DNA from: a virus | Lineage: Duplodnaviria > Heunggongvirae > Uroviricota > Caudoviricetes | Direction: 5' to 3' (one strand) | Length of the DNA stretch: 12,085 bases | Virus record (IMG/VR): IMGVR_UViG_2529293043_000033 | Shown here: piece after piece, positions 1-12,085 of the stretch | How the letters are laid out: every line of letters begins with the position of its first letter | Position numbering within the stretch: the first letter of the stretch is position 1 | Made by a program: the position numbers and the translations under genes | Notes under the pieces: model-generated | Database searches by the model: none | The model's input: the letters and a program-made list of their open reading frames with translations, nothing else | Told to the model about the DNA's origin: nothing

Positions 1-1119
1 TCAAATAACCAACTTAACCCATTCCTGACCTCGAGTATCGTTATAGCGATCGGTGGTTGCCTGGACTTTATGTCCTAGTAATGTTTTTGTATCGATACCC
101 TGTGCACGGTACAGCCGTTCTGATAGAGAGCGTTGTTCATGAAATGTTGGCGGAGTTTTTCCTGCTGGTGGAATTACCCCAGCCAGATCCCGTGCTTTGG
201 CAAAGTAGTCGCTCAGGTTGTCTTTACTCATCGGCTTCGGTTGTTTCTGGTGCCGACTATGGATTAGATATGGACTTAATATTCTGTCTCGGCACCCATC
301 AATAACTTCTTTTAACGTTATCCCAATGGCATCACAGCGTAGTGTAAGCGGTAACGCCAGACGCATTCCGGTTTTTCCCTGGGTGATATGCAAGTGTTCG
401 TTCCACACATCTGAAAAACGCATGTGGCAAATGTCATCACGGCGCTGACCAGTAACAATCGCAAGAAGCATTGCGTTACGGATAAAGTGTTTTTCAGGCG
501 TTGCATTGTAAATTTTTTGCCAGTCTTCCATGGTGAGCCTGGCTCTGGTTACTTTAGGGATCGGTTTACGGGTAGCCTCCGGAGGATTCCATCCAGGAGG
601 AACTTCCCCTGCATGCTGTGCTTCTTTATAAATATCAACCCATAATCCACGATTTACTCTCGCTGTACTGACCATGTCTTTATCCAGCCACTCATCCAGT
701 ATTAATGCAAAGTCTCTTACTTCCAGTTCTTTCAATGGGTGGTTTCCCAGACGGGAAACCAGGTATGCAGCCATTCGAGTTTTTTCTTTGTGAGTTGTAG
801 CTGCAATATCTCCATTTTTCAGTCGCGTGTCCTGTATTTTCAGATATCGATCAACCCATGCCTTTAATCTGATACCCCGACGTTTTGTTGCTGACGGACT
901 TTCATCAATTTTGCGCATGAAATATTCAGCTTCTGCTGCAGCTATTCGCTGATTGGCTGTGGAAGCGATTTTTTCTGCCTTACCTTTGTCTGTTCCGAGT
1001 CCGTGAAATTTTCCAGTCACAGGATTTTTATACTGGTAGTAAACTCTGCCAGTTCTGCGATCAAACTTTTCGTAAAGACCGGCTACGTCAGTGCTGTTTT
1101 TTCGTGGCCTCGGTGACAT
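1..1119 (-). CDS. int: Phage tyrosine-type site-specific integrase (lambda Int family)
   Basis: 372-aa ORF, ATG at 1119-1117, stop is the first 3 bases of the window. C-terminal catalytic region has the R...H-x-x-R...Y pattern (HEQRSLSERLY ... GHKVQATTDRY). Followed by an overlapping small excisionase-like gene, the typical int-xis arrangement. Confidence 0.9.
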   Translation of the reverse strand: MSPRPRKNSTDVAGLYEKFDRRTGRVYYQYKNPVTGKFHGLGTDKGKAEKIASTANQRIAAAEAEYFMRKIDESPSATKRRGIRLKAWVDRYLKIQDTRLKNGDIAATTHKEKTRMAAYLVSRLGNHPLKELEVRDFALILDEWLDKDMVSTARVNRGLWVDIYKEAQHAGEVPPGWNPPEATRKPIPKVTRARLTMEDWQKIYNATPEKHFIRNAMLLAIVTGQRRDDICHMRFSDVWNEHLHITQGKTGMRLALPLTLRCDAIGITLKEVIDGCRDRILSPYLIHSRHQKQPKPMSKDNLSDYFAKARDLAGVIPPAGKTPPTFHEQRSLSERLYRAQGIDTKTLLGHKVQATTDRYNDTRGQEWVKLVI

Positions 1120-1357
1120 GAGTTAAAATCTCCTTCAGTGCATCATCATCGCCAGTATGAATTTCCGGCGCAATTCCCGTTTCACCAGGCCCAACAAATA
1201 CTGCTCGGCGATCTATCAGCCAACGCCCACGAATTTTTTGTGGTCTTGGAACGATGTATCCTAGTTTTCCGTATTTCACCAGGGTAGTGTTTGTTATTGG
1301 GAGACTGAACCGTTTTGGTTTCCACTCGTCGAGCGTTATCAGGTACTGTTCGCTCAT
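1088..1357 (-). CDS. xis: Excisionase-like protein (Xis / DUF1233-type small DNA-binding protein)
   Basis: About 89 aa from ATG at 1357-1355 (GGAG 8 nt upstream on the minus strand); the track's 92-aa version starts at an in-frame GTG at 1366. Overlaps the int start by 32 bp. Small basic protein with an MSEQYLITLDEW ... KYGKLGYIVP motif typical of prophage excisionases. Confidence 0.7.
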   Translation of the reverse strand: MSEQYLITLDEWKPKRFSLPITNTTLVKYGKLGYIVPRPQKIRGRWLIDRRAVFVGPGETGIAPEIHTGDDDALKEILTHVTEATKKQH

Positions 1358-1418
1358 GGCTATCACTCCGGAACGCGCCAGTTGCAGAATATCAACGACA
1401 ACTGGCGACGGTTGAACA

Positions 1419-1856
1419 TTAAAAATCAGCCTGACTCGGGATCAGTTTTTGCCAGATAACTGAAACGTATTTTGCCTGGTAACGGGCGTCATCAAGTGCA
1501 TTATGGCGCTCACCTTCGAATGGAATAGCCGTTCTGGCATCGAAGTCTATGGCTTTCCCCAGCTCAACGATTGTGCGTACATCGCGATCGTTGTAGTAAC
1601 GCCACGGGCAGGGGATCCCCTGCCGTTCGTATGAACGGCGCAAAATCGTGTTGTCGAAGTTGGCTCCATTTCCCCAGACCTGAACAAAAAATTCACCGGA
1701 GTTTTCGTCGATAAATTCCCGCAATTGTAACAGTGCATCATCTAACGGGATTTCATCGGTCATAATGGCAGATTGCGCTTCGCGTGATTGCTTAAGCCAC
1801 CATTTAATGGTGTCCCTCGCCGTGTGCTTTCGTGTTGTGTGCCTGCTTTTTACCAC
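1419..1856 (-). CDS. DEDDh (DnaQ/KapD-like) 3'-5' exonuclease, apparently N-terminally truncated remnant
   Basis: Exo II-like motif (WGNGANFDNT) and Exo III-like motif (HNALDDARY) are present, but no Exo I D-x-E motif in the roughly 60 residues before Exo II. The frame is closed by a stop at 1904-1902 just upstream of the GTG start at 1856-1854, so the missing N-terminus is not encoded here. Confidence 0.6.
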   Translation of the reverse strand: MVKSRHTTRKHTARDTIKWWLKQSREAQSAIMTDEIPLDDALLQLREFIDENSGEFFVQVWGNGANFDNTILRRSYERQGIPCPWRYYNDRDVRTIVELGKAIDFDARTAIPFEGERHNALDDARYQAKYVSVIWQKLIPSQADF

Positions 1857-1880
1857 GTCAGGCGAGGTGGTCCCCGTTAT

Positions 1881-1926
1881 TCCCCAACAACAAGGATCTT
1901 GTTAATCTGGATATCCCCAACAACAA
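1881..1926. repeat. 13-bp direct repeat TCCCCAACAACAA (1881-1893 and 1914-1926) at the junction between the exonuclease remnant and the AT-rich gene
   Basis: Two exact copies read directly from the sequence, about 20 bp apart. Confidence 0.7.
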
Positions 1927-1940
1927 TAAGAGTATTGAAT

Positions 1941-2456
1941 GTGATCGCTGAATTAACGGCAGCAATGACGGCTATTCGTGAAACCGCCCAGATTGCAAAA
2001 CTAATGAACGAGGCAAAAACTCAAGCTGAAGTAAATGCGGCTATTGGTGAACTGAACTCAAAGCTTGCATCTATTCAGCGCGAATGCGTGTCTCTCGTTG
2101 AGCTGGTGGGCACTTATCAAGAAATAAATGCTTCTCTCAAAGCTAAAATTGCAGAATTTGAAAACTTTGAGGCTCAGACGGAAGGTTATATCCTTAGCCA
2201 ACTTGAGTCGGGAACTTTTGTGTACTCGAAGGAGGTAACCGTGAACGGCGGCAGCATAATCATGCATCTTTGTCCAAAATGTTTTGGACAAAAGATAGTA
2301 TCGATACTTCAGCCATTCCCGGTTAGAGAATATGAATTTTTTCATAAAAGCAGGTGCCTGTACTGTGAAAATCAGTTTCTTATGAATAAAAATCCGGATT
2401 ACGTATCACCTCCATCTATTGAAGAGTTGGCCAGAAAACTGAACGGCAATCTGTAG
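1941..2456 (+). CDS. Hypothetical protein: N-terminal coiled-coil, C-terminal CxxC...CxxC zinc-ribbon; AT-rich accessory gene
   Basis: Likely start GTG 1941 (AAGAG 8 nt upstream); alternative ATG 1965 has no SD. About 41% GC by hand count over 1981-2460, versus roughly 50-55% in the neighbouring genes. Oriented against the flanking leftward genes. C-terminus has CPKC ... CLYC. The track's 1788 start runs antisense into the exonuclease gene and is unlikely. Confidence 0.5.
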   Translation: MIAELTAAMTAIRETAQIAKLMNEAKTQAEVNAAIGELNSKLASIQRECVSLVELVGTYQEINASLKAKIAEFENFEAQTEGYILSQLESGTFVYSKEVTVNGGSIIMHLCPKCFGQKIVSILQPFPVREYEFFHKSRCLYCENQFLMNKNPDYVSPPSIEELARKLNGNL

Positions 2457-2570
2457 ATTTTTACTGTTATGGATATCCAGATTGTTAAAGAGCATGCCGG
2501 ATGCTTGCTTGTGTCCGGCGCGTGTGCACCACTCTCCCCCCGTGGAGGATTCCTTAATTACCAGATTTCA

Positions 2571-2801
2571 TTAGTCAGAGTTTCTTGCTAACCAGCGACG
2601 CGCGCCAGATTCGGTTTTAAACGTTTTGCTTTTGGTATACGTCATCGCGGTGAACGTGCCGTCCTGGTTGGGAAACACGCCGCACACCAGAGATTCGTTG
2701 TTGCCAAGATCAAGAGTATCCATGCTGACCTCATATCCCCTTAACGCCGGGGTAGCGGAACAAAAACCTGCTGCATAGTTAAAGTTGAACCCTGCCGTCA
2801 T
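2571..2801 (-). CDS. Hypothetical small protein (76 aa), first gene of the leftward early operon
   Basis: ATG at 2801-2799 with GAGG about 9 nt upstream on the minus strand. Lies about 95 nt downstream of the predicted leftward promoter. No recognisable motif. Confidence 0.4.
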   Translation of the reverse strand: MTAGFNFNYAAGFCSATPALRGYEVSMDTLDLGNNESLVCGVFPNQDGTFTAMTYTKSKTFKTESGARRWLARNSD

Positions 2802-2901
2802 GTTCTTACGCCTCGGGCTGGCTACTTAATCCCTGACCACTGCCGGGTAACTCTAGGTATTGCCCTGTATTGTGTGGGACGGGATGGGTTGGTATGGGAA
2901 A

Positions 2902-2945
2902 ACTATAGGAAATGCCTAATTGCTTGTCAATAGGCTACGCCTAAT
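2902..2945 (-). promoter_or_regulatory. Leftward early promoter (PL-like) with two operator half-palindromes (OL-like)
   Basis: Minus-strand -35 TTGACA (2930-2925), 17-bp spacer, -10 TATAGT (2907-2902). Operator-like sites ATAGGAAATGCCTAAT (2905-2920) and ATAGGCTACGCCTAAT (2930-2945) overlap the -10 and -35 and match the motif found in the OR region. Confidence 0.5.
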
Positions 2946-3003
2946 GATTTGGGTGCGACCTAATAGGTGATGGTTTGTGGGAGAGGTAGTAGGAGTTAAC
3001 TAA

Positions 3004-3023
3004 CGGGAACTAGGAATTTCCCG
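3004..3023 (-). terminator. Possible weak terminator hairpin downstream of the repressor gene
   Basis: Inverted repeat CGGGAA-N8-TTCCCG just 3' of the repressor stop; the following U-tract on the minus strand is weak. Confidence 0.25.
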
Positions 3024-3038
3024 TCGGACCATATAAGT

Positions 3039-3515
3039 TTAAGTTCCTGTCTTGGTGATGTTCTGGCTTTTCCGTTTTGATTCTTGATTTTTCAGATAGT
3101 TAGCTACCTTCATTTCCATTGCGGCAATGTAGGCACGAACGTCATGATCAACCCAACTAGGCTCCGTAGCATTTCCAGATAAGAGGAAAGCCACAATTGC
3201 TCTTTTTTCATCAGAGGCGGCTTGATAAAGGCTGTTTATGTCTAAAAGTTCACTTTTTGTATCTGAAGTGGATGGGGTTGGTATGGGGTATTCGTTAAGC
3301 CCCCAATGCTCTGGACCAACCACATCAGAAAAGAAACGCCATAGTTCTGGAAGTTTGTCTTTACTTATCGAACCTTTCTTAATCCAGTCATGGATTGATG
3401 GTGGTTGGACTTTGAAATGACGTGCGATTTCCGCCTTTGATTTGACGGCTCCTGATGCAATTTTTTTGTTAATGGCCTGCTCTATCGCTCGGCCTAAGTC
3501 TTTACCACTAAGCAT
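3039..3515 (-). CDS. racR: Prophage repressor, RacR-like (CI functional analogue)
   Basis: 158-aa ORF divergent from a YdaS/Cro-like gene and flanked on both sides by repeated operator palindromes. N-terminal HTH-like segment (AEIARHFKVQPPSIHDWIKKG). Size and context match the RacR-YdaS-YdaT immunity module. Confidence 0.75.
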   Translation of the reverse strand: MLSGKDLGRAIEQAINKKIASGAVKSKAEIARHFKVQPPSIHDWIKKGSISKDKLPELWRFFSDVVGPEHWGLNEYPIPTPSTSDTKSELLDINSLYQAASDEKRAIVAFLLSGNATEPSWVDHDVRAYIAAMEMKVANYLKNQESKRKSQNITKTGT

Positions 3516-3542
3516 TGCTTAATAGTCTCCTATGCGCATCGC

Positions 3543-3612
3543 ATTAGGCAATGCCTACTCTCGAAGCGTTAGGCATAGCCTATTGACAATTGCATTAGGC
3601 TAAGCCTAATAT
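3543..3612 (+). promoter_or_regulatory. Tripartite OR-like operator with rightward PR-like promoter
   Basis: Three palindromic sites with centres 25-26 bp apart: ATTAGGCAATGCCTAC (3543-3558), TAGGCATAGCCTA (3570-3582), and the perfect 7-3-7 palindrome ATTAGGCTAAGCCTAAT (3594-3610). Promoter -35 TTGACA (3583-3588), 18-bp spacer, -10 TAATAT (3607-3612), overlapping the third site. Confidence 0.65.
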
Positions 3613-3639
3613 TATTGTGTGTTTTTTGGAGTTCATTCG

Positions 3640-3963
3640 ATGAAAAAAGATAACTATTCATTCAAACGAGCTTGTGCTGTTGTCGGTGGGCAATCAGCAA
3701 TGGCTAGGCTTTTAGGTGTATCTCCTCCAAGCGTAAATCAATGGATCAAAGGTGTACGTCAGTTGCCTGCTGAGAGATGTCCTGCGATTGAACGAGCAAC
3801 AAAAGGTGGTGTCCTGTGTGAAGAACTTCGTCCTGATGTTGATTGGACATACTTACGACGCTCGTCATGTTATTCGCAGAATATGTCGATGAAGCAACCA
3901 AATGACGAAAACGATCATACCCGAAGCATCAAGAGGCAAATGATTCATGAAAATCAAACATGA
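3640..3963 (+). CDS. ydaS: Cro-like HTH regulator, YdaS family
   Basis: ATG 3640 with GGAG 9 nt upstream, about 20 nt from the predicted PR start site. MKKDNYSFKRACAVVGGQSAMARLLGVSPPSVNQWIKGVRQLPAERCPAIERA closely matches what I recall of Rac YdaS. The track's 3619 GTG start is less likely. Confidence 0.8.
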   Translation: MKKDNYSFKRACAVVGGQSAMARLLGVSPPSVNQWIKGVRQLPAERCPAIERATKGGVLCEELRPDVDWTYLRRSSCYSQNMSMKQPNDENDHTRSIKRQMIHENQT

Positions 3964-4372
3964 GCACATCCGCATGGCGATGAATGCCTGGGCATATCCT
4001 GATGGTGAGAAAGTTCCTGCAGCTGAAATAGCCCGGACTTATTTCGAACTGGGGATGACGTTCCCGGAACTGTACGACGACAGCCATCCGGAAGCCCTGG
4101 CTCGTAATACCCAGAAAATTTTCCGTTGGCTGGATAAAGACACCCCTGATGCTGTTGAAAAAATGCAGGCTCTGTTACCGGCGATCGAAAAGGCAATGCC
4201 GCCTCTGCTGGTGGCCCGTATGCGCAGTCACAGCTCTGAATATTACCGTGAGATCGTCGAACGGAGGGATCGGCTGGTGAAAGATGTGGATGATTTTGTC
4301 GCAGCGGCGATCGCCTGGGGCACCCTGACTAACAGTGGGGGTCAGCCTGGTAATGCTGTTGTCGTGCATTGA
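3947..4372 (+). CDS. ydaT: YdaT-like protein (toxic when derepressed; CII-like functional analogue)
   Basis: 141 aa, overlaps the ydaS-like stop by 17 bp. N-terminus MKIKHEHI and its position immediately after ydaS match the Rac/CP-933P arrangement. Confidence 0.7.
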   Translation: MKIKHEHIRMAMNAWAYPDGEKVPAAEIARTYFELGMTFPELYDDSHPEALARNTQKIFRWLDKDTPDAVEKMQALLPAIEKAMPPLLVARMRSHSSEYYREIVERRDRLVKDVDDFVAAAIAWGTLTNSGGQPGNAVVVH

Positions 4373-4440
4373 CCAACAATATTCATGCCGGATTTCTTCC
4401 GGATGTTCGAGGGTAAAGTTCGGTATCAGATGAGGTGAGT

Positions 4441-5478
4441 ATGGCTAATGCCTGGCTCAGATTGTGGCATGACATGCCAAATGATCCCAAATGGCGAACC
4501 ATTGCCAGGGTCTCAGGACAGCCAATCGCAACAGTGATGGCGGTGTATATCCACCTTCTGGTGAGTGCGTCACGAAATGTCACGAAATGTCACGGCGAGT
4601 CACTACGTGGTCACATTGATGTCACGACGGAAGATTTAGCAAGTGCGCTTGATGTGACGGAAGACGTGATTGATTCAATTTTGCATGCAATGCAGGGGCG
4701 AGTTCTGGATGGCGATCTTATTTCCGGATGGGAAAAACGCCAGGTGATGAAGGAGGATAACGGTAATGTTTCGCAAACCGCAAAATCCCCGGCAGAGCGC
4801 AAGAGAGCGCAGCGGGAGCGGGAAAGACTGCGGGAGCAGAACACTGATTGTCACGATGAGTCACGACGCGTCACGCATATGTCACGACAAGTCACGACAG
4901 ATACAGATACAGATAAAGAATTAAACCCCACACATAACGCGCGCATGCGCGAGAGTGCTCCAGCCAGTGAGTCGAATGGCGCGCCGTTGCAGACAGCAGA
5001 ACCTGAATACCCGGATGGCCTGAGCGAACCGATCGGGAAATTTCCGATGACTGGTGTCTGGCGGCCGTCGCTGGATTTTCGACAGCGGGCTGCATTGTGG
5101 GGTATGGCTCTGCCTGAGCCTGAGTTTACACCTGCTGAGCTTGCCGCATTCCGGGATTACTGGATGGCGGAGGGGAAGGTTTTCACGCAGGTTCAGTGGG
5201 AGCAGAAATTTGCCCGTCACGTGCAGCACGTCAGGGCACAGGTAAAACCAGTCAGCAAGGGGGTAAGCCATGCAGCACCAGGTGGCACCGCATCACGGGC
5301 AGTTCAGGAAATTCGGGCAGCACGTGAACAGTGGGAACGTGAAAACGGATTTATCAGCAACGGAAACGGCCTGGAAGCTGTGGGAACTTATGGGGGAGGT
5401 GTATTCGAACCGCTGGACCCAGAAGAACGGGGCTGCGCCGTCGAAGCTCTGGATTGCTCAGATTGGCGCGATGACTGA
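4441..5478 (+). CDS. Replication initiator, lambda O-like (YdaU/DUF1376-type N-terminus), contains the origin iterons; C-terminus possibly extended
   Basis: ATG 4441 with GAGG 5 nt upstream (the track's GTG 4435 is less likely). N-terminus MANAWLRLWHDMPNDPKWRTIA. Two iteron arrays lie inside the gene, as in lambda O. The last roughly 70 codons overlap the P-like gene out of frame and are low-complexity. Confidence 0.75.
   Translation: MANAWLRLWHDMPNDPKWRTIARVSGQPIATVMAVYIHLLVSASRNVTKCHGESLRGHIDVTTEDLASALDVTEDVIDSILHAMQGRVLDGDLISGWEKRQVMKEDNGNVSQTAKSPAERKRAQRERERLREQNTDCHDESRRVTHMSRQVTTDTDTDKELNPTHNARMRESAPASESNGAPLQTAEPEYPDGLSEPIGKFPMTGVWRPSLDFRQRAALWGMALPEPEFTPAELAAFRDYWMAEGKVFTQVQWEQKFARHVQHVRAQVKPVSKGVSHAAPGGTASRAVQEIRAAREQWERENGFISNGNGLEAVGTYGGGVFEPLDPEERGCAVEALDCSDWRDD
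4569..4626. repeat. Iteron array I: six GTCAC(G) repeats at 10-11 bp spacing (candidate ori)
   Basis: GTCACGAAAT GTCACGAAAT GTCACGGCGA GTCACTACGTG GTCACATTGAT GTCACGACGG; copies start at 4569, 4579, 4589, 4599, 4610 and 4621. Confidence 0.75.
4850..4914. repeat. Iteron array II: five GTCACG repeats at 10-11 bp spacing, followed by an (ACAGAT)x3 tandem repeat
   Basis: GTCACG at 4850, 4860, 4870, 4881 and 4891; tandem hexamer 4897-4914 (encodes TDTDTD in the O-like protein). A GCGCGCATGCGCG palindrome follows at about 4929-4942. Confidence 0.75.
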
Positions 5479-5932
5479 ACAGCAAATCCGGCAGGTCTGC
5501 CGTCAGTGCATGGACCGCTGCCGGGCGGGTGAAACGTGGCCTCCGGACCTGGCTGAGTTTGTGGCGTTGATTTCGGAGAGCGGGGCAAATCCATTTGGCC
5601 TGACGGTGGATGCCGTGATGGAGGAGTACCGTCGCTGGAGGAATGAATCCTGGCGGTACGACGGGAGTGATAAATACCCGTGGCCACAGCCGGTGCTGTA
5701 CCACATTTGCCTCGAGATGCGTGACAGAGGGATTGAGCGGCAGATGACGGAAGGTGAGTTAAAACGACTTGCAGAACGGCAACTGACGAAATGGGCAAAG
5801 CAAGTTGGTAACGGGATGAGTATTCCCCCGATCCGGAGACAACTCGCATCGCCGAAGTGCCCGCAAGGGCCAACGCCAATTGAATTACTGAAACAGGAAT
5901 ACGAGCGCCGGAAGGCGGCTGGTTTTGTTTGA
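5270..5932 (+). CDS. Replication protein P-like (helicase loader, lambda P family)
   Basis: ATG 5270 with AAGGGGG SD 6 nt upstream. Recalled similarity to lambda P (TWPPDLAEFVALI versus PFLPSPGQFVAWC; YDGSDKYPWPQP versus YPDAESYPWKSN) falls at comparable residue positions, and the 220-aa length is close to lambda P (233 aa). An alternative coupled start ATG 5471 (ATGACTGA with the O stop) cannot be excluded. Confidence 0.7.
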   Translation: MQHQVAPHHGQFRKFGQHVNSGNVKTDLSATETAWKLWELMGEVYSNRWTQKNGAAPSKLWIAQIGAMTEQQIRQVCRQCMDRCRAGETWPPDLAEFVALISESGANPFGLTVDAVMEEYRRWRNESWRYDGSDKYPWPQPVLYHICLEMRDRGIERQMTEGELKRLAERQLTKWAKQVGNGMSIPPIRRQLASPKCPQGPTPIELLKQEYERRKAAGFV

Positions 5933-5965
5933 ATCTGAGAAACGATTTTGTCGGAGGAAATTTTA

Positions 5966-6682
5966 ATGGAAACCGTATCTGACGCACTGAAAGCACTGAA
6001 AAGAGCCTCTTCACATGTGGTGGCAGCTCGCCTTGGAATTAGTCGTGAAGAGGCTGTCAACGAACTGTGGAAACTGAAACGCCGTGGAGAAGCGGATAAC
6101 AAGGGGGCGATATGGTGGCTGACTCAGGCTGGTGAAAGTGAACCGGTGTCACCGGTACCGAAAGTGACGGCGCAAATGCTGACAGAGGCGATTGAACAAC
6201 ATGGCCCACAAACGGCGGATGAACTGGCATTGATGTTCGGAATTACCTCCCGCCGGGCGAATTCATCGCTGGCAATGGCAATCAGCAAAGGGTGTCTGAT
6301 TCGCGTGAATCAGGATGGTAAATTTCGTTACTGCATACCGGGCGTTGATTTACCGGCAGAGCCGAAAGCAGCATCCGTAGCTGAAACGGAGGGTAAAGCC
6401 CTTCCTCAGCCAGCTGGTGTTGCGTTACCAGTCCAGGAAACGGCTGCACAGGAAGAAATTAAAACAGAAGCGGTGGAGGACATTGTGAAGTTGCAGCAAT
6501 CGTTCACTGAAGCGAAAGCAGATGACCTGATTCTACCATCGCTGCATGTGGCTAACCGCGAGCTGCGCCGGGCGAAAAGTAATGTTCAGAAGTGGGAGCG
6601 AGTCTGTGCTGCGCTACGGGAACTGAACAAACACAGGGATATTCTCCGGGATATTACCGCCACCAGAGAGCAGCAGCGGTGA
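5966..6682 (+). CDS. Hypothetical protein with two winged-helix-like segments and a C-terminal coiled-coil (possibly DUF1627-like)
   Basis: ATG 5966 with GGAGG 8 nt upstream; the track's start at 5948 is a TTG. HTH-like segments [19 protein letters not shown] and [24 protein letters not shown]. Confidence 0.55.
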
Positions 6683-6996
6683 GTGGCTGGAAGAAGTGGC
6701 GCTGGGCTGAAATCCTGATACTCCGGCAGTGTGCGGGAACGATGAGAGTCGAAAGCATCGGTTATCTGATTGGCCGTAGTGAGTCAGCCGTCAGGACGAA
6801 AGCGCGGGAACTGGGTATCAGCATGATGTTACGGGGTGATTATCACCAGTCAGCCAAATGTTCACAGCGTGATATTGAGCTGGCGTGGCAACTGCATCAG
6901 CGTGGTGTACCCCGACGGGAAATTGCCGAAAAGTTTGGGATGAAGTTGGGCGCAGTGAATAACTACGTTTATTTCGACAGGAGGGTTCAGGAGTGA
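6679..6996 (+). CDS. Hypothetical DNA-binding protein (two HTH-like segments)
   Basis: In-frame GTG at 6679 overlaps the upstream TGA (GTGA coupling); alternative ATG at 6742. HTH-like segments [20 protein letters not shown] and [20 protein letters not shown]. Confidence 0.45.
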
Positions 6997-6998
6997 GG

Positions 6999-7295
6999 GT
7001 GAGGGTTTATATCGCCGGTCCGATGACGGGATATGAAAATTTTAACCGCGAGGCATTTCACAAAACGGAAGAGGTGCTGAAACGGGAAGGGCATACCGTT
7101 TTAAACCCGGCAGTACTTCCGGACGGGCTGACTCAGCCACACTACATGGATATTTGCATGGCAATGCTCCGTTGCGTGGATGCGGTTTACATGCTGAAAG
7201 GCTGGCAGCAGTCGGCAGGTGCAGGGGCTGAGCTGGCACTGGAGGAGAAACCGGGCCATGCGGTGATTTTTCAGGAGGTGGGCAGTGAATATTGA
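6999..7295 (+). CDS. DUF4406-like protein (nucleoside 2-deoxyribosyltransferase-like fold)
   Basis: VYIAGPMTG N-terminal motif with a downstream W..S.G.GAE pattern. GTG 6999 with AGGAG 7 nt upstream (the track's GTG 6993 has no usable spacing). Confidence 0.6.
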   Translation: MRVYIAGPMTGYENFNREAFHKTEEVLKREGHTVLNPAVLPDGLTQPHYMDICMAMLRCVDAVYMLKGWQQSAGAGAELALEEKPGHAVIFQEVGSEY

Positions 7296-7602
7296 CCCGG
7301 CGATAACGATTGATATGGCCCTGAACGCCGGCCTGGCACTTCTTGGTTATTTCTACATTATGTTCTGCAGCGGACGATGGCTGTCACTGTTGTTCATGAA
7401 AAAATGGAATAAACGCCGTAAGCAGGAGCAACGCCAGAAGGCAATGGATGCATTTTTCGAAGCCTTCGGAATTGACGGCATGGAACCAGGGGATCCAGCT
7501 CGCGCAATCAGCAGAGGGGGTGTAGTAATCCTTGTATATCGGAGTGAAGAGAAAAATGACGATCACAAAACAACGTGTAGAAGAAATCATATCCCGCATT
7601 GA
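7285..7602 (+). CDS. Hypothetical small membrane protein
   Basis: GTG 7285 with AGGAGG 6 nt upstream. Predicted TM helix ALNAGLALLGYFYIMFCSGRWLSLLFM followed by a basic stretch. The 3' end overlaps the next gene by about 47 bp, so its extent is uncertain. Confidence 0.4.
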   Translation: MNIDPAITIDMALNAGLALLGYFYIMFCSGRWLSLLFMKKWNKRRKQEQRQKAMDAFFEAFGIDGMEPGDPARAISRGGVVILVYRSEEKNDDHKTTCRRNHIPH

Positions 7603-7873
7603 AATGTATGGACATGGTGCAGGGTATATCGCAGACGAGGTTAATGATCTGGCTATACTGGCGCTGAATTTATCAAATATCGCGAACCTGAAGCGATACG
7701 AGCTTGATATGGGAGGTTGCGACTCGTGCGGTCAGGATTGTGGCGCTGATATGACTGAAGATCCTGATGGTGATTATGTCCTGTTTGATGACGTGGTTAA
7801 GTTGTTTGAATTTGATACAACCACTCAAAAGTTAGAAATCCCGGCAAAGGAGGCAGCCAGTGGGCAAGATTGA
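7556..7873 (+). CDS. Hypothetical acidic protein
   Basis: ATG 7556 preceded by GGAGTGAAGAG. 105 aa with a CDSCGQDCG cysteine cluster and an acidic C-terminus. Confidence 0.5.
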   Translation: MTITKQRVEEIISRIEMYGHGAGYIADEVNDLAILALNLSNIANLKRYELDMGGCDSCGQDCGADMTEDPDGDYVLFDDVVKLFEFDTTTQKLEIPAKEAASGQD

Positions 7874-8297
7874 CTATCAGGCACTGCGTGAGGCAGCACA
7901 AAACTATCAATCGACGCTGGCGTGGTATCAGGCTACCCCGGACAGCCCAAATGCTGAACGGGATTGTGATGCGGCTCTTGCTGCGTTTAAGCGTCACATC
8001 CGTCATCGGGAAGCGGATATTATCGCTGATTTGCTGGATGGACTGGAAGAAGCAAAATCACAACTCAACGAGCAGCGTGAGTATTACGAAGGCGTTATCT
8101 CTGATGGGAGCAAGCGTATTGCTGAACTGGAAGCGCGGGAAGTTCAATTACCGACTCGCTACGACCTTCGATATGGACACCCGATAAATGCAGATGAGCG
8201 ACATGTCATGATACCTAAAGAAAATGGCAGTTGGCTTTACCTGATTGACCTAGAACACGCATTACGCGTCGCTGGCATTCGCATCAAAGGAGAGTGA
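7860..8297 (+). CDS. Ea22-like prophage protein (N-terminal QALREAA motif)
   Basis: GTG 7860 with AAGGAGG 6 nt upstream; overlaps the upstream gene by 14 bp. N-terminus IDYQALREAAQNY is characteristic of the E. coli prophage ead/Ea22-like family. Confidence 0.55.
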   Translation: MGKIDYQALREAAQNYQSTLAWYQATPDSPNAERDCDAALAAFKRHIRHREADIIADLLDGLEEAKSQLNEQREYYEGVISDGSKRIAELEAREVQLPTRYDLRYGHPINADERHVMIPKENGSWLYLIDLEHALRVAGIRIKGE

Positions 8298-8298
8298 G

Positions 8299-8490
8299 AT
8301 GAACGGACAAATATCAATTGTTCGACCAGGAGCATGTGACGATCGCGAAATACGAATGATTATTCGTCTGGCGATGGGGAAAACAATAACTGCTCTCATT
8401 ACTCCAGAAAATCTCGCATTAGCATTAACAGGAAAGTCAGACATGCCAGTAGAGCTAAAGCTGCGAAATGTTGAGATTAAGGTGAAATAG
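8299..8490 (+). CDS. Hypothetical small protein (63 aa)
   Basis: ATG 8299 with AGGAG upstream, starting 1 nt after the preceding stop; tightly packed between neighbouring genes. Confidence 0.5.
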   Translation: MNGQISIVRPGACDDREIRMIIRLAMGKTITALITPENLALALTGKSDMPVELKLRNVEIKVK

Positions 8491-8492
8491 CT

Positions 8493-9080
8493 ATGACCAC
8501 TATTACCAAAGATCGACTGCTGACAATCCAGCATTGGCGCGAAACATACGGACCGGGTAGCAACGTTGTGCTTCCAGCAGAAGAAGCGGAAGAGCTGGCA
8601 CGGATTGCGCTGGCATCACTGGCAGCAGTATCGGATGAACGAGCAGCCTATGAATTATTTATGGAGAAGCGTTTCGGAGAATCTGTAGATCGCCGCAGAG
8701 CAAAAAATGGCGATAGAGATTACATGGTATGGGATATGGCGCTTGGCTGGATTATCTGGTGTCACCGCGCCGCCATGCTTCAGGCTGGAAACTTTCGGGA
8801 AAATAAGGGTTCGTCAACCAATAATTTTCGGGAAATCTCGGAAACGTCAACCAACTATCCGGTAACTCCGGATGGTTGGATAAGCTGTAGTGAGCGAATG
8901 CCGGATGATGGTCAGCACGTAATTATTTTATGTGATGGCGCATTCGTTCTTTATGCGCAATATCGAGACGGTGAGTTTTTTGATGTAGTCCGTAATGGTG
9001 ATGAATTTTTCGAAACACAGAGCCGCAATGTAACCGACTGGATGCCGCTACCAGAACCGCCGCAGGAGGTGCGCCAATGA
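8493..9080 (+). CDS. DUF551-domain prophage protein
   Basis: C-terminal motif TDWMPLPEPP typical of DUF551; starts 2 nt after the preceding stop. Confidence 0.65.
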   Translation: MTTITKDRLLTIQHWRETYGPGSNVVLPAEEAEELARIALASLAAVSDERAAYELFMEKRFGESVDRRRAKNGDRDYMVWDMALGWIIWCHRAAMLQAGNFRENKGSSTNNFREISETSTNYPVTPDGWISCSERMPDDGQHVIILCDGAFVLYAQYRDGEFFDVVRNGDEFFETQSRNVTDWMPLPEPPQEVRQ

Positions 9081-9160
9081 TCTGGCCTGAAGCCTTTGCA
9101 ATTACAGGCGTTGCTATAGCTATTGATTTTTTAGTATATGTTATTTGTCGGTGGGGGTAA
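9077..9160 (+). CDS. Small hydrophobic peptide (27 aa, MIWPEAFAITGVAIAIDFLVYVICRWG), not in the ORF track
   Basis: ATG 9077 overlaps the DUF551 stop (ATGA); AGGAGG at 9064-9069 gives a 7-nt spacer. One predicted TM helix. Confidence 0.4.
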   Translation: MIWPEAFAITGVAIAIDFLVYVICRWG

Positions 9161-9195
9161 AAACGTTCGCCGGGATTCACACCAAAGGAGGGAAT

Positions 9196-9300
9196 ATGTC
9201 GGATGATATTTCACTGGCAATGGAAGGTGCGCTGGCTGTTATTGCTGTTGTGGGCGTTTACTGCCTGGTTGTGTTTTTGATGGATCGACTAGGGAACTGA
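9196..9300 (+). CDS. Small membrane peptide (34 aa, MSDDISLAMEGALAVIAVVGVYCLVVFLMDRLGN), not in the ORF track
   Basis: ATG 9196 preceded by AAAGGAGGG. One predicted TM helix. Followed immediately by a perfect 22-bp palindrome. Confidence 0.45.
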   Translation: MSDDISLAMEGALAVIAVVGVYCLVVFLMDRLGN

Positions 9301-9308
9301 ATTCATTA

Positions 9309-9330
9309 CGATATGGGAATTCCCATATCG
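9309..9330. repeat. Perfect 22-bp palindrome CGATATGGGAATTCCCATATCG
   Basis: Read directly; self-complementary around GAATTC. Lies between the second small peptide and the putative hok promoter; no U-tract follows. Confidence 0.7.
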
Positions 9331-9342
9331 GGTAAAAACGGT

Positions 9343-9370
9343 TTGCGGTAAAGCGAGAGTTAAGTAGAAT
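9343..9370 (+). promoter_or_regulatory. Candidate hok mRNA promoter
   Basis: -35 TTGCGG (9343-9348), 16-bp spacer, -10 TAGAAT (9365-9370). A transcript from here to the terminator at about 9796 would be about 420 nt, the expected hok mRNA size. Confidence 0.35.
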
Positions 9371-9429
9371 TGCTGCGGGTGCTTGAGGCTGTCTGCCTCG
9401 GGCATGCCACCGTAAGGTAGACAGAGAAA

Positions 9430-9497
9430 AGCCCCAGTTAACATTACGCGTCCTGCAAGACGCCTAACATTAATCTGAGGCCAATTTCATGCTAGAC
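9430..9497 (-). ncRNA. Candidate Sok-like antisense RNA (approximate extent)
   Basis: Minus-strand promoter candidate -35 TTGCCT (9532-9527), 17-bp spacer, -10 TAACCT (9509-9504), placing an antisense transcript over the mok/hok leader and start region as in hok/sok loci. The 3' end was not resolved. Confidence 0.3.
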
Positions 9498-9545
9498 ACA
9501 TGTAGGTTAGCCTCTTACGCGCCGAAAGGCAAGGAGAAGCAGGCT

Positions 9546-9701
9546 ATGAAGCAGCAAAAGGCGATGTTAATCGCCCTGATCGTCATCTGTATCACCGTCA
9601 TAGTGACGGCACTGGTAACGAGGAAAGACCTCTGCGAGGTACGAATCCGAACCGGCCAGACGGAGGTCGCTGTCTTCACAGCTTACGAACCTGAGGAGTA
9701 A
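9546..9701 (+). CDS. hokD: Hok/Gef-family type I toxin (HokD/RelF-like)
   Basis: 51-aa product MKQQKAMLIALIVICITVIVTALVTRKDLCEVRIRTGQTEVAVFTAYEPEE, near-identical to HokD/RelF as I recall it. AGGAG 9 nt upstream of ATG 9546. An in-frame upstream ATG at 9489 gives a mok-like leader frame. Confidence 0.85.
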   Translation: MKQQKAMLIALIVICITVIVTALVTRKDLCEVRIRTGQTEVAVFTAYEPEE

Positions 9702-9770
9702 GAGACCCGGCGAGGGAGAAATCCCTCGCCACCTCTGATGAATCAGGCATCCTCAACGCACCCGCACTTA

Positions 9771-9796
9771 ACCCGCTTCGGCGGGTTTTGTTTTTT
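9771..9796 (+). terminator. Rho-independent terminator of the hok transcript
   Basis: CCCGC-TTCG-GCGGG stem-loop (9772-9785) followed by TTTTGTTTTTT. Preceded by an fbi-like hairpin GGCGAGGGA-GAAA-TCCCTCGCC at 9709-9730. Confidence 0.75.
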
Positions 9797-9868
9797 CCTG
9801 GCATTCTGGTTTACAATTCGCACGCCAGCCTGAACAACTGGCACCTGCTGCGCCAGCAGAGACAACCG

Positions 9869-10147
9869 ATGGCGCACGATACCAAATTATACAATTCTGA
9901 TGATTCTGCCGTCTTTGCCAGCAGGCGCGGACGGTGTTTTCACGCATTCAAATCTGACTGGTACCAGCATCCCCCATGCACTGAAGAACAGGCCGAATGG
10001 CTCATTCAGTGTTACCGCAGGCGCGGATGCGAGGTTAAAAAAGCCCTTAGCCTCGACTACCGTCACTGGATAATCTCCGTCAGGCTCCCTTACTCCGAAC
10101 GGCCACCGCGTCCGTCCCGCACATTCCAGCAACGGATCTGGAGGTAA
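9869..10147 (+). CDS. Hypothetical protein, Rem-like by position (follows hok as in Qin prophage)
   Basis: First ATG after the terminator (9869), 92 aa. The track's 9788 start lies inside the terminator. Cysteine-rich (C..H ... PPC ... C..RRGC). Assignment is by synteny only. Confidence 0.45.
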   Translation: MAHDTKLYNSDDSAVFASRRGRCFHAFKSDWYQHPPCTEEQAEWLIQCYRRRGCEVKKALSLDYRHWIISVRLPYSERPPRPSRTFQQRIWR

Positions 10148-10148
10148 T

Positions 10149-10832
10149 GTGCGGGTATTACTTCGACCTGTTCTGGTACCGGAACTCGGTCTGGTTATCG
10201 TTAAGCCAGGCCGTGAATCAATGTCAGCATTCCATAACGGCAGAATACTGGTGGAGCCGGAACCAAAAAGCATGCGAGCTCTGCCGTCCGGGGTTGTACC
10301 TGCCGTTCACCAGCCGCTGGCGGAAGATAAATCACTACTGCCATTTTTCAGCGATGAGCGGGTGATCCGTGCTGCGGGTGGCGCTGGTGCACTGTCTGAC
10401 TGGTTATTACGTCACGTGAAATCCTGCCAGTGGCTACACGGTGATTATCATCATAGCGAAACCGTCATTCACCGTTACGGTACCGGCGCGATGGTGTTGT
10501 GCTGGCACTGCGACAACCAGCTGCGGGAGCAGACATCTGATTCACTGGATCAACTTGCTCAACAGAATCTGGCCGCCTGGATGATTGACATCATCCGTCA
10601 CGCAATGAATGGCGCACAGGAGCGTGAATTATCTCTGGCTGAATTATCCTGGTGGGCGGTCCGCAATCAGGTGGCGGACGCGCTACCGGAAGCGGTATTA
10701 CGTCGTTCGCTGGGGTTGCGTGCGGAAAAAATCCGCTCCGTATACCGTGAAAGCGACATCATACCGGGAGAACAGACCGCCACCAGCATACTGAAGCAGC
10801 GCACAAAAAATATTGCGCTACCGTCTCACTGA
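10149..10832 (+). pseudogene. DUF968-like protein (YdfU-like), 3'-truncated by IS insertion
   Basis: GTG 10149 with GGAGG 6 nt upstream. Contains a CQWLHGDYHH ... CWHCDNQ zinc-finger-like motif. The ORF runs to the IS boundary and its stop codon TGA (10830-10832) is the first three bases of the IS inverted repeat; K-12 YdfU is about 349 aa versus 227 here. Confidence 0.6.
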
Positions 10833-10871
10833 ACCGCCCCGGGTTTCCTGGAGAGTGTTTTATCTGTGAAC

Positions 10872-11762
10872 TCAGGCTGCCAGATCATCGTTTCCGATGG
10901 AAGCATAATAAGCTTTTTCTGCTTCTGCCGGAGGAGTATGGCCCAGCCTTCCCAGCAATCGTCGATTGTTATACCAGTCCACCCACGTTAGTGTGGCCAG
11001 TTCCACTTCTGCACGGTTTTTCCAGCTCTTACGGTGTATTACCTCCGCTTTGTAAAGACCATTGATGCTCTCAGCCATCGCGTTGTCATACGAGTCGCCT
11101 GTACTCCCTGTTGATGCCAGTAATCCGGCTTCTTTTAGTCGCTCCGTATAGGCCAGTGACACATACTGAGAGCCTTTATCGCTGTGATGGATGGTGCCAG
11201 ACGGACGACGGGCCCACAACGCCTGCTCCAGCGCATCCAGCACGAATGTCGTTTCCATAGACGATGAGACCCGCCACCCCACGATGTATCCGGCAAACAC
11301 ATCAATGATAAACGCCACATAGACGAAGCCCTGCCATGTGCTGACGTAAGTAAAATCAGCCACCCACAGCTGGTCAGGTCGTTCTGCCACGAACTGACGG
11401 TTTACGCGGTCGCCTGCGGCAACGGCTTTCCGGCTGATGGTCGTACGGACCTTTTTACCCCGGAGAACACCGGCAAGTCCCATAACCGCCATGAGACGTG
11501 CCACTGTACATCTGGCCACCCTGATTCCTTCCCGTAACAACTGACGCCAGACTTTACGCACACCGTACACCTGATGATTTTCATCGTATACGCGCTGTAT
11601 CTCTCTCTTCAGCCAGTCGTCGTGCTGCGCACGGGCACTGCGTTTATCCGGATGATGTCGCTGTTGCTGACAATGGTAATACGTTGACGGGGCAATATGC
11701 AGTTCGCTGCATACCGGTCCGACCCCGTACTGCTCACGCAGCTTATCCAGCAGTGGCATCAT
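10872..11762 (-). CDS. IS3-family transposase OrfB (DDE/integrase catalytic domain)
   Basis: 296 aa; DDE-type motifs (WVADFTYV ... [10 protein letters not shown]); overlaps the orfA stop (ATGA). Confidence 0.9.
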
Positions 11763-12085
11763 TTTTTCCAGAGGCGGTCGAACTCCGCCTTCGCAAAATA
11801 AGCGGAAGCCTGGCGAAGGATATCGTTACTGCGGCGCAGTTCACGATTTTCACGTTCCAGCTCTTTCAGACGCTGACGTTCAGCGCTGGTGAGCCCACCA
11901 TCACCGCCCCCGGTATCCCGCTCATGCTGGCGAACCCAGACACGCAGAGTCTCCGGCGTACAGCCAATCTTTGGGGCAATGGAACAAATTGCCGCCCACT
12001 GTGAGTCATATTCATCCTGACTTTCCAGAACCATACGAATCGCCCGCTGACGGACTTCGGGGGAAAAACGAGTATTTTTAGTCAT
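11759..12085 (-). CDS. IS3-family transposase OrfA (HTH and leucine zipper)
   Basis: 108 aa, [22 protein letters not shown] ... [31 protein letters not shown]. The ATG sits on the last 3 bases of the window. An A6 run at the orfA/orfB junction is the presumed -1 frameshift site. Confidence 0.9.

Follow-up and report, generated by a model that had tools for sequence, protein, structure and literature searches.

In phages P22 and lambda, the sieB gene lies on the opposite strand within the early-left operon, beside the immunity region, and its promoter-leader and the sas antisense RNA of both phages were reportedly described by Ranade and Poteete in 1993. In P22, the antisense RNA switches translation from SieB to Esc by way of an internal start codon. 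The sequence of the P22 sas RNA is available (PMC13397905). A second system is that of Rip1 (ring interacting pore 1) of phage HK446 (PDB 9oox), an anti-phage pore protein encoded by a prophage (Patel et al. 2026, via PMC13434031). According to that source, characterised Rip1 homologues assemble on the small-terminase or portal ring, which leads to a membrane pore and to protection against phages. As for the prophage concerned here, Sp6 is the potC prophage of strain Sakai (PMC8190617). In an earlier report, the ExoVIII-type recombination system of Sp6 is listed as defective, and only that of Sp10 as intact (Asadulghani et al. 2009, PMC2669165).

The window, which is the whole stretch of 12,085 nucleotides that was analysed (IMG/VR record IMGVR_UViG_2529293043_000033), is the left end of an O157:H7 prophage integrated at potC (Sp6 of Sakai). 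It begins with an integrase gene (1-1119, minus strand), whose 3′ end is outside the window and whose product shows no difference from the integrase of Sp6-type prophages integrated at potC (WP_000074985.1, beside potC). The next gene encodes an excisionase (1088-1366, minus strand; Pfam PF07825), as annotated in the relatives. An exonuclease remnant, a pair of direct repeats and a 171-aa gene on the plus strand follow. Very probably, these features represent two independent neighbours, namely a 2,960-bp deletion and a native sieB-type cassette with its repeats in front of a Rip1-like gene.

Two O157 strains, 493/89 (L008) and 4276 (L007), carry the same prophage at the same potC site in undeleted form, with the gene order int-xis-exo(823 aa)-DUF1482-dicB-spacer-171-aa gene. 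Window positions 1-1816 correspond to positions 2925-4740 of L008 with 100% identity, and window positions 1815-9516 to positions 7699-15400 with 99.9% identity, the difference between the offsets being 2960. Comparison with strain 4276 had the same outcome. Both strains thus provide what is expected for a deletion-derived pseudogene: an undeleted allele at the same site, near-identical flanks and a single gap. An earlier note on this DNA had proposed a deletion or insertion that took away the 5′ end of the exonuclease and most of the early-left (recombination) region. A deletion of this end along with early-left genes is borne out, as the window lacks exactly 2,960 bp of the allele of 493/89 and 4276. 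The lost segment comprised 2,074 bp of exo (84%), the DUF1482 (ydfD-like) gene, dicB and 417 bp of the spacer; dicB and the DUF1482 gene therefore went together with the recombinase. The deletion joined exo codon 692 to a position 124 bp before the next gene, which is on the opposite strand. At the junction (1815-1817), CC at 1815-1816 is common to both parental flanks and the right flank proper begins with 1817, so that the microhomology at the joint 1816/1817 is 2 bp. A value of 0 bp, derived from a 94%-identical relative, was superseded by this comparison with the true ancestor. The overlap of only 2 bp points to illegitimate recombination, although the mechanism itself is not readable from so short an overlap.

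Undeleted Sp6 alleles occur in at least 10 O157 genomes, among them strains 493/89, LSU61 and 4276, and the same gene order was also found in other potC and tRNA-Ser prophages. The junction was found in 267 of 5,426 complete E. coli genomes. An Rfam search of the deleted spacer for DicF or another known small RNA yielded a sub-threshold STnc100-like match only (33 bits against a cut-off of 47), located upstream of dicB in the 94%-identical relative. The deletion has already been annotated and published as a defect (RefSeq pseudogene; PMC2669165). It is genuine but unremarkable, one decay event more in a prophage catalogued as defective, and by itself it is of little import. Relative to the accessible text of PMC2669165, what is new is the placement of the breakpoints, the size of 2,960 bp, the simultaneous loss of dicB and DUF1482 and the undeleted Sp6 alleles. 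The 2,960-bp gap with its joint at CC is an exact marker that distinguishes most O157:H7 genomes from the undeleted minority (including 493/89 and LSU61).

The exo remnant (1419-1816, minus strand) is the 3′-terminal 398 bp (131 codons and the stop) of the gene for an 823-aa ExoVIII-N/DEDDh exonuclease, and it is 100% identical to positions 4343-4740 of L008. The full-length protein consists of PF06630 and PF16473 (residues 632-803), and its relatives, the ExoVIII-N/Rv2179c-like DEDDh fusion exonucleases of lambdoid and Rac-type prophages (phrog_2082), have 813-823 aa. The remnant corresponds to the C-terminal 131 residues of these proteins; unlike them, it keeps only part of the DEDDh domain and has lost the whole ExoVIII-type N-terminal region. 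Its match to PF16473 (Rv2179c-like DEDDh 3′-5′ exonuclease) covers profile positions 46-177 of 177 only. Exo II (NGANFD) and Exo III (HNALDDA) are kept and Exo I is absent, as had been noticed earlier; the missing motif (MIDLETMG; D636/E638 of the full-length protein) falls in the deleted part. The remnant is thus short of a complete DEDDh domain (Exo I DxE, Exo II NxxxD and Exo III Hx4D). The loss had been put at about 25 or more N-terminal residues, but it amounts to 691 codons of the 823-aa protein. PGAP annotates the remnant as a pseudogene ("incomplete; missing N-terminus"). Because the catalytic Exo I motif is gone, the remnant is a dead pseudogene, and with the ExoVIII-type N-terminal region also lost, no activity is expected of it.

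It could be argued that the ORF is instead a complete and functional short exonuclease with a two-motif architecture, since 145-160 codons are open (145 aa from a GTG in the minus-strand ORF 1419-1856) and Exo II and Exo III are intact. This is extremely improbable. The 100% identity with the 3′ end of the 823-aa gene in the sister strains extends no further than 1816, and what precedes it in the ORF is intergenic DNA. The acidic residues of Exo I, which the DEDDh fold requires, are missing, and the PHROG and Pfam matches span just the C-terminal parts of longer families. No homology to any exonuclease was found in the stretch 1817-1901, and no conserved family of about 145 aa starting at this position was seen in unrelated genomes. 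In the pseudogene, the GTG at 1856 is a fortuitous start, and the frame reads through unrelated intergenic DNA (1817-1904, minus strand) back to the in-frame TAA at 1904-1902, where the earlier note had already placed its closure.

Regarding the cause of the deletion, IS629/IS1203 may have inserted in the dicB-rip1 spacer and then been lost with both flanks, in place of a spontaneous illegitimate recombination. An IS-excision-enhancer type of deletion in O157 is said to have been reported by Kusumoto and colleagues in 2011. In line with this route, O157 strains 1130 and NCCP 13918 carry IS1203 at a site corresponding to L008 7373-7375, within the interval deleted in the window. A second IS629-type insertion is present in the prophage of the window, where it abuts an apparent deletion of about 600 bp at about 10830, as judged by the span of the nearest matches. 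However, neither an IS sequence nor a target duplication is left at 1816/1817, and the IS site of strain 1130 is 325 bp and 2.6 kb away from the two breakpoints. With 24 substitutions relative to the window in the exo region, strain 1130 is also not its direct ancestor. An IS629-associated origin is thus possible but rather unlikely, and we favour spontaneous illegitimate recombination.

The two direct repeats do not belong to this event. Both copies of the 13-bp sequence TCCCCAACAACAA (1881-1893 and 1914-1926, plus strand) are exact, as reported earlier, and they are 33 bp apart. No other 13-mer of the window recurs exactly as a direct repeat within 60 bp, and such a pair arose in about 1% of Markov-simulated windows. 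The earlier note had regarded them as the mark of the junction. If they were the footprint of a rearrangement, either repeat recombination or a target-site duplication, the junction would be at the repeats; their distance of at most 110 bp from the end of the exonuclease homology and the rarity of so close an exact pair by chance would agree with this. However, when collinearity was aligned relative to the repeats, the break with the intact genes was found at 1816/1817, 65 bp to the left of repeat 1. Recombination between direct repeats would also leave one copy, not two. Furthermore, the pair with its 33-bp spacing is present in every undeleted relative examined (N = 5), including the undeleted alleles of 493/89 and 4276, and in phage PhiR29_1, whose left arm differs. 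The repeats thus occur in intact relatives with no rearrangement. Therefore, they are not a deletion scar, and a rearrangement footprint has next to no likelihood.

In 24 homologous loci, the repeat pair was found at about -59 and about -26 from the start codon, and all but three of these loci have an exact CCCCAAC core in both copies. Homologues from at least 14 other enterobacterial genera have a recognisable pair at an unchanged distance from the start codon. In HK446, HK620, P22 and lambda, the pair has a sequence of its own, TACCCCTACAG, with a distance of 34 nt. In the Arsenophonus and Trabulsiella odontotermitis loci, the sole surviving copy is the one beside the Shine-Dalgarno sequence. 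Two other roles for the repeats were considered and rejected. A GcvB target or AgvB-like anti-sRNA (C/A-rich, with ARN motifs) does not agree with the invariant core, which is UCCCCAACA; the CAACAA part is variable in Symbiopectobacterium and Edwardsiella, and P22 and HK446 have CUACAG instead. AgvB and the Sp6 EcOnc RNAs have other map positions. A type III toxin-antitoxin repeat array was discarded, as the repeated part is just 13 of the 33 nt and the second copy directly adjoins the Shine-Dalgarno sequence.

The repeats are part of a block of about 100 nt that is conserved upstream of the Rip1-like family in at least 14 enterobacterial genera, the homologues having been gathered across genera by an alignment-based scan. 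The leaders are 73-85% identical to that of the window and the coding sequences 63-73%, and the DNA further upstream is at background level; in the two Symbiopectobacterium loci, the leader is no better conserved than the coding sequence. A blastn search with the HK446 leader matched lambda (34396-34481) and P22 (29652-29736) with 87% identity over about 85 nt, and the P22 match is annotated as "sieB promoter" and "sieB RNA start site". The window aligns with the sieB region of P22 and lambda over the whole block and is thus homologous to it. The blocks of P22 and lambda have the same GCCTG...CAGGC...GTGG 5′ part and likewise two direct repeats with a CCCC core, 33-34 nt from each other and located at -35 and +1, with TACCCCTACAG in place of TCCCCAACAACAA. 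The place and the orientation relative to the early-left operon and the immunity region are also the same. In contrast, the downstream genes, SieB in P22 and lambda and Rip1-like in the window, are mutually non-homologous.

The mapped transcription start of P22 sieB (29727) aligns with window position 1914 (±1), which is the first base of repeat 2. Repeat 2 therefore corresponds to the 5′ end of a leader of about 27 nt. Repeat 1 overlaps the predicted -35 region (TTCCCC, 1880-1885). The predicted -10 hexamer, TAATCT (1903-1908, plus strand), was assigned by homology and aligns with TAAACT in P22, TATAAT in an E. coli homologue and GATAAT in a Klebsiella homologue. Both elements are weak (6/12), and a consensus promoter scan of the window left the sieB-type promoter below threshold. 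A Shine-Dalgarno sequence (AAGAG, 1929-1933) and a GTG start codon (1941-1943; together 1929-1943, plus strand) follow, according to the family alignment and PGAP. A structured plus-strand leader was rejected, as RNAalifold gave one invariant stem only (-7.7 kcal/mol).

On the opposite strand, the counterpart of sas was recognised at 1821-1945 (minus strand). It represents the conserved block in reverse complement and extends from a point 5 nt within the Rip1-like ORF to a little beyond the GCCTG/CAGGC hairpin. The P22 sas sequence maps to positions 885-1011 of the P22 locus (L036), which is the same block upstream of sieB in reverse complement. Near the 3′ end, two interleaved helices (1841-1870, minus strand) are formed by GCCTG (1841-1845) with CAGGC (1859-1863) and by CCAC (1853-1856) with GTGG (1867-1870). 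The conserved block ends abruptly on its left at this segment, whose CCAC/GUGG helix changes to CCGC/GCGG in Edwardsiella. RNAalifold on the minus strand further gave a hairpin with a GGGG loop (1874-1895, minus strand), the complement of repeat 1 and the preceding TTATT. Helix 1 is 95.9% paired and has three pairs changed on both sides. It contains many G-U pairs, which would be A-C mismatches on the plus strand, where the helix was not predicted. The minus-strand structure as a whole is 94% paired, compared with about 40% in slid controls, with six pairs changing on both sides and none of 500 shuffles matching the observed values; these covariation counts come from related sequences, in an alignment partly shaped by the same conservation. 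The block of the window therefore has on its opposite strand both a counterpart of the sas sequence and a conserved RNA structure.

Whereas the start and the antisense RNA of P22 have been mapped and sequenced, promoter use near 1914 and production of the antisense RNA in O157 are predicted from homology. A consensus promoter scan for the antisense RNA in P22 and the window found none. The RNA may come either from its own promoter or from processing of a leftward early transcript. A candidate early-left (PL-type) promoter at 2902-2930 (minus strand) is a strong sigma-70 match (TTGACA-17-TATAGT, 11/12), its PL-type role being suggested by its location between the DUF1391 gene and a racR-like repressor gene. 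A leftward transcript from this promoter would run antisense across the Rip1-like gene and the sas-like block and then into the exo remnant, xis and int. Rfam over 1780-2000 gave nothing at gathering score and noise only at E ≤ 10; the library therefore appears to be without a sas family.

From these homologies we infer the following regulatory outcome for O157. The cassette would be a portable one, since it precedes sieB in P22 and lambda and rip1 in HK446 and HK620. On the plus strand, it would act as a weak promoter, its -35 region being covered by repeat 1 and the first 13 nt of the short leader (+1 to +13) being supplied by repeat 2. On the minus strand, the same 105-125 nt or so would form the counterpart of the P22 sas RNA, with anti-repeat 1 in the GGGG-loop hairpin. 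In a lysogen, the promoter would express the Rip1-like defence protein. Upon leftward early transcription, during induction or from a homoimmune phage, the antisense RNA would pair with the leader, and translation may be damped or altered, as with sas on sieB. The two identical copies could serve this pairing, as the mRNA would begin with repeat 2, to which the hairpin loop (anti-repeat 1) would also be complementary. Rip1-like proteins show no conservation of Met9. With no conserved esc-type internal start, of the kind on which the sieB/esc switch depends, the outcome of the pairing may therefore differ in the Rip1-like family.

The repeats could also be DNA-level operators only, separated by three helical turns with one site at -35 and one at +1, and bound by the Rip1-like protein through its zinc ribbon or by a host factor, the antisense RNA being irrelevant for the Rip1-like family. 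The constant spacing of 33-34 bp would be consistent with this. Both copies also change in parallel between subfamilies (CCCCAACA versus CCCCTACAG), which would fit a co-evolving cognate binding protein. However, the G-U-rich covariation is specific to the minus strand and favours an RNA helix over repeat 1, and the solved Rip1 is, according to PMC13434031, a ring-binding pore protein and no DNA binder. In addition, the same cassette precedes SieB, which is non-homologous to Rip1 (hhalign probability 0.1%), so that an autoregulator common to both is unlikely. We consider operators alone improbable and prefer the promoter with an overlapping antisense RNA.

The gene behind the cassette (1941-2456, plus strand; phrog_1244) encodes a Rip1-family protein of 171 aa, and PGAP calls the same 516-bp CDS. 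It had been described as AT-rich, which is moderately so (41.9% GC against 50% for the window). The protein has a coiled-coil/amphipathic N-terminal half and a beta-rich C-terminal half with an invariant four-cysteine zinc ribbon. The family profile matched PDB 9oox_L with E = 4.5e-20 (query 5-151 to chain 15-160 of 164), and BLASTP against HK446 gp37 gave E = 5e-13. An AF2 model (pLDDT 91.2) has helices at 3-24 and 28-79 and six strands, and its top Foldseek match was 9oox_M (E = 5e-7; TM-score 0.71 normalised to the target). Therefore, the protein shares with HK446 Rip1 both full-length homology and the fold, including the helical N-terminal half, the beta-rich C-terminal half and the four zinc-ribbon cysteines, although the identity is only 27%. 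The HK446 gene, too, belongs to a prophage, occupies the same genomic niche and follows the same upstream cassette. In contrast, P. aeruginosa Rip1 homologues are located between terminase genes (in part from PMC13434031) and not beside the immunity region. The gene is thus a Rip1 homologue, with a putative anti-phage function.

PADLOC 2023 models gave a chance-level match only (E = 0.04), and this library appears to be without Rip1. A single-protein scan of GTDB genomes for the Rip1-like family gave no matches. An N-terminal extension or an upstream small ORF over the repeats was rejected, as frame-breaking indels occur there among the homologues and the M-I-A-E-L start is uniform in the family alignment (33 homologues). 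The main frame of the gene has no stop between 1788 and the start codon, and the product annotated in PhiR29_1 has 242 aa. The assignment of the Rip1 homologue and the sas-like RNA is a modest new annotation. It is more useful than the deletion in that a "hypothetical protein" of Sp6, present in hundreds of O157:H7 genomes, is re-annotated as a Rip1 homologue, behind the same promoter/antisense cassette as the classical sieB of P22 and lambda.

We tentatively suggest that the sieB-type cassette is portable and that lambdoid prophages throughout the Enterobacterales use it repeatedly, as a regulatory module, for exclusion genes that are unrelated to each other (SieB and Rip1-like). This module may consist of a weak promoter and an overlapping sas-like antisense RNA, with two CCCC-core repeats evolving in concert. 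If so, antisense control could allow a phage carrying Rip1 to silence the pore-forming defence that it encodes while it is itself growing lytically. The testable idea is that self-toxic defence genes are expressed in lysogens and silenced in the growth of the phage itself. The deletion halted 24 nt before the cassette, which would fit selection to keep the defence gene.

The ORF map and annotated relatives identify the window as the left end of a lambdoid prophage inserted beside potC, and positions 1-10829 match Escherichia coli O157:H7 strain TR01 at 99.98%. The potC prophage of O157:H7 is Sp6 of strain Sakai (PMC8190617). The minus strand encodes an integrase (1-1119), an excisionase (1088-1366) and an exonuclease fragment (1419-1856). 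These are followed by a 171-aa gene on the plus strand (1941-2456), a DUF1391 gene, a racR-type repressor, cro- and ydaT-like genes, replication genes and, at the right end, an IS3-family element. A hok/sok-type toxin-antitoxin locus lies at 9377-9701 (Rfam sok at 9377-9551, 114 bits, overlapping a hokD-like ORF).

The exonuclease is dead in the window. Its minus-strand frame is open from 1901 to a stop at 1419 and is closed upstream by TAA at 1904-1902. A frame and motif check agreed with the earlier note in finding the Exo II (NGANFD) and Exo III (HNALDDA) motifs kept and Exo I missing. The remnant is an Rv2179c-like DEDDh domain lacking profile positions 1-45 (Pfam), while full-length relatives (813-823 aa) have PF06630, an ExoVIII-type domain, at the N-terminus and the DEDDh domain at residues 632-803. 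According to phage and genome searches, the match of the left flank to full-length "exodeoxyribonuclease VIII / 3'-5' exonuclease" genes ends at 1816, and from 1817 rightward the window matches a module different from that of the left flank; positions 1817-1901 of the remnant "ORF" are read-through into spacer DNA. RefSeq already labels the remnant a pseudogene, and Asadulghani et al. (PMC2669165) list the recombination function of Sp6 as defective.

Two undeleted Sp6 alleles, both at potC (L008, strain 493/89; L007, strain 4276), encode integrase, excisionase, DUF1391 and RacR proteins identical to those of the window, in the gene order int-xis-exo (823 aa)-DUF1482-dicB-541 bp-171-aa gene. 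L008 2925-4740 is 100% identical to window 1-1816 and L008 7699-15400 is 99.9% identical to window 1815-9516; the window is therefore short of exactly 2,960 bp. The loss comprises 691 codons (2,074 bp) of exo together with the DUF1482 gene, dicB and 417 bp of spacer; exo keeps 131 codons, and the 171-aa gene keeps 124 bp of its upstream DNA. A deletion of the exonuclease 5' end and early-left genes, as proposed in the earlier note, thus did occur. It is ordinary and has been recorded before: its junction was found in 267 of 5,426 complete E. coli genomes, and the undeleted allele in at least ten O157 genomes.

The two flanks overlap at the joint by CC alone (1815-1816), which points to illegitimate recombination. 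An IS-associated origin is unproven and remains a live rival, since IS1203 sits inside the deleted interval in two sister O157 strains (1130 and NCCP 13918) and another IS629-type insertion, in the window's own prophage, abuts an apparent adjacent deletion. In the sister strains, IS1203 occupies the dicB-rip1 spacer at L008 7373-7375 (4277-5586 in the strain 1130 locus). The full-length exo of strains 4276, 1130 and several more cattle-hide isolates contains an internal stop, so that exo was inactivated independently there. The IS629/IS1203 (IS3-family) element of the window (10830-12085) starts at about 10831 with the inverted repeat TGAACCGCCCCGGGTTTCC, cuts a DUF968 gene at codon 227 and contains an ALIL frameshift pseudoknot (11688-11804). 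Its exact junction at about 10831 was in none of the complete E. coli genomes of the collection; at this junction the nearest genomes, F7349 and FRIK804, have about 600 bp extra (a 401-nt query spans 1,018 bp), with a RusA gene before the IS. This difference suggests an IS-adjacent deletion in the source strain near 10830.

Two exact copies of TCCCCAACAACAA are indeed present at 1881-1893 and 1914-1926. No other exact 13-mer recurs at such close range in the window, and in simulation about 1% of windows have a pair of this kind. The distinctive claim of the earlier note, that these repeats are the scar of the deletion, was wrong, although the deletion and the dead exonuclease both stood. Collinearity with full-length relatives breaks at 1816/1817 and not at the repeats. 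Both copies, at 33 bp spacing, occur in every undeleted relative examined and also in phage PhiR29_1, which differs from the window in its left arm; the earlier note had itself named the presence of the repeats in intact relatives as refuting its reading.

The repeats belong to a block of about 100 nt directly 5' of the start codon of the 171-aa gene, conserved across 24 homologous loci that represent at least 14 genera. Its left edge is abrupt, at GCCTG. Identity to the window is 73-85% in the block and 63-73% in the coding sequence, and falls to background farther upstream; the two Symbiopectobacterium loci (L016 and L022) have a block no more conserved than the coding sequence. Measured from the start codon, the repeats lie at about -59 and -26, with an exact CCCCAAC core in both copies in all but three of the 24 loci. 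A coding role for the block was ruled out by one-nucleotide indels among homologues. In Arsenophonus nasoniae (L014, 2940-3000), a lone repeat copy stands next to the Shine-Dalgarno sequence and the 33-nt unit with repeat 1 and the -10 region is absent; this form may be an ancestral or reduced cassette. The deposited 242-aa CDS of PhiR29_1 (4262-4990) is over-extended 5' across the promoter and sas block, its true start, as judged by aligning the family and from indels farther 5', being the GTG that corresponds to window 1941.

Homologues of the 171-aa protein form 109 clusters in prophages of many Enterobacterales (phrog_1244) and match no Pfam family. In the loci examined, the gene and its left-hand neighbours are on opposite strands, and in most the immunity repressor is adjacent. 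The gene was identified by way of an AF2 model (pLDDT 91): the Rip1 chain was the sole significant Foldseek match, and the family profile matched the solved HK446 Rip1 ("ring interacting pore 1") over nearly its full length (E = 4.5e-20; 27% identity and E = 5e-13 by pairwise BLASTP). By tblastn, the similarity extends to HK620 hkaP and to Pseudomonas aeruginosa DMS3/JBD30-type phages. Rip1 assembles on small-terminase or portal rings of the phage into a membrane pore, aborting infection (review PMC13434031). The Sp6 gene is a Rip1-family member by sequence, with a putative anti-phage role by homology.

The block was in turn identified through the HK446 homologue. Its 5' part recurs in HK446 and HK620, which carry a repeat pair of their own, TACCCCTACAG, at 34 nt spacing. 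The HK446 leader matched 147 phage records by blastn, among them lambda 34396-34481, directly 5' of sieB, and P22 29652-29736, where the annotation gives the sieB promoter and RNA start. Alignment with P22 places on the plus strand of the window a predicted -35 region (TTCCCC, 1880-1885, within repeat 1), a predicted -10 hexamer (TAATCT, 1903-1908) and, where repeat 2 opens (about 1914), a predicted RNA start. The sas antisense RNA of P22 (sequence in PMC13397905) corresponds exactly to the reverse complement of the block and reaches from 5 nt within sieB to slightly beyond the GCCTG hairpin. The 171-aa family shows no similarity to SieB of P22, and the cassette is therefore common to non-homologous exclusion genes. 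Plus-strand RNA structure of the block is weak; RNAalifold predicted on the minus strand a GGGG-loop hairpin on the complement of repeat 1 and 3'-terminal helices. Paired cells amounted to 94% on the minus strand, against about 40% in slid controls, and six pairs were altered on both sides; no shuffle matched the observed values. Many of the pairs are G-U and would mismatch on the plus strand. A Rip1-family gene with a sieB/sas-type cassette is an added annotation for Sp6, of modest value.

In the lysogen, a weak sieB-type promoter would express the Rip1-like protein from an mRNA with a leader of about 27 nt opening with repeat 2. Leftward early transcription, possibly from a strong promoter match on the minus strand at 2930-2902, would yield a sas-like RNA that pairs with this leader. 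The repeats may be identical because the GGGG-loop hairpin, complementary to repeat 1, is also complementary to the mRNA 5' end. The deletion ends 24 nt short of the cassette and would thus have left the defence module intact.

In the spacer upstream of dicB, which is lost from the window, Rfam matched STnc100 below threshold in the undeleted relative L003 (5563-5780, minus strand; 33 bits, gathering score 47, E = 2.5e-5) and gave no DicF match. A Citrobacter-type prophage from a human gut metagenome (L011, 1262-4412) carries the rip1-like gene and the full cassette directly between xis and an S24-type repressor and lacks early-left genes altogether, an arrangement resembling deleted Sp6. In the prophage at tRNA-Ser/mtfA of O55:H7 RM12579 (L005), the rip1-like module (7199-8144) is 99% identical to window 1815-2761 and the exonuclease gene only 87.5% identical; the defence cassette is therefore common to paralogous prophages of the lineage.

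Follow-up and report, generated by a model that had tools for sequence, protein, structure and literature searches.

A Putative Rip1-Family Antiphage Gene behind a sieB-Type Leader in a Decaying Rac-like Prophage of Escherichia coli O157:H7

Layout of the Locus and the Host Prophage

The window, i.e., the whole stretch of 12,085 nucleotides that was analyzed, matches the prophage adjoining potC/potD in Escherichia coli O157:H7 strain TR01 with 99.98% identity over positions 1-10829, and this prophage is Rac-like and cryptic. Its left end carries the following genes:

1-1119, minus strand: int (45.3% GC)
1088-1366, minus strand: xis
1419..1820, minus strand: C-terminal remnant of a RecE-type 3'-5' exonuclease, N-terminus missing (pseudogene in RefSeq)
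1941..2456, plus strand: Rip1-family CDS, GTG start, 171 aa plus stop

The gene at 1941-2456 is followed by DUF1391 and racR, both on the minus strand, and by ydaS, ydaT and the replication genes. As had been noted in the initial annotation, it is oriented against its surroundings, lying on the plus strand while int, xis, the exonuclease fragment, DUF1391 and racR all lie on the minus strand. Decay of the prophage was observed at several points: only the last ~134-145 codons of the exonuclease gene are left, TR01 carries rusA and DUF6645 as pseudogenes, and DUF968 is split by an IS in the window.

The plus-strand frame is open from 1788 to 2456 in the ORF list, and a start at the GTG of 1941 yields the 171-aa product that had been proposed before; the identical CDS is found in RefSeq for O157:H7 TR01 as WP_000559928.1, a hypothetical protein. 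The MIAEL(S/T)AAM N-terminus is conserved among the homologues, and the GTG start was also obtained in many independent copies of this cassette type. Comparison with four diverged alleles (PhiR49_1, Salmonella, Citrobacter and Edwardsiella) gave dN/dS values ranging from 0.14 to 0.23, with 0.14 against the 93.6% identical PhiR49_1 allele, indicating that purifying selection acts on the 171-aa protein and that the ORF is a genuine gene.

The GC content of the gene is 41.9%, which falls in the lowest 2% of 516-bp windows (the whole window has 50% GC). The earlier hand count of about 41%, below the neighbors, holds for the exonuclease fragment (48.9%) and DUF1391 (50.2%) on either side, but not for the region at large, in which int has 45.3% and racR and ydaS have 42.6%. 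Low GC is thus not confined to this gene, and it is weak evidence on its own because racR and ydaS are similarly low.

Architecture of the 171-aa Protein

The N-terminal coiled-coil and the CPKC...CLYC zinc ribbon, which had been read from the translation, both reappeared in an AlphaFold2 model made from a 38-sequence alignment (pLDDT 91.5). Helices were predicted at residues 3-23 and 28-79, followed by a beta-rich domain, so that the product is divided as follows:

residues 3-79: N-terminal helices (AlphaFold2)
residues 84-150: C-terminal 4-Cys zinc-ribbon domain (C111, C114, C139, C142)

CPKC contributes C111 and C114, and CLYC contributes C139 and C142; all four cysteines are invariant in the alignments of 30, 38 and 60 sequences. 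Neither a signal peptide nor a transmembrane segment was found in the 171-aa protein, whose highest 18-residue mean hydrophobicity is 0.34, and the 18-residue hydrophobic moment of the N-terminal helices is moderate, with a maximum of 0.44 at residues 7-24 and a value of 0.41 at residues 37-54. The model is of a monomer and is silent on ring or pore formation.

Relationship to the Rip1 Family

A profile of 60 diverse relatives, compared with the sequences of the PDB, matched chain 9oox_L (HK446 Rip1) with E = 2.1e-35, profile positions 5-149 of 156 being aligned to chain residues 15-160 of 164. The 9oox entry is Rip1 ("ring interacting pore 1") of phage HK446 bound to the small terminase of phage T6. 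Foldseek of the AlphaFold model returned two significant PDB matches only, both of them 9oox chains, with a probability of 1.00 and a TM of 0.73, normalized to the target. Direct comparison with HK446 Rip1 gave 27% identity by BLASTP (E = 5e-13) and 99% probability by hhalign, and the four cysteines align with cysteines of HK446 Rip1. Two further relatives are JBD30 gp30 (30% identity over 153 residues by BLASTP, E = 6e-20), which itself matches HK446 Rip1 with E = 9e-27, and HkaP of HK620/HK630/HK629 (about 29% identity, E = 1e-12).

The family is large. A tblastn search of phage genomes detected copies at 94% identity in PhiR49_1 and PhiR29_1 and at 51% in Klebsiella phages, while copies at 27-31% were detected in HK620/HK630/HK629 (HkaP), in HK446 and in the Pseudomonas Mu-like phages JBD30, DMS3, D3112 and MP38. 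The exhaustive profile search obtained 3318 cluster representatives at E ≤ 1e-3, 1768 of them at E ≤ 1e-10, and the best 150 of the 3318 are mostly 145-180 aa in length. The PHROGs assignment of the 171-aa protein is phrog_1244 (function unknown), and only sub-threshold coiled-coil noise was seen against Pfam, NCBIfam and PADLOC (2023). PADLOC (2023) and Pfam contain no model for the Rip1 family, and the defence role is therefore without independent confirmation from them. Identity with the SieB protein was also considered and rejected, there being no PF14163 match at E ≤ 0.1 and no hydrophobic stretch.

Judged by profile, alignment and predicted fold, the product of 1941-2456 is a member of the Rip1 prophage antiphage family. 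The profile search and structure prediction that had been suggested as checks thus led to a defence protein and not to a housekeeping phage protein, in line with the initial annotation of the gene as defence-type single-gene cargo. That annotation had also called it an uncharacterized single-gene system, which was right in kind but has been overtaken by the publication of the Rip1 family in 2026; the gene adds a new member to this family, and the head of the cassette described below is the more novel lead.

The window protein and HK446 Rip1 are similar in length (171 vs. 164 aa), and both consist of N-terminal helices and a 4-Cys zinc-ribbon domain, with the motifs G-x-x-V-Y, CxxC, SILQ and CxxC in common. 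The window protein differs in a 20-residue C-terminal tail that includes a short helix. Since identity to the characterized Rip1 proteins is only 27-30%, the trigger specificity, and even the activity, could differ. Moreover, HK446 is a viable phage, whereas the window gene resides in a degraded Rac-like prophage, where its activity and trigger range are putative.

The Promoter-Leader and Its Antisense Strand

The following features were placed in front of the gene:

1836..1945, minus strand: sas-like cis-antisense RNA region (reverse complement of the leader and start codon), predicted by homology to the lambda/P22 sieB promoter-leader
1840..1871, no strand assigned: nearly invariant core, TGCCTG-CTTTTT-ACCAC-GT-CAGGC-GA-GGTGGT
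1871..1897, minus strand: hairpin B of the predicted antisense RNA, UCCUUGUUGUU-GGGG-AAUAACGGGGA, 11 bp including 3 G:U
1880..1915, plus strand: predicted cargo-gene promoter, by homology to the mapped P22 sieB promoter
1900..1926, minus strand: hairpin A of the predicted antisense RNA, with the same UUGUUGGGG motif
1928..1932, plus strand: Shine-Dalgarno-like AAGAG, 8 nt before the GTG, read from the sequence

The 200 nt upstream of homologues whose proteins are 27-70% identical were aligned, which revealed an element of ~105 nt that is better conserved than the coding sequence. The consensus of this element consists of the core TGCCTG-yCTTTT-n-ACCAC-nT-CAGGC-nn-GGTGG, next to which a variable hairpin is located, and the long versions add two C-rich repeats. 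In leaders of the window type the repeat reads CCCCAACAAC, in those of the lambda type CCCCTACAG, and the two copies vary in concert; the plus-strand CCCCAACAACAA repeats of the window lie at 1882-1893 and, within hairpin A, at 1915-1926. The core at 1840..1871 contains two complementary pairs that are nested or interleaved, namely GCCTG/CAGGC and ACCAC/GTGGT; at its left edge conservation is sharply lost, and the Edwardsiella leader carries a compensatory ACCGC/GCGGT pair.

Searched by blastn, positions 1836-1945 matched the region annotated as "sieB: promoter" in P22, with 85% identity over 40 nt. The element lies directly upstream of sieB in lambda, and in the P22 record it contains the annotated promoter of sieB as well as the mapped start of the sieB RNA, with Esc annotated as an internal sieB start. 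The P22 sas RNA, as sequenced by RNA-seq, matches the reverse complement of the P22 leader exactly and extends from the SieB start codon across the two repeats and the core (PMC13397905). The sas RNA has been described as a cis-antisense RNA of 105 nt by which sieB translation is switched from SieB to Esc, sparing P22 from its own exclusion, and the distance from the left core edge to the SieB ATG in P22 is 105 nt. By these sequence matches, 1836-1945 is homologous to the P22/lambda sieB promoter-leader and sas region.

The cargo-gene promoter was placed by aligning the P22 promoter (29690-29720) and RNA start (29727) with the window, which gave a predicted -35 of TTCCCC (1880-1885), a predicted -10 of TAATCT (1903-1908) and a transcription start at about 1913-1915. 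From this we infer a promoter at 1880..1915 with weak constitutive expression. A generic scan for promoters and terminators detected none for the plus-strand gene, and the predicted promoter is poor against the consensus.

The MAFFT alignment of the leaders was structurally inconsistent in the variable hairpin, and each hairpin was therefore folded on both strands. Hairpin B is imperfect on the plus strand, where its three G:U pairs become C.A mismatches. Of the 69 unique leaders folded, 66 had a core-adjoining hairpin that was stabler as the minus strand (mean -8.8 vs. -6.0 kcal/mol), and over all of them 58 G:U pairs were counted on the minus strand vs. 13 on the plus strand, statistics that are indicative only because the leader sequences are related. 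The hairpin stems of these leaders vary widely in sequence yet stay complementary. This strand bias fits a structured antisense RNA. Folded as a single sequence, the antisense RNA gave unremarkable and uninformative z-scores (-0.58 for the window), Rfam searches with both strands of the leader gave no match up to E ≤ 10, and no promoter was identified for the antisense RNA. An Esc-like internal product, on which a switch of the P22 type depends, is not evident in the 1941-2456 gene, in which internal Met9 and Met22 are present.

Several plus-strand readings of the leader were rejected, including the core as an H-type pseudoknot, riboswitch or 5'UTR element, as well as CsrA sites (ACAAGGAU) and a boxA-like UCUUUUAAC. 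They were dropped because the P22 start maps downstream of the core, because the minus strand forms the better hairpin, and because the published sas sequence matches the antisense strand.

The Mobile Cassette and Its Genomic Address

Leader and gene together form part of a larger unit, which was delimited with its surroundings as follows:

1833..2493, no strand assigned: mobile cassette comprising the leader, the cargo gene and a 3' flank of 37 nt (blastn)
2482..2493, minus strand (leftward): exact boxA-like GCTCTTTAACAA at the right-hand cassette edge (1 match, 0.04 expected)
2902..2930, minus strand: strong sigma-70-like promoter, TTGACA-17-TATAGT (promoter scan)

The cassette at 1833..2493 has 93.6% nucleotide identity (blastn) with the otherwise unrelated phage PhiR49_1, with which homology starts at window position 1833, and it was found in 681 of 5426 complete E. 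coli genomes, about one in eight. A deletion junction was placed between 1820 and 1833, and the 1941-2456 gene adjoins int-xis because this deletion truncated the exonuclease gene. The earlier description as integrase-proximal cargo is therefore correct for the gene as it now stands, but the proximity comes from the deletion, and its true address, the conserved one, is the slot of sieB beside the repressor and N region.

Intact phages carry the family member without exception as a single gene, oriented against its neighbors, in the early/immunity region, and in HK446, HK620, HK630 and PhiR49_1 it is an opposite-strand insert rather than an early-left operon gene. It is located between cIII and N in HK620, HK630 and HK446, adjoins either cro or the repressor gene in prophages of Citrobacter and Salmonella, and lies beside N in Edwardsiella, while the PhiR49_1 cassette is found between yfdP-type early-left genes and cI. 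The lambda sieB gene occupies the same position. In Pseudomonas Mu-like phages, the family gene is found between the terminase genes.

HK446 rip1 resembles the window gene in being a lone plus-strand gene in a leftward early operon beside N and in having a sieB/sas-type leader, but the HK446 leader belongs to the lambda variant, with CCCCTACAG repeats and an ATG start, whereas the window leader has CCCCAACAAC repeats and a GTG start. HkaP of HK620, HK630 and HK629 belongs to the same family and to the same slot between cIII and N, and differs in its lambda-type leader; it was never characterized under that name, and a literature search on hkaP returned unrelated papers only. JBD30 gp30 and its D3112/DMS3/MP38 homologues, a Casadabanvirus moron, are similarly the sole opposite-strand gene among their neighbors, but they are located in the late operon between terminase genes (gp31, the large terminase, adjoins gp30) and not in the immunity region, and they have no sas-type leader. 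The SieB/Esc/sas system of P22 and lambda shares the slot, the orientation and the homologous promoter-leader with its antisense RNA region, and sieB is likewise an abortive-infection-type exclusion gene of lambdoid prophages. The SieB protein, however, is unrelated, being a PF14163 membrane protein of ~192 aa, and an Esc-like internal start as in sieB is not evident here.

These comparisons also bear on whether the product might instead be a zinc-ribbon nucleic-acid-binding regulator of its own prophage, such as a lysis-lysogeny or excision accessory factor, rather than a defence protein. Binding to nucleic acids is common among four-Cys zinc ribbons, the gene is placed beside racR in the immunity region, and C2H2 zinc-finger profiles do match the protein, but these matches are marginal (E of 1e-5 or weaker) and reflect CxxC spacing only. 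The gene is, moreover, dispensable and patchy, being replaced by sieB or other cargos behind the same leader; the family is also found between the terminase genes of Mu-like phages, and the solved homologue binds a protein ring. We regard such a regulator as highly improbable.

At the right-hand edge of the cassette, a plus-strand intrinsic terminator follows the GCTCTTTAACAA box in 11 of the 15 loci with the box and would end the cargo mRNA in these sister cassettes. The O157 copy differs in sequence from 2494 onward, and its intrinsic terminator is lost. This loss of the canonical 3' terminator, the weak predicted promoter and the degraded state of the prophage (truncated exonuclease, rusA and DUF6645 pseudogenes, IS in DUF968) would all fit a decaying, non-functional passenger that belongs to the family by descent and is either not expressed or not active in O157:H7. 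Against this, the ORF is intact with every family-invariant residue present, the dN/dS against the PhiR49_1 allele is 0.14, the leader is intact with both hairpins, and weak expression is what would be expected of an abortive-infection protein, so we consider a dead passenger unlikely.

Leftward transcription from the promoter at 2902..2930 would run through DUF1391 and then antisense to the cargo gene and its leader. This promoter is a candidate source of the antisense RNA.

Rip1 Function in Homologues and a Proposed Mode of Action

A 2026 review of Patel et al. (Nature 651:1060, 2026) describes Rip1 as a single-protein abortive-infection pore, triggered by the portal or small-terminase rings of a phage and encoded by a prophage gene between the terminase genes of a P. 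aeruginosa prophage. [quoted passage not shown] Twelve Rip1 subunits are reported there around an 11-mer small-terminase ring, with the C-terminal half contacting the ring and the N-terminal amphipathic helices making the pore, and the complex forms pores in liposomes with release of dye and lyses cells prematurely. Homologues are described in it as widespread across proteobacterial prophages. A conference report agrees with this account, and so does a later paper by citing Rip1 as a small-terminase sensor. The Pseudomonas relatives of the window gene differ from the E. coli case in that the escapers reported in the review map to the portal and not to the small terminase. JBD30 gp30 is listed as a phage-resistance moron in the JBD30 structural paper, which summarizes Tsao et al. 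2018.

The same paper attributes to Tsao et al. 2018 the statement that gp30 "blocks phage genome injection", and a 2001 annotation labels HkaP of HK620 a putative superinfection exclusion protein, both of which would suit classical superinfection exclusion, i.e., a block to the entry of incoming phage DNA at the envelope instead of a late pore. We judge this quite unlikely, because the 171-aa protein has no signal peptide or transmembrane segment (mean hydrophobicity ≤0.34), because the partner in the homologue complex is a cytoplasmic late protein, the T6 small terminase, and because the Rip1 escape mutations are reported to lie in portal and small terminase; the genome-injection statement is second-hand.

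Taken together, 1941-2456 probably codes for an antiphage protein of the Rip1 family that is expressed from a sieB-type cassette, within a Rac-like prophage in decay. The present analysis shows its homology, fold, genomic context and purifying selection, while the mechanism proposed here is modelled on the characterized homologues. A lysogen would make the Rip1-type protein at a low level, owing to the weak promoter and GTG start, and the protein, waiting in the cytoplasm, would be harmless alone. Once an infecting phage reaches late gene expression, its small-terminase or portal rings would be bound by the C-terminal zinc-ribbon domain; ring binding would template a Rip1 ring, the N-terminal helices would enter the inner membrane as a pore, and the cell would be permeabilized before progeny mature, resulting in abortive infection. 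By analogy with P22 sieB, a minus-strand sas-like antisense RNA may cover the ribosome-binding site and start codon, such that leftward early transcription of the carrier phage would turn Rip1 translation off during its own lytic growth and provide self-immunity. The antisense RNA could come from the strong promoter-like site at 2930-2902 or from another promoter.

A Rip1-type gene in a cryptic prophage likely shapes which phages, including therapeutic and biocontrol phages, propagate on the carriers, since the cassette occurs in O157:H7 and in roughly an eighth of all complete E. coli genomes. The head also offers a testable explanation of how a lambdoid phage may carry a Rip1 gene without killing itself.

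Other Cargo behind the Same Head

A pattern scan of IMG/VR for the head revealed at least 120 loci. Among the matches listed, 107 downstream ORFs were obtained, of which 12 are Rip1-like and 23 are SieB (PF14163, E = 1e-27 for a 195-aa cargo), with the others, among the same matches, distributed over at least 26 unrelated clusters of small proteins; altogether, at least 28 unrelated cargo families stand behind the head in viral contigs. The cargo is dispensable and patchy, the Rip1-type gene being swapped for sieB or for many other cargos. Ten cluster representatives were checked, eight of which fall in PHROGs of unknown function and two have no PHROG, and there was essentially no match between these ten and PADLOC. 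Only two cargos behind the head have a known function, SieB and Rip1, and both are abortive-infection proteins.

To our knowledge, the sieB/sas head encodes the only antisense-RNA self-immunity device of the sieB slot. We tentatively propose, as a possibility that falls somewhat short of even chances, that the ~105-nt head is a portable expression and self-immunity module put by lambdoid phages in front of interchangeable antiphage cargo, by which the Rip1-type genes of enterobacterial phages would be silenced through a sas-like antisense RNA in the carrier's lytic cycle, and that most of the 26 or more other cargo families may be undescribed exclusion or abortive-infection genes. If so, a simple DNA pattern would provide a cheap discovery handle for new single-gene defences, and an RNA-based self-immunity device would be common to unrelated effectors. 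In the searchable literature, which does not include the primary Rip1 paper, no description was found of a head shared by Rip1 genes and dozens of other cargo families, nor of the RNA-based self-immunity device for unrelated effectors that such sharing implies; this is not proof of novelty.

A comparable arrangement is Tab/anti-Tab of Pseudomonas phage JBD26, which is likewise on the opposite strand and lies in the terminase-gene hotspot where the Rip1 homologues of Pseudomonas are found. Tab is also prophage-expressed and late-acting, targets a virion-assembly component and has a dedicated self-immunity device. It is set apart by its description: with 83 aa, it is described as having no similarity to proteins of known function, it blocks the assembly of tails by way of the tape-measure protein, and it relies for self-immunity on a protein, anti-Tab, and not on an antisense RNA.

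Diversity of cargo behind the sieB/sas-type head

The leader upstream of the Rip1-family defence gene, hereafter the head, is homologous to the lambda/P22 sieB promoter and sas antisense region, and was also detected at the IMG/VR loci L017-L136.

1836-1945: sieB/sas-type head

In the viral contigs carrying these loci, at least 28 unrelated cargo clusters were found downstream of the head. Among the matches listed, SieB was the cargo at 23 head loci and Rip1-like genes at 12, while many other cargos were proteins of 63-195 aa. Eight of the ten cargo cluster representatives checked belong to PHROGs of unknown function, and the other two had no PHROG match. In the heads with a short leader, the start codon lies ~68-72 nt downstream of the nearly invariant core, and these heads carry GGTGG-TATnCT, which is similar to an extended -10 element.

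Placement of the cassette

The defence gene is preceded by the remnant of an exonuclease gene, of which only the C-terminal ~134-145 codons are retained.

1419-1856 (-): remnant of a 3'-5' exonuclease ORF

The remnant aligns to positions 685-823 of phrog_2082, whereas the full-length RecE-like protein exceeds 800 aa. The recT gene and the remaining early-left region were also deleted from this prophage, and the defence gene therefore abuts xis-int. The right edge of the cassette is marked by an exact rrn-type boxA on the leftward strand.

2482-2493 (-): boxA sequence, GCTCTTTAACAA

Sister cassettes have a terminator, made up of a hairpin and a T-run, directly right of boxA, so that the leftward RNA reads hairpin and then boxA, which is the order of the rrn antiterminators. 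The boxA sequence may serve the leftward operon as a nut-like site.

A Salmonella prophage (L011-L013, 5001-6660) harbors a Rip1 cassette with the same head and a 70% identical protein. This cassette lies not in the leftward operon but within the rightward early operon, just past cro and in the same orientation as cI, so the cassette can be inserted to the left or to the right of the immunity region. In an Edwardsiella prophage (L014-L016, 5001-9785), two extra (+) ORFs of unknown function (228 and 175 aa) come after the Rip1-like gene, and in two of the three genomes a GmrSD-type (PF03235) gene and a 208-aa ORF lie across the N gene from it. With these additional genes, the Edwardsiella immunity region looks like a multi-gene defence hotspot.

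Other modules of the window

3039-4372: racR-ydaS-ydaT module
9377-9701: hok/sok type I toxin-antitoxin module
9377-9551 (+): sok RNA (Rfam match, 114 bits)
~9489-9701: hokD-like ORF, annotated hokD in E. coli O157:H7 strain TR01
10830-12085: IS3-family element (IS1203/IS629 type)
10872-11762 (-): IS orfB
11688-11804 (-): IS ALIL frameshift pseudoknot
11759-12085 (-): IS orfA

The RacR repressor gene is divergent from those of YdaS (PF15943), annotated as a Cro-like toxin, and YdaT (PF06254), an arrangement like that of the K-12 Rac prophage. Relative to TR01, the DUF968 gene is interrupted by the IS element.

Follow-up and report, generated by a model that had tools for sequence, protein, structure and literature searches.

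An immunity repressor gene flanked on both sides by copies of one palindrome, ATTAGGC-N3-GCCTAAT, raises the question of which protein reads these sites and which promoters it would control through them. The stretch of DNA analysed here (12,085 bp, referred to below as the window) carries such an arrangement. Over the 1.6 kb around the sites, many E. coli O157:H7 chromosomes, that of EDL933 among them, match the window at 100% identity, and the host element is a lambdoid prophage of E. coli O157:H7 integrated beside potC. The repressor gene, racR, is located on the minus strand (3039-3515) and encodes a 158-aa protein recognized by the NCBIfam equivalog NF049929 (246.8 bits for a cut-off of 200, E 8.8e-74), by 92% identity to E. 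coli K-12 RacR over 158/158 residues, and by the RefSeq annotation. Divergent from racR, on the plus strand, are a ydaS-like gene for a 107-aa Cro analogue (3640-3963; Pfam YdaS_toxin, 3.8e-30, and P22_Cro, 1e-8) and a ydaT-like gene for a 141-aa CII analogue (3947-4372; Pfam YdaT_toxin, 2.6e-10), followed, according to Pfam and RefSeq, by DnaT-like and lambda-P-like replication genes. A YdaT-box-like repeat (ATGATTCATGAAAATCAA, 3940-3957), with 1 mismatch to TTGATT-N6-AATCAA, lies over the ydaT start codon. On the other side of racR, the first gene downstream of a predicted leftward promoter (PL) encodes a DUF1391 (YdaF-like) protein (2571-2723, minus strand; Pfam DUF1391, 6.6e-30, and RefSeq annotation). 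These genes identify the locus as the RacR/YdaS/YdaT module of Rac-type prophages. In E. coli K-12, few transcription factors are essential, and RacR is among them; it keeps Rac excision and the toxic ydaS and ydaT genes under control.

When searched with up to three mismatches allowed, the motif ATTAGGCNNNGCCTAAT gave 6 matches in the window, compared to 0.36 expected from dinucleotide-preserving shuffles (0 of 200 shuffles reached 6). All six sites fall in two clusters flanking racR. The left cluster consists of a weaker putative operator, OL1 (TATAGGAAATGCCTAAT, 2904-2920, 3 mismatches, 17.6 bits), and a strong one, OL2 (AATAGGCTACGCCTAAT, 2929-2945, 1 mismatch, 24.1 bits), whose starts are 25 bp apart. 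The right cluster contains a site over the racR start codon (ACTAAGCATTGCTTAAT, 3507-3523, 3 mismatches, 18.9 bits), followed by three sites at start-to-start distances of 25 and 26 bp: ATTAGGCAATGCCTACT (3543-3559, 1 mismatch, 23.8 bits), GTTAGGCATAGCCTATT (3568-3584, 2 mismatches, 22.7 bits) and the perfect palindrome ATTAGGCTAAGCCTAAT (3594-3610, 0 mismatches, 25.9 bits). That is, the five operator-like sites and the 25-26 bp spacing of the right-hand trio proposed in a preliminary description of this DNA are all correct, and a sixth site, at 3507-3523, had been missed. The exact heptamer ATTAGGC occurs 5 times in the 12 kb, every time inside a site. The bit scores come from a weight matrix that was trained solely on 66 sites from 14 non-Escherichia loci; the six window sites score 17.6-25.9 bits, whereas the next best position in the window scores 6.0 bits, and in random 12-kb sequences the maximum score averages 7.7 bits, with 17.4 bits marking the 99th percentile. 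Sites 2904 and 3507 score near this percentile, so that their support comes in part from the conserved register described below. A third left operator was also considered, namely the palindrome ACCTAATAGGT at 2958-2968, which contains a half-site located 19 bp from OL2; it is absent outside the Escherichia lineage and was therefore not counted as an operator.

A consensus promoter scan of the region 2700-3750 returned two sigma-70-like sites only, and both overlap palindromes. On the right, PR (equivalent to PydaST; 3583..3612, plus strand) combines TTGACA and TAATAT with an 18-bp spacer and matches the consensus at 10/12 positions. On the left, the predicted PL (2930..2902, minus strand) matches at 11/12 positions, with a -35 TTGACA at 2930-2925, a 17-bp spacer, a -10 TATAGT at 2907-2902, and a start that would lie near 2895. 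Sites and promoters overlap only in part, by 2 bp at each -35 and by 4 bp at each -10: the PL -35 starts with the last 2 bp of OL2, OL1 fills the PL spacer and reaches 4 bp into the PL -10, site 3568-3584 is fused in the same manner to the PR -35, and site 3594-3610 overlaps the PR -10 by 4 bp. The left pair was thus correctly placed on the two PL hexamers, with an overlap that had been slightly overstated. Likewise, an overlap of the whole right trio with PR holds, in part, for 3568-3584 and 3594-3610 but not for 3543-3559, which is situated upstream of PR in the racR promoter region. No PRM-like promoter for racR passed the consensus scan of 2700-3750, and the racR -10 boxes mapped in K-12 are altered here (GAGAAT to GAGACT, and AGTAAG to TTCGAG), suggesting that the details of autoregulation may differ from those in K-12. 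Just 3′ of racR, both the window and K-12 have a hairpin with an 8-bp stem; it was examined as a possible terminator that would insulate PL, and the fold is no better than that of shuffled sequences (z -0.67 and -1.43).

The identity of the protein that reads the right-hand sites can be addressed through the K-12 orthologue. Krishnamurthi et al. (2017) described GCCTAA/TTAGGC as repeated three times within the 123 bp between racR and ydaS, and obtained three protein-DNA complexes by EMSA with RacR (PMC5700373). DNase I footprints published in 2022 gave the half-site 5′-ATTAGGC-3′ and the inverted repeat (T/A)TAGGC-n3-GCCTA(T/A), and located one operator at the promoter of ydaST and another at the start of racR, where the ATG falls in the spacer (PMC9638921). 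In the same work, primer extension mapped a single ydaS start with a -35 TTGACA and a -10 TAATAT, and the lowest RacR concentration protected the ydaST promoter while the racR-proximal region needed a higher one (PMC9638921); the -10 of this promoter has also been mutated (PMC9638921, PMC11879457). A 2023 study counted four inverted repeats, found RacR to be an octamer by size exclusion, and read it as four dimers on the four intergenic repeats (PMC11014345). In the window, the published inverted repeat is found in the racR-ydaS region at 3594, 3568, 3543 and 3507, including the copies on PydaST and over the ATG. The preliminary description did not identify the module as RacR/YdaS/YdaT. The operator definition put forward there was correct, but had already been published for K-12 RacR (PMC5700373, PMC9638921), and the EMSA or footprinting it proposed for 3540-3612 has in effect been done on this 92%-identical protein. 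The right operator is therefore not new and, being well characterized, gains little here; the system is real, ordinary, and largely known under the name RacR.

One could ask whether the palindromes primarily serve the Cro-like YdaS rather than RacR. Lambda-type Cro and repressor proteins do use common operators, and YdaS is stated to act as a competitor of RacR between the two genes and to repress its own expression (PMC9638921, PMC11014345). However, K-12 RacR by itself shifts and footprints the right cluster (PMC9638921, PMC5700373), across genera the motif goes together with the invariant N-domain of RacR, and a switch in which YdaS also used the sites would still be the same one; we regard this alternative as very unlikely. 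By far the most probable explanation is that the palindromes are the operators of RacR in a Rac-type lambdoid prophage, serving both the right-hand switch and a leftward PL.

The comparison with K-12 Rac supports a common layout in two distinct prophages, the element in the window being the one beside potC in O157:H7. The repressors are orthologous, the gene order is the same, and six palindromes occupy syntenic positions, including the left pair. PR hexamers and spacing, PL hexamers and the ATG site are identical, and both prophages have a YdaT-box at the start of ydaT, where in Rac it was described together with the identification of YdaT as a CII analogue in 2025 (PMC11879457). The differences concern details. 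The operators are nearer to consensus here than in K-12, with a perfect OR1 and only 1 mismatch in OR3 compared to 3 in K-12. YdaS has 107 aa, as opposed to a 297-nt gene in K-12 Rac; the replication genes are of the DnaT-like/P type instead of ydaUVW; and the ydaG gene of K-12 Rac has no equivalent in the window prophage. Site 3507-3523, in which the CAT of the spacer is the racR ATG on the opposite strand, is conserved in the same register in nearly all relatives, including those from beta-proteobacteria; it is the published 'O3' and probably serves autorepression. Site 3543-3559 aligns with an AGGCAATxCCTA site of the relatives.

For the left pair, a total of 23 genomic loci, collected through an alignment of RacR homologues, and 3 phage loci were all scanned. 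Two left sites at exactly 25-bp spacing, fused to TTGAC and TAnnnT, occur in 14 of the 23 genomic loci and in 2 of the 3 phage loci. The genomic holders, which range from Enterobacterales to Burkholderiales, are Escherichia (four loci), Mixta, Morganella, Proteus, Erwinia, a Pseudomonadota MAG, three Achromobacter loci, Burkholderia and Pigmentiphaga, and the two phages are Escherichia phage vB_EcoS-683R6 and the complete Klebsiella phage KpF5. In the remaining 9 of the 23 genomic loci, the left pair was not found within the DNA fetched for each locus. Placed side by side, the left cassettes read ATTAGGC-N3-GCCTAT/TGACA-N6-ATTAGGC-N3-GCC/TAATAT or a close variant. The fusion of OL2 to the -35, GCCTATTGACA, is present in all 15 loci aligned, K-12 and the relatives at 10 further non-Escherichia loci keep OL1 in register, 25 bp from OL2, and the left promoters of the relatives retain TTGAC plus TAnnnT. 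The distance from the cassette to the repressor start codon varies from 548 to 2534 bp, and the flanking DNA cannot be aligned. The right-hand PR is the same cassette as the one on the left. Non-Escherichia relatives have three right-hand sites (over the ATG, fused to the -35, and fused to the -10), and the Escherichia lineage, including the window, has one more. In KpF5, a DUF450 gene follows the repressor, and the left cassette is located between this gene and the one that opens the same-strand early operon, a placement that mirrors the cI-rexAB-OL/PL arrangement of lambda. Taken at the sequence level, this conservation argues strongly that the left pair is functional.

The same alignments bear on whether the palindromes might be RNA or DNA hairpins, such as terminators, or chance repeats. 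A terminator scan does flag 3594-3610, where a 7-bp stem is followed by T-rich sequence. Against this, the half-sites keep their sequence, the N3 centre is free to vary and compensatory changes are absent, which is the pattern of protein-binding sites. Moreover, the sites are in promoters, upstream of transcription starts, and no Rfam family was found in the region 2900-3620; chance repetition is excluded by the shuffle count and the weight-matrix scores. A hairpin or chance origin can hardly be entertained.

Published work on the left cassette was looked for in the open-access literature, where no description of RacR sites or of a promoter downstream of racR was found, and nothing relevant on RacR ChIP-exo, SELEX, ChIP-seq or sbcA/recE promoter studies. 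The study by Bindal 2017 (PMC5700377) has no operator or left-arm content, and the RacR regulon, including the ydaFG operon, was called uncharacterized by the authors of the 2023 study (PMC11014345). As far as could be determined from open-access text, neither the left operator/PL cassette nor the breadth of its conservation has been reported. The cassette is nevertheless an expected feature of a lambdoid switch and a modest extension of what is known.

Taken together, RacR would act as follows. By analogy with the K-12 orthologue, RacR dimers would bind the 17-bp ATTAGGC-N3-GCCTAAT sites. Two of the right-hand sites are fused to the -35 and -10 of PR, and their occupancy by RacR would exclude RNA polymerase and silence the Cro-like ydaS, the CII-like ydaT and the replication genes. 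The third right-hand site would act in the racR promoter region, and the weaker fourth one, over the racR start codon, would mediate autorepression at high RacR levels. The left cassette, O2-TTGACA-N6-O1-TAnnnT, lies ~95 bp past the stop codon of racR and is directed away from that gene; since it is the same cassette as on the right, RacR would also be expected to shut off the leftward early operon, which would run from DUF1391 towards xis and int. RacR binding at PR, its protection first and the PR start site are carried over from the 92%-identical K-12 protein, whereas from the sequence we infer that RacR binds the left pair, that PL is active, and in what order the sites of this prophage would be filled. 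The predicted order of affinities here is 3594 > 2929 > 3543 > 3568 > 3507 > 2904, and with the strongest sites on PR, ydaS and ydaT may be the first genes to be silenced. The prediction that follows is binding of RacR to the two-site leftward cassette, at 2902-2945 in the window and at ~1,419,628-1,419,669 in K-12, where the right-hand cluster is at ~1,420,233-1,420,336.

Expression data from K-12 are consistent with such a role on the left. In RNA-seq at lowered RacR, ydaF and ydaG were up ~40-fold, and kilR, ydaC and ralA were up >70-fold; CRISPRi against racR in K-12 derepresses ydaG, kilR, ydaE, racC, recET, xisR and intR. If the prediction is correct, the left cassette would directly account for the derepression of ydaG, ydaF, kilR, recET and xis/int at low RacR, although an indirect effect on the leftward Rac genes could also be conceived.

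Alternatively, the left pair could mainly be an auxiliary anchor for long-range cooperation with the right operator, or an evolutionary relic, and PL would then not be a functional promoter under its control here. The left arm has indeed decayed (it has an exonuclease pseudogene, and lacks ydaG, kil and recET genes), and because it is so heavily deleted, PL may now control little; OL1 is also degenerate in the Escherichia lineage, with 3 mismatches. On the other hand, the PL hexamers match at 11/12 positions and are conserved together with the sites across genera, the leftward genes of K-12 are strongly derepressed on loss of RacR, and xis and int are still present downstream of PL within the 12,085-bp window. 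Looping and repression of PL are, moreover, compatible. We consider this alternative improbable.

Given the octamer reported for K-12 RacR, a looping role for the left pair is nonetheless plausible. A search of the open-access literature for RacR looping returned only the paper on prophage CP-933P discussed below. Tentatively, and with somewhat more doubt than confidence, we suggest that the octamer, instead of being four dimers aligned on the intergenic repeats, may act as a bridge of the lambda CI kind, in which the conserved left pair and the PR pair would each hold two dimers and racR would be looped out in between; the reported octamer would then gain a lambda-like looping role. Such a loop would span ~640 bp in this prophage as in K-12 Rac, and as much as ~2.5 kb in relatives; its formation would strengthen repression of PR and PL and set the autoregulation of racR. 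An invariant N-domain with a two-site cassette at both ends would be the ancestral design, from Enterobacterales to Burkholderiales, and would persist with either an S24 domain or the helical C-domain of RacR.

In the RacR protein, the N-terminal 73 residues are nearly invariant across genera, so that one common operator specificity is predicted, and the C-terminal half is divergent. The N-domain differs from that of K-12 RacR at three positions (A23S, I30V and H42Y), all of which occur in relatives sharing the operators. No Pfam family was detected in the 158-aa protein at E<=0.01, hence neither Peptidase_S24 nor HTH. The AF2 model has a five-helix N-domain (residues 4-71), a disordered linker and a short all-helical C-domain. 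Foldseek matches of the N-domain in the PDB are weak (best E 0.095, none <=0.001), but nearly all are to XRE, lambda cI-NTD, Cro or C-protein domains, and for K-12 RacR an N-domain with a fold similar to the XRE/cI type and a C-domain of a different fold have been reported (PMC11014345). A Peptidase_S24 domain (PF00717, E 2.1e-13 to 1.3e-24) is attached to the same N-domain in distant homologues from Achromobacter, Pigmentiphaga, Azoarcus, Herbaspirillum and a Pseudomonas phage, as well as in two further ones (P0101 and P0102). The S24-type loci examined share the operator cassette, with the exception of the Pseudomonas phage, which has the ATG site only; the cassette thus also accompanies S24-type repressors in beta-proteobacteria. 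This suggests that RacR represents an S24-less branch of a cI-type lineage, in which the DNA-binding domain and the operators were retained while the domain expected to govern induction, through S24 autocleavage, was swapped.

At the level of DNA, RacR would, by analogy, work like lambda cI. Both systems have divergent repressor and cro genes, 17-bp palindromes ~25 bp apart over PR and PL, a weak repressor-proximal site that suits autorepression, and a CII-like activator. The number of operators differs, with four on the right and two on the left here as opposed to the three each at OR and OL of lambda, and the distance between left and right operators is only ~640 bp, unlike in lambda. The term lambda-type switch used in the preliminary description is accordingly apt for the architecture (a divergent Cro-like gene, a CII analogue, and operators on PR and PL), but does not extend to the S24 domain, which RacR lacks; for this reason, RecA-stimulated self-cleavage is not expected. 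The lambda cI transcript from PRM and the K-12 racR transcript are both leaderless, and the K-12 repressor has been reported as an octamer (PMC9638921, PMC11014345), whereas YdaS is reported not to repress racR, another difference from lambda (PMC9638921).

A further point of reference is the PaaR2-YdaS-YdaT switch of prophage CP-933P, also from O157:H7, which is likewise lambdoid and has YdaS and YdaT analogues, four equally spaced right-hand palindromes, and repeats described in the PL promoter (PMC8630535). It differs in that PaaR2 and its operator, made up of repeats with the consensus GTTTAGTAA, are unrelated to RacR and its sites, and in that a toxin-antitoxin pair lies downstream of the repressor (PMC8630535).

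The N-terminal DNA-binding domain of the RacR immunity repressor is found attached to several kinds of C-terminal domain among its relatives. The RacR-type domain (about 50-86% identity over residues 1-77) is fused to Peptidase_S24 in prophages of beta-proteobacteria, in a Pseudomonas phage and in certain Pectobacterium proteins, and different short C-terminal domains occur in other relatives (the Burkholderia locus L017, the Nitrosomonas locus L014 and locus L019). This observation covers loci L013, L015, L016, L018, L020-L025 and L028, together with the homologous proteins P0101, P0102 and P0114. Since most of the loci of these relatives retain the same operator palindromes, the C-terminal module is swapped while the DNA-binding module and its sites stay conserved.

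Two of the relatives carry questionable taxon labels. L005 (JARKOR010000130.1), a contig of 5.2 kb, was assigned on binning to 'Candidatus Nanosynbacter'; its Rac immunity region matches the two K-12-like E. coli loci, with an identical RacR protein and sites that differ at a single base. This contig has almost certainly been binned wrongly or derives from contamination. Likewise, the RacR-like repressor of L019 (JAMPER010000001.1) lies on a scaffold labelled Alistipes senegalensis, a label that is suspect.

Elements of the Escherichia lineage have four right-hand palindromes (3507-3610 in the window), whereas those of other genera have three (approximately 2425-2510 in loci L007-L025). The extra Escherichia cassette at the rightward promoter PR (GCCTATTGACAATTGC...) closely resembles the cassette at the leftward promoter PL, which suggests that the left module was duplicated, or recombined with PR, to give the rebuilt Escherichia PR. 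The operator at 3507-3523 spans the racR ATG and is identical in sequence to that of the K-12 Rac prophage; it overlaps the first racR codons, and M1, L2 and G4 are invariant throughout the family. It also contains the CTAAG-n5-CTTAA box that is bound in K-12 by C.Csp231I, a restriction-modification controller, resulting in lethal cross-talk (PMC9638921). The O157:H7 prophage therefore carries the same cross-talk target at 3507-3523. Within 3524-3567, the -10 boxes of racR promoters mapped in K-12 are altered in the window, from GAGAAT to GAGACT for PracR3 and from AGTAAG to TTCGAG for PracR2, so that the expression level of the repressor may be set differently from that in K-12. Further rightward, over the ydaT start codon, a YdaT-box-like inverted repeat (ATGATTCATGAAAATCAA, 3940-3957) differs from TTGATT-N6-AATCAA by one mismatch, and matches the site, published for Rac, at which a reverse promoter is activated in CII-like fashion.

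Upstream of the left operator pair lies a perfect palindrome, ACCTA-A-TAGGT (2958-2968), which includes one TTAGG half-site lying 19 bp from OL2, the stronger operator of the pair. It is kept in K-12 and E. ruysiae but is not conserved in other genera. Beyond the racR stop codon, roughly 15 nt further 3′ on the minus strand, an 8-bp hairpin (ACGGGAAA...UUCCCGU, ~3000-3026) is a possible racR terminator insulating PL. Its structure is retained in K-12 with a different loop, and its folding energy is no better than that of shuffled sequences (z of -0.67 and -1.43). The left arm is decayed (1419-1856 and 2571-2801, both minus strand). That is, its 3′-5′ exonuclease gene is annotated as a pseudogene and is N-terminally truncated, the equivalent of K-12 ydaG is missing, which leaves a DUF1391 gene as the first one after PL, and no kil or recET genes are found ahead of xis and int.

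Two RNA families were matched in Rfam elsewhere in the window: a sok antitoxin RNA adjoining a hokD-type toxin gene (9377-9551, plus strand; 114 bits), and an ALIL frameshift pseudoknot (11688-11804, minus strand; 121 bits), the latter indicating that the right end of the window carries an insertion sequence of the IS3 family.

What the first reader, a model, noticed from the sequence alone, without database searches (positions are those of the whole stretch)
4541..4942. Replication origin: two GTCACG iteron arrays embedded in the O-like initiator gene
Six and five copies of GTCAC(G) at helical (10-11 bp) periodicity form two arrays about 230 bp apart inside the initiator coding sequence. Between and after them are GCGGGAGC direct repeats, an (ACAGAT)x3 tandem repeat and a GCGCGCATGCGCG palindrome. 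A weak DnaA-box-like TATATCCAC lies just upstream at about 4546-4554. The layout mirrors lambda ori inside O but uses a different iteron and two arrays.
Basis: seen in the sequence. Interest (0 to 1): 0.5.

Follow-up and report, generated by a model that had tools for sequence, protein, structure and literature searches.

The report
Prophage replication origin inside its initiator gene
A prophage of E. coli O157:H7 carries, inside the gene for its own replication-initiator protein, two phased arrays of the short DNA word GTCACG followed by an easily melted A-rich stretch. This is very probably the phage's replication origin, of a well-known general kind, but built on an initiator family and binding word that I did not find described.

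Summary
Six GTCAC copies start at 4569-4621 and five GTCACG copies at 4850-4891, all on the + strand and 10-11 bp apart. No such chain appeared in 5000 null sequences.

The arrays lie in gene 4441-5478. Its product is a 345-aa initiator with a winged-helix N-domain and a DnaT-like C-domain, and the gene overlaps a lambda-P-like loader gene (5471-5932). It is not a lambda O homologue.

The repeats are selected as DNA:
- They sit in all three reading frames.
- In Escherichia, Aeromonas and Pseudomonas phage homologues, 13 of 13 synonymous sites inside the motif are invariant, against 9 of 67 elsewhere.
- In relatives such as Ralstonia phage Hennie every copy in both arrays has switched together to GCAACG.
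- That switch tracks initiator residue 121 (Lys versus Ser), independently of overall relatedness.

Array 2 is followed by a conserved (A/C)AGATA-repeat tract, about 68% AT. I read array 2 plus this tract as the core origin and array 1 as an accessory site.

The proposed DnaA box and the GCGGGAGC repeats are not supported. No replication test exists.

Verdict: a real, probably functional origin; a new variant of a known kind; moderate interest.

The parts
3583..3612 (+). pR-like early rightward promoter candidate (TTGACA-18-TAATAT), between the racR-like repressor gene and the ydaS-like gene. It would transcribe through the initiator gene and the origin.
   Evidence: Consensus scan only: 10 of 12 matches and the only promoter-like hit in 3000-6000. 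Gene order from the RefSeq annotation of the identical O157:H7 region.
4441..5478 (+). Initiator gene (345 aa): N-terminal winged-helix domain, basic helix, disordered linker, C-terminal DnaT-like domain.
4569..4626 (+). Array 1: six GTCAC(G) iterons at 10-11 bp. It encodes a low-confidence loop (aa 43-62) between helix 3 and the helix-turn-helix of the N-domain. I read it as an accessory initiator-binding array.
   Evidence: Conserved at +129 of the gene in Evi, Aeromonas and Pseudomonas phages. The window has 21 bp (two iterons, 7 codons) more than most relatives. pLDDT is below 50 at aa 48-53. Hennie has GCAACG copies at the same place.
4654..4658 (-). Single inverted GTCAC copy about 30 bp downstream of array 1.
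   Evidence: Present at the equivalent position (+193/+214) in nearly all GTCAC-class homologues. Hennie has inverted CGTTGC copies in the same zone. Its role is unknown. It may owe part of its conservation to the conserved Asp-Val-Thr codons.
4786..4821 (+). Codons for aa 116-127 (SPAERKRAQRER), the start of the basic helix. This is the candidate iteron-reading element, with Lys121 as the class-specific residue.
   Evidence: R120, K121, R125 and R127 are invariant in 32 homologues, while the DNA here is not conserved. All 50 GTCACG-class proteins have K or Q at 121, and all 20 GCAACG-class proteins have T118/S121. The association holds across branches of the family. That this helix does the reading is an inference.
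4850..4896 (+). Array 2: five GTCACG iterons at 10-11 bp, in the codons of the disordered linker. I read it as the core initiator-binding array of the origin.
   Evidence: Present in all GTCAC-class homologues, including those 28-37% identical that lack array 1. Copy number ranges from 3 to 9 among relatives. pLDDT is below 50 for aa 136-191.
4897..4938 (+). A-rich, purine-skewed tract, (ACAGAT)x3 then AAAGAATTAAACCCCACACATAAC. This is the candidate DNA-unwinding element.
   Evidence: Lowest GC (35%) and AT skew +0.54 within 4300-5300. (A/C)AGATA hexamer repeats follow the last iteron in 34 distinct homologous sequences, with mean AT 68% against 47% for the gene. Also present after GCAACG arrays and in Rac-SA53 ydaU, which has an unrelated N-domain.
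4939..4951 (.). GC-rich palindrome GCGCGCATGCGCG bordering the A-rich tract.
   Evidence: I11. Related sequence in Rac-SA53 (GCGCGCGCGTGCGCG) and Aeromonas (CGCGCAGGCGCG). Absent in Evi and Pseudomonas 5399, so it is not a universal part of the origin.
5041..5241 (+). Codons of the DnaT-like three-helix domain (aa 201-267). Candidate single-stranded-DNA-binding or loader-recruiting domain.
   Evidence: Pfam PF17948. About 50-60% identical to solved DnaT C-domains, including the ssDNA complex 4ou6. Scores below NCBIfam's DnaT equivalog cut-off (91.8 against 201).
5471..5932 (+). Lambda-P-like helicase-loader gene. Its start overlaps the initiator stop by 8 nt (ATGACTGA).
   Evidence: Pfam Phage_lambda_P, E=1.6e-16. 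PHROG 109 'P-like helicase loader'. RefSeq 'replication protein P'. Overlap read from the sequence.

Best explanation
This is the vegetative (theta-type) replication origin of a Rac/lambdoid-type prophage of E. coli O157:H7, embedded in the gene of its own initiator.

Proposed mechanism:
1. The initiator's N-terminal part (winged helix plus the basic helix beginning SPAERKR) binds the 6-bp word GTCACG. This is inferred.
2. The copies are 10-11 bp apart (family mean 10.3), so bound proteins line up on one face of the helix and form an oligomeric complex.
3. Array 2 (4850-4896) abuts a conserved A-rich hexamer-repeat tract (4897-4938). The strain of the complex would open this tract, helped by transcription from the upstream pR-like promoter. 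Both points are inferred by analogy with lambda and SPP1.
4. The C-terminal DnaT-like domain would then hold single-stranded DNA and/or recruit the P-like loader (5471-5932) carrying host DnaB. This is also inferred.
5. Array 1 (4569-4626), 229 bp upstream in the same orientation, is an accessory set of the same binding sites. It may raise local initiator occupancy or loop to array 2, or it may throttle the initiator's own expression.

Shown here:
- The anatomy of the region.
- DNA-level selection on the repeats.
- Their conservation across homologues, and the concerted change of all copies to another word.
- The link between that change and initiator residue 121.
- The domain make-up of the initiator and its partner loader gene.

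Not shown: binding, melting or replication.
For: (1) Non-random phased arrays: chains of 6 and 5 copies against at most 2 in 5000 nulls; GTCACG count 13 against 5.3 expected.

(2) The 10-11 bp period puts copies in all three reading frames. They encode unrelated peptides (SR, VT, CH/GH) in low-confidence or disordered protein segments.

(3) Homologues found by protein search keep both arrays at the same gene positions: Escherichia phage Evi, Aeromonas pAEv1818, Pseudomonas 5399 and PACT201.

(4) Among codons with a conserved amino acid, 13 of 13 with the third base inside a GTCACG are identical in four genera, against 9 of 67 elsewhere (Fisher p=1.6e-9).

(5) Ralstonia phage Hennie (38% identical) has the same two-array layout plus a purine-rich tract, but every copy reads GCAACG. 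A further 22 viral contigs show GCAACG arrays inside N-domain homologues.

(6) Iteron class tracks residue 121 (K/Q against S) and residue 118 (mostly A against T). This includes pairs of proteins 55-65% identical to each other that belong to different classes.

Six of 8 of the remaining contigs that I tested fall in other PHROG replication-initiator ORFs.

(8) The tract after array 2 is the GC minimum of the gene and is conserved as (A/C)AGATA repeats.

(9) Context: a P-like loader gene follows immediately, and a repressor/cro-like/cII-like module and a promoter-like site lie upstream.

(10) The N-domain model is a winged helix closest to the DnaD N-domain and to a RepA_N plasmid initiator.

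(11) Precedents: the lambda/Stx origin lies in the middle of O and has iterons plus an AT-rich tract (PMC7466680). SPP1 oriL lies inside gene 38 and has direct repeats plus a DUE (PMC5737612 and PMC6316719).
Against: - There is no experimental evidence of binding, melting or replication for this element or any homologue. I found no paper on it.
- The prophage carries at least one pseudogene and may be cryptic, so this particular copy may not fire.
- The repeats also encode conserved residues (S44, V47, T48, R56, G57, V61, T62, H138, S141), so protein constraint contributes to their conservation.
- The most distant protein-found homologues (Microcystis phage Mwe-JY25, cyanophage Cy-LDV1) show no obvious arrays.
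- The A-rich tract is short and only moderately AT-rich (about 65-68%).
- No host-factor sites were identified.
- In bacterial genomes the triple-GTCACG pattern is not specific: only 6 of 120 hits lie in N-domain ORFs.
Confidence: 0.8

Rival explanations
1. Split roles: only array 2 plus the A-rich tract is the origin. Array 1 is a regulatory operator through which the initiator limits its own synthesis, either by blocking transcription of its own gene or by pairing with array 2 ('handcuffing') to prevent over-initiation.
For: Array 2 is universal in the family. Array 1 is missing in several distant GTCACG-class homologues (L090, L110, L031, L080) and in part of the GCAACG class. Array 1 lies early in the coding region, has no adjacent A-rich tract, and varies in copy number (4 or 6). 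Iteron plasmids are known to use extra iterons for control (general knowledge).
Against: Nothing here distinguishes a positive accessory role from a negative one. Array 1 has been kept with the same word, orientation and distance across genera, and it switched word together with array 2. That fits either role.
Confidence: 0.35
2. The arrays are binding sites for some other protein, phage or host (for example a repressor, partition or packaging factor), and are not the origin.
For: Binding was not tested. Phased short repeats can serve other DNA-binding proteins.
Against: - The word changes in step with a residue of the initiator itself.
- The neighbouring genes differ among Escherichia, Aeromonas, Pseudomonas and Ralstonia phages, while the arrays stay with the initiator N-domain.
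- The adjacent A-rich tract and the loader gene fit an origin.
- The layout matches characterised origins.
Confidence: 0.08
3. The repeats are only a consequence of protein-level selection or of slippage in a low-complexity coding region, with no function as DNA.
For: The encoded residues are highly conserved, and the linker is low-complexity (DKDKDK-type).
Against: - The copies are in three different frames and encode different dipeptides.
- Synonymous positions inside the motif are invariant, whereas those outside are mostly not.
- In Hennie-type relatives the peptides change completely (NATQGNADATRGN..., QCNARQRNATLGN) while the periodic DNA repeat is retained.
- The period is 10-11 bp, not a multiple of 3.
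Confidence: 0.03
4. The repeats act in the mRNA (GUCACG sites for an RNA-binding factor or for translational control), not in double-stranded DNA.
For: All arrayed copies are on the coding strand.
Against: - The spacing equals the DNA helical repeat (mean 10.3 bp).
- An inverted copy is conserved downstream of array 1.
- The arrays abut a tract typical of unwinding elements.
- The protein that co-varies with the word has a winged-helix DNA-binding fold.
Confidence: 0.03

Closest known systems
Lambda / Stx-phage origin (ori-lambda) in the middle of gene O, with gene P downstream
   Same: - The origin is embedded in the initiator's coding sequence, in the part that links the DNA-binding and loader-recruiting domains.
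- An array of initiator-binding repeats is followed by an AT-rich tract.
- A P-family loader gene lies immediately downstream.
- The origin is transcribed from an early rightward promoter.
- Extra iterons add amino acids to the protein: 13 aa in the Stx phages, 7 aa per iteron pair here.
(PMC7466680.)
   Different: - The initiator N-domain is not the lambda O family (no Pfam match).
- The iteron core is 6 bp and unidirectional at 10-11 bp steps, instead of the roughly 19-bp lambda iterons quoted in PMC7466680. That lambda's iterons have internal dyad symmetry is from my general knowledge.
- There are two arrays 229 bp apart instead of one.
- The C-domain is DnaT-like. Lambda O has the PF09524-type C-terminus, as stated in PMC5509034.
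SPP1 G38P 'replisome organizer' and oriL inside gene 38
   Same: - The origin consists of direct repeats plus an adjacent AT-rich unwinding element, located inside the organizer gene.
- The initiator lacks an AAA+ domain and hands over to a separate loader.
(PMC5737612, PMC6316719.)
- There are weak PHROG matches of the window protein to 'replisome organizer' and 'DnaD-like' families.
- One homologue of the N-domain carries PF09524, the family to which PMC5737612 assigns G38P (P0114).
   Different: - Sequence relationship to G38P was not demonstrated here.
- The host range differs (Proteobacteria).
- The repeat word differs.
- The partner is a P-type loader that uses host DnaB, rather than a phage helicase.
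- SPP1's second binding region, oriR, is many kilobases away: 32.1 kb from my recollection of the primary literature, about 13 kb on the circular genome per PMC6316719. Array 1 is only 229 bp from array 2.
RepA_N plasmid initiators of Gram-positive bacteria (e.g. the staphylococcal multiresistance plasmid RepA, PDB 4pta)
   Different: - There is no detectable sequence similarity.
- These are plasmid replicons, not phage ones.
- The C-domain and partner proteins differ.
- The similarity score is at the level shared by many winged-helix proteins.
DopC/DopE, a gene pair domesticated from lambdoid O/P-like genes (Brezellec et al. 2017, PMC5509034)
   Same: The two-gene architecture is the same: a helix-turn-helix N-domain plus a DnaT C-terminal motif, followed by a P-family protein.
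   Different: DopC/DopE are chromosomal genes of bacteria that lack DnaC and DciA, and the authors found no iteron-like repeats in dopC. Here the gene is in a prophage and carries eleven iterons. Homology of the N-domains was not tested.
E. coli DnaT (primosomal protein I, replication restart)
   Same: The C-terminal three-helix domain is about 50-60% identical to solved DnaT C-domains, including the form crystallised on ssDNA.
   Different: Only that domain is shared. The whole protein scores 91.8 bits against the 201-bit equivalog cut-off. Database names such as 'primosomal protein I' for this phage protein are therefore misleading.

Membership tests
Lambda-type origin/initiator (ori inside gene O; O = Pfam Phage_rep_O) | The initiator N-domain belongs to the lambda O family (PF04492). 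| tested here: not met
   The Pfam scan of the whole protein finds only DnaT. The scan of aa 1-137 at E<=10 finds nothing.
Lambda-type origin/initiator (ori inside gene O; O = Pfam Phage_rep_O) | The origin is located inside the initiator coding sequence and consists of an iteron array followed by an AT-rich tract. | tested here: met
   Array 2 at 4850-4896 is followed by the GC minimum at 4897-4938, inside ORF 4441-5478. This is sequence anatomy only.
Lambda-type origin/initiator (ori inside gene O; O = Pfam Phage_rep_O) | The iterons are about 19 bp long with internal dyad symmetry (4-6 copies). | tested here: not met
   The conserved core is (T/A)GTCACG(A/C) with variable spacers, unidirectional and without dyad symmetry. 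The lambda iteron sequences used for comparison are in PMC7466680.
Lambda-type origin/initiator (ori inside gene O; O = Pfam Phage_rep_O) | A P-family helicase-loader gene lies directly downstream. | tested here: met
   PF06992, E=1.6e-16. PHROG 109. 8-nt overlap with the initiator stop codon.
Iteron-type theta origin in general | Multiple directly repeated initiator-binding sites in helical phase. | tested here: met
   Spacing is 10 or 11 bp in 461 of 533 successive GTCAC pairs across the family. Most of the rest are the roughly 229-bp gap between the two arrays. Chain test.
Iteron-type theta origin in general | The initiator binds the iterons specifically. | not testable with these tools
   Indirect support only: the word (GTCACG or GCAACG) co-varies with initiator residues 118 and 121 across branches of the family.
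Iteron-type theta origin in general | The fragment supports initiator-dependent autonomous replication. | not testable with these tools
Phage replisome organizer (SPP1 G38P-like; Pfam Phage_rep_org_N / PF09524 C-terminus) | Sequence membership of the N-domain in the replisome-organizer N-terminal family. | tested here: inconclusive
Phage replisome organizer (SPP1 G38P-like; Pfam Phage_rep_org_N / PF09524 C-terminus) | A C-terminal PF09524 domain. | tested here: not met
   The window protein has a DnaT-like C-domain instead. One listed homologue of the N-domain (P0114) does carry PF09524.
DnaT (primosomal protein I) | Full-length equivalence to DnaT (NCBIfam NF002770 cut-off). | tested here: not met
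   91.8 bits against a cut-off of 201. Only aa 192-269 match.

The most novel reading that the evidence does not exclude
The element is a portable origin cassette: N-domain, two arrays and a hexamer-repeat unwinding tract. It is shared by a large family of temperate-phage initiators (1,876 clusters at 50% identity). Specificity would be set by a very simple code. The start of a basic helix (A-E-R-K-R) reads GTCACG, and its T-E-R-S-R variant reads GCAACG, so one or two residue changes plus concerted change of all 8-11 iterons create a new replicon specificity. The cassette recombines freely with different C-terminal recruiting domains (DnaT-like, PF09524 or others) at the border between the iterons and the A-rich tract. 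If true, origins and replicon compatibility groups of many uncharacterised proteobacterial prophages could be read directly from sequence.
Probability: 0.35. Interest if true: 0.55.

Novelty: new variant of a known kind. Interest (0 to 1): 0.4.

Why it matters
Origins of most temperate phages and prophages are unannotated. This analysis gives a sequence-readable origin signature: phased GTCACG or GCAACG arrays followed by (A/C)AGATA repeats inside the initiator gene. The initiator family concerned spans Escherichia, Aeromonas, Pseudomonas, Chromobacterium, Ralstonia and many metagenomic phages, and is present in about 12% of complete E. coli genomes (698 of 5426).

It also offers a testable protein-DNA recognition hypothesis (Lys121 against Ser121). 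It is a clear example of a coding sequence shaped by a DNA-level function: invariant synonymous sites, and insertions or deletions in 21-bp steps that satisfy both the helical phase and the reading frame.

For O157:H7 biology, it marks where this prophage would start replication on induction. It also corrects misleading database names ('primosomal protein I', 'DnaT-like ssDNA-binding protein') for what is a phage initiator.

It does not reveal a new principle. Origins inside initiator genes are textbook for lambda and SPP1.

Tried and rejected
- **DnaA box at 4546-4554.** It is two mismatches from the consensus, boxes are not enriched in the window, and the site is not conserved in Aeromonas or Pseudomonas homologues. 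Rejected.
- **GCGGGAGC direct repeats as an origin element.** They fall in the Arg/Glu codons of the conserved basic helix. The DNA is not conserved in homologues while the protein is. Rejected as a DNA element.
- **Lambda O homology.** No Pfam match.
- **The search for related loci with the alignment.** It returned only near-identical E. coli prophages, which are useless for diversity.
- **Triple-GTCACG scan of bacterial genomes.** It was mostly unspecific: high-GC genomes and 30-bp tandem repeats. Only 6 of 120 hits lie in N-domain ORFs, so the pattern alone is not diagnostic outside viral contigs.
- **Triple-GCAACG scan of viral contigs.** Only 22 of 114 hits lie in N-domain homologues.
- **Most distant protein-found homologues** (Microcystis phage, cyanophage Cy-LDV1). 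No phased arrays found.
- **Rac-SA53 ydaU** (DUF1376-type N-domain). No 10-bp arrays, although TGTTCAA-type repeats lie upstream of the shared A-rich tract. Not pursued.
- **Strict peptide signature of three phased iterons.** Found in only 63 of 132 representative homologues. Many of the others show looser spacing or other words.
- **Literature searches.** Searches for the iteron word, ydaU/oriJ and DnaT-domain phage initiators found no description of this origin.
Full report
**Where the window comes from**

The region 4300-5000 is 100% identical to a prophage integrated next to potC in many E. coli O157:H7 genomes. Related copies occur in 698 of 5426 complete E. coli genomes.

In the RefSeq annotation of an identical copy the gene order is:
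- integrase and excisionase;
- a RacR-type repressor gene on the opposite strand;
- a YdaS-like helix-turn-helix gene;
- a YdaT-family gene;
- a 345-aa 'DnaT-like ssDNA-binding domain-containing protein' (window 4441-5478);
- 'replication protein P' (window 5471-5932);
- small early genes and hokD.

A promoter-like site (TTGACA-18-TAATAT) lies at 3583-3612, between the repressor gene and the rightward genes. This is the early-right operon of a Rac/lambdoid prophage, and the finding sits in its first replication gene.

**Checking the observation**

- GTCAC starts at 4569, 4579, 4589, 4599, 4610 and 4621, and GTCACG starts at 4850, 4860, 4870, 4881 and 4891. All are on the + strand.
- An inverted copy lies at 4654.
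- GCGGGAGC occurs at 4812 and 4830.
- (ACAGAT)x3 occupies 4897-4914.
- The palindrome occupies 4939-4951.

GTCACG is over-represented in the window: 13 copies against 5.3 expected, and 0 of 200 shuffles reached 13. Chains of 6 and 5 copies at 10/11-bp steps never arose in 5000 first-order Markov nulls, where the maximum was 2. No other 5-mer in the window behaves this way.

**The gene around the repeats**

The product is not a lambda O homologue. Pfam finds only a DnaT DNA-binding domain at aa 201-267, and nothing in aa 1-137 even at E<=10.
- PHROGs place the protein in 'replication initiation protein' families, with weak matches to DnaD-like and replisome-organizer families.
- The C-domain is about 50-60% identical to solved DnaT C-domains. 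The whole protein falls far below NCBI's DnaT cut-off.
- The AlphaFold full-length and N-domain models show these elements:
  - three helices;
  - a poorly defined loop at aa 47-62;
  - a helix-turn-helix (aa 63-85) with a hairpin;
  - a long basic helix starting at aa 117;
  - a disordered linker at aa 136-191.
- The next gene is a lambda-P-family loader. Its start codon overlaps the initiator's stop codon.

Array 1 encodes exactly the poorly defined loop (aa 43-62). Array 2, the A-rich tract and the palindrome encode the disordered linker. The DNA elements therefore occupy the parts of the protein with the least structural constraint.

**Are the repeats a DNA element or a protein by-product?**

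Four lines of evidence point to a DNA element.

1. The period is 10-11 bp, so the copies fall in three frames and encode different dipeptides.

2. Homologues found by protein similarity, not by the repeats, keep both arrays at the same distance from the start codon. These are Escherichia phage Evi, Aeromonas phage pAEv1818, and Pseudomonas phages 5399 and PACT201. Their N-domains are only about 65% identical to the window's, and the surrounding third codon positions have diverged.

3. I took codon columns whose amino acid is the same in the four genera. All 13 codons whose third base lies inside a GTCACG are identical, against 9 of 67 elsewhere (Fisher p=1.6e-9).

4. Ralstonia phage Hennie (38% identical N-domain) has the same layout: an array at +129 to +160, an array at +400 to +430, then a purine-rich tract. 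Every copy there reads GCAACG, and the encoded peptides are entirely different. A metagenomic phage (ctOK67) has (G/T)AACGC copies followed by CAGAGACAGAGACAGATACAGATACAGATA. A concerted change of all copies in both arrays is what a shared binding protein would impose. Protein homology alone would not produce it.

**Who binds?**

I compared 50 distinct N-domains with GTCACG arrays against 20 with GCAACG arrays.
- One position separates the classes perfectly. Residue 121 is Lys (48) or Gln (2) in the first class and Ser (20 of 20) in the second.
- Residue 118 is mostly Ala in the first class and always Thr in the second.
- The two residues lie in the otherwise invariant motif A-E-R-K-R-x-Q-R-E-R at the start of the basic helix. 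That motif is conserved as protein but not as DNA.
- The association is not simply inherited. L090 (GTCACG...AERKR...) is 65% identical over aa 1-116 to L244 (GCAACG...TERSR...) but only 36% identical to the window. L268 (GCAACG) is 55-61% identical to window-type GTCACG members.

This is indirect but specific evidence for two points: the initiator itself reads the repeats, and the basic helix takes part in the reading.

**Breadth and modularity**

- The N-domain family has 1,876 clusters at 50% identity with E<=1e-3.
In 91 of them tblastn finds an N-domain homologue (28-100% identical), in nearly all cases lying over the match. Six of 8 others that I tested fall in ORFs of other PHROG replication-initiator families.
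- The DnaT-like C-domain is present in only a subset. The alignment shows conservation ending right after the iteron and Asp-Lys tract, followed by unrelated C-termini. One of these is PF09524, the C-terminal type that PMC5509034 assigns to lambda O and the family to which PMC5737612 assigns SPP1 G38P.
- Conversely, Rac-SA53 ydaU shares the window's A-rich tract, palindrome and C-domain at 88% DNA identity from window position about 4899 onward. It has an unrelated DUF1376-type N-terminal part without GTCAC arrays.
- The recombination joint therefore lies at the border between the iterons and the A-rich tract.

**The tract after array 2**

The segment 4897-4938 is the GC minimum of the gene (35%) and is strongly A-skewed. 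In 34 distinct homologous sequences, the 40 nt after the last iteron are (A/C)AGATA hexamer repeats. They average 68% AT, against 47% for the gene, and 69% purine on the coding strand. This is the position and character of a DNA-unwinding element in lambda and SPP1 origins.

**Copy number**

Array 1 has 4 or 6 copies among relatives, and array 2 has 3 to 9. The differences I aligned are 21-bp blocks, that is two iterons or seven codons. Such blocks keep both the helical phase and the reading frame. This parallels the extra iterons and extra residues in Stx-phage O proteins.

**Most likely mechanism**

1. The initiator binds the phased GTCACG words of array 2 through its winged helix and basic helix, and oligomerises on one face of the DNA.
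2. This distorts the DNA, and the adjacent A-rich tract opens, helped by transcription from the upstream promoter.
3. The C-terminal DnaT-like domain stabilises the single strands and/or brings in the P-like loader with host DnaB.

All of this is inferred by analogy. Binding and melting were not shown.

Array 1 uses the same word, so it binds the same protein. Whether it helps (by looping or by raising local concentration) or restrains (by autoregulation or handcuffing) cannot be decided from sequence. Its absence in several distant homologues marks it as accessory.

**Rejected sub-claims**

- The DnaA-box-like site is two mismatches from consensus and is not conserved.
- The GCGGGAGC repeats are Arg-Glu codons of the basic helix and are not conserved as DNA.
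- The palindrome is shared only with relatives that have the same C-terminal module.

**Comparison with known systems and novelty**

Functionally this works like the lambda origin in O and SPP1 oriL in gene 38. The gene pair resembles the phage-derived DopC/DopE pair (HTH plus DnaT_C, then P-like), for which no iterons were found.

It fails the membership tests for the lambda O family (N-domain, iteron type) and for DnaT. Its membership of the replisome-organizer family is only weakly supported.

I found no paper describing this iteron or this origin. The searchable library omits much of the older subscription literature.

I rate it a new variant of a known kind, real and probably functional, of moderate interest. 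The comparative results are the parts worth testing:
- DNA-level selection inside a coding sequence;
- the concerted switch of the iteron word;
- its link to residue 121.

Noticed in passing
window 4786-4821 (aa 116-127); loci L090, L244, L268 and others: Iteron word and initiator residue 121 co-vary. Residue 121 is K or Q with GTCACG and S with GCAACG; residue 118 is mostly A against T. This holds between proteins that are otherwise 55-65% identical, which suggests a simple recognition code in the basic helix.
   Followed up: partly
window 4590-4610, against L002, L003 and L004; array 2 in L003 and L094: Iteron copy number changes in 21-bp steps (two iterons, seven codons). These steps preserve both the helical phase and the reading frame. 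The window has two more array-1 iterons than most relatives, and L094 has nine array-2 copies.
   Followed up: partly
L210 (Escherichia phage Rac-SA53 ydaU) 1360-1560, against window 4897-4960: Rac-SA53 ydaU has an unrelated DUF1376-type N-terminal part but the same A-rich ACAGATACAGAT tract, GC palindrome and C-domain. TGTTCAA(A/G) direct and inverted repeats lie just upstream of the tract and may be the iterons of that initiator type.
   Followed up: no
window 4926-4954, minus strand: Read on the minus strand, the GC palindrome followed by the T-run (the complement of the A-rich tract) scores as an intrinsic-terminator-like hairpin. It could stop leftward transcription entering the origin, or it could be coincidental.
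   Followed up: no
window 5471-5478: The P-like loader gene starts (ATG at 5471) 8 nt before the initiator's stop codon (TGA at 5476-5478). This suggests translational coupling of the two replication proteins.
   Followed up: no
window 3039-4372: The immunity region is Rac-like: a RacR-type repressor gene on the minus strand (3039-3515), a promoter-like site at 3583-3612, a YdaS-like/Cro-like HTH gene (about 3640-3963) and a YdaT-family gene (3947-4372). Pfam calls the last two 'toxins', but here they occupy the cro and cII positions.
   Followed up: no
L209 (Pseudomonas phage PACT201) 1468-2500: The homologous initiator region of PACT201 keeps both GTCAC arrays. As deposited, however, it is frameshifted and unannotated, so it is either a pseudogene or a sequencing error.
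   Followed up: no
L331 6870-6955, L351 6425-6540 (bacterial genome contigs): In some Planctomycetota and Verrucomicrobiota genome bins the triple-GTCACG pattern recurs every 30 bp in tandem repeats unrelated to the initiator family. This is a different repeat element sharing the same word.
   Followed up: no
window about 9546-9701: A hokD-type type I toxin gene lies downstream in the same prophage, according to the RefSeq annotation of the identical region.
   Followed up: no

Follow-up and report, generated by a model that had tools for sequence, protein, structure and literature searches.

The window, by which we mean the whole stretch of 12,085 nucleotides analyzed, carries part of an E. 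coli O157:H7 prophage in which the last 70 codons of a replication initiator gene are also the first 70 codons of a helicase-loader gene, with two frames read from one DNA. The original prediction described an overlap of about 209 bp between an O-like and a P-like gene, the latter with a strong Shine-Dalgarno (SD) sequence and an ATG at 5270, and reading the sequence confirmed this layout. The O-like frame is open from 4435/4441 to a TGA at 5476–5478. The P frame, which is the O frame +1, begins past a TAA at 5264–5266 and has its ATG at 5270, so that 209 nt (5270–5478) are dual-coding. The features at the locus are as follows:

4441–5478, + strand: O-like initiator gene, 'phage replisome organizer', 345 aa (ORF, identical PGAP annotation in NZ_CP033605.1 and an AF2 model)
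4569–4627, + strand: iteron cluster 1, four GTCACGR repeats within the coding sequence of the initiator
4850–4897, + strand: iteron cluster 2, four GTCACGA repeats, in DNA coding for the disordered linker of the initiator
5041–5241, + strand: region coding for the DnaT-like DNA-binding domain, aa 201–267 (Pfam)
5257–5264, + strand: SD sequence AAGGGGGT of the P-like gene, lying inside the O frame, where it codes for K-G-V
5270–5932, + strand: P-like helicase-loader gene of the lambda P family, full form 220 aa (Pfam, conserved ATG, homologs and AF2)
5270–5478, + strand: dual-coding overlap, O residues 277–345 and P residues 1–69
5476–5478, + strand: TGA stop of the initiator gene, with an equivalent stop at P residue 69–74 in 31 of 33 loci

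The O-like protein begins with a helical or winged-helix-like domain, which a disordered linker joins to a DnaT-like ssDNA-binding domain; the 77-aa tail comes last. Its only Pfam domain is the DnaT DNA-binding domain (PF17948; 62 bits against a cut-off of 25), as neither DUF1376 (PF07120) nor Phage_rep_O (PF04492) was found by Pfam in the window's protein. The YdaU/DUF1376 label given to the initiator beforehand is therefore a misfit for this copy; relatives carrying DUF1376 have only the C-terminal 54–70% of the protein in common with it. The repeats of the two iteron clusters number eight in the window, against 2.8 expected, and all are on the + strand and within the initiator gene; they are probable origin repeats.

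The P-like protein, encoded directly 3′ of this putative origin-binding initiator, matches Pfam Phage_lambda_P (PF06992) over residues 55–187 with 60.9 bits (cut-off 26) and the lambda P chain of 8v9t by phmmer with E = 8.7e-4. Its AF2 model has a mean pLDDT of 79. The best fold matches in the PDB, as ranked by Foldseek, were the lambda P chains of 9oa1, 9oa2, and 8v9s, which come from the complex with DnaB (probability 1.0; 202–222 aligned columns; identity in the structural alignment about 16–18%). These matches agree with a lambda P-like fold (domain II, domain III, and a C-terminal helix). In lambda P itself, domain I (residues ~1–39) is disordered and domain II spans residues ~30–119 (PMC12661323). 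Correspondingly, P residues 1–28 are variable, with disorder predicted for most of them, and residues 29–69 form, in the model, helices of the domain equivalent to domain II, with helices at 24–45, 47–53, and 59–66 and a pLDDT of 83–89 over residues 31–70. From its sequence and predicted structure, we assign the P-like protein to the lambda P family of helicase loaders, and loading of DnaB is its predicted activity.

We then compared the overlap across relatives, using a non-redundant set of 32 from Enterobacterales and Vibrio phages in which P identity ranges from 28 to 94%. The equivalent 149–230 nt are open in both frames in about 35 related loci. Resampling of synonymous codons left the O frame open by chance in about 0.05 of trials per locus when the P protein was kept, and the P frame in about 0.30 when the O protein was kept; because the loci share a phylogeny, multiplying such per-locus probabilities overstates significance. 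The openness of both frames across relatives is more than chance. An ATG equivalent to 5270 is present in 32 of 32 relatives, preceded at 4–9 nt by a conserved GGAGGT-like SD, and in 31 of 33 enterobacterial loci the O frame ends at P residue 69–74; thus, both boundaries of the overlap are conserved across divergent relatives. These observations support a genuine long out-of-frame overlap, one of three possibilities raised at the outset. Another, that the initiator had recently lost its original stop and gained an extension, is rejected: phages of Enterobacterales and of Vibrio alike conserve the 77-residue tail in its sequence motif, its length, and the place of its stop.

Codon periodicity follows the O frame up to about nt 5350 and the P frame thereafter, which divides the overlap into two stretches:

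5272–5352, + strand: O-dominated half (third-position variability in the O frame; AF2 models)
5353–5478, + strand: P-dominated half (P-frame codon periodicity, with stop avoidance and the K52 bias in O)

Over 5272–5352 the third positions of the O frame are the most variable (pi 0.64–0.66). A P-guided codon alignment had shown no periodicity over P residues 1–40, and the O-frame periodicity emerged only when the loci were realigned in the O frame. This half encodes the tail motif S-RAVQ(E/Q)IRAAREQWER, predicted to form a helix at aa 285–301 (nt 5293–5343), for which AF2 confidence is low. The tail had been described as Gly-rich and low-complexity; it is acidic and moderately Gly-rich (11 of 77 residues), but its conserved helix motif makes it more than a low-complexity sequence. 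Over 5353–5478 the O tail is Gly/Asp/Glu-rich, predicted to be disordered, and largely dictated in sequence by P: its motif EE[R/W]G is what P's KNG forces, and its D/G alternation tracks I/V in P. Purifying selection is detectable in each frame, as O periodicity over 5272–5352, as P periodicity over 5353–5478, and as stop avoidance in both. Judged from these patterns of variation, selection at the amino-acid level seems to alternate between the frames, being almost complementary, rather than to act on both at once.

The O-specific signals in the P-dominated half are two, stop avoidance and a codon bias. This half alone would be open by chance in about 0.18 of cases per locus. None of the 340 'dangerous' dicodons had a T-ending codon, a count that is zero by construction because only codons before the first O-frame stop enter it; in the same context elsewhere in P the T share is 27%, which predicts that about 4% of loci would be open. 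The bias is at P residue K52, where the codon is AAG in 28 cases and AAA in 3, as compared with 127 and 169 elsewhere in P, and it keeps a Glu in O.

It could still be that the distal O tail, past about residue 304, is functionless read-on tolerated because it is disordered, with only the proximal helix mattering. That P dictates the distal sequence and that AF2 predicts disorder there would both suit such a reading, as would the two lineages (L022 and L039) whose O stop comes 12–17 codons earlier. Synonymous-codon entropy was also not significantly lower in the P-dominated half than in the rest of P (0.78 vs 0.81, p = 0.37). Because P dictates the sequence and entropy is not reduced, what speaks for the distal O tail comes down to its openness, one biased codon, and a conserved end. 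However, nonsense mutations that are silent in P, if neutral, should have truncated many lineages, and instead the frame has stayed open and nearly always ends at the same point, with the K52 bias preserving O's Glu. We regard a functionless distal tail as a serious but rather unlikely alternative.

A separate question is where the loader begins. AAGGGGGT matches 7 of the 8 bases of the SD consensus AAGGAGGT and is spaced 5 nt from ATG 5270; across the 32 loci the mean anti-SD duplex energy for the 5270-type start is -8.9 kcal/mol. P homologs of 216–223 aa are found across Enterobacterales. Two internal ATGs have been used in annotation:

5390–5392, + strand: internal ATG, P residue M41, the PGAP start in many other species (180-aa forms)
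5471–5473, + strand: internal ATG, P residue M68, within ATGACTGA, the PGAP start here (153-aa form)

If P started at 5390, the overlap would be real but only 89 nt long and ATG 5270 would go unused. The M41 codon is ATG in 28 of 32 loci, and PGAP chooses it for many homologs from Citrobacter, Klebsiella, Salmonella, Brenneria, and Pectobacterium, giving proteins of 177–181 aa; the poor conservation and predicted disorder of P residues 1–28 also accord with a later start. Against this, M41 is replaced by CTG (Leu) in the other four loci, and its SD (-5.3 kcal/mol) is much weaker than the one at 5270, where the ATG is universal. M41 also lies inside the predicted helix at 24–45, and the residues just upstream are conserved, namely A34, W35, L37, and W38, the last in 32 of 32. 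A disordered leader is no anomaly either, given that lambda P has a disordered domain I of ~40 residues before domain II (PMC12661323). We judge exclusive use of 5390 to be quite improbable. M41 is a possible minor start, and the 5270 and 5390 starts might both be used, but the data can be explained without initiation at M41.

The original prediction also offered the coupled ATG at 5471 as the real start of P, which would make the overlap an illusion of annotation and the upstream P-frame ORF an accident within the initiator tail. PGAP and several phage records do use a 5471-type or later start, the ATG overlaps the O stop region in the classic layout for coupling, and, as noted above, about 30% of sequences encoding the O protein would happen to leave the P frame open. 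However, the codon is ATG in merely 21 of 32 loci, its SD is weak (-4.3 kcal/mol), and the codon periodicity upstream is that of the P frame. At 28–60% overall identity, upstream residues, some of them covered by the Pfam lambda P match, vary little (R48, K52, and P57) or not at all (W38, W49, N53, G54, and W61), and a 153-aa product would lack the three helices of the domain II equivalent. Moreover, in orphan P genes that have no upstream initiator, the start still precedes the AW.LW motif. Because of the missing ATGs, the weak SD, and the conserved residues and three helices upstream, we reject 5471 as the main start; this explanation is very improbable, and we judge the 153-aa PGAP form to be a truncation of the loader. 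The original prediction had reasoned that its overlap would be undercut by homologous initiators with a conserved tail together with P homologs starting at the equivalent of 5471: the tail is indeed conserved, but the P homologs do not start there.

A programmed +1 ribosomal frameshift or transcriptional slippage producing an O-P fusion, for which the +1 position of P relative to O and single-ORF proteins with DnaT and lambda P domains (481–496 aa) in public assemblies could be cited, is barely credible, as those fusions form clusters of one or two sequences from raw-read assemblies that point to indel errors or pseudogenes, the universal SD and ATG with which the P frame opens explain independent initiation, the SD has no prfB-type O-frame stop or hungry-codon context, and -1 slippage on a heptamer would put ribosomes in the third frame rather than in that of P.

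The unit formed by the tail and P is not confined to one kind of initiator. At least five initiator bodies unrelated to one another precede it (Phage_rep_O, DUF1376, DnaT-like, lambda-O-C-terminus-like, and unclassified), and one locus, L020, pairs a Phage_rep_O body with a tail and P of the window's type. In Vibrio phages the frame relation is the same and the overlap is 195–230 nt. Lambda-type P loci (L040, L041, and lambda itself) have no tail, and their overlaps are merely 4–17 nt. The replication module or close relatives were matched in 1,263 of 5,426 complete E. coli genomes. An exhaustive search with the 77-aa tail returned 24 matches, mostly C-terminal tails of proteins of 317–360 aa, too small a number to survey initiator bodies by; a 91-aa tail query against an index of 5.8 billion proteins was uninformative, returning only E. 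coli fragments.

Taken together, the conserved boundaries, the periodicity, and the structural models favor, with a probability of about 85%, a real and ancient overlap of same-strand genes in different frames, in which the loader would start at 5270 and the initiator would continue to 5478. Ribosomes would translate the 345-aa initiator through to the TGA at 5476–5478, and the 220-aa loader would be translated independently from its own SD at 5257–5264 and ATG at 5270. In the first ~80 nt, selection would act on the helix of the initiator tail, with the predicted disordered N-terminal stretch of the loader following passively; in the last ~125 nt it would act on the first folded helices of the loader, with the predicted disordered acidic tail of the initiator following passively. 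The distal tail would be held free of stop codons and would end at a conserved point. The tail probably serves the initiator as its loader-specific adaptor, in a role analogous to that of the C-terminal domain with which lambda O binds P. Because the tail shares its DNA with the N-terminus of the loader, exchanges of origin-binding bodies among mosaic phages would always move the tail together with its own loader. Ribosomes translating O would also cross the P start, which may tie synthesis of the loader, a potentially toxic protein, to initiator synthesis or limit it thereby.

The module resembles that of lambda in its order, initiator then loader, in the repeats inside the initiator gene, and in a loader that belongs to Pfam Phage_lambda_P and has the lambda P fold. 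In lambda, the C-terminal domain of O (residues 156–299) binds the DnaB-P complex (PMC12661323). The two modules differ in that O and P of lambda overlap by 4 nt (ATGA) rather than 209 nt, and in that lambda O has no 77-aa tail, whereas the initiator here has a DnaT-like domain and the tail but no Phage_rep_O. A further parallel is the read-through product O′, a longer form of the lambda initiator (Yates et al. 1977, PNAS 74:689, as cited in PMC3640518), which, going by that citation, likewise has extra C-terminal residues, read in the O frame from DNA that encodes the N-terminus of P. As cited there, O′ arises by stop-codon suppression as a minor product, whereas here there is no stop and the extension would be constitutive, conserved, and twice as long. 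Past its UGA, the O frame of lambda has 34 further open codons, and this extension, which is basic, showed no similarity to the tail.

E. coli DnaT (primosomal protein I) has the Pfam DnaT DNA-binding domain found at aa 201–267 of the initiator, but the initiator is larger and phage-borne, with its own N-terminal domain, iterons, and tail, and the shared domain is not taken to imply that it acts in PriA-dependent restart. Same-strand, out-of-frame overprinting is familiar in phages from phiX174 A/B/K and D/E, the MS2 lysis gene, and lambda Rz/Rz1. As in those classical cases, one frame here is constrained where the other codes for predicted disorder, and the following frame is biased in composition. 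Unlike them, the overlap is where one gene runs into its neighbor, the two products being expected to cooperate; its dominant frame switches midway, and it travels as a unit beneath many different upstream gene bodies.

Among Vibrio virus-derived helicase loaders (VdhL), some are ~30% identical to lambda-P-domain proteins (PMC11087808). The Vibrio phage relatives (L043–L045), which we liken to VdhL by gene neighborhood, adjoin lambda-O-like genes, as phage vdhL homologs do (PMC11087808); the word 'overlap' does not occur in that paper. A study of replication types in Stx phages (Eru types, PMC8044961) leaves this module out and makes no mention of an overlap, and we found no description of the O/P overlap in the full-text literature searched.

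The standard RefSeq annotation hides the overlap by shortening the loader: the 'replication protein P' entry WP_000139462.1 (153 aa) is missing 67 N-terminal residues, including the invariant tryptophans and three helices, and for other species RefSeq gives the 180-aa form. Anyone who clones or models P as annotated will be working with a truncated loader. The locus is also a clean natural example of overlapping genes: ~200 nt long and conserved in phages of both Enterobacterales and Vibrio, it lets one see constraint pass between frames. A more speculative and rather unlikely idea is that the overlap encodes the initiator-loader interface itself, with the tail helix and acidic tail binding the N-terminal region of the loader made from the same nucleotides. 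If so, the contacting surfaces would be inseparable by recombination and would co-evolve base by base, forming a 'self-linked' specificity cassette, conserved since before the enterobacterial and Vibrio phage lineages split, that would leave helicase recruitment intact while origin-binding domains were swapped freely. The presence of the tail and P under at least five initiator bodies suggests a simple route by which phages may keep initiator-loader specificity while exchanging their origin-binding modules.

The original prediction had described an overlap in which the P-like gene opens at ATG 5270 behind a strong Shine-Dalgarno (SD) sequence and the O-like frame stays open to 5478, and reading the sequence bears this out exactly. 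The two genes share 209 nt, with P in the +1 frame relative to O:

4441-5478, plus strand: initiator (O-like) gene, 345 aa, named at NCBI 'phage replisome organizer' or 'DnaT-like ssDNA-binding domain-containing protein'
5257-5264, plus strand: SD of the P-like gene, AAGGGGGT, a 7/8 match to the ribosome-binding consensus with 5-nt spacing to ATG 5270
5264-5266, plus strand: TAA, the upstream limit of the P frame
5270-5932, plus strand: lambda-P-family helicase loader gene, from ATG 5270
5476-5478, plus strand: TGA, the O stop

An E. coli O157:H7 prophage adjoining potC/potD in strain TR01 is 100% identical to the window. The YdaU/DUF1376 label first given to the O-like gene was not upheld, as a Pfam search of the window copy finds a DnaT DNA-binding domain at aa 201-267 and no DUF1376. 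The gene also carries eight GTCACGR repeats, all on the plus strand (against a chance expectation of 2.8 for the window), in two clusters at 4569-4627 and 4850-4897, the second within the stretch coding a disordered linker; they are probably origin iterons, positioned as in lambda. A YdaT-family gene ('toxin YdaT', 3947-4372) lies directly upstream, in the layout of a RacR/YdaS/YdaT-type control region. Downstream of P lies a gene for a DUF1627 protein (5966-6682; Pfam E = 2e-81); the two domains, P and DUF1627, are joined in one database protein, P0030 (291 aa).

To compare the possible P starts, we pooled the window with three Vibrio phages and 37 genome loci (30-odd species) and reduced the set at 93% nucleotide identity to 32 non-redundant loci.

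Candidate P starts: conservation and mean anti-SD duplex energy
5270 (residue 1): ATG in 32/32; -8.9 kcal/mol
5390 (M41): ATG in 28/32, CTG in 4; -5.3 kcal/mol
5471 (M68): ATG in 21/32; -4.3 kcal/mol

The region upstream of 5471 encodes a P motif, A-W-x-L-W-E-x-M-G-E-I-Y-S-N-R-W-x-x-K-N-G-x-x-P-S-x-L-W-I-A-Q-I-G, which is kept in homologs at 50-60% identity. Within it W38, N53, G54 and W61 are invariant, W49, K52 and P57 are conserved in 31/32 loci, and A34, W35 and L37 in 26-27; the Pfam lambda P match runs from residue 55 on. An AlphaFold2 model of P (75 sequences; mean pLDDT 79) has residues 1-24 disordered, followed by helices at 24-45, 47-53 and 59-66, with pLDDT of 83-89 over residues 31-70. 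Its sole significant PDB matches are the lambda P chains of DnaB-lambda P complexes, over 202-222 aligned columns. Lambda P is outlined in PMC12661323 as having a disordered domain I (~1-39) and a compact domain II (~30-119), to which residues 1-28 and 29-107 of the window P correspond; a P begun at 5471 would lack ~40% of domain II. Finally, two Erwinia P genes with no initiator upstream still start before the AW.LW motif. Because of this conservation of ATG and SD, the conserved upstream residues, the model and the orphan genes, we conclude that P starts at 5270. The coupled ATG 5471, raised earlier as one of three alternatives, has the weakest SD and the least conserved ATG, and would leave W38, W49, N53, G54 and W61 outside the protein; a minor additional start at 5390 may exist. 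The orphan genes (L029 2926-3552, 208 aa; L038 2974-3543, 189 aa) have apparent host genes as neighbors, whose translations, by eye, resemble a PTS transporter and a TtcA-like enzyme. The orphans may be remnants of prophages, or loaders that have been domesticated.

The RefSeq P start is therefore wrong. PGAP uses ATG 5471, within ATGACTGA, for a 153-aa product, and phage records start P at the 5471 position or further downstream (140 aa). Family members in protein databases measure 220-223, 177-181, 153 and 140 aa, lengths that fit starts equivalent to 5270, 5390, 5471 and sites beyond it. Certain gene callers do already give a P of 220-221 aa, so the overlap is implicit in some records. In Vibrio phages D72, D68 and vB_VpM-pA2SJ1 (L043-L045), the records give the P-like gene as a short 'hypothetical protein' starting past the end of the O-like gene or barely inside it, and the homologous frame opens ~200 nt earlier; most of 124 Vibrio phage records found probably share this truncation.

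The C-terminal 77 residues of O form a tail, of which, with P beginning at 5270, residues 277-345 are encoded over P. Of the 37 genome loci, 33 have an initiator-type ORF, -1 relative to P, that extends 149-227 nt past the conserved P ATG before it terminates; in 31 of these 33 the stop falls at P residue 69-74. The tails share the motif G-G-x-x-[H/N]-A ... S-R-A-V-Q-Q-I-R-A-A-R-E-x-W-E-R ... G-x-A-x-x-G-x-x-G-x-x-L-x-E-P-L-D-x-E-E-[R/W]-G ... [L/M]-D-x-x-D, the first part of which is the P SD (GGNGG) and ATG (xAT-Gxx) read in the O frame. When synonymous codons were resampled with the P protein fixed, the O frame stayed open in ~5% of trials per locus, or ~18% for the distal half alone. Over the 33 loci, none of 340 P codons at which a final T would create an O-frame stop ends in T, a zero by construction, as only codons ahead of the first O-frame stop were counted; in the rest of P, 27% of codons in this dicodon context end in T, from which ~4% of loci would be predicted to stay open. 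These per-locus figures are not independent, as the loci share ancestry. The high third-position diversity of this stretch (0.51) implies many rounds of turnover at synonymous sites. That the initiator lost its stop and gained an extension is at odds with a conserved tail motif and a stop position kept in 31/33 loci; the same retained stop, with the universal P SD and ATG (32/32), favors the remaining suggestion, a genuine long out-of-frame overlap. We conclude that this is a real, conserved dual-coding overlap, and the comparative data indicate two proteins, each initiated independently, from 209 shared nucleotides.

Single-ORF fusions of an initiator body (DnaT or DUF1376) to a P domain occur in public assemblies (P0159, 496 aa; P0196, 481 aa; P0099, 333 aa), in clusters of 1-2 sequences each. 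Most likely they reflect pseudogenes or indel errors in the overlap; a frameshift product is unlikely. In Leclercia adecarboxylata (L036, ~3100-3190), the P frame ends at 82 codons, translation passes into O-tail sequence, and the O frame departs from the tail motif. The pattern resembles the effect of one indel in the overlap and may reflect prophage decay or a sequencing error.

Constraint switches between frames within the overlap.

Diversity at O codon positions 1 / 2 / 3
5272-5352 (O residues 278-304): 0.47-0.51 / 0.40-0.48 / 0.64-0.66; O dominant
5353-5475 (O residues 305-345): 0.41-0.55 / 0.26-0.44 / 0.24-0.29; P dominant

Over 5272-5352 it is the third position of the O frame that varies most, and O is therefore the frame under selection. 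The second follows the P frame, with P position 3 (O position 1) most variable and P position 2 (O position 3) mostly least, and its O sequence is largely set by P: P K-N-G imposes O E-E-[R/W]-G, where R/W reflects synonymous AAC/AAT alternatives, and O D/G alternation tracks P I/V. Synonymous-codon entropy at conserved P columns here is not significantly lower than in the rest of P (0.78 vs 0.81, p = 0.37). The single O-specific signal standing out is the K52 codon, AAG 28 : AAA 3 versus 127:169 for Lys codons elsewhere in P, a bias that keeps Glu, not Lys, in the O tail. An AF2 model of the initiator has a structured N-terminal domain, a disordered linker, the DnaT-like domain and then the tail, with a low-confidence helix at 285-301 and disorder over 301-345. 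Frame-wise diversity and models together therefore indicate that where one protein is more constrained, the stretch of the other encoded by the same DNA is poorly conserved and mostly disordered.

A translated search of a phage collection returned 181 records, 124 from Vibrio phages. In the three examined, P is again O +1, with P ORFs of 219-221 codons, overlaps of ~195-230 nt and O tails with the same motif (e.g., ...QQIAAARARAQ...MGNDGG...; GQVHQEERGG lies over P's DKFIRKNG). The arrangement is therefore older than the split between these groups of phages. Ahead of the tail stand mutually unrelated initiator bodies: Phage_rep_O (L020), DUF1376 (L021, L023), DnaT-like (the window, L033 and many others), lambda-O-C-terminus-like (L039) and several without a Pfam match. 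Two loci with genuine lambda-type P (L040, L041) have no tail and overlap by 17 nt; lambda itself has none and a 4-nt O/P overlap. Thus it is this P type, rather than the initiator body, that the tail accompanies. Two places show recurrent recombination joints. One is where the DnaT-like region begins (E. coli relatives match the window no further upstream than nt ~4901-5013); the other, for non-DnaT bodies, directly precedes the tail. One locus (L022) has the window's N-terminal domain with a different middle domain.

Long same-strand overlaps arising by overprinting are classical in phages. The closest precedent for an initiator running into a loader gene is lambda O', described in PMC3640518 (citing Yates et al. 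1977) as read-through of the O UGA stop ending within the N-terminal coding part of P, but its extension is 34 codons, basic and unrelated in sequence to the window O tail. The Vibrio relatives may correspond to VdhL loaders, whose paper (PMC11087808) does not mention an overlap. Full-text searches of an open-access library gave no description of an initiator/loader overlap.

Hybrid-phage genetics of Furth and Dove reportedly point in the direction of the lambda O C-terminal domain engaging P. As this domain is treated in PMC12661323 as the part engaging the P-DnaB complex, we propose that the O tail, or at least its conserved helix, may be a P-specific adaptor. Lambda loader is noted in PMC3640518 to be toxic when over-produced, and ribosomes on the O frame, which cross the P start site, could plausibly couple or limit loader synthesis. 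An adaptor coded over the loader's own N-terminus would make the two inseparable in the modular recombination of these phages.

Follow-up and report, generated by a model that had tools for sequence, protein, structure and literature searches.

What do eight small genes, packed closely behind the replication genes of a lambdoid prophage, contribute to the phage, and do they belong together? They occupy positions 6679-9160 of a 12,085-nucleotide viral stretch (IMGVR_UViG_2529293043_000033), the whole of which is referred to here as the window. The answer that we favor, at a probability of about 75% for the reading as a whole, is that this interval forms the distal, non-essential part of an early-right (pR-type) operon, located after the replication genes and before hokD, and that it consists of mosaic accessory cassettes with predicted functions.

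A gene chain behind the replication genes

Judging by its identity and flanking genes, the window is a Rac-like lambdoid prophage of E. coli O157:H7, located at potC and of the Sakai Sp6 type. The interval matches O157:H7 chromosomes at 100% identity and adjoins potC in them, and the insertion site of Sakai Sp6 is potC/potB (PMC8190617). Flanking genes are racR, ydaT, a DnaT-like gene, P, DUF1627, hokD and DUF968. Decay of the prophage is visible outside the chain: the exonuclease is truncated, an IS has inserted into DUF968, and rusA is partial in the reference copy; DUF968 and rusA, recombination-type genes of the prophage, lie further downstream than the chain. The features discussed here are the following:

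3583-3612, plus strand: pR-like promoter candidate, TTGACA-18-TAATAT (consensus match only), between the racR-like repressor gene and the ydaS-like gene
5966-6682, plus strand: DUF1627 (YdaW-like) gene (Pfam DUF1627, E 6.8e-82; PGAP annotation)
6679-6996, plus strand: g1, 105-aa basic protein (pI 10) with two predicted helix-turn-helix repeats; GTG start; PHROG 323
6993-7295, plus strand: g2, 100-aa DUF4406 protein; GTG start; Pfam DUF4406 (PF14359)
7285-7602, plus strand: g3, 105-aa DUF4752 protein; GTG start; Pfam DUF4752 (PF15944), E 7.5e-39
7556-7873, plus strand: g4, 105-aa acidic protein (pI 4.1) with a CxxCxxxC motif; ATG start; PHROG 3126
7860-8297, plus strand: g5, 145-aa Ead/Ea22-like protein; GTG start; Pfam Ead_Ea22
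8299-8490, plus strand: g6, 63-aa conserved protein; ATG start; PHROG 1222, E 1e-40
8493-9080, plus strand: g7, 195-aa protein with C-terminal DUF551; ATG start; Pfam DUF551 (PF04448), E 4.5e-21
9077-9160, plus strand: g8, 27-aa single-pass hydrophobic peptide; ATG start, strong Shine-Dalgarno (SD) sequence, ATGA overlap with g7
9196-9300, plus strand: orf34, 34-aa membrane peptide; strong SD; annotated as hypothetical protein WP_001278450.1
9770-9787, plus strand: first strong intrinsic-terminator-like hairpin and T-run, just 3' of hokD; AACCCGCTTCGGCGGGTT then TTGTTTTTT

A preliminary description of the locus had proposed eight consecutive plus-strand genes with overlapping or abutting starts and stops, and the junctions read from the sequence bear this out, its interval running exactly from the g1 start to the g8 stop. 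From DUF1627/g1 through g7/g8 the gaps are, in order, -4, -4, -11, -47, -14, +1, +2 and -4 nt, which places all eight junctions between -47 and +2 nt on one strand, the geometry of a coupled operon. The TGA stop of DUF1627 overlaps the GTG start of g1 as GTGA, and the same overlap is found between g1 and g2; g2/g3, g3/g4 and g4/g5 overlap by 11, 47 and 14 nt, g5/g6 and g6/g7 are separated by 1 and 2 nt, and g7/g8 share ATGA. Tight packing is also seen upstream of the chain, with overlaps of 17 nt between ydaS and ydaT and of 8 nt between O and P. An alternative GTG start for g2, at 6999, agrees better with the N-terminus of the family and would make its gap +2, while ATG 7556 is taken as the start of g4 because the match to PHROG 3126 runs over its full length (E 2.5e-66, 1-105 of 105). 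Pfam or PHROG families are matched by seven of the eight genes (E 1e-13 to 1e-66), and PGAP calls the same seven with identical coordinates in a 100%-identical genome. Since g8, which is not annotated there, is conserved in five loci, homology and conservation together indicate that the eight frames are real genes, not chance ORFs.

GTG starts occur in four of the eight genes (g1, g2, g3 and g5), and ATG starts in g4, g6, g7 and g8. SD pairing is strong for g2, g3, g5, g6 and g8 (-9 to -12 kcal/mol), moderate for g4 (-6.1), weak for g7 (-4.8), and at background level for g1 (-2.9, versus a background mean of -3.45). From the geometry of the junctions we infer translational coupling of the chain, for which g1 appears to be the best candidate in the strict, termination-reinitiation sense, because it combines a GTG start with the lack of an SD. 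The strong SDs of g2, g3, g5, g6 and g8, on the other hand, mean that these genes could be translated independently of the gene upstream.

The promoter candidate at 3583-3612 is the sole plus-strand promoter-like site in a consensus scan of 3300-10200, and is likely the source of the transcript that covers the chain. Within the chain, the consensus scans found no promoter-like site and no strong terminator-like site, with a single weak one at 7367-7384, and no Rfam RNA was found. On these promoter and terminator scans, which report consensus matches only, orf34 is placed in the same transcription unit, 35 nt after g8 and outside 6679-9160. Loss of the RacR-like repressor would probably allow transcription from around 3583 through the ydaS/ydaT-like genes, the DnaT-like O, P and DUF1627, after which the same transcript would run straight on into g1-g8. 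Ribosomes would most likely pass from gene to gene by termination-reinitiation, because starts and stops overlap or lie at most 2 nt apart, half of the genes start with GTG, and g1 lacks an SD.

Predicted chemistry of the DUF4406 protein

The DUF4406 protein, g2, had been assigned beforehand to the nucleoside 2-deoxyribosyltransferase (NDT) fold, and structure prediction agrees with this. Its sequence passes the DUF4406 cut-off (115.1 bits versus 22), with residues 4-92 covering profile positions 2-90 of 91. The AlphaFold model (pLDDT 88.4) has NDT, DNPH1 and MilB as its top Foldseek matches at TM 0.7-0.78 (among PDB entries, 2a0k at TMq 0.73, DNPH1 at 0.72 and MilB at 0.76-0.78), and E80 aligns with the catalytic Glu of NDT that such a protein would need. 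By its model, g2 is a minimal member of the nucleoside-deoxyribosyltransferase superfamily, with a flavodoxin-like NDT fold.

So which bond would such a protein act on? In the alignment with T. brucei NDT, E80 falls on the Glu of AFEVG and S74 on the Asp. A co-linear alignment with DNPH1 pairs Y6/Y24, D53/D80, S74/S98 and E80/E104, and S74-x-G-x-G-x-E80 has the same S-x-G-x-x-x-E spacing as S98-L-G-V-G-Y-E104, these residue pairs resting on one low-scoring pairwise alignment together with the fold match. DNPH1 uses S98 to bind the phosphate and E104 as its nucleophile (PMC10603095). The substrates of NDT-superfamily hydrolases are (d)NMPs, and these enzymes have no 5'-OH-binding Asp/Asn; a phage example, with dAMP N-hydrolase activity, is DmtZ (PMC12884076). 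The two residues that mark the superfamily, a nucleophile Glu in the helix after strand 3 and a Tyr after strand 1, are both found in g2. Six residues before the Glu, where the transferase branch has its 5'-OH-binding Asp/Asn, g2 carries Ser74, which corresponds to the phosphate-binding Ser of the DNPH1/Rcl type. Among 146 DUF4406 representatives, S74 is kept in 140/140 aligned and E80 in 138/140, and position 6 is occupied by Tyr in 119 and by Phe in 20; D53, the putative general acid, is Asp in only 70 of the 146 and is missing in remote members. The C-terminal helical extension of DNPH1, which provides a second phosphate-binding Ser for the partner subunit, is lacking in g2, the model of which ends about 7 residues past the last strand (E90-93); at 100 aa it is some 45 residues shorter than the DNPH1 PDB constructs (145-152 aa). 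No sequence-profile link between DUF4406 and DNPH1 was found (hhalign probability 0.3; hmmsearch not significant).

Because Glu80 and Tyr6 are kept and Ser74 replaces the transferase Asp, sequence and model point to a DNPH1/DmtZ-like (deoxy)nucleotide N-glycosidase rather than a nucleoside transferase. It would most likely hydrolyze the N-glycosidic bond of a nucleoside 5'-monophosphate, thereby trimming a nucleotide pool in lytic growth. The allele of O157 may nevertheless be impaired, possibly inactive, since it has three unusual substitutions beside the catalytic Glu. These are R78G, A84E and L87P, all fewer than 10 residues from Glu80; at position 84, 133/139 representatives have Ala, and Pro falls outside the six most frequent residues of position 87.

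Exchangeable cassettes and their possible roles

Three of the genes, g5-g7, form a modular trio. The product of g5 passes the Ead_Ea22 cut-off over residues 3-65 (51.4 bits versus 27), and its residues 65-116 match MucB_RseB (23.6 bits); it shares the N-terminal and coiled-coil module with its family but differs in the C-terminal half. No PDB sequence match was found for g5, so that the solved C-terminal domain of lambda Ea22 is unmatched. An assignment of g5 to lambda Ea22 proper was rejected on this domain and on the position of the gene, after the replication genes and not in the exo-xis region. The family of g6 is narrow (88 clusters, Enterobacterales only, no Pfam), its fold is without a match in the PDB, and the protein is 95-100% identical where its neighbors are only 35-45% identical. 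Of the distinct proteins encoded next to g6 in 80 viral loci, 35 of 48 on the upstream side belong to Ead_Ea22 and 41 of 50 on the downstream side to DUF551, with the spacers of the trio fixed at 1 nt and 2 nt. By this conservation, g6 is the anchor of an Ead/Ea22-g6-DUF551 cassette, and the same trio also occurs in the exo-xis region of Stx phages. The product of g7 passes the DUF551 cut-off over residues 128-191 (75.9 bits versus 22), preceded by a variable N-terminal part and a linker in which 33 nt are duplicated in tandem (8790-8854); the domain boundary coincides with a homology breakpoint that recurs at 8852. In the Ea22 variant V2 of Stx phages, an Ea22 N-terminal part is fused to DUF551, and Ea22 has a pro-lysogenic phenotype in both lambda and Stx phages (PMC10834534). 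By analogy, the trio would most likely modulate the lysis-lysogeny decision or host physiology.

By homology, g1 is a tandem helix-turn-helix DNA-binding protein: residues 5-104 match PHROG 323, 'transcriptional regulator' (E 1.8e-24), and there is a weak match to Sigma70_r4_2, while one source names it merely 'DNA-binding protein'. The product of g3 passes the DUF4752 cut-off over residues 7-90 (132.1 bits versus 27) and has a hydrophobic N-terminal segment, a borderline membrane anchor with a KD19 maximum of 1.54, followed by a basic stretch; its C-terminal tail, which extends 15 aa past the family profile, overlaps g4, and family members are 94-105 aa long. No Pfam family and no PDB sequence match were found for g4. 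The short g8 (KD19 hydropathy 2.31) is open in five loci behind three different upstream genes, with the ATGA overlap kept and an in-frame 6-nt deletion at one of the five, and in strain M18 homology starts at 9077, the g8 start. Going by these loci, g8 belongs evolutionarily with the downstream orf34-sok/hokD module; orf34 itself has a KD19 hydropathy of 2.72 and mostly synonymous substitutions among the five loci.

That the Ead/Ea22 and DUF551 genes are modular and common in E. coli, as the preliminary description held, is upheld by the presence of parts of the interval in 3204 of 5426 complete E. coli genomes; the full chain is found in 287 of the 5426, and parts of a wider query in 3681. 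Homology breakpoints among the E. coli genomes lie at 6990, 7278-7283, 7549-7562, 7844-7846, 8301-8302, 8493, 8852 and 9070-9071, with a further one at 9077, and coincide with gene or domain starts. Along the chain, GC3 drops from 0.58 to 0.29. Homologues of genes in the chain are located between exo and int in the Stx phages P13374 and Stx1_14040, and after the replication genes in PAS61 and Rac-SA53. The statement in the preliminary description that none of the genes is a recognizable core lambdoid function stands as well: no lambda nin function, NCBIfam equivalog or PADLOC defense model was matched, and the Pfam, PHROG and NCBIfam matches of the eight proteins include no Nin family (NinB, NinE, NinF, NinG, NinH, NinI). 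On homology, the eight genes are exchangeable mosaic cassettes, not a pathway, and the block is by its sequence an ordinary, typical phage accessory region whose functions are predicted.

Could the cluster instead be an anti-defense or host-takeover island, in which DUF4406 would destroy a nucleotide signal or modified nucleotide made by a defense system? Its genes are early, small, highly mosaic and swapped between two early operons, a typical counter-defense pattern; neighboring slots elsewhere hold the Lar restriction-alleviation protein and fusions of DUF550 dATP/dGTP pyrophosphohydrolase with DUF551, and the active-site pattern of DUF4406 is nucleotide-cleaving. We nonetheless consider this unlikely, as no characterized anti-defense family was matched in the libraries searched, full-text literature searches returned no such role under the DUF names, and the published phenotype of Ea22 is pro-lysogenic instead. 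The PADLOC models, none of which matched any of the 10 proteins scanned, cover defense systems and not anti-defense. Somewhat less probable still is that DUF4406 and its neighbors are decaying cargo of a defective prophage that has lost all function, the frames having stayed open just because O157:H7 is a young, clonal lineage. The pseudogenes and the IS insertion elsewhere in the prophage would fit this, as would the three clustered substitutions at conserved positions of the DUF4406 allele and the overlong tail of g3. Furthermore, the full chain is essentially confined to the 287 genomes, and purifying selection is not visible in it, because its copies are about 100% identical and those among the matches listed come from O157:H7 and related strains. 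Against this, none of the eight frames is broken, their SDs and coupling geometry are preserved, and the cassettes are conserved elsewhere, with 19,205 clusters in the DUF4406 family and g6 nearly invariant beside divergent neighbors; moreover, frameshifted copies are readily seen in related loci, so that decay is detectable and yet absent here.

The last alternative concerns g2 only, which could be a true nucleoside 2-deoxyribosyltransferase that swaps bases on deoxynucleosides for salvage or base modification. PHROG 355 is annotated as such, the best two Foldseek matches (2a0k and 6evs) are both transferases, and the nucleophile Glu and Tyr are present. We regard it as the most doubtful of the three: DUF4406 has an invariant Ser in place of the Asp with which transferases hold the 5'-OH, the signature of nucleotide-specific hydrolases (PMC10603095, PMC12884076), and g2, with 100 aa where NDTs have about 150-160 aa, is missing the C-terminal active-site segment of these enzymes.

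Relation to known systems

Like DNPH1/Rcl, MilB and DmtZ, the DUF4406 protein combines the NDT fold with the nucleophile Glu and Tyr and with a Ser that matches Ser98 of DNPH1, and DmtZ illustrates that phages use this N-hydrolase chemistry, in its case on dAMP (PMC12884076). It differs from these enzymes in lacking a significant sequence-profile relation to them, in its shorter length without the C-terminal extension, and in a general-acid Asp that is not conserved across the family. Nor does g2 have a Z-genome context (no purZ or dutZ).

The exo-xis ('ea') region of lambda and Stx phages (orf60a, orf63, orf61, orf73, ea22) is likewise a run of small, early, non-essential genes. It shares with the chain the Ead_Ea22 N-terminal and coiled-coil module of g5, the g3-g7 homologues between exo and int in P13374 and Stx1_14040, and DUF551, which is the C-terminal domain of Stx Ea22 variant V2. 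However, the chain lies in the early-right operon past the replication genes and not in the pL operon, g5 is without the lambda Ea22 C-terminal domain, and lambda orf60a, orf61, orf63 and orf73 are not matched, the best matches being other families. Whereas V2 is a fusion, Ea22 and DUF551 are here separate genes with the 63-aa gene between them. The chain has the same map position, from the replication genes to Q/late control, as the nin region (ninA-ninH, between P/ren and Q) of lambda and P22, and resembles it in its numerous short genes, the stops and starts of which overlap, and in mosaic exchange at gene borders, but none of its genes matches a Nin family (NinB/Orf, NinG/Rap, NinI phosphatase etc.).

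The early-right operon of Rac (ydaS-ydaT-ydaU-ydaV-ydaW) and Rac-SA53 have the same immunity and replication module, made up of racR-like, ydaS/T-like, DnaT-like, P and DUF1627/ydaW genes. The Rac prophage of K-12 is not known to have kept the part that corresponds to the chain. In Rac-SA53, the slot before DUF4406 is taken by LygF, which is unrelated to g1, and the genes past DUF4406 are Eae, rac21 and rac22. Even so, Rac-SA53 carries a DUF4406 gene that is 87% identical, together with Ead-type genes, after ydaW and before hok and Q.

Packing and expression of the eight genes

The eight consecutive plus-strand genes at 6679-9160 (g1-g8) form an accessory segment typical of lambdoid early operons, composed of uncharacterised members of known families. 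Their junctions were read one by one from the sequence and then tabulated, and the PGAP coordinates for g1-g7 are identical to those tabulated.

Genes of the chain, with start codon and distance from the previous stop codon
6679-6996, plus strand: g1, tandem helix-turn-helix protein; GTG start, -4 nt
6993-7295, plus strand: g2, DUF4406 protein; GTG start, -4 nt
7285-7602, plus strand: g3, DUF4752 protein; GTG start, -11 nt
7556-7873, plus strand: g4, acidic protein; ATG start, -47 nt
7860-8297, plus strand: g5, Ead/Ea22-like protein; GTG start, -14 nt
8299-8490, plus strand: g6, 63-aa protein; ATG start, +1 nt
8493-9080, plus strand: g7, DUF551 protein; ATG start, +2 nt
9077-9160, plus strand: g8, 27-aa membrane peptide; ATG start, -4 nt

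All junctions fall between -47 and +2 nt, in agreement with the overlapping or abutting starts and stops reported in the preliminary description. The GTG of g1 at 6679 and the ATG of g4 at 7556 are backed by PHROG matches (aligned residues 5-104, and 1-105 of 105, respectively). The start of g2 is ambiguous, since most family members start two residues later, at a GTG at 6999 (gap +2); with either start, g2 abuts g1. Such tight packing is usual in phage early operons and unremarkable by itself. At 7549-7602, the last 15 codons of g3 lie beyond its family profile and the gene overlaps g4 by 47 nt, and the ATG of g4 lies within AAAAATGA, directly downstream of an A-run. Members of the g3 family range from 94 to 105 aa, and a canonical ATGA stop/start overlap of g3 and g4 may have been lost through a past 1-nt indel.

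A simple scan of 3300-10200 gave a single plus-strand promoter-like site, at 3583-3612 (TTGACA-18-TAATAT), which precedes the ydaS-like gene; the first strong plus-strand terminator-like hairpin lies at 9770-9787, downstream of hokD. Within the chain, the only terminator-like site (7367-7384) is weak, with five pairs, three of them G-C. Rfam, including a permissive search, gave no RNA family inside the chain, and places the beginning of the sok antisense RNA at 9377. Upstream junctions are likewise tight (ydaS/ydaT -17 nt, and -8 nt between the replication genes O and P). From these consensus scans and junctions, the most likely reading is that the chain forms the distal part of a single early-right operon.

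The junction geometry is compatible with translational coupling. A Shine-Dalgarno sequence is absent from g1 (-2.9 kcal/mol versus a background mean of -3.45), the GTG start of which lies within GTGA; its translation should depend on ribosomes terminating at the stop of the preceding DUF1627 gene. The Shine-Dalgarno of g7 is weak (-4.8), with the start 2 nt past the upstream stop, and those of g2, g3, g5, g6 and g8 are strong (-9 to -12), such that these five could also initiate independently. Given this geometry and these strengths, coupling would be plausible throughout the chain, and likely for g1 and g7 in particular.

Profile searches of each ORF assigned g2 to Pfam DUF4406 (115 bits), g3 to DUF4752 (132 bits), g5 to Ead_Ea22 (51 bits, residues 3-65, with a marginal MucB_RseB match in the C-terminal half) and g7 to DUF551 (76 bits, residues 128-191). 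PHROG places g1 in a 'transcriptional regulator' family, and g4 and g6 in phrog_3126 and phrog_1222, both without assigned function. No chain protein matched a Nin family, and NCBIfam and PADLOC scans of all proteins gave no match, which is in line with the earlier statement that no core lambdoid function is recognisable here. PDB sequence searches with g1, g2, g4, g5, g6 and g7 returned chance-level matches only, a full-text literature search for DUF4406, DUF4752 and DUF1627 found no functional study, and public sources name these genes only 'hypothetical', 'DUF...' or 'DNA-binding protein'. The g1 protein is basic with two helix-turn-helix-like repeats, and g4 is acidic; g8 and orf34, a 34-aa membrane peptide gene downstream of it (9196-9300, plus strand), are clearly hydrophobic, with g3 borderline. 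LygF, which occupies the slot upstream of DUF4406 in Rac-SA53, was considered as a relative of g1 and is unrelated.

Fold and predicted active site of the DUF4406 protein

The AlphaFold model of g2 (38 homologues) is confident, with a pLDDT of 88.4, and has four strands alternating with three helices. Its best PDB fold matches are nucleoside 2-deoxyribosyltransferases (NDTs), DNPH1/Rcl and MilB, at TM 0.7-0.78, so that the NDT fold proposed for DUF4406 stands. The family profile gave a weak (E 0.16), end-to-end alignment with T. brucei NDT, in which E80 takes the place of the nucleophile Glu, and S74 that of the Asp six positions upstream. The pairwise alignment to human DNPH1, whose sequence had been verified against PDB chains, is co-linear (Y6/Y24, D53/D80, S74/S98, E80/E104). 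DNPH1 uses Y24, D80 and E104 as its catalytic triad and S98 to bind the 5'-phosphate (PMC10603095). The residue pairs rest on the NDT alignment, the co-linear pairwise alignment and the fold match: a profile-profile comparison with DNPH1 aligned the N-terminus only (probability 0.3), hmmsearch was not significant and gave no sequence-profile link, and MAFFT misaligned the C-terminal half. Moreover, DNPH1 has a C-terminal extension that completes its active site, which DUF4406 lacks, and the general acid of DNPH1 is not conserved in DUF4406.

A profile search of 1.84 billion representatives yielded 19,205 DUF4406 clusters (50% identity). Among the best 146 of these, S74 is present in 140 of the 140 aligned, and both E80 and G76 in 138; at position 6, 119 have Tyr and 20 have Phe. 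Of the putative catalytic residues, E80 is thus well conserved, whereas D53 is less secure, being Asp in only 70 of the 146. A 2026 study on DmtZ reports that the hydrolases in this superfamily use (d)NMPs as substrates and are without the Asp/Asn by which the transferases hold the 5'-OH, and that phage DmtZ hydrolyses dAMP (PMC12884076). Based on the fold, the E80 and S74 correspondences, the conservation of the Ser and this literature on DNPH1 and DmtZ, we predict a nucleotide N-glycosidase-like activity for DUF4406, and not nucleoside base exchange. That it would instead be a classical nucleoside transferase is disfavoured by the invariance of Ser74 and by the short length of DUF4406. For so large a family, this makes for a concrete and assayable active-site prediction, nucleotide N-glycosidase versus nucleoside transferase.

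Ten longer DUF4406-containing proteins carry no second Pfam domain, and a 'MazG-like pyrophosphatase' fusion in Arthrobacter and Pseudomonas phage homologues was rejected, as the label merely names a DUF4406-like ORF. Compared with its closest relatives, O157 g2 has R78G, A84E and L87P beside Glu80 (7224-7254, codons 78-87). All three changes are non-synonymous, clustered, and at otherwise strongly conserved positions; at position 84, for instance, 133 of 139 representatives have Ala. The O157 copy may be impaired, and the changes could reflect either relaxed constraint or altered specificity.

The Ead/Ea22-g6-DUF551 trio and the small membrane peptides

Close g6 relatives were sampled from 80 viral loci, with g6 at approximately position 6001 of each, and the neighbours of g6 in them comprise 48 distinct proteins upstream and 52 downstream. 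In 77 of 79 loci, a single nt separates the stop of the upstream gene from the g6 ATG (TGA-1 nt-ATG), the next start lies 2 nt past the g6 stop in 70 of 73 (TAG-2 nt-ATG), and the junction sequence ATCAAAGGAGAGTGAGATG is almost invariant. Both g6 junctions (8280-8495 in the window) are thus near-constant in sequence and spacing despite differing neighbour proteins, and look like conserved linkers where cassettes are exchanged. Ead_Ea22 is matched by 35 of the 48 upstream proteins, which are alike in almost nothing but their final residues, IRIKGE, the codons of which overlap the g6 ribosome-binding site. Downstream, 41 of the 50 proteins scanned match DUF551, five also with a dATP/dGTP pyrophosphohydrolase domain. 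In variant V2 of the Stx Ea22, its N-terminal part is directly fused to DUF551, and Ea22 of both lambda and Stx phages reportedly favours lysogeny (PMC10834534). The V2 fusion hints that g5 and g7 act together. The g6 family itself is narrow and confined to Enterobacterales; its AlphaFold model (pLDDT 81.6) matched no PDB fold, and in BFVD only uncharacterised phage proteins. The trio is a conserved unit with near-invariant junctions that shuttles from one early operon to the other across phages, and its definition is useful for reading genetic studies of the Stx-phage exo-xis region.

The 27-codon frame of g8 is open in five loci, three of which keep the ATGA overlap behind unrelated upstream genes, and one of which has an in-frame 6-nt deletion. 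Since its substitutions show no clear synonymous bias, g8 is a probable gene, short of proven; PGAP does not annotate this conserved membrane-peptide gene. Together with orf34 (9077-9300 for both), it travels with sok/hokD as one module behind differing upstream genes. A perfect 22-nt palindrome, CGATATGGGAATTCCCATATCG (9309-9330), lies past the stop of orf34, ahead of the sok/hok locus, and is conserved in the five loci. With no T-run after it, it does not resemble a classical terminator, and it could instead bind a protein or form an RNA hairpin.

Mosaicism, prophage setting and wider readings

Of 5426 complete E. coli genomes, 3204 contain parts of the interval, and only 287 contain at least 80% of it; none of the phage records covers 80%. 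This supports the preliminary description in calling Ead/Ea22 and DUF551 modular and common. In a spread sample of genomes, homology breaks at 6990, 7278-7283, 7549-7562, 7844-7846, 8301-8302, 8493, 8852 and 9070-9071, and further at 9077, which correspond to the starts of g2, g3, g4, g5, g6, g7, the DUF551 domain and g8. GC3 falls stepwise from g1 to g8 (0.58, 0.58, 0.49, 0.42, 0.45, 0.33, 0.44, 0.29), which fits cassettes of different origin. These breakpoints, the patchy distribution and the GC3 drop argue that each gene is an independent cassette, with the joins at gene boundaries. The g7 linker contains a 33-nt tandem duplication (8790-8854, 75% identity; FRENKGSSTNN/FREISETSTNY) that ends at the recurrent breakpoint 8852, where the DUF551 domain starts; Tandem Repeats Finder found nothing in 6600-9400.

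Many E. coli O157:H7 chromosomes carry 6679-9160 at 100% identity. In strain TR01 the prophage adjoins potC, and in Sakai the potC/potB site is occupied by Sp6 (PMC8190617), which rules out Sp4 as its identity. The TR01 gene order is integrase, excisionase, truncated 3'-5' exonuclease, racR-like repressor, helix-turn-helix gene, YdaT-like gene, DnaT-like replication gene, replication protein P, DUF1627, the genes of the chain, the 34-aa ORF, hokD, DUF968, rusA, lysis genes and terminase. In the window, an IS3-family element with orfA and orfB (10872-12085, minus strand; ALIL frameshift pseudoknot RF01497 at 11688-11804) truncates the DUF968 gene (10149-10832, plus strand), which is intact in TR01. 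The Rv2179c-like 3'-5' exonuclease gene (1419-1856, minus strand), labelled a pseudogene by PGAP, lacks its N-terminal part (profile positions 47-177 of 177 matched). A 171-aa ORF on the strand opposite the early-left genes (1941-2456, plus strand; GC 0.41) has a coiled-coil-like N-terminus and two CxxC pairs in its C-terminus, gave no significant Pfam and no PADLOC match, and looks like a moron-type insertion.

The nearby pseudogenes and the odd O157 DUF4406 allele could indicate that the chain is merely decaying within a defective prophage, yet every frame and signal in it is intact, whereas frameshifts are obvious in related loci. An anti-defence role would be compatible with the position and mosaicism of the genes, and direct support for it was not found. 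More far-reaching, and improbable as a joint claim, is that DUF4406 proteins are widespread minimal (~100 aa) phage nucleotide N-glycosidases destroying specific (d)NMPs early in lytic growth, and that the trio is a three-part module acting with nucleotide-pool enzymes, the latter because DUF551 is also fused to dATP/dGTP pyrophosphohydrolases. The users would be temperate phages, and the target might be a nucleotide that is damaged, modified or produced by a defence system, or else the precursor of a signal.

The region is a textbook case of the mosaic, closely packed accessory genes that lambdoid early operons carry, and its existence is no surprise. Cassettes joined at gene boundaries, as in this chain, are classical for lambdoid phages. 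In the Stx phages P13374 and Stx1_14040, the early-left operon carries homologues of g3-g7 between exo/rec and xis/int (the exo-xis region), whereas in Uetakevirus PAS61 and Rac-SA53 homologues lie downstream of the replication genes, as in the window. This difference in placement shows the cassettes to move between the two early operons.

Follow-up and report, generated by a model that had tools for sequence, protein, structure and literature searches.

The DNA analyzed here (hereafter the window) is a stretch of 12,085 nucleotides, and it was 100% identical to a lambdoid prophage that is present in many E. coli O157:H7 genomes and has immunity of the RacR/YdaS/YdaT type. In strain TR01, whose genome matches the window, the prophage adjoins potC, and in strain Sakai the same gene arrangement is annotated in prophage Sp6. 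Ead/Ea22-like genes are followed by a DUF551 gene, two short open reading frames (ORFs) that we call pep1 and pep2, mok/hok/sok, a small hypothetical gene, a DUF968 gene, and RusA, in this order. The DUF551 gene, which is of the EaA type, is located at 8493-9080 on the plus strand and was assigned by Pfam (PF04448, E=4.5e-21). A DUF551 gene is also found in prophage CPS-53 of E. coli K-12, where yfdT is annotated directly after yfdS (DUF551). Both pep1 and pep2 belong to the early region of the prophage. The lysis genes, which in the matching genome code for a holin, a YdfR-family protein, and a lysozyme in a cassette that includes a spanin, are located about 4.5 kb downstream of the peptides, outside the window. 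Per O157 genome, the locus containing pep2 occurs at least twice in identical form.

The original prediction described two short peptides of 27 and 34 aa, each with a single transmembrane (TM) segment and a strong Shine-Dalgarno sequence (SD), between the DUF551 gene and the hok promoter, and both ORFs and both SDs were found as described. The first, pep1 (9077-9160, plus strand; ATG at 9077, TAA at 9160), encodes the 27-aa single-TM microprotein MIWPEAFAITGVAIAIDFLVYVICRWG. Its SD, AGGAGGT, is located at 9064-9070 on the plus strand, within the last codons of the DUF551 gene and 6 nt before the ATG. The predicted ATGA overlap of pep1 with the DUF551 gene was confirmed: the TGA of the upstream gene overlaps the pep1 ATG at 9077-9080. 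The second, pep2 (9196-9300, plus strand; ATG at 9196, TGA at 9300), encodes the 34-aa single-helix membrane peptide MSDDISLAMEGALAVIAVVGVYCLVVFLMDRLGN, and the form in the window is hereafter called type A. Its SD, AAGGAGG, is located at 9185-9191 on the plus strand, 4 nt before the ATG, and was predicted to be essentially unpaired.

The best 17-residue Kyte-Doolittle window scored 2.32 for pep1 and 2.95 for pep2, and AlphaFold predicted one helix for pep2, covering residues 3-33 with a pLDDT of 90.6. The C-termini are CRWG in pep1 and MDRLGN in pep2; neither forms a charged tail, and both peptides end 4-5 residues past the TM segment. Both therefore have the features of small single-pass membrane proteins, with a length below 50 aa, one membrane-spanning hydrophobic helix, and a ribosome-binding site that is either their own or coupled to the upstream gene. 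The chance of finding two ORFs with an SD and TM-grade hydrophobicity within these 336 nt was about 5e-5 under a first-order Markov model, and the sole other ORF of this kind across the 12 kb is probably hok. Sequence searches of both peptides against Pfam, NCBIfam, PHROGs, PADLOC, and PDB gave no usable match. The best was PHROG 38566 with E=0.01, and neither peptide matched Pfam at E<=1.

Downstream of pep2, a putative hok promoter was read from the sequence at 9343-9370 on the plus strand, with the -35 element TTGCGG at 9343-9348 and the -10 element TAGAAT at 9365-9370. The strict promoter scan did not call this promoter, and its -10 block was invariant in the alignment. The hok mRNA leader with the sok region matched Rfam RF01794 at 9377-9551 on the plus strand (114 bits, E=6e-27), which gives a firm boundary for hok, and phage 933W annotates the equivalent sokW. 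According to the ORF list and annotation, the mok and hok reading frames together span 9489-9701 on the plus strand, mok starting at 9489 and hok occupying 9546-9701. Between the pep2 stop and the hok promoter lies a 22-nt perfect palindrome, CGATATGGGAA/TTCCCATATCG, at 9309-9330. It forms a stable hairpin (z = -3.5) with no U tract, and it travels with the hok module: it stays with hok at loci that have no pep2, such as those following paa/adfO in PPompW prophages, and variants of it were found elsewhere.

A motif had been noted after each of the two peptides, and the repeat is indeed there. The direct repeat GGGTAAAAACG is located at 9155-9165 and at 9330-9340 on the plus strand. Both copies are exact, and only 0.17 matches would be expected in the whole window even with one mismatch allowed. 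The first copy covers the last pep1 codons, the stop codon, and a remnant of the pep1/hok junction, and the second forms the left edge of the hok promoter region. Comparison with loci lacking pep2 clarified what the repeat represents. In two such loci and in phage 933W, the pep1 stop is joined without a gap to the sequence preceding the hok promoter (...TGGGGATAAAAACGGTTTGCGG...). In the window this junction is present twice, and the approximately 175 bp between the two copies consist of the pep2 SD, the pep2 ORF, and the palindrome. The motif is thus not a signal that follows each peptide, as had been supposed, but the duplicated junction of a cassette that was inserted or can be deleted. By this comparison, pep2 forms a discrete insert, and the genes on either side of it are direct neighbors in related phages.

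We then asked how widely pep1 is distributed. A tblastn search found full-length homologs in 90 phage records, and a search with a second pep1 variant as the query found such homologs in 181 plasmids. Most of these plasmids are non-mobilizable and have sizes of about 90-100 kb, and we take them to be P1-like phage-plasmids. A degenerate pep1 DNA pattern retrieved more than 120 contigs from IMG/VR; it fixed WPEA(F/L) and RWG, so that the conservation of these residues is partly built into the sample. Among 185,579 species-representative genomes, the pattern gave 23 matches, only three of which had the 78-nt spacing of real pep1 copies; the remaining matches, with the wrong spacing, were taken as chance, length-only matches. 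The three were found in E. coli, in Shigella flexneri, and in a 1.8-kb contig of a Segatella metagenome-assembled genome, and their translations were checked solely within the pooled list of pep1-like translations. The Segatella contig is probably phage contamination.

Three phages of different types carry unannotated copies of pep1. The Stx phage 933W has a 27-aa copy between ST933Wp77 (p77) and the hokW promoter, the rV5-like lytic phage Av-05 has a copy after gene 00123, and the P1-like phage SJ46 has a 24-aa version after gp092. pep1 also persists in contexts without hok. The genes upstream of pep1 could be sorted by their unrelated C-termini into four or more classes; DUF551 is present in some of these genes only, and most have no Pfam domain. 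The overlap between the pep1 start and the upstream stop was ATGA in 143 of the 148 pep1 copies and GTGA in two more, and an SD of the GGAGG type was kept 5' of pep1 in all classes of upstream gene. Because the upstream genes have unrelated C-termini, the pep1 ATG marks the boundary of a recombination module, and pep1 is not tied to DUF551 as such. A 121-aa 'DUF551' protein that clustered with pep1 was considered as a possible fusion; it lacks pep1 sequence, and its clustering was an artefact.

Loss of the reading frames in related prophages had been named as the observation that would speak against the peptides, and the frames of both were found to be kept. Among phage and prophage contigs, the 56 distinct nucleotide variants of pep1 all had 27 codons with identical start and stop, and two loci of one lineage had a 6-nt in-frame deletion. 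The +1 and +2 frames of pep1 contained stops in each clade representative. Clades that differ at approximately 40-80% of synonymous sites still retain the start, the stop, the length, the hydrophobic core, and the WPEAF and (C/F)RWG ends. Nonsense alleles occur occasionally and were seen at three loci. The check by synonymous substitution was less clear for pep1: in the unconstrained middle codons, pN/pS was 0.47 in the pep1 frame versus 0.36 in the antisense shadow frame, whose third codon positions coincide with those of pep1, so that the two frames were not separated. The antisense shadow ORF itself (8923-9180) was rejected as a gene, because its boundaries vary between loci and it would cross the DUF551 domain in antisense.

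Regarding annotation, the original prediction that both peptides had been missed was correct for pep1 only. RefSeq omits pep1, which was annotated in none of the 12 RefSeq loci examined, and a small number of GenBank genomes include the exact pep1 peptide of the window as a hypothetical protein. The sequences of both peptides are absent from the supplements of two EDL933 RIBOseq papers and of an Enterobacteriaceae microproteome preprint, and a full-text literature search by the peptide sequences and accession found no paper. pep2, in contrast, is annotated by PGAP as the hypothetical protein WP_001278450.1 and as ECs_5710 in Sakai Sp6.

For pep2, published ribosome footprints also bear on the proposed check for translation. 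Ribosome profiling of strain Sakai listed XECs145, an ORF of 54 codons, among translated novel small genes (Huecker et al. 2017, PMC5597208), and the last 34 codons of XECs145 are pep2. In LB, XECs145 had a translatome RPKM of 346, a ribosome coverage value of 4.35, and a coverage of 0.99, values that refer to an ORF defined with an upstream non-canonical start and to footprint reads that are not assignable among the identical prophage copies; it was classed as 'real' and was predicted to be located in the inner membrane (PMC5597208). XECs145, ECs_5710, and WP_001278450.1 therefore correspond to pep2 itself: the 34-aa sequence is identical, the locus is likewise flanked by the DUF551 gene and mok/hok, footprints have been recorded, and the predicted location is the inner membrane. 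The published entry differs in that it has 54 codons and a non-canonical start, appears in the supplementary tables only, and is described without the linkage to hok, the second allele, or the cassette structure (PMC5597208).

The second allele, type B, was found by a pattern search for pep2, and it was 54% identical to type A over 28 residues (E=5e-10). The two alleles share the TM and C-terminal pattern and differ in their upstream regions. Type B has a conserved GTG start, an AGGAGG SD, and 29 aa, and the exact 29-aa protein is already in NCBI. It is preceded by a promoter, TTGAAK-N17-CATATT, whose hexamers are conserved and whose spacer sequence is variable. For the type A copy in the window, the strict promoter scan found no sigma-70 promoter on the plus strand; a terminator-like site at 9251-9267 lies inside pep2, is at chance level, and was discarded. 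One type A lineage has changed its start from ATG to GTG, which is still a valid start. Outside the region fixed by the search pattern, pN/pS in frame was 0.22 for type A and 0.15 for type B, whereas the other two frames gave 0.86 and about 2.5. A phmmer search with type A against 1.84 billion representative proteins found only seven relatives, all of them close (at least 79% identical), indicating that the family is narrow.

Both pep2 alleles travel with hok and not with DUF551. Of the 117 contigs bearing pep2, 108 had a hok gene no more than 500 nt downstream of it, and nine pep2 copies had no hok nearby. Upstream of type B the genes are variable; among them are one for a 333-aa protein of no assigned kind and one for a QueH-like protein. 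In type B, 6 nt separate the stop codon from the hok -35 element, with no terminator between them, and remnants of the type B 3' end remain attached to hok at some loci. We also sampled 78 hokD-type promoters from IMG/VR that were chosen by the hok leader alone; here, as in all contig counts given, sequences were counted without de-duplication, and the numbers do not represent independent events. In this sample, pep1 was directly upstream in 28 loci, pep2 type A was present in 14 (11 of these with pep1), pep2 type B in 19, and a divergent pep1 in one, and the remaining loci had the palindrome only, remnants of type B, or a disrupted pep1, or lacked all of these. The common state of a hokD-type promoter is thus to be preceded by a peptide ORF, as in about 62 of the 78 loci, or roughly three-quarters. 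We found no earlier description of small TM ORFs directly upstream of prophage hok promoters.

The corresponding position in the Qin prophage of E. coli K-12 was said to be occupied by relBE, and relB-relE is indeed located immediately upstream of hokD there. The homology of K-12 to the window, however, begins only 16 nt before the hok ATG, which indicates that relBE took the place not just of whatever lay further upstream but also of the promoter of hok, the start of mok, and the target of sok. The difference between the two prophages is therefore not a like-for-like exchange of the toxin-antitoxin pair for the two peptides.

Taken together, pep1 and pep2 are very probably both real genes. 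We estimate a probability of about 0.6 that both are genuine phage microprotein genes that belong to different modules and act as non-lethal small modulators in the inner membrane. pep1 would close the early block of Ead/Ea22/EaA (DUF551) genes as its last cistron. A ribosome that ends the upstream gene at its TGA would restart at the overlapping ATG, aided by the SD embedded in the upstream gene, and the resulting 27-aa single-pass inner-membrane peptide would be made whenever the early block is expressed. pep2 would be a separate cassette of approximately 175 bp that belongs with the hok/sok module and that recombined into the pep1/hok junction in this prophage, leaving GGGTAAAAACG on both sides. 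With its own strong and accessible SD, it would be translated in growing, uninduced lysogens.

As to how the peptides might act, most of the bacterial peptides characterized so far that have 25-35 aa and a single TM helix bind and tune a larger membrane protein. The small single-pass inner-membrane proteins AcrZ, MgtS, MgrB, KdpF, and CydX of E. coli, for example, modulate larger membrane proteins, and Hemm et al. in 2008 reportedly defined a class of small E. coli membrane proteins. These proteins resemble pep1 and pep2 in having 25-50 aa, one TM helix, and a good SD, in having been overlooked by annotation, and presumably in being non-toxic at the native level. They differ in that they have no sequence relationship to pep1 or pep2 and are encoded by core genes of the chromosome, whereas pep1 and pep2 are borne by phages. 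By this analogy, both peptides might bind and tune a larger membrane protein of the host or of the phage and would be neither pore-forming killers nor partners of a holin; we regard this mechanism as tentative, with the odds somewhat against it.

pep2 is not new, since it has already been annotated and listed as translated. The new descriptive points, which are of moderate interest, are how broad the pep1 family is, that pep1 is coupled by ATGA to upstream genes unrelated to each other, and how often a small TM ORF is paired with the hok promoter of prophages. pep1 is a gene of 27 codons that is common to several major groups of enterobacterial phages, including the Stx phage 933W, yet it is omitted by standard annotation, and it exemplifies a blind spot for ORFs below 30 codons that overlap an upstream stop codon. 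It is, for all this, still one more small phage membrane peptide. The small TM ORFs upstream of hok provide a simple testable question for researchers of toxin-antitoxin systems, and the current understanding of these systems would change only if a function of the peptides is found.

The doubt whether the ORFs have a functional product at all was considered together with the data on conservation. The intact frames might stem from a recent common ancestor, from a DNA or RNA element that overlaps the ORFs, or from an antisense frame, and the footprints might be translational noise. The similar pN/pS values of the pep1 frame and its antisense shadow, the existence of nonsense alleles, and the restriction of pep2 type A to close relatives among the representative proteins would all be in accordance with this explanation. 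It is nevertheless very unlikely, because pep1 keeps its start, stop, and length across clades that have diverged at so many synonymous sites and persists where hok is absent, because the antisense ORF has no conserved boundaries, and because the two pep2 alleles share their TM and C-terminal pattern at 54% identity despite different upstream regions. A role as holin or antiholin-like modulators of lysis, which had been suggested for peptides of this kind, is favored only by small size and TM character, and we consider it extremely unlikely. Nothing links either peptide to the lysis cassette: they are located in the early region approximately 4.5 kb before it, they have no charged C-terminal tail, and pep2 is, by its published footprints, translated in growing cells without lysis.

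That one or both peptides are membrane-damaging toxins resembling those of type I systems (cf. Hok, TisB, Ldr, and Ibs), which kill or arrest the cell, is suggested by their size, hydrophobicity, and single helix, and by the true type I toxin locus that adjoins them. Two sites on the minus strand, at 9220-9193 and 9161-9133, resemble promoters and might in theory yield an antisense RNA, but the total of such sites was at chance level (4 found versus 2.1 +/- 1.5 expected), and there was no Rfam antitoxin match outside the hok leader. The closest comparison is with Hok/Gef (PF01848) and Sok, since all of these are small hydrophobic peptides encoded in the same 700 bp and pep2 co-travels with hok. 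However, pep1 and pep2 lack the Cys-containing periplasmic tail, the mok-type leader, and the folded-back mRNA, and an antisense RNA for them was not supported. Neither peptide matched PF01848, and BLASTP of pep2 against Hok of the window gave no alignment at E<=100, which places both outside the Hok/Gef family, and neither had similarity to any toxin family. Translation of a Hok-type toxin is silenced, whereas that of pep2 is open, and the strong footprints in healthy LB cultures together with the unsequestered SD argue against a potent toxin. The presence of at least two identical copies of the pep2 locus per O157 genome, and the coupling of pep1 to an ordinary early gene, which is unlike the control of type I toxins, also argue against this explanation. 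Toxicity is therefore an unlikely function for either peptide.

The association of pep2 with hok might alternatively mean that pep2 is a working part of hok/sok, either by an interaction of the peptide with Hok within the membrane or by an effect of its transcription or translation on the production or folding of hok mRNA. This would explain why hok follows pep2 in 108 of the 117 contigs while the upstream genes vary, and why the 3'-end remnants of type B stay on hok; in type B, transcription and translation run into the hok promoter. On the other hand, many hok loci are without pep2 (those with pep1 only, those in PPompW prophages, and those of the plasmid and chromosomal hok genes), hok is missing from the vicinity of nine pep2 copies, and linkage within a young mosaic module accounts equally well for the association. 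We thus judge this role improbable. A broader proposal would make pep2 the third, protein part of prophage hok/sok addiction modules, which as a TM peptide or as a translated cistron ahead of hok would tune the activity of Hok or the fate of hok mRNA. In lambdoid, P1-like, and rV5-like phages alike, pep1 would serve the mosaic early proteins of the Ead/Ea22/EaA (DUF551) kind as a universal partner in the membrane. As a joint statement, this proposal is a long shot.

Finally, pep2, and perhaps pep1, might be a lysogenic-conversion 'moron' that blocks superinfecting phages at the inner membrane. Morons are autonomous insertions of a promoter and a gene, sometimes with a terminator, between phage genes, such as HK97 gp15 and lambda bor and lom. 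This role is quite unlikely for the peptides, because neither has similarity to known exclusion or defense proteins, and because pep1 is also present in a lytic phage, which is a poor fit to a role confined to lysogens. The type A of the window differs from morons in that it has neither a recognizable promoter nor a canonical terminator, and is followed only by the hairpin without a U tract. The likeness to morons lies in the insertion of pep2 between two conserved neighbors, flanked by the duplicated junction, in its predicted inner-membrane location and its reported expression in uninduced lysogens, and, for type B, in the layout of a small gene with its own promoter inserted between phage genes.

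In the second allele of the downstream peptide (pep2 type B, 54% identical to type A, the form in the window at 9196-9300), the peptide's own promoter, TTGAAK-N17-CATATT, was conserved with a variable spacer sequence, and the peptide started with GTG (L160, L163, L159, L013, L202 and other loci). Only 6 nt separated the stop codon of pep2 type B from the -35 element of hok, a spacing that would permit read-through, so that one transcript running from pep2 type B into hok is possible. At three loci (L263, L265 and L280), all that was left of pep2 type B next to the hok promoter was its final 6-7 codons (MDHLSD* or LMDRLSD*). Such 3' remnants joined to the hok promoter show that recombination can place the left edge of the hok module within pep2.

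A 22-nt perfect palindrome (CGATATGGGAA/TTCCCATATCG) centered on an EcoRI site was found at 9309-9330, just 5' of the hok promoter. The hairpin that it forms is stable but lacks a U tract, and one variant carried a symmetric base change. The palindrome accompanied hok also where pep2 was absent, as seen in the PPompW prophages.

When window 9531-9791 was compared with K-12 Qin (L157), homology to hokD began 16 nt 5' of the hok ATG, with none further upstream. The promoter of hok, the mok start and the sok target were lost in K-12 through the insertion of relBE. In the window, a sub-threshold Rfam match to isrK (9710-9791; 27.7 bits against a gathering score of 50) overlapped the 3' end of the hok mRNA and the terminator hairpin (9770-9787).

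Some copies of the upstream peptide (pep1, 9077-9160) were disrupted (L274, L284 and L009; L015 and L134), and the disruptions comprised a change of codon 3 from TGG to TAG or TGA, a stop at codon 26, and a 1-nt shift at the start. They represent occasional prophage decay. On the minus strand, an 85-aa ORF (8923-9180) extends across pep1 and the 3' end of the DUF551 gene. The third positions of its codons fall on those of the pep1 codons, so that it mimics purifying selection. We rejected it as a gene and took it as a shadow ORF, whose boundaries differ among loci. In the P1-like Salmonella phage SJ46 (L296), an unannotated 24-aa pep1 homolog (909-983) was ATGA-coupled to gp092, and an annotated 40-aa TM peptide, gp090 (1271-1393), was located two genes 3' of it. 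Two genes 5' of the DUF551 gene in the window, the product of an Ead/Ea22-like gene (7860-8297) matched the Pfam MucB/RseB N-terminal domain (E=4e-5), its score of 23.6 bits barely exceeding the gathering cutoff of 22.3.

Follow-up and report, generated by a model that had tools for sequence, protein, structure and literature searches.

A perfect 22-bp palindrome upstream of hokD in an Escherichia coli O157:H7 prophage is a stand-alone copy of a DNA element carried inside KilA-N genes

Sites located within the gene of the protein that reads them are known from phage lambda, in which the binding sites of the O protein, the iterons, are imperfect inverted repeats situated inside the O gene, in the linker region; four tandem 19-bp iterons together with an AT-rich region make up the replication origin. 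The MCB site (ACGCGT) of the fungal APSES factors is likewise a short palindrome. In prophages, the abortive-infection protein BstA blocks phage DNA replication, and the prophage that carries it protects itself by means of aba, a short DNA-based element which lies in the bstA locus and is matched to the BstA variant of that prophage (Owen et al. 2021, PMC8585504). The aba element is active when moved to another phage or given on a multicopy plasmid; in BTP1, it is 63 bp long and non-palindromic, lies at the 5′ end of bstA and bears CCCGCC direct repeats (PMC8585504). Here, we describe a palindrome in an E. coli prophage which resembles these systems to different degrees.

The stretch of DNA analysed (hereafter the window, 12,085 bp) is a lambdoid prophage that is inserted beside potC in E. 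coli O157:H7; in the region compared, its identity to strain TR01 is 100%. Its gene order starts with an integrase, an excisionase, a racR-type repressor, a cro-like gene and ydaT, followed by O/P-like replication genes and then nin-region genes. The features surrounding the palindrome are as follows.

8493–9080: DUF551 gene
9077–9160, plus strand: small hydrophobic ORF of 27 aa (context)
9196–9300, plus strand: small hydrophobic ORF of 34 aa (MSDDISLAMEGALAVIAVVGVYCLVVFLMDRLGN), a hypothetical protein in strain TR01
9294–9308: left flank of the palindrome, gaactgaattcatta, which travels with it
9309–9330: palindrome CGATATGGGAATTCCCATATCG, a stand-alone copy of the commonest KilA-N-gene allele
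9330–9350, plus strand: left boundary of the hok/sok cassette (gggtaaaaacggtttgcggta), where common homology begins in the alignment with 933W and two further hok-bearing loci (L226, L227)
9343–9370, plus strand: likely hok promoter (−35 TTGCGG at 9343–9348, −10 TAGAAT at 9365–9370), placed from the sequence and the start of the Rfam match
9377–9551, plus strand: hok mRNA 5′ region and sok antisense RNA region (Rfam RF01794, 114 bits)
From 9489: start of the mok frame, overlapping hok
9546–9701, plus strand: hok toxin CDS, annotated as hokD
After hok: DUF968 and rusA; in the window, an IS3-family element interrupts DUF968

The initial annotation had reported a perfect palindrome at 9309–9330, and a script confirmed that CGATATGGGAATTCCCATATCG, whose first bases are CGAT, is identical to its own reverse complement; a general repeat search of the window had not listed it. 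It is the longest perfect palindrome of the window, in which 12085/4^11 = 0.003 perfect palindromes of at least 22 bp are expected, and this length was reached in 4 of 1000 mononucleotide shuffles. In single-stranded form, the 22-mer adopts a 9-bp stem closed by a 4-nt AAUU loop, with predicted folding energies of −20.9 kcal/mol (z = −4.4) for RNA including the flanks and −8.6 kcal/mol (z = −3.3) for DNA. The earlier view that this is no intrinsic terminator was upheld: a T/U run follows the stem on neither strand (the bases 3′ of it are GGGTAAAAAC on the plus strand and TAATGAATTC on the minus strand), and a terminator scan of the window called the hok terminator at 9770–9787 and nothing at the palindrome. 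No Rfam 15 family overlapped the palindrome, either in the window or in the E. coli gene described below, at the gathering threshold or at E ≤ 10.

The stop codon of the 34-aa ORF falls within the palindrome-bearing block, 8 nt ahead of the palindrome, which in turn ends 12 nt from the likely hok −35 element; in related prophages the ORF ends in ...MDRLSD and a stop, with no palindrome behind it. The centre of the palindrome is ∼58 bp upstream of the inferred hok start (∼9377), the promoter of which was not called by a simple promoter scan. Homology to other hok loci, including hokW of 933W, begins at ∼9330–9335, just to the right of the palindrome, and in 933W the hok cassette (boundary aaaacggtttgcgg) comes immediately after a homologue of the 27-aa ORF, no palindrome intervening. 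The palindrome of the window thus sits on a mosaic joint, outside the hok cassette; GGGTAAAAACG, part of the cassette boundary, recurs at 9155–9165 as a direct repeat. Like intrinsic terminators and the cis elements of hok/sok (tac, fbi, sokT), the palindrome offers stem-loop potential beside a hok cassette. Unlike them, it has no U tract, precedes the hok start, lies beyond the Rfam sok/hok model, whose match starts at 9377, and is not conserved among hok loci. Indeed, among viral contigs anchored on the hok promoter, ∼36% carry the exact 22-mer, ∼10% a damaged version and ∼55% none; the palindrome is optional for hok and not immune to decay. In this hok-upstream lineage, 12 contigs have lost 1 nt from the left arm, and one truncated arm and one substitution were also seen; in the same sample most orphan copies are intact and some lineages are damaged. 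Damaged copies of this kind are the pattern of an unselected relic and count against retained function.

The search for further copies proposed in the initial annotation proved informative. In an exact-match scan of one genome per species (GTDB species representatives, 596 Gb), the 22-mer was present in 63 species representatives as against 0.03 expected, bearing in mind that exact-match scans favour the consensus allele and that E. coli prophages are heavily over-sampled. The phyla concerned are Cyanobacteria, Bacteroidota, Chloroflexota, Spirochaetota, Bacillota, Patescibacteria and Proteobacteria, and the hosts include Nostocales, Saprospiraceae, Dehalococcoidia, Spirochaetia, Brachyspira, Bacillota, Saccharibacteria, Rhizobiales, Betaproteobacteria and several Enterobacterales. 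At 41 of the 63 loci, the 22-mer lies within an ORF matching a KilA-N profile, and in a further 22 species representatives it is not within a clear KilA-N ORF. Its position inside the gene is constant, between the codons of a '...T.xFLxEL' helix ('TxxFLxxL') and those of a 'KGG..QGTW' wing. The commonest reading is c-GAT-ATG-GGA-ATT-CCC-ATA-TCG, or D-M-G-I-P-I-S; in a Saprospiraceae/Aureispira clade, the 22-mer occupies the homologous position and its reading starts one base earlier, giving R-Y-G-N-S-H-I. Since the same 22 nt are used in two reading frames, what is conserved is the nucleotide sequence. The window copy matches the commonest KilA-N-gene allele, including that of E. coli Z247, at 22 of 22 positions. 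We are therefore highly confident that the window palindrome is, in identity and origin, a stand-alone copy of a DNA element that resides inside KilA-N genes. A search of the literature, covering for the most part journals outside subscription, found no description of a conserved palindrome in KilA-N genes.

A sample gathered independently of the palindrome allowed the constraint on this segment to be assessed. Homologues were collected from metagenomes and viral contigs with a profile starting after the palindrome (QGTWVHP, FAVxVSKWV), and deduplication left 52 distinct segments in a gapless alignment anchored on the G-I-P codons. These comprise 35 different 22-mer alleles, 33 of them with perfect 9-bp arms and 25 of them perfect 22-mers. 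Examples are CGATACGGGAATTCCCGTATCG, CCGATGTCGGAATTCCGACATCGG, CGATGCCGGAATTCCGGCATCG, CCGAAACGGGATATCCCGTTTCGG and CCGATATCGGTATACCGATATCGG, and other natural alleles have a GATT centre, end in ...ATAACG or begin with CGATACGGG; the encoded peptide shifts with the allele (DTGIPVS, DVGIPTS, DAGIPAS, ETGYPVS). Across the 52 segments, 89.9% of the cells are paired, compared with 78.3 ± 0.8 in shuffles, and pairing falls to 28–48% when the 3′ partner is slid by 1–3 columns. Double-sided changes number 60, compared with 15.8 ± 3.1 in shuffles, and changes on both sides occur in 11 of the 12 pairs, single-sided intermediates being nearly absent among the homologues. The observed pairing values were reached by 0 of 500 shuffles, a figure that overstates independence because the sequences share descent. 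Even the third position of the Pro codon, which is fully synonymous, covaries with the third base of codon 2 (G-C 37, C-G 12). Among 42 representatives below 90% identity, codon choice inside the palindrome is close to fixed (Ser TCG 96%, Ile ATA 100%, Gly GGA 81%, Ile ATT 85%, Asp GAT 93%), as compared with 31–60% for the same amino acids outside it. Sense-strand mismatches comprise 5 G·T and 11 A·C. The covariation of the arms, the near-fixed synonymous codons and the rarity of G·T wobbles together indicate that the intragenic palindrome is very probably constrained as DNA, rather than as protein or sense RNA. A hairpin in the sense RNA was considered and is disfavoured by these wobble counts, by the lack of an Rfam match and by the occurrence of the palindrome in both orientations relative to neighbouring genes.

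On these comparisons, we infer that it is as DNA that the palindrome of KilA-N genes operates, in the form of a duplex dyad or of an extruded hairpin. Self-complementarity of the central four bases, seen in 38 of the 52 segments (AATT 34, TATA 3, ATAT 1), points to a duplex dyad, since a 4-nt hairpin loop has no need of it. The strong preference for one particular sequence counts in the same direction. The freely covarying arms and the tolerance of asymmetric centres (GATT, AATC, AAAA, ATTT) count towards base pairing. The suggestion of a dimeric protein-binding site made in the initial annotation is favoured by the strict Watson–Crick covariation of the arms, the mostly self-complementary centre and the scarcity of wobbles, and the window palindrome is probably a DNA site recognised by a protein. 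Arm covariation as such fits base pairing better than a fixed protein code, unless protein and site co-evolve.

In more distant KilA-N genes, the corresponding position is taken by inverted repeats unrelated in sequence to the 22-mer: TTTTACATCCCTC, loop ACAATC, GAGGTATGTAAAA in HK544; AAATACCTCG, loop GATT, CGAGGGATTT in D3 orf11; CGATATCG, loop GGAAGA, CGATATCG in PaV-LD; TAAAGGTGGGA, loop TTT, TCCCACCTTTA in Klebsiella phage 2b; and GCCGATATGC, loop ATATTC, CCATATCGGC in LoVEphage. Two genes using the other reading frame (L231 and L234) have an inverted repeat with an ATTT loop, and Moraxella phage Mcat21 has a weak inverted repeat only. Judging from these alignments, a hairpin is a family-wide feature of KilA-N genes.

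Among the genes that carry the palindrome, E. coli is represented by that of strain Z247 (locus L065, 2433–3206, minus strand, 257 aa), in which the 22-mer occupies positions 3013–3034 of the locus. The N-terminal part of its product (WP_000200358.1) gives a Pfam-type KilA-N match; the full-length protein matches PHROG 6287, 'BstA abortive infection system, replication inhibitor' (E = 2.7e-89), and its C-terminal domain matches the PADLOC BstA model (E = 3e-21). Members from Betaproteobacteria, Brachyspira and Rhizobiales likewise match PADLOC BstA, and the BstA C-domain is present in 14 of 29 frame-1 genes with the exact palindrome; the palindrome-bearing proteins of Nostoc and Saprospiraceae have other C-termini. 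By domain matching, then, it is the KilA-N domain that the palindrome accompanies, roughly half of the genes carrying it being of the BstA type. Its presence in KilA-N genes without the BstA C-domain implies that its primary role may differ, for example autoregulation. In a search of solved structures, the sole match was Mbp1, at a marginal E = 0.27. In this weak alignment, which is taken as a lead only, SRDMGIP, seven residues partly encoded by the left half of the palindrome, form an insertion that falls directly after the recognition helix and before the wing.

Among described systems, the palindrome most resembles aba in its inferred mode of action and, by this analogy, may be a cis-acting DNA element for self-immunity or recognition belonging to a defence gene. 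Like aba, the gene-borne palindromes are short DNA elements within the coding locus of a BstA-family protein: the genes around these copies include ones whose products match BstA models, the window copy standing without a gene. The aba element acts as DNA and in a cognate manner; for the palindrome, comparative signs point to DNA-level constraint. In contrast, BTP1 aba is a 63-bp non-palindromic element with terminal CCCGCC repeats that spans the start codon, whereas the palindrome is a 22–24-bp dyad in the middle of the KilA-N-coding part and is also found in KilA-N genes that lack the BstA C-domain. BTP1 BstA aligns with the Z247 protein in the C-domain only, its N-terminal domain being divergent, and BTP1 bstA has no palindrome at the homologous place. 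Identity with the published BTP1 aba was accordingly rejected, as sequence and position differ, and the analogy with aba is one of concept and not of sequence, given that BTP1 aba is non-palindromic and BTP1 has no palindrome.

Other comparisons are more remote. The lambda iterons share with the palindrome a position within the gene of the protein that would read the site, but KilA-N genes hold a single dyad, have no similarity to O and show no sign of origin function. MCB and SCB sites are read by the same fold in Mbp1 and Swi4, eukaryotic relatives of KilA-N proteins, but they differ in sequence and are located in promoters and not inside genes, and the seven residues encoded by the left half of the palindrome are, in the weak alignment, an insertion relative to Mbp1. 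REP/BIME elements and further dispersed repeats of this type, for instance the families tagged with GTAG/CGTC (PMC3733652), are, like the stand-alone copies, short palindromes of 20–40 bp outside genes, sometimes clustered (as at L015, L040 and L051). Unlike them, the palindrome has neither a GTAG/CGTC tag nor a RAYT transposase gene, is present in few copies per genome instead of tens to hundreds, and has its primary site in a protein-coding domain.

The position of the window copy on the prophage map bears on its origin. In the Z247 sister prophage, the gene order is DUF1627 ... KilA-N (minus strand), hokD, DUF968, rusA, so that the KilA-N/BstA-like gene with the identical 22-mer fills the map slot of the window palindrome, directly upstream of hokD. 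In the window, the gene is gone; what is left is the palindrome with its surroundings, ∼40 bp in all, at the mosaic joint preceding the hok/sok cassette. Its left flank gaactgaattcatta matches the gene flank tgattgaattaattc at 10 of 15 bases, a weak resemblance, and may derive from the codons for 'ELIQ' in a KilA-N gene on the minus strand. In prophages that lack the palindrome, the natural 3′ end of the small ORF bears a loose resemblance to the window flank as well. At another locus, L226, the left flank gattgagttaacct matches the gene sequence gattgaattaactc at 12 of 14 bases, which identifies this copy as a gene relic. A reading of the window plus strand as a KilA-N fragment (IHY-DMGIPIS-GKNGLR followed by a stop, resembling Calothrix DMGIPISGKNGLIQ) was judged a coincidence and dropped, because the right flank ggtaaaaacggtttgcgg is part of the hok cassette and 933W has it too, with no palindrome beside it. 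Neither the window nor 24.7 kb of the same prophage yielded a KilA-N gene or ORF, an observation that counts against the reading preferred below.

Stand-alone copies are by no means confined to this slot. At least five E. coli prophage contexts carry the palindrome without the gene, and their flanks share nothing. With the left flank gaactgaattcatt, it stands behind a small ORF (the window and L236) or behind the paa adhesin gene (L227, L237 and L238); at L226 it follows an ORF6N gene, and at L226 and L400 it is ∼26 bp further from the same hok promoter. It is further found at a prophage end near tqsA (L228), near smrA (L239) and between Q and dinD (L241). E. coli genomes have ∼1–6 palindrome loci each (both strands counted per locus), most of the stand-alone copies in E. 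coli prophages adjoin hok, and no association with a transposase was seen in the E. coli loci viewed. In IMG/VR, 104 of the first 120 exact matches listed are stand-alone, and there are ∼15 further contexts. Throughout the virulent genus Dhillonvirus (tens of phage records), the element is always non-coding, lies just after the helicase–primase gene and is flanked by 31-bp direct repeats; in phage Teewinot, a 53-bp unit that contains GGGAATTCCCATATCG is repeated 5.1 times in tandem. Two Dhillonvirus alleles, one with the GATT centre and an asymmetric one ending in ...CCCATAACG, are identical to enterobacterial KilA-N-gene alleles, and no Dhillonvirus was among the tblastn matches listed for the KilA-N protein. 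Non-coding clusters of other palindromes of the form CG-N4-GGGAATTCCC-N4-CG were found in an Alcaligenaceae MAG, an unclassified proteobacterial MAG and Tolypothrix; the gene neighbourhoods of such clusters (L015, L040 and L051) gave no clue to function.

Several explanations for the window copy have to be weighed. The palindrome could be an inert relic, that is, the last and now functionless remnant of a deleted KilA-N/BstA-like gene, which would owe its intactness to the recency of the deletion or to intrastrand templated repair restoring perfect palindromes. The complete gene in the same slot of the sister prophage, the clearly gene-derived flank at L226 and the weaker one in the window, the damaged versions in the same hok-upstream lineage and the lack of an encoded KilA-N protein in this prophage are all in keeping with this. 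A relic of this sort would not be expected to be perfect or nearly so in at least five unrelated E. coli contexts, to hold a fixed non-coding site across virulent Dhillonviruses, in one of them as a tandem array, or to recur outside clear KilA-N ORFs in 22 further species representatives; we regard functionless persistence as rather unlikely, though it is the chief alternative. Alternatively, the sequence may act through its structure independently of KilA-N proteins, as a single-stranded DNA hairpin for priming or helicase loading or as a cruciform marking a hotspot of recombination and module exchange. The Dhillonvirus copy directly after the helicase–primase gene in a repeat-rich intergenic region, the coincidence of the window copy with a mosaic joint flanked by GGGTAAAAACG repeats, the covariation of the arms and the hairpins with asymmetric loops in distant KilA-N genes would fit such a role. 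Structure alone leaves unexplained, however, the link of the element to a single site within KilA-N coding sequences of different phyla and the preference for one 22-mer with a self-complementary centre, and we consider this explanation improbable.

Two further possibilities concern the hok neighbourhood itself. The initial annotation had envisaged an RNA hairpin separating the peptide ORFs from hok; in this capacity, a stem-loop in the early-right/nin operon transcript might be a 3′ stabiliser, a processing site or an insulator against read-through into hok. Its placement 8 nt past the last small ORF, just before the hok promoter, and its stable predicted fold are compatible with this idea, which is nevertheless very improbable, as about half of the hok loci with the same promoter do without the palindrome, a U tract and a terminator call are lacking, no Rfam family matches, and A·C mismatches outnumber G·U with nearly no G·U intermediates and a mostly self-complementary centre. 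Furthermore, a hairpin specific to this locus is difficult to reconcile with the presence of the same sequence within KilA-N coding sequences, in either orientation to its neighbours and in unrelated non-coding contexts. The palindrome might instead be an operator of the hok promoter, at which a dimeric regulator, possibly a KilA-N protein acting in trans, would modulate hok transcription: a centre at about −58 would correspond to a typical class I activator position, and most stand-alone copies in E. coli prophages adjoin hok. Yet the distance to the same promoter is ∼26 bp greater at L226 and L400, many hok loci, including hokW of 933W, have no palindrome, and copies occur far from any hok (L228, L239, L241 and the Dhillonviruses), all of which makes an operator scarcely credible. 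The association of the palindrome with hok is explained by the KilA-N gene slot adjoining hok.

The reading that we prefer is that the window palindrome is an orphan DNA site recognised by KilA-N domains and acting as an aba-like immunity or decoy element; taken as a whole, it stands at slightly less than an even chance. Its parts differ in strength. That the palindrome is a candidate DNA site of KilA-N domains is somewhat better than an even proposition, in view of the comparative evidence. The KilA-N domain would recognise it either in duplex form, as a dyad, or as a hairpin extruded from the DNA and, by homology to Mbp1, the position encoded by the palindrome would lie between the recognition helix and the β-wing of the winged-helix fold. 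Carried by a phage genome, the palindrome would then bind the matching KilA-N/BstA-like protein made by a resident prophage and put it out of action, and the window copy would be an orphan immunity or decoy site kept after gene loss. This last step, by analogy with aba, is tentative and on balance doubtful, so that a role of the window palindrome in the evasion of phage defence is to be viewed as possible. One may speculate further that the palindrome serves two purposes, as the site to which the KilA-N domain binds and as the coding sequence of that domain's D-M-G-I-P-I-S loop between recognition helix and wing. Symmetric double mutations would then change site and reader together and give rise to new cognate pairs, the palindrome would be the self-immunity switch in BstA-type proteins, and orphan copies on temperate and virulent phages would be decoys; in this full form, we find the scheme unlikely.

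If KilA-N domains do read the palindrome, it would provide a candidate cognate site, predictable from the gene sequence, for a poorly understood domain that spans phages, large DNA viruses and, as APSES, fungal cell-cycle factors. The question of how aba DNA suppresses BstA (Owen et al., PMC8585504) would become directly testable, since the large BstA branch with a canonical KilA-N domain would gain a 22-bp candidate together with a natural allelic series and orphan copies. It would also mean that a DNA-only anti-defence element exists in E. coli O157:H7 prophages and virulent coliphages, and such an element would bear on the prediction of phage host range and on phage therapy. Irrespective of function, a palindrome maintained across phyla within a protein domain, in two reading frames and with synonymous covariation, represents an unusual case of overlapping constraint.

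Two tiny, very hydrophobic ORFs and a short direct repeat were located around the 22-bp palindrome (hereafter the 22-mer) upstream of hok in the window:

9077-9160: tiny, very hydrophobic ORF of 27 aa, MIWPEAFAITGVAIAIDFLVYVICRWG
9196-9300: tiny, very hydrophobic ORF of 34 aa
9155-9165 and 9330-9340: direct repeat GGGTAAAAACG

The GGGTAAAAACG copies bracket the segment containing the 34-aa ORF and the palindrome. Since the repeat is duplicated around this segment in the window but single in phage 933W, where it lies immediately 3′ of the first small ORF, the ~175-bp segment appears to be a patch that entered by insertion or recombination where the hok cassette begins. Many prophages, 933W among them, carry versions of each ORF upstream of hok.

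The window holds another perfect palindrome, of 18 bp, for which the chance expectation is ~0.05 per window, and an IS3-family element, which splits a DUF968 gene that is intact in strain TR01:

1607-1624: palindrome GGCAGGGGATCCCCTGCC, within a 3′-5′ exonuclease pseudogene, minus strand (TR01 annotation)
~10870-12085: IS3-family element with two minus-strand ORFs
11688-11804: ALIL frameshift pseudoknot of this element

Outside the window, the 22-mer or a variant of it was found in the following loci:

L062 (Siccibacter colletis) 7601-7622: stand-alone 22-mer
L241 (E. coli OkiPb01712) 1501-1523: stand-alone GATT-centre variant between the Q antiterminator and dinD
L239 1501-1526: stand-alone GATT-centre variant near smrA
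L242 (phage Teewinot) 37661-37930: tandem array of 5.1 units of 53 bp, each with GGGAATTCCCATATCG

The Teewinot array, in which one of the GGGAATTCCCATATCG copies is a full 22-mer, lies downstream of the helicase-primase gene and is followed by GCGGGACA repeats. Other Dhillonviruses carry a single unit flanked by 31-bp direct repeats.

Several differing palindromes adjoin one another in non-coding DNA in L015 (2520-2710), L059 (1930-2000), L040 (7830-7990) and L051 (4440-4500); they take the form CG-N4-GG(G)AATT(C)CC-N4-CG, and their hosts are an Alcaligenaceae MAG, a proteobacterial MAG and Tolypothrix. In contigs L025 and L055, the 22-mer lies 22 nt from the contig ends, a placement expected of a repeated element.

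The right flank of the Siccibacter copy, gattaaattcaacgattt, is similar to the codons for ELIQSF in the KilA-N gene, although it now includes a stop codon. This copy is another gene relic in which the palindrome is intact. The two GATT-centre copies have a common right flank, atccaccagcttcat..cggata.ccg.aaaatgataacggt, and represent a further conserved context of the stand-alone palindrome.

What the first reader, a model, noticed from the sequence alone, without database searches (positions are those of the whole stretch)
9343..9796. Complete hok-family type I toxin locus without the relBE partner
The locus has a candidate promoter, a mok-like leader frame, a HokD-like toxin ORF, an fbi-like 3' hairpin, an intrinsic terminator and a candidate antisense promoter on the opposite strand. 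In K-12, hokD sits downstream of relBE; here it appears to stand alone, so its control presumably depends on the antisense RNA.
Basis: partly seen in the sequence, partly recalled or inferred. Interest (0 to 1): 0.45.

Follow-up and report, generated by a model that had tools for sequence, protein, structure and literature searches.

The report
Intact prophage hokD/sok toxin-antitoxin locus
This is an ordinary, already annotated hok/sok-type toxin and antisense-RNA antitoxin cassette in a lambdoid prophage of E. coli O157:H7; the K-12 copy next to relBE is the truncated oddity, not this one.

Summary
Window 9343-9796 holds a complete hok/sok-family type I toxin-antitoxin locus. It has a promoter with a conserved -10 box and a 5' tac element. 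A mok frame of 70 codons lies in frame with a 51-aa Hok toxin that is 50/51 identical to K-12 HokD. Downstream are a 3' stem-loop, an fbi segment that pairs with the 5' end over 12 bp, and an intrinsic terminator. The opposite strand carries a Sok-like antisense gene (about 9497 to 9427) with its own promoter. Rfam (sok, 114 bits), Pfam (HOK_GEF, 1e-23) and folding all agree. In silico, the full-length, truncated and metastable mRNA conformations described for plasmid R1 hok each appear.

The sequence is 100% identical in many E. coli O157:H7 genomes, where RefSeq names the gene hokD. It is 91% identical to hokW-sokW of phage 933W/Sp5, which has been shown experimentally to be a type I TA system.

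The relBE framing is backwards. K-12 homology starts only at 9532, so the K-12 copy has lost its promoter, tac, mok start and sok gene. The literature attributes this loss to a rearrangement or to relBE integration. Full-length loci occur in 3952 of 5426 E. coli genomes, and the relE-hokD junction in 1165. The locus is already known and of low interest.

The parts
9343..9370 (+). hok promoter: weak -35 TTGCGG (9343-9348), 16-nt spacer, -10 TAGAAT (9365-9370)
   Evidence: A -10 box (TAGAAT/TACAAT/TATAAT) lies at a fixed 6-nt distance from the conserved GG start in all 10 hok loci compared. It is identical in 933W hokW. It falls below the threshold of the generic consensus scan.
9377..9796 (+). 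full-length hok mRNA (about 420 nt), from the inferred +1 to the end of the terminator T-run
   Evidence: The Rfam sok model starts at 9377. The terminator was found. The MFE is -174.7 kcal/mol with z=-6.9. The 5' end is inferred, not mapped.
9377..9388 (+). tac (translational activator) element at the 5' end of the mRNA
   Evidence: It pairs with fbi 9751-9763 in the full-length fold at P 0.97-1.0. It pairs with ucb 9429-9435 once the 3' end is removed. The tac/ucb stem is present in all 9 aligned leaders.
9389..9424 (+). 5' hairpin; its 5' arm region (9396-9408) can also pair with tac as the metastable nascent-transcript structure
   Evidence: the metastable form appears with truncation at 9740. 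A compensatory G-C to A-U change at 9391/9422 separates this locus from 933W. Three covarying pairs are seen in the alignment.
9429..9435 (+). ucb (upstream complementary box / anti-SD of mok), AAGCCCC
   Evidence: In the full-length fold the adjacent GCC.CCAG pairs with the mok SD region. In the truncated RNA 9429-9435 pairs with tac.
9476..9479 (+). mok Shine-Dalgarno GAGG
   Evidence: It lies 9 nt before the mok ATG. It is paired in the full-length fold, with P(unpaired) about 0 for 3 of 4 bases. It is conserved in all aligned loci.
9489..9701 (+). mok reading frame (70 codons), in frame with hok and sharing its stop codon
   Evidence: The layout (57 nt upstream, same stop) matches mokW/hokW of 933W and mokC/hokC of K-12.
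9510..9514 (+). dcb (downstream complementary box), GCCUC, which pairs with the mok SD region in the truncated mRNA
   Evidence: Predicted fold of 9377-9750 and 9377-9745. The assignment rests on the published R1 model (PMC9841398).
9533..9536 (+). hok Shine-Dalgarno GGAG
   Evidence: It lies 9 nt before the hok ATG. It sits within the AAGGAGAAG block that is invariant in all aligned loci.
9546..9701 (+). hok toxin gene (HokD type, 51 aa)
   Evidence: Pfam PF01848 HOK_GEF, E=9.7e-24. 50/51 identical to K-12 HokD. RefSeq annotates it as hokD, WP_001303917.1.
9709..9730 (+). 3' UTR stem-loop (9 bp, GAAA loop), the likely 3' end protector of the processed mRNA
   Evidence: A compensatory A-U to G-C change at 9713/9726 separates this locus from 933W. 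The role is inferred from the R1 model (PMC9841398).
9751..9763 (+). fbi (fold-back inhibition) element, CCUCAACGCACCC
   Evidence: It forms 12 bp with tac with one bulged C. The equivalent tac/fbi duplex lies 47-57 nt after the stop codon in 7 of 9 loci and is stronger than in nearly all shuffles. A U-A to C-G covariation is seen between the hokD type and the R1 type.
9770..9796 (+). intrinsic terminator of hok mRNA
   Evidence: Terminator scan. It is conserved in K-12 hokD.
9504..9532 (-). sok promoter: -35 TTGCCT (9532->9527), 17-nt spacer, -10 TAACCT (9509->9504)
   Evidence: Both hexamers are identical in 933W sokW. Judging from the mutagenic primer YO-421, that -10 is the element replaced in the promoter-less sokW construct of PMC8621323. 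TTG...T-A---T is conserved across the aligned loci.
9427..9497 (-). Sok-type antisense RNA (about 71 nt), overlapping the first 9 nt of mok
   Evidence: Coordinates are transferred from the sokW misc_RNA of 933W. The fold shows a 9-nt single-stranded 5' tail, a long hairpin and a U-tract, -32.9 kcal/mol, z=-6.7. The 9-nt overlap with mok is the same as for sokC/mokC in K-12. Expression is not shown.

Best explanation
Window 9343-9796 is an intact, self-contained hok/sok-family type I toxin-antitoxin cassette of the hokD/hokW subtype. It is carried in the early region of a lambdoid prophage of E. coli O157:H7.

The proposed mechanism is inferred from the R1 hok/sok model, which this sequence fits in silico:
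1. A weak constitutive promoter makes a stable hok mRNA of about 420 nt. This mRNA is translationally inert because its 5' tac element (9377-9388) is locked to the 3' fbi element (9751-9763) and the mok Shine-Dalgarno is sequestered.
2. Slow 3' trimming removes fbi. tac then re-pairs with ucb (9429-9435), and the leader refolds to expose the mok start region and the Sok target.
3. While the prophage is present, the short unstable Sok RNA binds this region. Sok is made from a promoter inside the locus on the opposite strand (about 9497->9427). Binding blocks mok translation, and with it the coupled hok translation, and triggers decay of the duplex.
4. When Sok supply stops, Mok/Hok is translated and the 51-aa Hok peptide damages the inner membrane. 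Sok supply could stop through loss of the element, transcription shut-off or prophage induction.

Shown here: the presence, conservation and predicted pairing of every element. Inferred: transcription, processing, toxicity and Sok control in vivo.
For: **Family matches**
- Rfam sok hits full length at 114 bits.
- Pfam HOK_GEF gives 9.7e-24.
- HokD is 50/51 identical to the K-12 protein, which is a toxic control in bioRxiv 10.1101/2025.08.07.668861.

**RNA folding**
- The full-length fold has a 12-bp tac/fbi helix at P about 1 and a paired mok SD.
- Removing fbi switches the MFE to tac/ucb plus SD/dcb. One truncation gives the metastable 5' hairpin. These are the three published conformations (PMC9841398).
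- tac/fbi complementarity recurs at the same offset in 7 of 9 diverse loci, with U-A to C-G covariation.
- The tac/ucb stem is present in 9 of 9 leaders, and 3 pairs covary in the 5' hairpin.

**Promoters and antisense RNA**
- The -10 box is conserved in 10 of 10 loci.
- Sok folds as a tail plus terminator hairpin.

**Relatives and annotation**
- The locus is 91% identical to hokW-sokW, with identical promoter hexamers, tac and fbi. hokW-sokW has been shown experimentally to be a type I TA system (PMC8621323).
- The sequence is identical in many O157:H7 genomes and is annotated hokD.
Against: - No transcript, processing or toxicity data exist for this particular copy.
- The generic promoter scan found no consensus promoter, and the hok -35 is weak (3 of 6).
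- The chromosomal hokA, hokB and hokC loci tested earlier did not mediate post-segregational killing (summarised in bioRxiv 10.1101/2025.08.07.668861). An intact structure therefore does not guarantee a phenotype.
- Two of the nine comparison loci (L005, L007) showed no tac/fbi duplex better than shuffles. In L005 this is explained by loss of 3' UTR homology after 9725.
Confidence: 0.88

Rival explanations
1. The locus is structurally intact but physiologically silent. It would be a conserved hitch-hiker whose hok is never effectively expressed, for example because of the weak promoter or subtle point changes, as proposed for several chromosomal hok loci.
For: Earlier tests found chromosomal hokA/B/C loci unable to mediate PSK or rifampicin activation (summarised in bioRxiv 10.1101/2025.08.07.668861). 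The hok -35 is weak, and no consensus promoter was called.
Against: Every regulatory element is conserved. Differences from hokW include compensatory changes in the stems (9391/9422 and 9713/9726), which indicates purifying selection on RNA structure. The close homologue hokW-sokW is active (PMC8621323). Full-length loci persist in 3952 of 5426 genomes.
Confidence: 0.08
2. hok is expressed mainly as a passenger of the prophage early-right operon. Read-through from upstream genes during induction would drive it, rather than its own promoter, much as K-12 hokD is co-transcribed with relBE.
For: hok has the same orientation as the upstream replication and nin-like genes. Only a palindrome without a T-run (9309-9330) and a weak terminator-like site (9251-9267) separate them. 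HokW production in Sp5 is triggered by RecA-dependent induction (PMC8621323).
Against: The locus carries its own conserved -10 box and a precisely positioned tac 5' end that must be the true 5' end to pair with fbi. A 5'-extended transcript would not fit the conserved folding scheme. The same cassette works in unrelated contexts, including the 933W right arm and IncY and IncF plasmids.
Confidence: 0.04
3. Chance resemblance: a small hydrophobic ORF with fortuitous flanking hairpins.
For: None beyond the short length of the ORF.
Against: Rfam E=6e-26, Pfam E=1e-23, fold z-scores of -6.9 and -6.7, and thousands of homologous loci.
Confidence: 0

Closest known systems
hokW-mokW-sokW of Stx2 phage 933W / Sakai prophage Sp5
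   Same: 91% DNA identity over 9333-9773. tac, fbi, the hok -10 and both sok promoter hexamers are identical. Both have an in-frame 70-codon mok and a 51-aa Hok, and both are prophage-borne in O157:H7. hokW-sokW has been shown experimentally to be a type I TA system that assists lysis on induction (PMC8621323).
   Different: Hok differs at 5 residues: one in the hydrophobic segment (I16/L) and four at the C terminus (TAYEPEE against VDYESEK). The Sok 5' tail differs at 3 of 11 positions. The 933W copy lacks the terminator hairpin seen here. It lies at the right end of the phage genome rather than between the replication/nin-like genes and the DUF968-RusA region.
hokD (relF) in the relBEF operon of the K-12 Qin cryptic prophage
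   Same: 97% DNA identity from 9532 to 9795. This covers the hok SD, the ORF (50/51 aa), the 3' stem-loop, fbi and the terminator. The downstream DUF968 gene (ydfU) is syntenic at 84%.
   Different: K-12 lacks everything left of 9532: the hok promoter, tac, ucb, the mok start, the sok gene and the sok promoter. These are replaced by relB-relE, and there is no Rfam sok hit. K-12 hokD is co-transcribed with relBE (PMC5120126) and is regarded as rearranged or truncated (PMC6379469, PMC7232551, PMC12214031).
hok/sok (parB) of plasmid R1 and R1-like plasmid loci
   Same: The element order is the same, and so is the predicted folding pathway (tac/fbi, tac/ucb, SD/dcb, metastable hairpin; PMC9841398). 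The Rfam family is the same.
   Different: DNA similarity is limited to roughly 80% over an 80-nt core. R1 Hok is 44% identical to HokW, the closest relative of this HokD (PMC8621323). In R1-like loci mok is a separate out-of-frame ORF (DUF5431, L012). tac is GGCGCUU rather than GGGUGCUU, with a compensating fbi. These loci are plasmid-borne and have a demonstrated PSK function.
hokC (gef)-mokC-sokC of the E. coli chromosome
   Same: The architecture is identical. mok is in frame and starts 57 nt upstream of hok with the same stop codon, and sok overlaps the first 9 nt of mok.
   Different: It lies at a different chromosomal, non-prophage site. In K-12 it is flanked by IS186 just downstream. 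The sequence is diverged.

Membership tests
hok/sok (Hok/Gef) type I toxin-antitoxin family | Small Hok/Gef-family membrane toxin ORF (about 50 aa, PF01848) | tested here: met
   PF01848 at 83 bits, E=9.7e-24, covering the full profile. 98% identical to K-12 HokD.
hok/sok (Hok/Gef) type I toxin-antitoxin family | Overlapping upstream mok reading frame with its own SD, through which hok translation is coupled | tested here: met
   A 70-codon frame at 9489-9701 with GAGG 9 nt upstream. The layout matches the annotated mokW and mokC. The translational coupling itself was not tested.
hok/sok (Hok/Gef) type I toxin-antitoxin family | cis-encoded antisense Sok RNA gene with its own promoter, complementary to the mok translation initiation region | tested here: met
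   Rfam RF01794 at 114 bits against a gathering score of 59. The promoter hexamers are identical to sokW. The tail plus terminator hairpin fold has z=-6.7. This is met at sequence level only.
hok/sok (Hok/Gef) type I toxin-antitoxin family | Long-range 5' tac / 3' fbi pairing that closes the full-length mRNA | tested here: met
   12 bp at P 0.97-1.0. It is conserved at the same offset with covariation in 7 of 9 loci.
hok/sok (Hok/Gef) type I toxin-antitoxin family | Alternative tac/ucb and mok-SD/dcb pairings in the 3'-processed mRNA, and a metastable 5' hairpin | tested here: met
   Predicted MFE structures of 9377-9750, 9377-9745 and 9377-9740. tac/ucb is present in the consensus structure of 9 leaders. 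In silico only.
hok/sok (Hok/Gef) type I toxin-antitoxin family | Hok is toxic and Sok neutralises it; Sok is unstable and hok mRNA is stable and 3'-processed | not testable with these tools
   Inferred from hokW-sokW (PMC8621323) and from the toxicity of K-12 HokD (bioRxiv 10.1101/2025.08.07.668861).
relBEF operon arrangement (K-12 Qin hokD) | relB and relE immediately upstream of, and co-transcribed with, hokD | tested here: not met
   tblastn with RelB and RelE finds no hit in the window at E<=10. The RefSeq annotation of the identical region has no relBE.
relBEF operon arrangement (K-12 Qin hokD) | hokD lacking its own leader (no tac, mok start or sok) | tested here: not met
   The window has the full leader. 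The K-12 locus has none.

The most novel reading that the evidence does not exclude
The most novel reading not excluded concerns position and paralogy. This cassette lies co-directionally inside the delayed-early transcription unit of an O157:H7 lambdoid prophage. Read-through transcription on induction could therefore silence the convergent sok promoter, making HokD a built-in timer or helper of lysis, or an abortive switch, as proposed for hokW. The divergent Sok 5' tails (3 of 11 positions differ from sokW) might also insulate the 5-10 paralogous hok/sok cassettes of one genome from one another, so that each prophage is policed separately.
Probability: 0.15. Interest if true: 0.35.

Novelty: already known. 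Interest (0 to 1): 0.08.

Why it matters
It matters little beyond correct annotation. The locus is a textbook hok/sok cassette, already named hokD in RefSeq, and nearly identical to the experimentally characterised hokW-sokW.

The useful correction is conceptual. The K-12 relBE-hokD arrangement that serves as the mental reference is a truncated derivative, so "hokD without relBE" is the ancestral, complete and commoner form.

One practical point remains. The mok frame and the sok RNA are not annotated in the RefSeq record examined (only the hokD CDS is). Genome annotations therefore under-report the antitoxin half of this system.

Tried and rejected
- **Promoter scan.** The generic sigma-70 consensus scan of 9250-9900 returned no promoter. 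Promoters were assigned by conservation instead.
- **relBE.** I looked for it in any frame and in the annotation. None was found, so regulation in a relBEF-type operon was rejected.
- **Uninformative comparison loci.**
  - L006 (Salmonella) has no leader (no Rfam hit).
  - L005 loses homology after 9725 and has no fbi.
  - L007 has only a weak tac/fbi duplex.
  - L012 has a group II intron after hok.
- **Literature.** Searches found no RNA-level data for this particular copy.
- **Upstream palindrome.** I considered the palindrome at 9309-9330 as an upstream terminator. It has no T-run, so this was left open.

Full report
**What is in the sequence**

Window 9343-9796 holds a 51-codon ORF at 9546-9701. 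It encodes MKQQKAMLIALIVICITVIVTALVTRKDLCEVRIRTGQTEVAVFTAYEPEE.
- The ORF matches Pfam HOK_GEF over the whole profile (E=9.7e-24).
- It is 50/51 identical to K-12 HokD.
- A longer frame starts 57 nt upstream at 9489, in the same frame and with the same stop codon (70 codons). This is the arrangement annotated as mokW/hokW in phage 933W and as mokC/hokC in K-12.
- Rfam's sok family (RF01794) matches 9377-9551 end to end at 114 bits, against a gathering score of 59 (E=6e-26).
- An intrinsic terminator (stem 9770-9787, T-run to 9796) closes the locus.

These are not chance features. The 418-nt sense RNA folds with z=-6.9 and the antisense RNA with z=-6.7 against dinucleotide shuffles.

**Where it comes from**

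- The 454-nt stretch is 100% identical in many E. coli O157:H7 chromosomes, where RefSeq names the CDS hokD.
- In strain EC4115 the whole window up to 10829 lies in a lambdoid prophage integrated beside potC.
- The gene order there is integrase, excisionase, RacR-type repressor, replication genes, small nin-like genes, DUF551, hokD, DUF968, RusA, lysis genes and terminase.
- From 10830 the window carries an IS3-family element that interrupts the DUF968 gene.
- No relB or relE is present, either in the annotation or by tblastn at E<=10.

**Anatomy of the regulatory RNA elements**

- **5' end and hok promoter.** The inferred 5' end is G9377. A -10 box (TAGAAT, 9365-9370) lies 6 nt upstream, and a comparable box (TAGAAT/TACAAT/TATAAT) lies at the same distance in all ten hok loci I compared. 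The -35 (TTGCGG, 9343-9348) is weak. This explains why the generic consensus scan called no promoter.
- **Full-length mRNA.** Nucleotides 9377-9388 (tac) form a 12-bp helix, with one bulge, with 9751-9763 (fbi). Pair probabilities are 0.97-1.0, and the mok Shine-Dalgarno (GAGG, 9476-9479) is paired.
- **Processed mRNA.** When the RNA is shortened to 9750 or 9745, removing fbi, the predicted minimum-energy structure switches. tac pairs with AAGCCCC at 9429-9435 (ucb), the mok SD region pairs with GCCUC at 9510-9514 (dcb), and the loop 9492-9497 becomes open.
- **Metastable form.** With the end at 9740, the 5' end instead forms the local hairpin with 9396-9408.
- **Fit to the published model.** These are the three conformations described for R1 hok mRNA: closed full-length, open truncated and metastable nascent (PMC9841398).

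**The antisense gene**

- Transferring the sokW feature of 933W places Sok at 9497->9427 on the minus strand, overlapping the first 9 nt of mok. sokC has the same overlap with mokC.
- Its promoter is -35 TTGCCT (9532->9527), a 17-nt spacer and -10 TAACCT (9509->9504). Both hexamers are identical to sokW.
- The mutagenic primer used for the promoter-less sokW construct in PMC8621323 replaces exactly this -10.
- The RNA folds as a single-stranded 5' tail followed by a long hairpin and a U-tract (-32.9 kcal/mol).

**Comparative support**

- I fetched loci from 933W, IncY, IncHI, IncF and IncFIB plasmids of Escherichia, Salmonella, Klebsiella, Enterobacter and Cronobacter. Rfam finds the leader in all of them except L006, which has no leader.
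- A tac/fbi duplex recurs 47-57 nt after the hok stop in 7 of 9 loci. Its energies were matched or beaten by 0-4 of 300 shuffles.
- The hokD type has GGUGC in tac and GCACC in fbi, while the R1 type has GGCGC and GCGCC. This is a U-A to C-G covariation. The same variable tac base is bulged in the tac/ucb stem, which is present in all nine leaders.
- Three pairs of the 5' hairpin covary.
- Even against the close relative 933W there are compensatory changes, at 9391/9422 and at 9713/9726.

**The relBE question**

- Aligned to K-12, similarity starts abruptly at window 9532 and runs to 9795 at 97%. To the left of that point K-12 has relE and relB.
- The breakpoint lies in the sok -35 hexamer.
- K-12 hokD therefore retains only the hok SD, the ORF, the 3' stem-loop, fbi and the terminator. 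It gives no Rfam sok hit.
- This agrees with the literature:
  - It is described as truncated from about 70 to 51 codons by integration of relBE (PMC6379469).
  - It is co-transcribed with relBE (PMC5120126).
- Prevalence in E. coli:
  - Of 5426 complete genomes, 3952 have at least one place covering 80% or more of this 454-nt locus. That much coverage requires the leader.
  - Only 1165 have the relE-hokD junction.
- The stand-alone locus is therefore the canonical form and the K-12 arrangement is the derived one.

**How it most likely works**

By homology the mechanism is the standard hok/sok one, as set out in the best explanation.
- Shown here: the presence and conservation of each element, and thermodynamic predictions that reproduce the conformational switch.
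- Inferred: transcription from the two promoters, 3' processing, Sok instability, Mok-coupled translation and Hok toxicity.
- The inference is strengthened by hokW-sokW, which is 91% identical. [quoted passage not shown]
- The biological role of this copy is open. It could be prophage retention, lysis assistance or phage exclusion.

**Verdict**

The locus is an already known and annotated kind of element and is of low interest.

Noticed in passing
window 10830-12085 (minus strand); Rfam ALIL hit at 11688-11804: An IS3-family insertion sequence (RefSeq: IS1203-like; ALIL frameshift pseudoknot at 121 bits) interrupts the DUF968 gene (10149-10832). That gene is intact in strain EC4115. The IS lies about 1 kb downstream of the hok terminator and does not touch the hok locus.
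   Followed up: partly
window 9309-9330: A perfect 22-bp palindrome, CGATATGGGAATTCCCATATCG, lies just left of the point where homology to the 933W hokW cassette begins (9333). It forms a hairpin of -16 kcal/mol (z=-2.7) with no T-run. It could mark the cassette boundary, a protein-binding site or an RNA processing site.
   Followed up: partly
window 9077-9160 and 9196-9300 (+): Two tiny ORFs (27 and 34 aa) encode hydrophobic, transmembrane-like peptides directly upstream of hok. The second is annotated as a hypothetical protein in RefSeq. Neither has a Pfam match.
   Followed up: partly
window 9527-9532 compared with K-12 (L002 about 2289): The K-12 relE-hokD recombination breakpoint falls inside the sok -35 hexamer. 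The relBE insertion therefore removed the antitoxin gene and its promoter while keeping the hok SD and ORF intact.
   Followed up: yes
window 9683-9689 (UUACGAA; Tyr47 codon 9684-9686): The Tyr codon near the Hok C terminus sits in a UACG context resembling the tRNA-Arg anticodon loop. It is identical to K-12 hokD, for which low-level A-to-I (Tyr to Cys) mRNA editing is reported (PMC12214031).
   Followed up: no
window 9487-9497 compared with L003 (933W sokW): The Sok 5' recognition tail differs from sokW at 3 of 11 positions, while the Sok stem is 57/60 identical. O157:H7 genomes carry 5-8 such loci, so this may limit cross-talk between paralogous cassettes.
   Followed up: no
L012 877-1024 (Salmonella plasmid pCFSAN044921_1): A group II intron (Rfam RF02012, 112 bits) is inserted directly downstream of the hok gene. 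It extends the Hok ORF and probably removes the fbi region.
   Followed up: no
L003 95-183 (phage 933W, about 2.4 kb upstream of hokW): An Rfam sRNA-Xcc1 hit (69 bits, above the gathering score) was found in the 933W flank.
   Followed up: no
window 9489-9701 compared with L012 652-762: In the hokD/hokW/hokC type, mok is an in-frame N-terminal extension of hok. In R1-like plasmid loci, Mok is a separate out-of-frame ORF annotated DUF5431. The family therefore has two distinct mok architectures.
   Followed up: partly

Follow-up and report, generated by a model that had tools for sequence, protein, structure and literature searches.

Why does a DUF968 gene in a prophage of Escherichia coli end at exactly the nucleotide at which an insertion sequence begins? 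The question arises near the right end of a 12,085-nucleotide stretch of DNA from a tailed phage (IMG/VR record IMGVR_UViG_2529293043_000033), which as a whole is called the window throughout this text. The insertion sites of IS629 are used for the typing of O157:H7 strains and contribute to the decay of their prophages. A first-pass annotation of the locus, made from the sequence alone, had proposed that an IS629-like element had been inserted into the gene, leaving 227 codons on one side and the 3' part beyond the left end of the element, outside the window. It had also named O157 and Shigella genomes as characteristic hosts of IS629-type elements, and the source of the window turned out to be such a strain: the window is part of contig AIFF01000021.1 (87,183 bp) in the draft assembly GCA_000249275.2 of E. 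coli O157:H7 DEC3B, an isolate obtained from a human in Washington State in 1988 (PMC3146454). Prophages are where 62% of the IS629 copies in O157:H7 reside (PMC3271280).

A DUF968 reading frame that stops with the first bases of IS629

The reading frame in question (10149-10832, plus strand) starts with GTG and encodes 227 aa. It consists of the 5' part of a DUF968 gene (codons 1-227, 681 nt, 10149-10829; defined by the ORF list, its translation, Pfam, and alignment with strain 86-24) and a TGA stop codon (10830-10832, plus strand) that coincides with bases 1-3 of the right inverted repeat of IS629. This composition of the stop codon had been proposed before, and both the translation of the ORF and the comparison of the terminal repeats confirm it; across the junction of DUF968 and IS629, frame 0 reads ...ALPSH*. 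In RefSeq, the intact homologue begins at this GTG as well (L001 3450, equivalent to window 10149).

The intact allele, shared by 86-24, F690, and numerous further O157:H7 genomes, has a length of 1050 nt and encodes 349 aa (WP_001265168.1). Up to position 10829 the window is 100% identical to the same prophage in 86-24, with 0 mismatches to the intact allele over 10149-10829, and the match to this allele breaks off exactly after 10829: following ...TCTCAC, the intact gene goes on with ACCCACCAG and the window with TGAACCGCC. At the protein level, residues 1-227 are identical to WP_001265168.1, a DUF968 protein of lambdoid prophages in O157:H7 whose gene likewise lies between hok/sok and rusA. 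Compared with this protein, the product encoded in the window lacks the last 122 residues, and with them 111 of the 171 positions of the DUF968 profile as well as a Cys/His motif resembling that of HNH proteins. YdfU of the K-12 Qin prophage is another lambdoid-prophage protein of this family (PF06147).

The 227-aa fragment scores 51.1 bits against the Pfam profile of DUF968 (PF06147; gathering score 27.8), and it is only residues 160-220 that align, covering profile positions 1-60 of 171. Intact homologues span the entire profile (1-171/171). The full-length domain with profile positions 1-171 and the C-terminal Cys/His motif is absent from the window ORF. Because the profile match is limited to positions 1-60 and the remainder of the gene is found on another contig of the same assembly (AIFF01000027.1, see below), the window ORF is a gene fragment and not an intact member of the DUF968 family, and the earlier notion of a gene truncated to 227 aa holds.

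Two features directly upstream deserve mention in their own right. The preceding gene, which encodes a 92-aa hypothetical protein (a homologue of WP_001341388.1), stops at TAA 10145-10147, and the DUF968 GTG at 10149 begins one base past it, with a GGAGG at 10140-10144; this tight spacing suggests translational coupling of the two genes. Just 5' of the DUF968 operon lies a hok/sok type I toxin-antitoxin module (window 9400-9701), composed of the sok antisense RNA (9400-9551; Rfam RF01794, 71.6 bits, with the 5' end of the match clipped by the start of the searched region) and hokD at about 9546-9701.

The element is a standard copy of IS629

Past 10829 the window reads TGAACCGCCCCGGGTTTCCTGG... 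and contains 1256 of the 1310 bp of an IS629 copy (10830-12085, minus strand; IS3 family, isoform name IS1203), with 10830 as base 1 of the right inverted repeat. A complete copy would occupy 10830-12139, which agrees with the end at 12139 that had been predicted for the element. There are 0 mismatches over these 1256 positions to the 1310-bp copy in E. coli F690, which is flanked by a GTC duplication. The window is also 100% identical here to copies labelled "insertion sequence:IS629" or "IS629 transposase" in the phage records AJ304858.2 and HQ424691.1, so that the original call of an IS629-like element can be upheld. RefSeq labels the same element as "IS3-like element IS1203 family"; the name IS1203 designates an isoform of IS629 (PMC3271280). 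The remaining 54 bp were recovered from the two DEC3B contigs discussed below (L003 and L007) and match as well.

The right terminal inverted repeat (IRR, 10830-10854) was defined by comparison with its counterpart at the left end (IRL): 22 of the first 25 positions agree, and the repeat is perfect over its first 13 bases, TGAACCGCCCCGG. At base 14 the two ends differ (G versus A), and the 14-nt repeat of the first-pass annotation was therefore one base too long. The ends of the element start with 5'-TG and finish with CA-3'.

Between these ends, two overlapping ORFs on the minus strand form the orfA/orfB arrangement of an IS3-family element, both of them antisense to DUF968. In orfB (10872-11762, minus strand), which codes for the catalytic portion of the transposase, Pfam finds an rve integrase core (9.3e-28) and HTH_21 (3.7e-18). 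Its partner orfA (11759-12085, minus strand, 108 aa) contains HTH_Tnp_1 (2.4e-12), and its ATG is the final codon of the window. The overlap of the two (11759-11762) adjoins a run of six A (A6; T6 on the plus strand, 11762-11767), which is spanned by an ALIL pseudoknot, a stimulator of frameshifting (11688-11804, minus strand; Rfam RF01497, 121.5 bits compared with a gathering score of 50). A -1 programmed frameshift from orfA to orfB is predicted at the A6 run; for this element it is taken from annotation, i.e., from the "programmed frameshift" that RefSeq marks on identical IS copies.

The window and the 54 recovered nucleotides together are thus identical to known IS629 of E. coli O157:H7 and Shigella (isoforms IS1203 and IS3411; IS3 family, IS150/IS3 group). 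What they share includes the length of 1310 bp, the TG...CA ends with imperfect terminal inverted repeats, the orfA and orfB genes with A6 frameshift site and ALIL pseudoknot, a 3-bp target duplication (see below), and the location in a prophage as the commonest class of site in O157:H7. The element itself is no different from these copies, and only its insertion site is particular. A scan of the junction for promoters and terminators gave counts that were not above those of shuffled controls.

The other half of the gene lies on a second contig

Contig AIFF01000021.1 ends 35 nt past the window (L003 11972), inside IS629 and 19 nt before the left end of the element; the draft assembly broke within the IS629 repeat. 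On this contig the 227-aa product is annotated as EHU63920.1, "hypothetical protein ECDEC3B_1501 [Escherichia coli DEC3B]". A simple insertion predicts one plausible gene call in the displaced 3' part of the gene, a GTG-started ORF of 110 aa, and contig AIFF01000027.1, from the same DEC3B assembly, carries exactly this sequence as ECDEC3B_1753 (EHU62337.1, likewise annotated as "hypothetical protein").

The second contig starts inside IS629, at IS position 948 (IS part L007 1-363), and then reads ...CCGGGGCGGTTCA/CAC/ACCCACCAGCAACAG... (in a longer reading ...CCAGGATTTCCGGGGCGGTTCA/CAC/ACCCACCAGCAACAG...), which is the left end of the IS followed by a second CAC and then directly by DUF968 codons 228-349. 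The missing 3' portion is therefore indeed found beyond the left end of the element. The left copy of CAC occupies 10827-10829, as seen in the junction sequences, and the right copy lies outside the window on AIFF01000027.1 (L007 364-366). IS629 is known for target duplications of 3-4 bp (PMC3271280), as the first-pass annotation had also anticipated, and the directly repeated CAC is of this size.

Window 10149-10829 and L007 367-735, when joined, give an ORF of 349 aa that scores 252.8 bits for DUF968 over profile positions 1-171/171. The displaced codons carry the HNH-like motif CxxC...HH...C..HH, and the reconstructed protein has a weak match to HNHc_6 over these Cys/His residues. Over nt 1-1031, a range that includes the insertion point at nt 681, the reconstructed gene agrees with the 86-24 allele without a single mismatch.

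The two junctions are located on separate contigs of a draft assembly, and no single sequence crosses the entire IS. The two contigs share 344 identical nt of IS sequence, which gives a combined element of 1310 bp, but because IS629 is present in multiple copies this overlap alone does not prove that they are adjacent. We link them because the breakpoint matches, CAC is duplicated, and the same allele is found on both sides. The presence of CAC on both sides of IS629 points very strongly to a simple transposition into the DUF968 gene of the DEC3B prophage, with duplication of a 3-bp target site. It follows for the annotation of this genome that ECDEC3B_1501 and ECDEC3B_1753, both listed as "hypothetical proteins", are the two halves of one DUF968 gene disrupted by an IS, and that contigs AIFF01000021 and AIFF01000027 can be joined through one IS629 copy.

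The same 110-aa C-terminal ORF of DUF968 is also called in GCA_008711395.1 and GCA_008122345.1 (L005 4284-5333 and L006 4286-5333, respectively). There, DUF968 and several of its neighbors are fragmented without any IS, and these splits resemble the frameshift errors of long-read assembly more than true truncations.

A rare insertion with neighbors in other strains

The junction (window 10630-11030) had no match in a single piece among 5426 complete E. coli genomes and 50,697 phage records; DUF968 and IS sequences were found in these collections only at other spacings. Many complete O157:H7 genomes carry the uninterrupted DUF968 gene, i.e., the empty site. The exact junction of 43 nt gave 0 matches in a contig collection with one genome per species, a result that is uninformative since DEC3B is not the species representative. 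Given that the junction is absent from these complete genomes and phages and that the 227-aa product is found on one contig only when about 15 billion proteins are searched, the insertion appears to be private to DEC3B among the collections covered. As such, its site could serve as a strain marker.

Other O157:H7 strains have IS629 close by. In F690 it occupies L001 5479-6788 in the gene of the Q antiterminator, with GTC as target-site duplication, while in F7349 it begins at L002 3818 in rusA. Together with that of FRIK804, these insertions resemble the one of DEC3B in that the same IS sits in the same orientation in the same 1.4-kb DUF968-rusA-Q segment and splits a gene into annotated partial CDSs, but they differ in the target nucleotides and genes. 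The insertions of F690, F7349/FRIK804, and DEC3B are separate transposition events and not the same allele. This makes at least three independent IS629 insertions within about 1.4 kb, all with the transposase genes running against the phage operon. Clustering of this kind in one orientation may reflect a regional or orientation preference of IS629, or selection against Q expression. That the DUF968-rusA-Q segment is a regional hot spot of IS629 with fixed orientation, or else that the N-terminal 227-aa fragment retains some activity by itself, strikes us as rather unlikely. If there were a hot spot, insertions might be selected for silencing Q-dependent late expression and thereby locking prophages in place.

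Other origins of the truncated gene

These neighboring copies also bring up a different history for the locus, in which an IS629 further downstream would have removed the DNA up to DUF968 codon 227 by an adjacent deletion, or recombined it with another prophage, so that the 3' part of the gene would be lost or of foreign origin. The identical IS629 of F690 has the same orientation and lies 1348 bp further downstream in Q, those of F7349 and FRIK804 lie 617 bp downstream in rusA, the rusA/Q module past the DEC3B insertion is unlike that of 86-24, and deletions in O157 have been associated with IS629 (cited in PMC3271280). However, the other junction displays the CAC duplicate, after which DUF968 resumes at precisely the following base, and neither feature would be present at the end point of a deletion or recombination. 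An adjacent deletion, which we had suspected from the IS of F690, was rejected on account of this reciprocal junction. Recombination between prophages at the IS was likewise discarded, because the switch to the allele of another prophage type comes at nt 1032 of the gene, some 350 bp past the IS and not at the IS itself. Taken together, we consider a deletion or rearrangement to be very improbable.

We see an equally slim chance that the join of DUF968 and IS is a chimera created during assembly and that the gene is intact in DEC3B. AIFF01000021.1 does end inside a multi-copy IS, and the junction is present in one draft assembly only. Yet a random mis-join would not produce two independent contigs with reciprocal junctions at the same nucleotide and a 3-bp duplication typical of IS629, and the data are explained without an intact 349-aa copy of the allele. 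Beyond the stop codon itself, nothing speaks for 227 aa as the natural length of a short DUF968 variant with an IS that merely happens to lie just 3' of the gene; the Pfam profile is broken off at position 60 of 171, genes of the identical allele encode 349 aa, and the 227-aa product is limited to a single contig among about 15 billion proteins. We regard this option as next to impossible.

Proposed insertion event and its consequences

In our reading, IS629 transposed into DUF968 between codons 227 and 228, in a lambdoid prophage of O157:H7 DEC3B and within its early-right ("nin") region. The element encodes a DDE transposase, OrfAB, which would be produced through -1 frameshifting at the A6 run with the aid of the ALIL pseudoknot, and a staggered cut at the target CAC left the 3-bp direct duplication on either side of the 1310-bp element. 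The right end of IS629 brings a TGA into the DUF968 frame and thereby ends the upstream fragment as the 227-aa product, while the C-terminal 122 codons are shifted 1.3 kb downstream, where the 110-aa ORF ECDEC3B_1753 has been called. Of the reading frames that lead into this end of the IS, one stops at once and the others run for more than 30 and for 13 codons. Since one in three frames entering the IS end stops immediately, an in-frame stop supplied by the IS is a one-in-three outcome without special meaning.

We infer that the DUF968 gene is inactivated, since the insertion separates it from its last 122 codons and from the CxxC...HH...C..HH motif that they encode. A polar effect is probable too: IS629 would block transcription from the early-right promoter into rusA and the Q antiterminator gene, which are located downstream in the same early-right transcription unit, and would thus help to render the prophage defective. 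The disruption of DUF968 by IS629 is real but ordinary, an event of a type that is already well documented. Its relevance lies mainly in genome annotation, and no open biological question is touched by it.

A mosaic junction further downstream

The DEC3B prophage is identical to that of 86-24 up to DUF968 nt 1031 and then continues with a different late-control module (from gene nt 1032, at about L007 718; L004 and L008 served for comparison). By sequence comparison, this allele switch reflects the usual mosaicism of lambdoid phages and has nothing to do with the IS. On AIFF01000027.1 the module comprises a RusA of 119 aa, a DUF1133-type Q, an N6/N4 methyltransferase, two tRNA genes, and a NanS-p-like esterase, whereas its counterpart in 86-24 is a RusA and Antiterm module. 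ARAGORN calls the two tRNAs as tRNA-Met(CAT) and tRNA-Arg(TCT). The same module occurs in another prophage of PNUSAE146743, where the first of these tRNAs is labelled tRNA-Ile by RefSeq.
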